18,249 bases of DNA from the IMG/VR virus record IMGVR_UViG_2651869725_000017, one strand, 5' to 3'. Under the pieces are notes generated by a model. That model saw only the letters and a list, made by a program, of their open reading frames with translations, was not told where the DNA came from and did not search any database. Each line of letters starts with the position of its first letter. Positions within the stretch are counted from its first letter, which is position 1. A program made the translations under genes and the position numbers. Of the stretch, positions 1 to 18,249 are shown piece after piece. This DNA is from a virus. Its lineage: Duplodnaviria; Heunggongvirae; Uroviricota; Caudoviricetes.

Positions 1-384
1 CCCATCAAAGGTGTTGAGCCACCAGAGTGGTTCGCTGAAGAAGATCTCCCTCTCGCCACGATCATGTGGCAACTGACAACCAAAGAACTCTGCGGTCATG
101 GCCTGTTGTGCGTGACTGACCTCGCGGTGCTTGAGCGGTGGTGCGTGGCCTATGAGTTCTGGCGACGTGCCGTGAAAAATATTGCCATACAGGGCAACAC
201 CATCACCGGTGCAATGGGCGGCAGGGTCAAAAATCCGGAGCTGACCGCCAAAAAAGAACAGGAGTCCGAGATGAGCAGCACGGGGGCAATGCTCGGACTC
301 GACCCCAGCAGCCGCCAGCGTCTGATTGGCCTGGCGGGGCAGAAGAAAGCTACTAACCCGTTTCTGAAAATTATCGAATCATGA
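1..384 (+). CDS. Terminase small subunit (P27-like), 5'-truncated by window edge
   Basis: The frame of the 64..384 ORF stays open back to position 1, so the gene starts upstream. Its stop overlaps the terminase large start (ATGA at 381-384). Family call from recalled similarity of the C-terminal region. Confidence 0.7.
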
Positions 385-2114
385 GCCGGAAATCTTACCC
401 CAACGTAAATGCTGCCAATCAGTATGCCCGGGATGTCGTTCGCGGAAAGATTGTGGCCTGCCAGTTTGTGATTCAGGCCTGCCAGCGCCATCTTGATGAC
501 CTGATGGCGGAAAAAAGTAAGTCGTTTCGTTACCGCTTCGACAAGGACCTGGCTGAACGGGCCGCCAAATTTATTCAGCTGTTGCCGCACACCAAGGGTG
601 AGTGGGCATTCAAGAGGATGCCCATCACGCTGGAGCCGTGGCAGCTCTTTGTGATCTGCTGTGCGTTTGGCTGGGTCAATAAAGGCTCCCGGCTGCGCCG
701 CTTCCGGGAGGTGTATACCGAAATCCCCCGTAAGAACGGCAAATCGGCAATCTCTGCCGGTGTCGCCCTGTATTGTTTTGCCTGTGATAACGAGTTTGGC
801 GCGGAAGTGTATTCCGGTGCCACGACAGAGAAACAGGCATGGGAAGTCTTTCGTCCGGCAAGACTGATGTGTAAACGCACACCCATGCTGACGGAAGCGT
901 TCGGGATTGAGGTTAACGCCTCAAACATGAACCGTCCGGAGGATGGTGCGCGTTTTGAACCGCTGATCGGTAACCCCGGTGATGGTTCATCACCCCACTG
1001 TGCGGTGGTGGATGAATATCACGAGCACGCCACAGATGCGCTTTACACCACGATGCTTACCGGGATGGGGGCGCGACGTCAGCCACTGATGTGGGCTATC
1101 ACTACCGCCGGGTACAACATTGAGGGGCCGTGCTACGACAAACGGCGGGAAGTCATCGAGATGCTCAACGGCTCGGTGCCTAACGATGAACTGTTCGGGA
1201 TCATCTATACCGTTGATGAAGGTGACGACTGGACCGACCCGCAGGTGCTGGAAAAAGCCAATCCAAATATTGGCGTGTCGGTTTATCGCGAATTTTTGTT
1301 AAGTCAGCAGCAGCGTGCGAAAAATAACGCCCGTCTGGCAAACGTCTTTAAAACAAAACACCTCAATATCTGGGTGTCGGCACGTTCGGCGTATTTCAAC
1401 CTGGTGAGCTGGCAGAGCTGCGAGGATAAATCACTGACCCTTGAGCAGTTCGAGGGGCAGCCGTGCATTCTGGCCTTTGATCTGGCGCGTAAGCTGGATA
1501 TGAACAGCATGGCGCGACTTTATACCCGCGAGATTGACGGTAAAACGCATTACTACAGTGTGGCCCCGCGCTTCTGGGTACCGTATGACACGGTGTACAG
1601 CGTCGAGAAAAATGAAGATAGACGGACAGCCGAACGCTTTCAGAAATGGGTGGAAATGGGCGTCCTGACCGTTACCGATGGTGCAGAGGTGGATTATCGC
1701 TACATCCTCGAGGAGGCCAAAGCAGCGAACAAAATCAGCCCGGTCAGTGAGTCACCCATCGACCCCTTCGGGGCGACCGGGTTGTCACATGACCTTGCTG
1801 ATGAAGACCTGAACCCCATCACTATCATTCAGAACTACACCAACATGTCCGACCCGATGAAAGAGCTGGAAGCGGCAATTGAATCGGGGCGCTTTCATCA
1901 TGATGGCAATCCCATCATGACCTGGTGTATCGGCAACGTGGTCGGCAAAACCATTCCGGGTAACGATGATGTGGTGAAGCCCGTCAAAGAGCAGGCGGAA
2001 AACAAAATCGATGGTGCAGTTGCGCTGATTATGGCGGTTGGCAGAGCCATGCTGTACGAGAAAGAAGACACGTTGTCTGACCACATTGAGTCCTATGGGA
2101 TCCGCTCGCTTTAA
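381..2114 (+). CDS. Terminase large subunit (ATPase/nuclease)
   Basis: 577-aa ORF directly after the small subunit with ATGA overlap; size and position typical of a phage large terminase. Family recognised from the translation, not searched. Confidence 0.9.
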
Positions 2115-2125
2115 CTGAGGTAATT

Positions 2126-2308
2126 ATGATCATGCTGATTCTCGCGCCTCTGGTGGGCGTGCTGGGGGCGCTTTTGCTGGCGTATGGTGCCTGGCTGATT
2201 TATCCCCCGGCGGGGTTTGTTGTTGCCGGGGCGTTGTGCCTGTTCTGGTCGTGGCTGGTGGCGCGATATCTTGACCGTACACAGTCGTCTGTCGGCGGAG
2301 GTAAATAG
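2126..2308 (+). CDS. Small membrane protein, 60 aa, two predicted transmembrane helices, unknown function
   Basis: GAGG at 2117-2120 with 5-nt spacer to ATG 2126. Two hydrophobic stretches (about residues 3-22 and 30-46) and a charged C-terminus. Stop TAG 2306-2308 overlaps the portal GTG 2308 (TAGTG). Confidence 0.5.
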
Positions 2309-3549
2309 TGTTCTTTTCGGGATTATTTCAACGAAAAAGTGACGCACCGATGACCACGCCAGCAGAGCTGGCGGATGCTATCGGGTTGTCCTACGACACC
2401 TATACCGGAAAGCAGATCAGCAGCCAGCGGGCCATGCGACTGACGGCGGTTTTTTCCTGTGTCAGGGTGCTGGCGGAGTCGGTCGGGATGTTGCCCTGCA
2501 ACCTGTATCACTTGAACGGCAGCCTGAAGCAGAGAGCCACTGGCGAACGTCTGCATAAGCTGATCTCCACGCATCCCAATGGCTATATGACGCCGCAGGA
2601 GTTCTGGGAGCTGGTGGTCACCTGTCTGTGCCTGCGGGGAAACTTTTACGCCTACAAAGTGAAAGCATTTGGCGAAGTGGCTGAACTGCTGCCCGTCGAT
2701 CCCGGCTGTGTGGTACCGAAGCTTAACAGTAGCTGGGAGCCGGTCTATCAGGTCACATTCCCGGATGGCTCCACGGATGTACTGAGCCAGGAGGATATCT
2801 GGCATGTGCGCACGCTGACGCTGGACGGACTGGTGGGGCTGAATCCCATCGCCTATGCCCGCGAGGCAATATCGCTGGCGGCAGCGACCGAAGAGCACGG
2901 GGCCAGACTGTTCAGCAATGGCGCGGTGACGTCGGGTGTGTTGCGTACAGAGCAGACGCTGTCAGATCAGGCTTATGAGCGCCTGAAGAAAGATTTTGAG
3001 GAGCGTCACACCGGGCTTGGCAATGCTCACCGCCCGATGATCCTTGAGATGGGGCTGGACTGGAAGTCGATGGCGCTGAACGCCGAGGACAGCCAGTTCC
3101 TGGAAACCCGCAAGTTTCAGCTTGAAGAAATCTGTCGTCTGTTCCGGGTGCCGTTGCACATGGTGCAGAACACCGATCGCGCCACCTTCAACAATATCGA
3201 AGAGCTGGGGCTGGGATTTATCAATTATTCACTGGTGCCGTATCTGACCCGCATTGAGCAGCGGATCAACACCGGACTGGTACGAAAAAGTAAGCAGGGC
3301 ATTTATTACGCCAAATTTAACGCCGGGGCGTTACTGCGCGGGGATATGAAGTCCCGTTTTGAAGCCTACGCCACCGGGATTAACTGGGGAATTTACTCTC
3401 CCAATGATTGTCGCGACCTGGAAGATATGAATCCGCGTCCCGGTGGGGATGTCTATCTCACACCGATGAACATGACCACGAAACCCTCCGATGGCAGTAA
3501 AGCCGGTAAGCAGAAGGATAACGCCAATGCAGACGAAACAACGTCTTGA
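2308..3549 (+). CDS. Portal protein (HK97 family)
   Basis: 413-aa ORF in the canonical position after the terminase. GTG start at 2308 is preceded by GGAGGT at 2296-2301; an in-frame ATG at 2350 is an alternative start. Family recognised from the translation. Confidence 0.88.
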   Translation: MFFSGLFQRKSDAPMTTPAELADAIGLSYDTYTGKQISSQRAMRLTAVFSCVRVLAESVGMLPCNLYHLNGSLKQRATGERLHKLISTHPNGYMTPQEFWELVVTCLCLRGNFYAYKVKAFGEVAELLPVDPGCVVPKLNSSWEPVYQVTFPDGSTDVLSQEDIWHVRTLTLDGLVGLNPIAYAREAISLAAATEEHGARLFSNGAVTSGVLRTEQTLSDQAYERLKKDFEERHTGLGNAHRPMILEMGLDWKSMALNAEDSQFLETRKFQLEEICRLFRVPLHMVQNTDRATFNNIEELGLGFINYSLVPYLTRIEQRINTGLVRKSKQGIYYAKFNAGALLRGDMKSRFEAYATGINWGIYSPNDCRDLEDMNPRPGGDVYLTPMNMTTKPSDGSKAGKQKDNANADETTS

Positions 3550-4177
3550 TGTACCGCTGAGTCTGAAATCTGTCAGTGACTCCGGTGAGTTTGAAGGATA
3601 TGGCTCCGTCTTTGGTGTAAAGGACAGTCACGATGATGTGGTGATGTCCGGGGCATTTGCTGCTTCCCTGCGGGCGTGGAGTGACAGAAAAGCGTTACCT
3701 GCGCTGCTCTGGCAGCACCGCATGGATGAACCCATCGGTGTTTACACCGAAATGAAGGAAGACGATGTCGGGCTTTACGTCAGGGGGCGGTTGCTCATTG
3801 ATGATGATCCCCTGGCAAAACGCGCACATGCACACATGAAGGCCGGTTCGTTAACCGGCCTTTCTATTGGGTACGTCCTGAAAGACTGGGAATACGACCG
3901 GAGCAAAGAAGCCTTTCTGCTGAAAGAAATCGACCTCTGGGAAGTCAGTCTGGTGACGTTCCCGTCTAACGACGAGGCGCGGATCAGCGACGTCAAGAAC
4001 TCGCTGGCCCGCGGGGAAATCCCCGAACAGAAAAAAATCGAAAGAGTCCTGCGTGATGTCGGACTCTCCCGTACCCAGGCCAAAGCATTCATGGCCGGGG
4101 GCTATGGCGCACTGTCCCTGCGCGACGCTGAGGATGTGGGCTCTGCACTGAATGCACTGAAAAATCTGAACTTCTAA
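3527..4177 (+). CDS. Prohead maturation protease (HK97 family)
   Basis: ORF in the expected position between portal and capsid. I prefer the ATG at 3527 (AAGGA upstream) over the track's ATG at 3491, which has no convincing ribosome-binding site and lies deeper inside the portal gene. Confidence 0.8.
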   Translation: MQTKQRLDVPLSLKSVSDSGEFEGYGSVFGVKDSHDDVVMSGAFAASLRAWSDRKALPALLWQHRMDEPIGVYTEMKEDDVGLYVRGRLLIDDDPLAKRAHAHMKAGSLTGLSIGYVLKDWEYDRSKEAFLLKEIDLWEVSLVTFPSNDEARISDVKNSLARGEIPEQKKIERVLRDVGLSRTQAKAFMAGGYGALSLRDAEDVGSALNALKNLNF

Positions 4178-4191
4178 TCAGGAGAAATACG

Positions 4192-5397
4192 ATGGCGGTT
4201 GATATTAAAGATGTCGAACAGGTCGCGCAGGAGCTGCAGCAGAAGTTTGACGACTTCAAAGCAAAGAACGACAAGCGCGTGGAGGCGATTGAGCAGGAAA
4301 AAGGCAAACTTGCCGGGCAGGTGGAAACCCTGAACGGGAAACTCAGCGAGCTGGAAAACCTCAAAAGCGATCTTGAAAAAGAGCTGCTTGAGCTGAAACG
4401 TCCGGCAGGTGGTGCGCAAAATAAACTGGCCACCGAGCATAAAGAAGCGTTTGTGGGCTTCCTGCGTAAAGGCCGTGAAGATGGTCTGCGCGATCTGGAG
4501 CGCAAGGCATTGCAGGTGGGCACCGATGAAGACGGCGGCTATGCCGTGCCGGAAGCACTGGATCGCAACATTCTCACCCTGCTGAAAGATGAAGTGGTGA
4601 TGCGCCAGGAAGCCACGGTGCTCACCGTTGGTGGTTCCGACTACAAAAAACTGGTGAATCTGGGCGGCACGGCTTCCGGATGGGTTGGCGAGACTGACGC
4701 GCGCTCCCAGACTGCCACCTCAAAACTGGGCCTGATTGAACCTTTCATGGGGGAAATCTACGGTAACCCGCAGGCCACCCAGAAAATGCTGGATGATGCC
4801 TTTTTCAACGTGGAAGCATGGATCAACAGCGAGCTGGCAACCGAATTTGCCGAACAGGAAGAAATTGCCTTTACCACCGGCGATGGTACCAAGAAGCCGA
4901 AAGGGTTCCTGGCGTATGAATCCACGGATGAAACCGATAAGGTCCGGGCGTTCGGCAAACTTCAGCATATTGTATCCGGCGAAGCGACGGCGGTGACCGC
5001 AGACGCCATTATCAAACTGATTTACACGCTGCGTAATGCACACCGCACTGGCGCGAAGTTCATGATGAACAACAACAGCCTGTTTGCCATCCGTCTGCTT
5101 AAAGACAGCGAGGGTAACTATCTGTGGCGTCCGGGGCTGGAACTGGGGCAGCCGTCCTCTCTGGCGGGTTACGGTATCGCTGAAAACGAACAGATGCCGG
5201 ATATCGCCGCTGATGCGAAAGCCATTGCATTTGGTAACTTCAAACGGGGTTACACCATCGTTGACCGTATCGGCACCCGCATTCTGCGTGACCCGTACAC
5301 CAATAAACCGTTTGTCGGTTTTTATACCACCAAGCGCACCGGCGGGATGCTGGTCGATTCGCAGGCCATCAAACTGCTGAAGATTGCTGCGGCGTAA
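4192..5397 (+). CDS. Major capsid protein (HK97 fold) with N-terminal coiled-coil delta/scaffold domain
   Basis: 401-aa ORF with AGGAGA 8 nt upstream. N-terminal ~70 residues are highly charged and heptad-like (KDVEQVAQELQQKFDDFKAKNDKRVEAIEQEKGKL...). No separate scaffold gene lies between protease and capsid. Confidence 0.9.
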   Translation: MAVDIKDVEQVAQELQQKFDDFKAKNDKRVEAIEQEKGKLAGQVETLNGKLSELENLKSDLEKELLELKRPAGGAQNKLATEHKEAFVGFLRKGREDGLRDLERKALQVGTDEDGGYAVPEALDRNILTLLKDEVVMRQEATVLTVGGSDYKKLVNLGGTASGWVGETDARSQTATSKLGLIEPFMGEIYGNPQATQKMLDDAFFNVEAWINSELATEFAEQEEIAFTTGDGTKKPKGFLAYESTDETDKVRAFGKLQHIVSGEATAVTADAIIKLIYTLRNAHRTGAKFMMNNNSLFAIRLLKDSEGNYLWRPGLELGQPSSLAGYGIAENEQMPDIAADAKAIAFGNFKRGYTIVDRIGTRILRDPYTNKPFVGFYTTKRTGGMLVDSQAIKLLKIAAA

Positions 5398-5404
5398 TCA
5401 CTCA

Positions 5405-5424
5405 GGGGCGCGGAACCGCGCCCC
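5405..5424 (+). terminator. GC-rich hairpin just downstream of the capsid gene (possible partial terminator or mRNA stabiliser)
   Basis: GGGGCGCGG (5405-5413), 2-nt loop, CCGCGCCCC (5416-5424): perfect 9-bp stem. The downstream tract CTGTTCTG is only moderately T-rich. Confidence 0.4.
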
Positions 5425-5446
5425 CTGTTCTGACGGGTGAAGAATC

Positions 5447-5647
5447 ATGATCCTGAAACAAGATCTGAAATGGTCACCGGACGGTATGCGTGTTGAGGTC
5501 ATTCGGGCCGGTGAGTATGACGACGGGGCGCTTCCTGCCCGGGTGCAGGAGATTGCACTTCAGGCCGGGTTAGCAGAGCGCGGAATCAGTGCAAAAAGCA
5601 GTAAAGCGGCAAAAGAGAAAAAAGCCACGACCAGTAAAGAGGGCTGA
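5447..5647 (+). CDS. Hypothetical small protein, 66 aa
   Basis: Co-oriented ORF filling the capsid-connector gap. Its 3' end carries the AAGAGGG ribosome-binding site for the next gene (ATG 5650). Own ribosome-binding site is weak; no family recognised. Confidence 0.45.
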   Translation: MILKQDLKWSPDGMRVEVIRAGEYDDGALPARVQEIALQAGLAERGISAKSSKAAKEKKATTSKEG

Positions 5648-5649
5648 GT

Positions 5650-5973
5650 ATGCTTCTGACAATGGAAGAGATTAAAGCCCAACTCCGGCTGGATGAGGAT
5701 TTCGATGCTGATGACCGCCATCTGCAACTGCTGGCCTGTGCGGCACAAAAGCGGACGGAAACGTATCTGAACCGGAAGCTCTATGCACCGGATGAAACCA
5801 TTCCGGACAGCGATCCGGACGGGCTGCACCTGCCGGATGATATTCGTCTGGGGATGCTGATGCTTATCAGCCATTTTTACGAAAACCGCTCGTCGGTTAC
5901 GGAAGTGGAGAAACTCGACATGCCGCAGAGTTTTGGCTGGCTTGTCGGCCCGTACAGGTACTTTCCGCAATGA
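5650..5973 (+). CDS. Head-tail connector protein (gp6-like)
   Basis: 107-aa ORF in the position of a gp6-like connector; stop overlaps the next start (ATGA at 5970-5973). Family recognised from the translation. Confidence 0.8.
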   Translation: MLLTMEEIKAQLRLDEDFDADDRHLQLLACAAQKRTETYLNRKLYAPDETIPDSDPDGLHLPDDIRLGMLMLISHFYENRSSVTEVEKLDMPQSFGWLVGPYRYFPQ

Positions 5974-6380
5974 AAATTCGTCAGGCGCAGACCAGCGCAA
6001 CCTACATTCTGCCTGACCCAGGCGAGCTGAATAAACGCGTCCTGATCCGCCAGCGGGTGGATATGCCCGCGGATAACTTTGGCGTGGAGCCTCAATACCC
6101 GGTTGCGTTCCGGGCATGGGCGAAGGTTATCCAGACCAGTGCCACCACCTGGCAGGAAACCGCGCAGACTGGAGACGCCATCACCCATTACATCACCATT
6201 CGCTACCGCCGGGGGATCACTGCTGATTATGAGGTGGTCTGTGATGACAGTGTGTACCGGGTGAAACGTCAGCGTGATCTGAACGGGGCGCGGCGCTTTC
6301 TGCTGCTGGAGTGTACGGAGCTGGGCGAATGCAGGCAGAGTCACGGAGGCAGCAATGGCGACTCCCTTTTTTCACGTTGA
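5970..6380 (+). CDS. Head closure / head-tail adaptor protein
   Basis: 136-aa ORF translationally coupled to the connector gene; overlaps the next gene by 26 nt. Family recognised from the translation. Confidence 0.7.
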   Translation: MKIRQAQTSATYILPDPGELNKRVLIRQRVDMPADNFGVEPQYPVAFRAWAKVIQTSATTWQETAQTGDAITHYITIRYRRGITADYEVVCDDSVYRVKRQRDLNGARRFLLLECTELGECRQSHGGSNGDSLFSR

Positions 6381-6861
6381 TTTTCAGCAGCCCGCGGAGA
6401 TGCGCTTTAACCGCGCCCGTGTCCGGCGGGCGTTTGTCACGATTGGGCAGCGTCATATGCGTGATGCCCGTCGGCTGGTGATGCGCCGTGCGCGGTCGGC
6501 ACCGGGTGAAAACCCCGGTTATCAGACCGGACGCCTGGCTCGTTCGATTGGTTATATGGTGCCGAGAGCCAGTAAAAAGCGAGCCGGTTTTATGACACGC
6601 ATTGCCCCTAACCAGCGCAACGGGAAGGGGAACCGGATGATCTCTGGTGACTTCTATCCGGCGTTTCTGTTTTTTGGTGTCCGGGGAGGAGCAAAACGTC
6701 GTCGTAGTCATCATCGTGGTGCATCCGGTGGCAGCGGATGGCGATTGGCTCCACGTAATAACTTCATGGTGGAAACTCTTGAAAAGAACCGCAGCTGGAC
6801 ACGCTATTTTCTGGCGCGGGAATTGCGTAAATCACTGAAGCCGGAGCGACGACACAGATGA
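6355..6861 (+). CDS. HK97 gp10-family neck / tail-completion protein
   Basis: GGAGG 6 nt upstream of ATG 6355. Contains a TGRLARSI motif that I recall as typical of the HK97 gp10 family. Very arginine-rich C-terminal half. Confidence 0.6.
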   Translation: MATPFFHVDFQQPAEMRFNRARVRRAFVTIGQRHMRDARRLVMRRARSAPGENPGYQTGRLARSIGYMVPRASKKRAGFMTRIAPNQRNGKGNRMISGDFYPAFLFFGVRGGAKRRRSHHRGASGGSGWRLAPRNNFMVETLEKNRSWTRYFLARELRKSLKPERRHR

Positions 6862-7418
6862 AACTGACGCCTGTTATTGCTGCGCTGCGTGCCCGCTGCC
6901 CGTATTTTGAAAAACGGGTGGCAGGCGCGGCACAGTTCAAAAATCTGCCGGAGGTCGGAAAGCTGAGACTCCCGGCGGCGTATGTGGTACCGGGTGATGA
7001 CTCTCCGGGAGAAAACAAAAGCCAGACCGACTACTGGCAGGAGCTGAAAGAGGGCTTCTCCGTGGTTGTCATACTGAGTAACGGGCGTGATGAGCGCGGT
7101 CAGTTTGCCTCGTATGATGTGGTGGACGATGTCCGGCAGATGCTCTTTAAGGCCCTGCTGGGCTGGAACCCGGAAGCGTGCGGTAACCCGATTACCTATG
7201 ACGGCGGCACGCTGCTGGATCTGAATCGTCATGAGCTGATTTATCAGTTCGATTTTTCGGTCATCAGCGAGCTGACTGAAGACGATACCCGCCAGCAGGA
7301 TGATCTGAACAGTCTGGATGAACTGCAAACGCTGGCGATTGATGTTGATTATCTCGAGCCCGGTAACGGGCCTGACGGCGATATCGAACATCACACCGAA
7401 ATAACCCTTCCTTCCTGA
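6858..7418 (+). CDS. Mu gp37-like tail protein (tail terminator/completion candidate)
   Basis: 186-aa ORF with ATGA overlap to the upstream gene, placed immediately before the sheath block as in Mu-like tails. Family assignment from memory only. Confidence 0.55.
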   Translation: MKLTPVIAALRARCPYFEKRVAGAAQFKNLPEVGKLRLPAAYVVPGDDSPGENKSQTDYWQELKEGFSVVVILSNGRDERGQFASYDVVDDVRQMLFKALLGWNPEACGNPITYDGGTLLDLNRHELIYQFDFSVISELTEDDTRQQDDLNSLDELQTLAIDVDYLEPGNGPDGDIEHHTEITLPS

Positions 7419-7426
7419 GGATCCTC

Positions 7427-7597
7427 ATGTTTGTCAAACCTGTTAAAGGGCGGTCAGTGCCTGACCCTGCCCGCGGCGACCTTTTGCCCGCCGAAGGGCG
7501 AAATGTTGACGAGAACAACTACTGGCTGCGCCGTGAAGCAGCGGGTGATATCCGGCGCGTGAATAAAAAGGTGAACACCGATGACGATAAGCTTTAA
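7427..7597 (+). CDS. Small conserved phage protein (Mu gp38-like), 56 aa; absent from the ORF track
   Basis: GAGGA at 7417-7421 with 5-nt spacer to ATG 7427. Hand translation: MFVKPVKGRSVPDPARGDLLPAEGRNVDENNYWLRREAAGDIRRVNKKVNTDDDKL, stop TAA 7595-7597. Overlaps the sheath start (ATG 7581) by 17 nt. Resembles small proteins found upstream of sheath genes in Mu-like tails. Confidence 0.6.
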   Translation: MFVKPVKGRSVPDPARGDLLPAEGRNVDENNYWLRREAAGDIRRVNKKVNTDDDKL

Positions 7598-9077
7598 CAC
7601 CATTCCGTCGAATACGCTGGTTCCGCTGTTTTATGCGGAAATGGATAACCAGGCGGCGAATACTGCACAGGACAGCGGAGCATCGCTGCTGATTGGTCAT
7701 GCCAATAACGGTGCAGAGATTGTTGCCAACAGTCTGGTACTGATGCCGTCGGCAGACTATGCACGCCAGATTTGTGGTGCGGGAAGTCAGCTGGCGCGTA
7801 TGGTCGAGGCTTATCGCCAGACCGACCCGTTTGGCGAGCTGTATGTGATTGCCGTTCCGGAAGCCACAGGCGCGGCGGCAACGGTTACGCTGACGGTGAC
7901 CGGGGAAGCAACCGAAAGCGGCACGGTGAATGTCTATGTGGGACGTACCCGCGTGCAGGCTCCGGTGACCAACGGCGATAACGTCACGACGATTGCCAGC
8001 AGTATCCAGGATGCCATCAATGCCGTTCCGACTCTGCCGTTTACAGCTTCATCTTCGGCTGGCGTGGTCACACTGACCGCGCGTCATAAGGGGCTTTGCG
8101 GGAATGAAATTCCTGTCAGCCTCAATTACTACGGCTTCGGTGGGGGAGAAGTGCTGCCTGCGGGCGTACAGATTGCCGTGGCGGCGGGGACCGCCGGAAC
8201 GGGGGCTCCTGTTCTCACCGGCGCGGTGGCTGCAATGGCGGATGAGCCGTTTGATTATATCGGTCTTCCGTTCAACGACACGGCCTCCGTTAACACACTG
8301 GTGACCGAGATGAACGATACCAGCGGTCGCTGGAGCTATGCGCGTCAGCTGTATGGTCATGTGTATACGGCAAAGATCGGCACGCTGTCAGAACTGGTGA
8401 CCGCAGGTGACCAGTTTAACCAGCAGCACATTACCCTGGCGGGGTACGAAAAAGAGACCCAGACGCCTGCCGACGAGCTGGCAGCCAGCCGTACCGCCCG
8501 CGCAGCGGTGTTTATTCGCAACGATCCGGCACGTCCCACGCAGACCGGTGTGCTGGTGGGTATGCTGCCTGCGCCGAAGGGGAAACGGTTCACGATGACC
8601 GAACAACAGACCCTGCTGTCTCATGGCGTGGCAACGGCGTATGTCGAAAGCGGGGTGCTGCGCATTCAGCGTGATGTCACCACGTACAGGAAAAATGCTT
8701 ACGGGGTTGCGGATAACAGCTACCTCGACAGCGAGACGCTGCATACCAGTGCGTATGTACTGCGCAAACTGAAATCCGTCATTACCAGTAAGTACGGGCG
8801 TCACAAGCTTGCCAGTGACGGTACCCGCTTTGGTCCCGGTCAGGCGATTGTCACCCCGGCGGTGATCAAAGGGGAACTGCTGGCAACCTACCGTCAGCTC
8901 GAGCGCGCGGGGATCGTGGAAAACTACGAACTGTTCAAGCAGTACCTGGTTGTGGAGCGTGATGACAGCGATCCGAACCGCCTGAACACGCTGTTCCCGC
9001 CTGACTATGTTAACCAGTTGCGTGTCTTTGCCGTGGTTAACCAGTTCCGTCTTCAGTATTCAGAGGAGTCTGCATAA
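7581..9077 (+). CDS. Contractile tail sheath protein (Mu L-like)
   Basis: 498-aa ORF followed directly by a 118-aa tube gene with TAATG overlap at 9075-9079. Size and order match myovirus sheath-tube pairs. Confidence 0.9.
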   Translation: MTISFNTIPSNTLVPLFYAEMDNQAANTAQDSGASLLIGHANNGAEIVANSLVLMPSADYARQICGAGSQLARMVEAYRQTDPFGELYVIAVPEATGAAATVTLTVTGEATESGTVNVYVGRTRVQAPVTNGDNVTTIASSIQDAINAVPTLPFTASSSAGVVTLTARHKGLCGNEIPVSLNYYGFGGGEVLPAGVQIAVAAGTAGTGAPVLTGAVAAMADEPFDYIGLPFNDTASVNTLVTEMNDTSGRWSYARQLYGHVYTAKIGTLSELVTAGDQFNQQHITLAGYEKETQTPADELAASRTARAAVFIRNDPARPTQTGVLVGMLPAPKGKRFTMTEQQTLLSHGVATAYVESGVLRIQRDVTTYRKNAYGVADNSYLDSETLHTSAYVLRKLKSVITSKYGRHKLASDGTRFGPGQAIVTPAVIKGELLATYRQLERAGIVENYELFKQYLVVERDDSDPNRLNTLFPPDYVNQLRVFAVVNQFRLQYSEESA

Positions 9078-18000: not shown

Positions 18001-18249
18001 TTAGTGAACAAACCACTCGTCAGCAGATTCCCAGGTATCTTTCAGAGTCTCCTGAACAAAAGTTTTTGCAGAATCCTTATCTGCGGTGCGTGTAACAGAA
18101 AGGCCATCGTTGCTGGTGGCTTTTACGATCACCTCTACATCGTCATAACGTTTACTGATGCGTCGGGTTAATTCTTCCTTTAACGCATCCACAGCACCGG
18201 TTGGCATTTTAGTCATTTTTTCTTTGGCTATGCAGATTTCAATACGCAT
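18001..18249 (-). CDS. dinI: DinI-family protein (DNA-damage-inducible protein I-like, RecA modulator)
   Basis: 82-aa minus-strand ORF. C-terminus ...[16 protein letters not shown] and N-terminus MRIEI.IAK match my recollection of E. coli DinI. Start codon is the last triplet of the window, so promoter and any LexA box are outside it. Confidence 0.85.

What the first reader, a model, noticed from the sequence alone, without database searches (positions are those of the whole stretch)
2126..2308. Two-helix membrane mini-protein inserted between terminase and portal, translationally coupled to the portal
The terminase-portal junction in HK97-type head modules is normally direct. Here a 60-codon ORF with its own GAGG ribosome-binding site encodes a protein that is almost entirely two hydrophobic helices plus a short charged tail. 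Its stop codon overlaps the portal GTG start (TAGTG), so it is expressed with the late operon. A small membrane protein in a packaging module is unexplained; it could be a moron (for example superinfection exclusion or a membrane-acting factor) or a packaging-associated membrane anchor.
Basis: partly seen in the sequence, partly recalled or inferred. Interest (0 to 1): 0.55.

Follow-up and report, generated by a model that had tools for sequence, protein, structure and literature searches.

The report
Conserved portal-coupled membrane mini-protein YmfR
The 60-codon gene is real and is the already catalogued E. coli prophage protein YmfR, a two-helix membrane hairpin of unknown function that is a widely conserved companion of the phage portal gene rather than a foreign insertion.

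Summary
Window 2126..2308 (+) encodes a 60-aa, two-helix hydrophobic protein with its own GAGG ribosome-binding site. Its TAG stop overlaps the portal GTG start (TAGTG).

It is not new. It is 100% identical to E. coli K-12 e14 YmfR (b1150, IPR020297) and belongs to PHROG 502 ("membrane protein").

It is not an insertion. A motif scan for the family's hairpin turn (GAW.[IV]Y.PAG[FY]) found 120 viral and 52 genomic loci. Every hit with enough flank, except one chance match, lies between a large terminase and an HK97-type portal. Hosts span alpha-, beta- and gamma-proteobacteria, with a few Firmicutes and Actinobacteria.

- In 66 of 80 non-redundant members the stop overlaps the portal start by one base.
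- The protein co-varies with the portal, not the terminase.
- It is under purifying selection.
- It lacks its own promoter, terminator or atypical composition, so a moron is unlikely.
- Non-homologous or barely homologous two-helix analogues occupy the same slot in SfV (unannotated), D3, phi105, phiSM101 and Sfi21 (DUF1056).
- HK97 itself and about two thirds of a small spread sample lack any such gene.

Function is untested. My best inference, at low confidence, is a membrane-embedded accessory of portal or prohead assembly.

The parts
381..2114 (+). Large terminase subunit (TerL), upstream neighbour; stop TAA 2112-2114
   Evidence: Pfam TerL_ATPase 3.4e-26 and TerL_nuclease 5.3e-34; PHROG 9.
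2117..2120 (+). GAGG Shine-Dalgarno for the mini-gene, 5 nt before the ATG
   Evidence: Read from the sequence. GAGG is conserved in all the close alleles tabulated.
2126..2308 (+). ymfR: 60-codon gene for a two-helix inner-membrane hairpin protein
   Evidence: ORF. 100% identical to K-12 YmfR b1150. PHROG 502 at 2.5e-28. dN/dS 0.38 in frame against 0.88 and 1.68 out of frame.
2129..2200 (+). Helix 1 (residues 2-25), with a Gly/Ala stripe G11, G14, G21
   Evidence: AF2 helix 2-25. G11, G14 and G21 are invariant among 21 enterobacterial homologues.
2183..2218 (+). Family signature at the hairpin turn: [12 protein letters not shown] (residues 20-31)
   Evidence: Nearly invariant G21, W23, P28, G30 and invariant G35 across 48 diverse members. 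The motif is visible in most of the 148 profile hits printed.
2204..2284 (+). Helix 2 (residues 27-53), running into the basic/charged tail (R47, D50, R51, K60)
   Evidence: AF2 helix 27-53. In the family the turn is uncharged in 84% of 180 members and the N-terminal segment is net positive on average, +1.2. This fits N-in/C-in topology.
2297..2301 (+). GGAGG Shine-Dalgarno of the portal gene, embedded in the last Gly codons of ymfR
   Evidence: Read from the sequence. GGAGGT is conserved in relatives and explains the conserved C-terminal 'GG[EDK]'.
2306..2310 (+). TAGTG stop/start overlap (ymfR stop, portal start)
   Evidence: Read from the sequence. The same 1-nt overlap occurs in 66 of 80 non-redundant family members, and a 4-nt overlap in 7.
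2308..3549 (+). HK97-family portal protein, downstream neighbour and evolutionary partner
   Evidence: Pfam Phage_portal 3.7e-108 and TIGR01537 3.3e-77. Partial correlation of mini identity with portal identity is 0.79 controlling for TerL.

Best explanation
**What it is**

The ORF is ymfR. It encodes a small inner-membrane hairpin protein: two transmembrane helices joined by a tight uncharged YPPAG turn, with both ends predicted to face the cytoplasm. It belongs to the portal end of an HK97-type head-gene module.

**How it is expressed**

It is transcribed with the late head operon. It is translated from its own SD just after TerL. Its stop codon overlaps the portal start, and the portal's SD lies inside its last codons, so ribosomes finishing YmfR are placed to start the portal.

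**Shown here**
- The gene is real and under purifying selection.
- Its family is large.
- Its position and stop/start overlap with the portal are conserved across bacterial phyla.
- It is inherited with the portal rather than with TerL.
- It lacks the hallmarks of a moron.

**Inferred, not shown**

It acts at the membrane as a non-universal accessory of the first step of head assembly. It could hold or concentrate newly made portal subunits, or the late mRNA through co-translational insertion, at the inner membrane. That would favour portal-ring formation and prohead nucleation. In function, not ancestry, this resembles the membrane-bound start of T4 head assembly with gp40 and YidC.

**My probabilities**
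- About 0.9 that it is a genuine, portal-linked, late-expressed membrane protein.
- About 0.3 that its job is portal or prohead assembly.
For: - **Identity.** 100% identical to K-12 YmfR. PHROG 502 at E=2.5e-28. RefSeq labels it 'protein YmfR', and the junction is found in 1597 of 5426 complete E. coli genomes.
- **Selection.** dN/dS is 0.38 in frame against 0.88 and 1.68 out of frame. In a second set it is 0.28 for the hairpin, 0.13 for the portal N-terminal part and 0.07 for the TerL C-terminal part.
- **Family.** 382 representatives at E<=1e-3; the best 150 listed are all 26-122 aa and most share D..G.AGA.L.SYGAW.[IV]Y.PAG[FY]IV.G.
- **Synteny.** All 120 viral loci carrying the motif have TerL just upstream and/or an HK97 portal just downstream, wherever flank exists. 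Of the 52 hits among species-representative genomes, 50 have an HK97 portal immediately downstream and most also have TerL upstream; one locus is too short to judge and one is a chance match.
- **Coupling.** The distance from mini stop to portal start is -1 nt in 66, -4 in 7 and 0 to +3 in 5 of 80 non-redundant members. The TerL stop overlaps the mini start (ATGA) in 19.
- **Linkage.** Partial correlation of mini with portal given TerL is 0.79; mini with TerL given portal is 0.04. There are 58 pairs with the same mini and portal but a different TerL, and 0 of the converse.
- **Mosaic examples.** phi467 has a different TerL with the same mini and portal. SfV has the same TerL with a different mini and portal. 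The SfI paper notes that orf3-orf7 travel together (PMC3636060).
- **Not a moron.** No promoter-like site within about 500 nt upstream and no terminator after the gene. GC is 0.556 against 0.51-0.61 in the flanks.
- **Slot filled in other lineages.** SfV and Ralstonia Dina (PHROG 7105), D3 orf3 (PHROG 4810), phi105 ORF24, phiSM101, and Sfi21 orf59c (DUF1056).
- **Precedent for membrane-bound portal assembly.** T4 gp20 with gp40 and YidC (PMC9958956).
- **Expression.** e14 ymfR mRNA rises with the other e14 genes under an SOS-inducing drug, log2FC 4.52 (PMC10012262).
Against: - No experiment bears on function. The papers in the held library that name ymfR (14 hits, some of them unrelated spellings) only list it among e14 genes.
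- HK97 itself and 13 of 18 phages taken from an even spread of portal homologues have no two-helix ORF at the junction. It therefore cannot be a core assembly component.
- The best-conserved part is the membrane-embedded hairpin and its outward-facing turn. The cytoplasmic tails, which would have to touch the portal, vary in length and sequence.
- Selection is weaker than on TerL or the portal.
- The co-variation pairs are not phylogenetically independent and may reflect only a few recombination events.
- There is no homology to T4 gp40 or to any characterised protein: Pfam, NCBIfam, PADLOC, PDB and BFVD all returned nothing meaningful.
Confidence: 0.4

Rival explanations
1. A late-expressed membrane effector aimed at the host or at other phages, rather than at assembly. 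Examples are superinfection exclusion, membrane depolarisation, or blocking a host membrane factor. On this view it merely rides in the head operon.
For: - PHROG files family 502 under 'moron, auxiliary metabolic gene and host takeover'.
- The most conserved part is the intramembrane hairpin and its outward turn, as expected for a protein that acts within the membrane.
- It is dispensable in many HK97-type modules.
- Small membrane proteins often mediate exclusion (general knowledge).
Against: - No own promoter or terminator and no compositional signature.
- An accessory gene would not be expected to keep one exact position and a 1-nt overlap with the portal start across alpha-, beta- and gamma-proteobacteria and Firmicutes.
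- It co-varies with the portal.
- No PADLOC match.
- In e14 its mRNA follows prophage induction and is not reported as constitutive.
Confidence: 0.25
2. A holin-like or antiholin-like lysis-timing protein encoded outside the lysis cassette.
For: - The architecture matches class II holins and pinholins: about 60 aa, two transmembrane helices, predicted N-in/C-in, basic C-tail, Gly/Ala/Ser stripes on both helices.
- It is expressed late.
- This allele starts Met-Ile-Met, which resembles a dual-start motif.
Against: - The prophage already has two holin-family genes, a GH19 endolysin and an Rz1-like gene in a cassette upstream of the terminase genes.
- No holin family is matched in Pfam or PHROGs.
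- The Met-x-Met start is not conserved; other alleles start MFL or MIL.
- Strict linkage to the portal has no rationale for a lysis gene.
Confidence: 0.1
3. Mainly a translational device. On this view the short upstream ORF exists to deliver ribosomes to the weak GTG portal start and set portal dosage, and the peptide itself matters little.
For: - Near-universal 1-nt or 4-nt stop/start overlap with the portal.
- The portal SD lies inside the ORF's last codons.
- The conserved C-terminal GG[EDK] is explained by that SD.
- The portal starts with GTG in this window.
Against: - Purifying selection acts on the amino-acid sequence, and only in this frame.
- A specific motif (YGAW.IY.PAGF) is kept across phyla.
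- Independent lineages keep a two-helix hydrophobic product at this slot even where homology is undetectable. A pure coupler would not need to be a membrane hairpin.
Confidence: 0.07
4. A minor virion or ejection protein, packaged near the portal, that inserts into the recipient's membrane during DNA entry.
For: - It is encoded in the head module next to the portal.
- It is hydrophobic enough to form or join a membrane channel.
- It accompanies the head module whatever the tail type. SfI is described as a myovirus (PMC3636060) and the window prophage encodes a tail sheath and tube; phiKO2, D3 and Sfi21 are siphoviruses by my own knowledge, which was not tested here.
Against: - A protein that is almost entirely two transmembrane helices should insert co-translationally into the producer cell's membrane rather than be packaged (general knowledge).
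- The SfI and SfIV papers I searched report no virion mass-spectrometry data.
- No similarity to known ejection proteins.
Confidence: 0.07
5. A chance ORF that is not translated.
For: It is short and was missed by annotators in SfV, SfIV, PY54 and phiSM101.
Against: - Frame-specific purifying selection.
- A conserved SD.
- 382 family representatives.
- Conserved synteny and stop/start overlap.
Confidence: 0.01

Closest known systems
E. coli K-12 e14 prophage protein YmfR (b1150, IPR020297; RefSeq WP_000605606.1 'protein YmfR'); PHROG 502 'membrane protein'
   Same: Identical sequence, 60 of 60 residues. Same neighbours: in K-12 the terminase remnant aaaE/ymfN lies upstream and the portal remnant beeE downstream. 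PHROG 502 at E=2.5e-28.
   Different: Nothing differs in the protein. In K-12 the flanking terminase and portal genes are truncated; here both are intact.
Annotated homologues in cultured phages: P27 and SfII 'putative integral membrane protein', ST64B Sb3, phiKO2 gp3
   Same: Same family, length, position and overlap with the portal.
   Different: 45-97% identity. phiKO2 carries it on a head module with a different TerL. None has been characterised.
SfV / Ralstonia phage Dina type (PHROG 7105)
   Same: 52-54 aa two-helix hairpin at the same junction. There is a weak but consistent match to the YmfR profile: 25-27 bits with my model, and PHROG 502 at E about 1e-6.
   Different: The turn motif differs (GV.LQFG..PALI). 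It accompanies a different portal lineage. It is unannotated in SfV.
Pseudomonas phage D3 orf3 (PHROG 4810) and Clostridium phage phiSM101 unannotated ORF
   Same: 54-59 aa, two hydrophobic helices plus a basic tail, between TerL and the portal. In D3 the start overlaps the TerL stop.
   Different: No detectable sequence similarity to the YmfR profile (-0.4 and 3.6 bits). These are analogues or relatives diverged beyond detection.
Pfam DUF1056 (Streptococcus phage Sfi21 orf59c; PHROG 1142)
   Same: 59 aa, two hydrophobic segments, encoded between TerL and an HK97-type portal in a Gram-positive host.
   Different: No match between YmfR and DUF1056 in either direction. There is an 18-nt gap to the portal start rather than an overlap.
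T4 gp40 with host YidC: membrane-bound initiation of portal (gp20) assembly
   Same: A phage-encoded factor, described as a chaperone, on which assembly of a portal ring attached to the inner membrane depends (PMC9958956). This is the functional model I infer for YmfR.
   Different: No sequence relationship was found. T4 gene 40 is not adjacent to gene 20 (my knowledge). A role for YmfR in assembly is untested.
Lambda gpW (head-tail joining protein), the label given to YmfR homologues in some GenBank records
   Same: A small gene between the large terminase (A) and the portal (B) (my knowledge of lambda; labels).
   Different: By my own knowledge gpW is a soluble protein that joins filled heads to tails. 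YmfR is a transmembrane hairpin and matches no Pfam family at all. The label is a positional misannotation.
Class II holins / pinholins (e.g. phage 21 S21)
   Same: Size, two transmembrane helices, predicted N-in/C-in topology, charged C-tail, small-residue stripes.
   Different: No homology. It is not in the lysis cassette, which is complete elsewhere in the prophage. It is tied to the portal instead.

Membership tests
YmfR family (IPR020297 / PHROG 502) | Significant match to the family profile | tested here: met
   PHROG 502 at E=2.5e-28, covering residues 1-55 against profile positions 3-57 of 58. 100% identical to K-12 b1150, which RefSeq describes as an IPR020297 domain protein.
YmfR family (IPR020297 / PHROG 502) | Two-helix hairpin with the turn signature YGAW.[IV]Y.PAG[FY] | tested here: met
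   Residues 20-31 are [13 protein letters not shown]21, W23, P28, G30 and G35 are invariant or nearly so across 48 diverse members. The AF2 model is a hairpin.
YmfR family (IPR020297 / PHROG 502) | Encoded between TerL and an HK97-type portal, with the stop overlapping the portal start | tested here: met
   Window: TerL 381..2114, ymfR 2126..2308, portal 2308..3549. The family shows the same arrangement.
Moron (independently transcribed accessory gene in a late operon) | Own promoter upstream and terminator downstream | tested here: not met
   The only +strand promoter-like site is at 1585-1613, inside TerL, scoring 9 of 12. Nothing follows the gene, because its stop overlaps the portal start. 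The single terminator-like hairpin lies inside the ORF and is not conserved.
Moron (independently transcribed accessory gene in a late operon) | Base composition unlike the flanking genes | tested here: not met
   GC is 0.556 for 2161-2340, against 0.51 and 0.61 in the adjacent 180-nt windows and 0.48-0.62 across the module.
Moron (independently transcribed accessory gene in a late operon) | Sporadic presence among otherwise similar phages, at variable positions | tested here: inconclusive
   Presence is patchy across HK97-type modules: 5 of 18 in the spread sample, and absent from HK97. But the position is invariant and the gene is inherited with the portal.
Moron (independently transcribed accessory gene in a late operon) | Expressed from the repressed prophage | not testable with these tools
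   The only datum is that e14 ymfR mRNA rises 2^4.5-fold together with other e14 genes under an SOS-inducing drug (PMC10012262).
Class II holin / pinholin | Two transmembrane helices, N-in/C-in, charged C-terminus | tested here: met
   Hydropathy and AF2. Charge distribution across the family. Topology is predicted, not measured.
Class II holin / pinholin | Encoded in the lysis cassette next to the endolysin | tested here: not met
   In a locus that is 100% identical over the 901-nt junction query, two holin-family genes, a GH19 endolysin and an Rz1-like gene lie 3.2-5 kb upstream. ymfR lies between TerL and the portal.
Class II holin / pinholin | Match to a holin family profile | tested here: not met
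   Pfam gave only sub-threshold matches to unrelated membrane families. PHROGs gave only 502.
Class II holin / pinholin | Triggered lethal hole formation | not testable with these tools
   Needs expression experiments.
Lambda gpW (head-tail joining protein W) | Sequence or fold of gpW (a small soluble protein) | tested here: not met
   No gpW or other Pfam family matched at E<=1 beyond weak membrane families. The model is a transmembrane helical hairpin.
Pfam DUF1056 (Sfi21 orf59c type) | Match to PF06341 | tested here: not met
   Sfi21 orf59c matches DUF1056 at 7e-10. YmfR, SfV, Dina, K263, D3 and phiKO2 proteins do not.
Pfam DUF1056 (Sfi21 orf59c type) | Small two-helix protein encoded between TerL and an HK97-type portal | tested here: met
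   Shared position and architecture.
T4 gp40-like portal-assembly membrane factor | Required for membrane-bound portal ring assembly | not testable with these tools
   Needs genetics and biochemistry. This is an analogy drawn from PMC9958956.
T4 gp40-like portal-assembly membrane factor | Sequence homology to gp40 | not tested
   I made no direct comparison with gp40. YmfR hit only PHROG 502 in the PHROG library.
Anti-phage defence proteins (PADLOC) | Match to a defence-system model | tested here: not met
   No match at E<=0.1 for YmfR, the SfV ORF or two distant members.

The most novel reading that the evidence does not exclude
Small two-helix membrane proteins translationally coupled to the portal gene could form a widespread, unrecognised class of head-assembly factors. 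The class would include YmfR/PHROG 502, PHROG 7105, PHROG 4810 and DUF1056. They would tie portal synthesis or ring formation to the cytoplasmic membrane in many HK97-type phages of both Gram-negative and Gram-positive hosts. Membrane-nucleated prohead assembly, so far a T4 peculiarity, would then be common.
Probability: 0.2. Interest if true: 0.7.

Novelty: already known. Interest (0 to 1): 0.4.

Why it matters
The head-gene cluster TerS-TerL-portal-protease-capsid is among the best understood pieces of phage biology. Yet a gene that sits inside it in about 30% of complete E. coli genomes, and in prophages across several phyla, has no assigned role.

Three findings turn an 'odd little ORF' into a concrete, cheap-to-test hypothesis about where and how HK97-type heads start to assemble:
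- the gene is fixed to the portal start;
- it is inherited with the portal;
- it is mirrored by look-alike hairpin proteins in unrelated lineages.

The work also corrects annotation. The ORF is unannotated in SfV, SfIV, PY54 and phiSM101. It is mislabelled 'head-tail joining protein W' in some records. PHROGs files it as a moron.

If the gene proves dispensable and unrelated to assembly, the result is simply that this finding is an ordinary, already catalogued hypothetical protein.

Tried and rejected
1. **Profile libraries.** Pfam, NCBIfam and PADLOC scans of YmfR and of 48 family members gave nothing above threshold.
2. **Solved structures.** A PDB sequence-profile search gave only noise, best E=0.027 to Lgt.
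3. **Fold search.** Foldseek of the AF2 model against BFVD gave no hit at E<=0.001. The best matches were uncharacterised phage proteins of about 55 aa. I ran no further fold searches, because a 60-residue helical hairpin carries too little fold information.
4. **Alignment-based locus search.** I replaced it with a degenerate DNA motif.
5. **Portal-based locus search.** The search for related loci with the window portal returned only near-identical E. coli prophages, so it was useless for diversity.
6. **tblastn of YmfR against phages.** The low-complexity filter masked residues 1-26. The 41 records found are therefore a lower bound.
7. **Terminator inside the ORF.** SfII annotates one, and a scan finds it at window 2144-2171. 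I rejected it as a conserved element because close alleles fold differently.
8. **Alternative portal start at ATG 2350.** Rejected: it is GTG in most relatives, while position 2308 is ATG in diverged relatives.
9. **Hydrophobic N-terminus of the portal.** I asked whether portals with a mini-protein have a distinctive motif (MFFxGLF, MxGLFG). They do not: portals without a mini-protein (Javan261, Lilbooboo, RcapNL) have similar starts.
10. **Literature.** I searched for ymfR, phrog_502, DUF1056, 'small membrane protein' with terminase and portal, and 'terminase and portal' with transmembrane. I found no functional study. The phiKO2 genome paper is not in the held library.
11. **Opposite-strand ORF 2111..2347 and the two other + frames.** Rejected on dN/dS.
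Full report
**1. The observation**

Window 2126..2308 (+) is an ATG-initiated ORF of 60 codons. It lies between a large terminase gene (381..2114) and an HK97-family portal gene (2308..3549).
- A GAGG lies 5 nt before its ATG.
- Its TAG stop shares its last base with the portal's GTG (TAGTG).
- A GGAGG for the portal sits in its last Gly codons.

The product, [60 protein letters not shown], has GRAVY +1.22. AlphaFold2 with a 48-sequence alignment models it as two helices (2-25 and 27-53) at mean pLDDT 80.6.

**2. It is a real gene**

Among 45 distinct nucleotide alleles from related loci, dN/dS is 0.38 in the ORF's frame and 0.88 and 1.68 in the other two frames. In a second set, dN/dS is:
- 0.28 for the hairpin (codons 1-46);
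- 0.38 for the tail;
- 0.13 for the first 200 portal codons;
- 0.07 for the last 200 TerL codons.

Selection is therefore purifying but looser than on its neighbours. The SD is conserved. The portal start at 2308 is confirmed by diverged relatives that carry ATG at exactly that base (TAATG, TGATG). The downstream ATG at 2350 is GTG in most relatives.

**3. It is already catalogued**

- The protein is 100% identical to E. coli K-12 YmfR (b1150, 'IPR020297 domain-containing protein'). In K-12 it sits in the cryptic prophage e14 between the terminase remnant and the portal remnant beeE.
- RefSeq labels it 'protein YmfR'. The 901-nt junction is found in 1597 of 5426 complete E. coli genomes.
- It matches PHROG 502 'membrane protein' at 2.5e-28.
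- Phages SfII, SfI, ST64B (Sb3), P27 and phiKO2 (gp3) annotate the homologue as a putative membrane protein.
- No Pfam, NCBIfam, PADLOC or PDB entry matches it.
- The papers in the held library that name ymfR only list it among e14 genes. One shows its mRNA rising with the rest of e14 under an SOS-inducing drug.

**4. The family is large and has a sharp signature**

I built a profile from 21 enterobacterial homologues and searched 1.84 billion cluster representatives. It found 382 proteins at E<=1e-3. The best 150 listed are all 26-122 aa, and most are 45-80 aa. Printed out, most share D..G.AGA.L.SYGAW.[IV]Y.PAG[FY]IV.G, meaning two helices around a short uncharged turn.

In 180 members:
- the turn is uncharged in 84%;
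- the N-terminal segment averages +1.2 net charge;
- helix 2 is usually followed at once by Arg or Lys, judged by eye from the printed sequences.

This fits both ends in the cytoplasm and the turn at the outer face. A few members are tandem duplications of the hairpin. The conserved C-terminal GG[EDK] of the enterobacterial proteins is explained by the embedded portal SD.

**5. Position is invariant**

I scanned public collections with a degenerate DNA pattern for GAW.[IV]Y.PAG[FY].
- All 120 viral-contig hits fall in small ORFs. TerL ends just upstream and/or an HK97-type portal starts just downstream, wherever the contig extends far enough.
- Among one-genome-per-species bacterial contigs there were 52 hits. 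Fifty have an HK97 portal immediately downstream, and most also have TerL upstream.
- One further locus is too short to judge. One, in a Binatia MAG, is a chance match inside a 224-aa frame. That agrees with my rough estimate of about one chance match.

Hosts are alpha-, beta- and gamma-proteobacteria, plus Ruminococcaceae, a Mycobacterium MAG and a Solirubrobacteraceae MAG.

In 80 non-redundant members:
- the mini stop overlaps the portal start by 1 nt in 66 and by 4 nt in 7;
- it lies 0-3 nt away in 5;
- the TerL stop overlaps the mini start (ATGA) in 19 and lies 8-12 nt before it in 47.

**6. It belongs to the portal, not to TerL**

Across 2080 pairs of loci, mini identity tracks portal identity (partial r 0.79 given TerL) and not TerL identity (partial r 0.04 given portal). 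There are 58 pairs with the same mini and portal but an unrelated TerL, and none of the converse. These pairs are not independent and may reflect few recombination events.

Concrete cases:
- phi467 and vB_EcoM-606R7 join a different terminase to the same mini and portal.
- SfV keeps this window's TerL up to about position 2033 and then switches to a different mini and portal.
- The SfI genome paper independently notes that orf3-orf7 group with e14 and not with SfV (PMC3636060).

**7. The slot is filled by look-alikes in other lineages, but not in all**

| Phage | ORF at the TerL-portal junction | Relation to the YmfR profile |
|---|---|---|
| SfV | Unannotated 53-aa two-helix ORF (L002 2289..2450), ATGA overlap with TerL | 25 bits; PHROG 7105 |
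| Ralstonia phage Dina | 54-aa two-helix ORF | 27 bits; PHROG 7105 |
| Vibrio phage K263 | 67-aa two-helix ORF | 15 bits |
| Bacillus phi105 | ORF24 | 20 bits |
| Pseudomonas D3 | orf3, two-helix plus basic tail | No detectable similarity; PHROG 4810 |
| Clostridium phiSM101 | Unannotated 59-aa two-helix ORF plus basic tail | No detectable similarity |
| Streptococcus Sfi21 | orf59c, two hydrophobic segments | No detectable similarity; Pfam DUF1056 / PHROG 1142 |

I took 18 phages from an even spread of the 2059 phage records that hold a homologue of this portal.
- Five have such an ORF: K263, phiKO2, Dina, phiSM101 and phi105.
- Thirteen do not: phi2, RcapNL, Javan261, fLi-Aba03, Lilbooboo, Carmel_SA, BIB9, NatCom_11578, PC10, ENT39118, VarioGold, Mcat3 and BR52a.
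- HK97 itself also has a direct junction.

The gene is accessory, not core.

**8. Not a moron**

- There is no sigma-70-like site within about 500 nt upstream.
- No terminator follows the gene.
- GC is ordinary.
- The terminator that SfII annotates inside the ORF (window 2144-2171) is not conserved in close alleles.
- The prophage has a complete lysis cassette upstream of the terminase genes: two holin-family genes, a GH19 endolysin and an Rz1-like gene. A lysis role is therefore not needed.

**9. Mechanism**

*Shown.* This is a selected, membrane-type mini-protein whose translation ends on the portal start. It is fixed to that position across phyla and inherited with the portal.

*Inferred.* It is inserted co-translationally into the inner membrane as an N-in/C-in hairpin. 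Gly/Ala/Ser stripes on both helices (G11, G14, G21; G30, A34, C38, S42) suggest tight helix packing and possibly oligomers, and the tandem-duplicated members are consistent with that.

*My best guess (about 0.3).* It is an accessory of the first step of head assembly. It would keep portal synthesis or ring formation at the membrane, either by contact or simply by tethering the late mRNA through its own insertion. The precedent is T4, where the gp20 portal initiator assembles on the inner membrane with gp40 and YidC (PMC9958956).

*Weaknesses.* The gene is absent from many HK97-type phages. Its cytoplasmic tails vary. Its best-conserved part is inside the membrane, which fits equally well a protein that acts on a membrane target.

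*Rivals.*
- A late membrane effector such as an exclusion or host-directed factor (0.25).
- A holin-like timing factor (0.1).
- A pure translational coupler (0.07).
- A virion or ejection protein (0.07).
- A chance ORF (0.01).

**10. Verdict**

The feature is real and correctly described, but already known as an uncharacterised protein (YmfR, IPR020297, PHROG 502). The 'inserted moron' reading is not supported.

What I add is the evidence for strict, cross-phylum coupling to the portal gene, and the existence of analogous hairpin proteins in the same slot in other lineages. That makes an assembly-related role worth a simple genetic test.

Interest is moderate (0.4). It is ordinary as a sequence feature, but it points to a small open question inside a very well-studied gene module.

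Noticed in passing
L002 (SfV, U82619.2) 2289..2450; also NC_003444: SfV has an unannotated 53-aa two-helix ORF between TerL and the portal. The annotated portal start (GTG 2392) overlaps it. GTG 2440 gives MLLDALFRSKS, which aligns with the Dina portal start MIFDRLFESRS, so the SfV portal start is probably annotated too far upstream.
   Followed up: partly
SfIV KC814930 2382..2483; PY54 AJ564013 2382..2468; L272 (phiSM101) 2014..2193: Homologous or analogous mini-ORFs at the TerL-portal junction carry no annotation in these records.
   Followed up: partly
ON470603.1, ON470584.1, ON470580.1, PQ793804.1: The YmfR homologue is labelled 'head-tail joining protein W'. It shares only its position with lambda gpW, so this is a misannotation.
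   Followed up: yes
window 2144..2171 (+), = SfII 'terminator' 2370..2419: A 12-bp GC-rich hairpin followed by TTTTG lies inside the ORF. The long stem is not conserved in close alleles. A shorter stem (about 2143-2161) changes from CGCGCC/GGCGTG to CACTCC/GGAGTG in other alleles, which looks compensatory.
   Followed up: partly
L103, L108, L148, L162 (viral contigs): In these E. coli-type loci the TerL gene matches the profile in two pieces separated by about 500 nt. This suggests an insertion in the terminase gene, such as a mobile element, intron or intein.
   Followed up: no
L158, L185, L215, L244, L250 (several are Reyranella genome contigs; L158 and L185 are viral contigs of unnamed host): About 0.4 to 2.3 kb lies between the end of TerL and the mini-gene, although the mini-gene still abuts the portal. 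The TerL/mini boundary therefore tolerates insertions while the mini/portal boundary does not.
   Followed up: no
L271 (Campylobacter phage PC10) 1517..1951: A PemK-like toxin gene sits between TerL and the portal. Mycobacterium phage BIB9 gp3 (L266 1858..2070) and Moraxella phage Mcat3 (L275 2013..2201) have small non-membrane ORFs in the same slot.
   Followed up: no
P0152, P0165, P0173, P0232: These family members of 102-122 aa consist of two tandem copies of the hairpin. This hints that the working unit is at least a dimer of hairpins.
   Followed up: no
OR844959.1 'Enterococcus phage Efm 3-10' (1764 bp): This record is 95% identical to the E. coli prophage TerL-ymfR-portal junction. It is probably a contaminant or a mislabelled fragment.
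   Followed up: no
L170 (viral contig) 579..3273: The open frame that matches the portal profile is about 900 codons long, roughly twice the normal length. It may be a fusion with the downstream head gene.
   Followed up: no
L269 (E. coli E275a) 25910..26356, minus strand: In a prophage identical to the window over the 901-nt junction query, an opposite-strand 'OB-fold protein' gene sits between the tape-measure and DNA-circularisation genes, in a moron-like position. The window itself has no such ORF at the corresponding place, about 11.7-12.2 kb.
   Followed up: partly

Follow-up and report, generated by a model that had tools for sequence, protein, structure and literature searches.

A DUF2635 (Mu gp38 family) gene between the tail terminator and sheath genes of an SfV-like prophage, and its possible part in contractile tail assembly

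In the stretch of DNA analysed here, 18,249 nucleotides of a virus placed in the Caudoviricetes (IMG/VR virus record IMGVR_UViG_2651869725_000017, hereafter the window), the stop of the tail terminator gene and the start of the tail sheath gene are separated by an apparent gap of 162 bp (7419-7580), which raises the question of whether this gap is coding and, if it is, what its product does for the tail. A sequence-only reading of the window had proposed that a 56-codon gene is hidden there, tightly coupled to the rest of the operon, and each detail that it gave (the ATG, the GAGGA ribosome-binding site, the 5-nt spacer and the 17-nt overlap with the sheath gene) can be read in the sequence. 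The coupling is indeed tight at both ends, the GAGGA overlapping the terminator stop and the ORF running on until it stops inside the sheath gene. The translation of 7427..7597 is MFVKPVKGRSVPDPARGDLLPAEGRNVDENNYWLRREAAGDIRRVNKKVNTDDDKL followed by the stop codon, the spacer between GAGGA and the ATG is TCCTC (7422-7426), and most relatives have purine-rich Shine-Dalgarno-like motifs at an equal distance (GAGGAA, GAGAGG, AGGAA and AAGGA). An AGGTG motif within the small ORF is likely to serve as the Shine-Dalgarno sequence of the sheath gene. The features of the locus are collected in Table 1.

Table 1. Features at and around the small ORF of the window, with the basis on which each was placed
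Feature	Coordinates	Strand	Basis or remark
Upstream tail terminator gene	6858..7418	+	PF23840 Phage_tail_terminator, E 1.1e-26; stop TGA 7416-7418
Shine-Dalgarno GAGGA of the DUF2635 gene	7417..7421	+	Overlaps the terminator-gene TGA 7416-7418; read from the sequence
DUF2635 CDS, 56 aa	7427..7597	+	ATG start, TAA stop 7595-7597; ORF listing and translation
Conserved folded core, codons 1-45	7427..7561	+	Alignments; AlphaFold2
Variable charged tail NKKVNTDDDKL, codons 46-56	7562..7594	+	Predicted disordered (pLDDT)
Likely Shine-Dalgarno AGGTG of the sheath gene	7569..7573	+	Inside the small ORF, 7 nt before ATG 7581
Overlap of DUF2635 gene end and sheath gene start, 17 nt	7581..7597	+	Sheath ATG 7581; translational-coupling arrangement
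Downstream tail sheath gene, Mu gpL/gp39 type	7581..9077	+	Pfam sheath domains; match to PDB chain 9khy
Tail assembly chaperone, separate gene	9430..9753		PF10109, E 1.2e-7

There is very little doubt that 7427..7597 is a real gene of the DUF2635/gp38 family. With PF10948 (DUF2635) the protein scores 60.9 bits, the cut-off being 26.6 (E 9.8e-17); its residues 3-47 lie on profile positions 1-45 of 46, and it also matches phrog_208 (E 3.6e-26); no NCBIfam model matches the 56-aa protein. A word-indexed search returned 125 clusters at the 90% identity level, all of them with PF10948, and an exhaustive search with the family profile found 1992 clusters at the 50% identity level at E<=1e-3. Over codons 1-45 dN/dS is 0.064 between the window and ST64B, 0.18 between the window and phiP27 and 0.13 between ST64B and phiP27, with the codon differences concentrated at third positions (2/4/20 and 5/4/18), and the gene is under purifying selection. 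Furthermore, the +0 frame is the sole stop-free frame of the six in all ten relatives compared (63-89% identity). The profile matches, the low dN/dS and the single conserved open frame together bear out the claim that the gap before the sheath gene is coding.

Other ways of reading the same DNA were considered and set aside. Three ORFs on the minus strand (7443..7700, 7264..7518 and 7454..7603) were rejected as genes, not being conserved as open frames in the ten relatives. Fusion of the small ORF to the sheath by frameshifting was also rejected, as the offset of the two starts (7581-7427=154) places the sheath in the +1 frame; a -1 slip at AAT AAA AAG (7562-7570), the only slippery-looking run, meets a stop at TGA 7582-7584 after four codons. 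The presence of this A-rich run just before the sheath Shine-Dalgarno sequence is probably irrelevant. A promoter and terminator scan gave no promoter-like or terminator-like site within 7300-7700, and an Rfam scan of the whole window gave no match.

The segment of the window from 6800 to 7900 is 97-99% identical to the Shigella phages SfV, SfI, SfII and SfIV, likewise to the E. coli phages vB_EcoM-720R4 and SKA5, and is found in 1080 of 5426 complete E. coli genomes, about a fifth; the window is an SfV-like prophage. The same ORF is orf10 of SfV (AAL89419.1), which is situated between orf9 and orf11, carries the GenBank note 'similar to phage Mu GP38' and is followed by a gene (orf11) described as 'tail sheath protein, similar to Mu GpL'. 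In every E. coli match listed the RefSeq/PGAP label is 'DUF2635 domain-containing protein'. Both the gene and its family are already known in GenBank, RefSeq, Pfam and PHROGs, and the description of the gene as hidden is true in that it fell below the ORF-length cut-off used for the first reading, but not otherwise, as it had been annotated both as SfV orf10 and by PGAP. Some phage annotations have nevertheless missed the gene although it is known: in phiP27 (NC_003356.1, about 29200-29361; L004 2501-2662) there is an intact 53-codon DUF2635 ORF without a CDS feature, and in SfIV (KC814930.1/NC_022749.1, 7619-7786) the protein is 100% identical to that of the window, yet there is no DUF2635 CDS and only the sheath gene is listed.

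The window as a whole is a standard SfV-type late operon. Its head part contains the terminase subunits, portal, protease and capsid, and is followed by a neck part with an Ad1 adaptor (PF05135), a head completion protein (PF05521) and Neck1 (phrog_879). The tail part runs from the terminator through DUF2635, sheath, tube (PF10618) and tail assembly chaperone (PF10109) to the tape measure, and the distal genes encode a DNA-circularisation protein, the baseplate, the fibre and fibre assembly proteins. The gene upstream of the small ORF had been called gp37-like, which agrees with its match to PF23840 and with a weak match to Gp37 (PF09646; 0.0014, below threshold); its product is the functional equivalent of the Mu gp37/K tail terminator. 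The sheath of the window matches PDB chain 9khy, a 495-aa 'Tail sheath protein', with an E value of 8e-81, and we take this chain to be the Mu sheath (gp39).

Several observations were made on other genes of the operon and their labels. The terminator family PF23840, to which 6858-7418 of the window belongs, is labelled 'portal protein' in PHROGs (phrog_209), and the same label is found in several RefSeq records, including those of Mu (NC_000929.1 gene 37), SfMu and the Vibrio phage martha (L007 1847-2437); on terminators this looks like a propagated mis-annotation, seemingly from phrog_209. Directly after the capsid gene there is a 66-aa ORF (5447-5647) with no Pfam match, equal in length and position to sb7 of ST64B, a 66-aa hypothetical protein; it is a further small conserved gene that a usual ORF cut-off would pass over. 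In the region 9430-9838 an 85-nt gap lies between the tail assembly chaperone gene and the tape-measure gene, at a place equivalent to that where Mu makes a -2 frameshift product; here there is no extension ORF of at least 40 aa, the only ORF being one of 20 aa with a TTG start (9760-9822). Tail assembly chaperone genes are located between tube and tape-measure genes, and the window has its own there. A chaperone of this kind (gpG/GT, Mu gp41, Phage_TAC_7) was considered as an identity for the small ORF and rejected, the ORF having no TAC match.

A comparison of synteny, which the sequence-only reading had proposed as a check along with the profile search given above, found the same slot in Mu and SfV. 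The order terminator, DUF2635, sheath and tube is kept in SfV, ST64B, phiP27, Mu, Acetobacter phage phiAP1, Vibrio phage martha and a metagenomic phage (L015), and a scan of one genome per species identified 34 loci with the slot in Enterobacterales and Chromobacterium. In 31 of these 34 genomic loci the terminator stop is followed after 3-14 nt by the start of the small ORF, and of the 33 loci that have the sheath in view 32 show a small-ORF stop overlapping or adjoining the sheath ATG, by 1, 4, 11 or 17 nt. The slot is also kept in the tail-like bacteriocin element of Pseudomonas fluorescens Q8r1-96 (DVM-2008), a cluster that has no head genes (PMC2647930). Judged from this gene content, the function of DUF2635 would seem to belong to the tail itself, because the gene is retained in a headless, DNA-free cluster of the tailocin type.

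Three of the loci are irregular and may be degraded or rearranged prophages. In two phiP27-like prophages, of Shigella flexneri SFBU1023 (L028) and E. coli ECMA0423 (L029), the alignment of the terminator homologue begins only at residue 75 and the small gene has no intact terminator ORF next to it, and in Pantoea gossypiicola (L049) the sheath ORF is 697 aa long and aligns only from residue 162.

The protein consists of a conserved core and a variable tail. The signature of the core is M-F-V-K-P-x2-G-R-x-V-P-D-P-x-R-G-D-x-L-P-x2-G-R-x-V-x4-Y-W-x-R-R-x3-G-D-[VI], and the residues K4 P5 ... D13 P14 ... G24 R25 x V27 ... Y32 W33 x R35 R36 ... G40 D41, which are invariant or at least 90% conserved in a 27-sequence alignment and 40 cluster representatives, are all present in the window protein; 17 residues are invariant across the 27 homologues. 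AlphaFold2, run with 27 sequences, predicted two strands (residues 2-5 and 42-45), short bridges and, ahead of the second strand, a helix at 31-39, with a pLDDT of 92-95 for residues 1-40 and of less than 50 for residues 49-56. Among 122 cluster representatives the tails have a median length of 23 residues, and are rich in A, K, E, P and T with 12% hydrophobic residues; 60% of the tails have two or more K/R among their last eight residues. Among the 150 best cluster representatives a length of 50-100 aa and a domain start at residues 1-10 are the rule, in keeping with the window protein, in which the domain takes up residues 1-45 at the extreme N-terminus. Every feature of the DUF2635/Mu gp38 family that was compared, from HMM match and signature residues to protein size and genomic slot, is found in the window ORF. 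Sequence searches of the PDB with the protein and with the family profile gave no matches in either case, and a Foldseek search of the PDB with the AlphaFold2 model gave nothing significant (best YqbF, E 1.2). Against BFVD Foldseek returned only uncharacterised small phage proteins, the best being J7FAS5 of Agrobacterium phage 7-7-1 (prob 1.0), which at 68 aa is equal in length to 7-7-1 gp125.

The family also contains rare long forms, in which the domain is found at the extreme N-terminus and is followed by a Pro-rich linker and a large C-terminal part (fn3, or fibre-like G-x-x-R-Y-N...W motifs), and these are encoded in neck or fibre modules and not before a sheath gene. P0157 (L009 3036-4244) is a 402-aa protein with an N-terminal DUF2635 and an fn3 domain; its gene has the Ad1 adaptor on one side and Hc1/Neck1 on the other, in a neck module that is related to the one in the window. 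P0202 (L008 1580-3793) has 737 aa with fibre-like motifs and adjoins Gly_rich_2 fibre genes, P0251 (L014 2964-3356; 130 aa) is encoded downstream of a Mu_Gp48 baseplate gene, P0193 (L013 2958-3473) adjoins a Laminin_G_3 gene, and P0207 (L012 769-1575) is another rare long protein with an N-terminal DUF2635. These architectures look like those of virion appendages with an N-terminal anchor, and suggest that the DUF2635 domain may be a portable anchor.

The domain of the short form appears to have changed together with the sheath. Over 30 loci the pairwise distances of the DUF2635 core are correlated with those of the sheath when the terminator is controlled for (partial r 0.67, Mantel p 0.0005), and the corresponding value for core and terminator with the sheath controlled for is r 0.01 (p 0.39). 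A mosaic breakpoint separates the terminator from DUF2635 in Enterobacter sp. BIGb0383 (L027), and also in L043 and L005; compared with the window, L027 has a terminator of 40% identity but a DUF2635 of 76% and a sheath of 80%. Such co-variation could be due to physical co-adaptation or merely to the tighter recombination linkage of overlapping genes.

It is at this point that the role of the protein has to be considered. Its function had been called uncharacterised and this still holds true, with a full-text literature search on 'DUF2635' and 'PF10948' finding no paper, no experiment on any member of the family being found in the literature, and gp38 being one of the proteins that cryo-EM of Mu could not place. 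The explanation that we consider best overall, and which we would hold almost as readily as we would doubt it, is that the small ORF is an SfV-like late-operon DUF2635 gene encoding a core that is a docking module and, in its short form, an assembly factor. The core would dock on the Mu-type contractile tail, most probably on the sheath protein, and the short form would be an accessory factor in tail assembly that is not retained in an ordered, stoichiometric form in the finished particle. Made from the same mRNA as the terminator and the sheath, it might for example hold or cap new sheath subunits until these have polymerised on the tube and their last ring has been locked by the terminator. 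That the short form is a transient, sheath-linked assembly factor is a tentative proposal which we would on balance not yet bet on; it is made because the gene is co-inherited with that of the sheath, because its translation would be coupled to that of a sheath of ~180 copies and because it is retained in a tailocin, and furthermore because its product is absent from three high-resolution reconstructions of necks and tails and from one virion proteome. A broader version is rather doubtful, namely that DUF2635 is a portable tail-docking module, that the short form is a co-translated and sheath-specific assembly factor, binding free sheath subunits or the growing end until it is displaced when the terminator locks the tail, and that the long forms anchor fibres or Ig-like appendages.

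The evidence from particles bears on this proposal and equally on a rival one, that the short form is a minor component of the virion, its core being permanently anchored to the neck, to the terminator or to the upper end of the sheath (as a minimal collar, a decoration or a 'sheath terminator') with the disordered tail exposed, and that it has been missed as it is small, low-copy or flexible. Cryo-EM of Mu at 3.3-3.5 A (3.4-3.5 A for gp37, gp39 and gp40) modelled gp29, gp36, gp37, gp39, gp40 and the baseplate, with gp37 alone capping both the tube and the sheath, whilst gp35, gp38 and gp41 'could not' be resolved; the authors nonetheless list gp38 as 'probably structural' (PMC11915804), and the curated GenBank record of Mu names it 'putative sheath terminator protein'. 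The terminator-sheath junctions of Mu, Milano and 7-7-1 (~3.5 A) are fully assigned to terminator, sheath, tube and, where present, collar, with no protein from this slot, and no chain in the PDB matches the DUF2635 profile even though the sheaths 9khy and Milano 8fop have been deposited. The Milano models contain no product from the slot between terminator gp18 and sheath gp20, and gp125 of 7-7-1 (L011 8733-8939), a 68-aa protein encoded between terminator gp124 and sheath gp126, is absent from the neck and tail models of that phage. This gp125 is probably a remote member of the family, as its alignment with the family profile by hhalign is collinear (E 5e-5, prob 67%; below the Pfam threshold). 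It was not among the 24 virion proteins identified by MS against a six-frame database, in which a protein as small as 3.2 kDa was detected, but even the 7-7-1 terminator, of which a virion has 6 copies, was only just detected, by a single peptide (PMC3517404). Not to be seen in cryo-EM maps or by MS is evidence of a negative kind, and a low-copy, flexible or easily lost component would be missed in the same way. Furthermore, the long forms, in which fn3 or fibre-like parts are fused to the domain and whose genes belong to neck or fibre modules, have the look of virion appendages, which argues that the domain can be a permanent anchor. We regard permanent residence of the short form in the virion as unlikely.

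Two further rivals would make the role one of translation or of the DNA, and both seem to us very improbable. The ORF could be a translational device, a short and strongly initiated upstream cistron that, by terminating within the sheath start, delivers ribosomes to the highly expressed sheath gene, its peptide being dispensable; the strong GAGGA directly after a low-copy gene and the nearly universal 1-17 nt overlap of stop and start with the sheath gene would suit this, yet a dispensable peptide is at odds with a conserved amino-acid sequence (17 invariant residues in 27 homologues, dN/dS 0.06-0.18), a fold predicted with a pLDDT of >90 and a domain that is also fused to other proteins away from sheath genes, and the sheath gene has an AGGTG Shine-Dalgarno sequence of its own. 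Alternatively the Lys/Ala/Pro-rich tail might attach to the end of the DNA or accompany it along the tube, in line with the A/K/E/P-rich composition and frequently basic ends of the family tails and with the Rho_N/LEM-like small phage proteins among the weak Foldseek neighbours. These structural matches are however non-significant (E > 0.1), the tail of the window protein itself is short and net acidic (NTDDDKL), and the gene has been kept in a DNA-free, headless tailocin cluster. A transient factor of sheath assembly stays our preferred reading of the short form, at the tentative level given above.

Few conserved genes of the Mu/SfV tail module still lack an assigned role, and DUF2635/gp38 is among the last of them; it occurs in Pseudomonas tailocin clusters and in roughly one in five complete E. 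coli genomes, yet in no solved structure. Sheath co-variation, retention in tailocins and the modular long forms narrow the question of its role without settling it. An assigned role would complete the parts list of a minimal contractile tail and could matter for the engineering of SfV-type tailocins; if the broader version given above is right, the short form would be without precedent as a dedicated sheath chaperone or cap in phage tails and tailocins.

Compared with known systems, the small ORF is least like the proteins that complete other contractile tails. The genes of T4 gp15 and P2 gpS also lie close to that of the terminator or sheath, and their products are required for completion of the tail, but these are present in the virion as ordered hexameric rings. 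In Mu, by contrast, the ring of gp37 does the capping alone and gp38 is unseen (PMC11915804), and the small protein has no Pfam, NCBIfam, PDB-sequence or significant Foldseek match to the tail-completion families of the T4 gp15 and P2 gpS type. The resemblance to 7-7-1 gp125 is closer, as this too is small, sits in the terminator-sheath slot and has a matching predicted fold (Foldseek prob 1.0), and the gp19 slot of Milano is likewise between terminator and sheath; 7-7-1 and Milano differ in having a large collar, which SfV and Mu are not known to have. Closer still is Mu gp38 (Mu_38, AAF01116.1), which shares with the window ORF the DUF2635 domain, the slot between gp37 and gp39, an N-terminal core with a variable tail, and overlapping stops and starts. 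Unlike the window protein it has 67 aa and a longer basic tail, and its gene overlaps the terminator gene by 14 nt where that of the window follows it; the 42% identity of the two (tblastn) and the SfV annotation uphold the likeness to small proteins of Mu-like tail clusters that had been noticed from the sequence. Finally, SfV orf10 and the corresponding genes of SfI, SfII, SfIV and the E. coli SfV-like prophages encode a protein 100% identical to that of the window, with equal flanking genes and overlaps, and the window ORF and SfV orf10 are the same gene.
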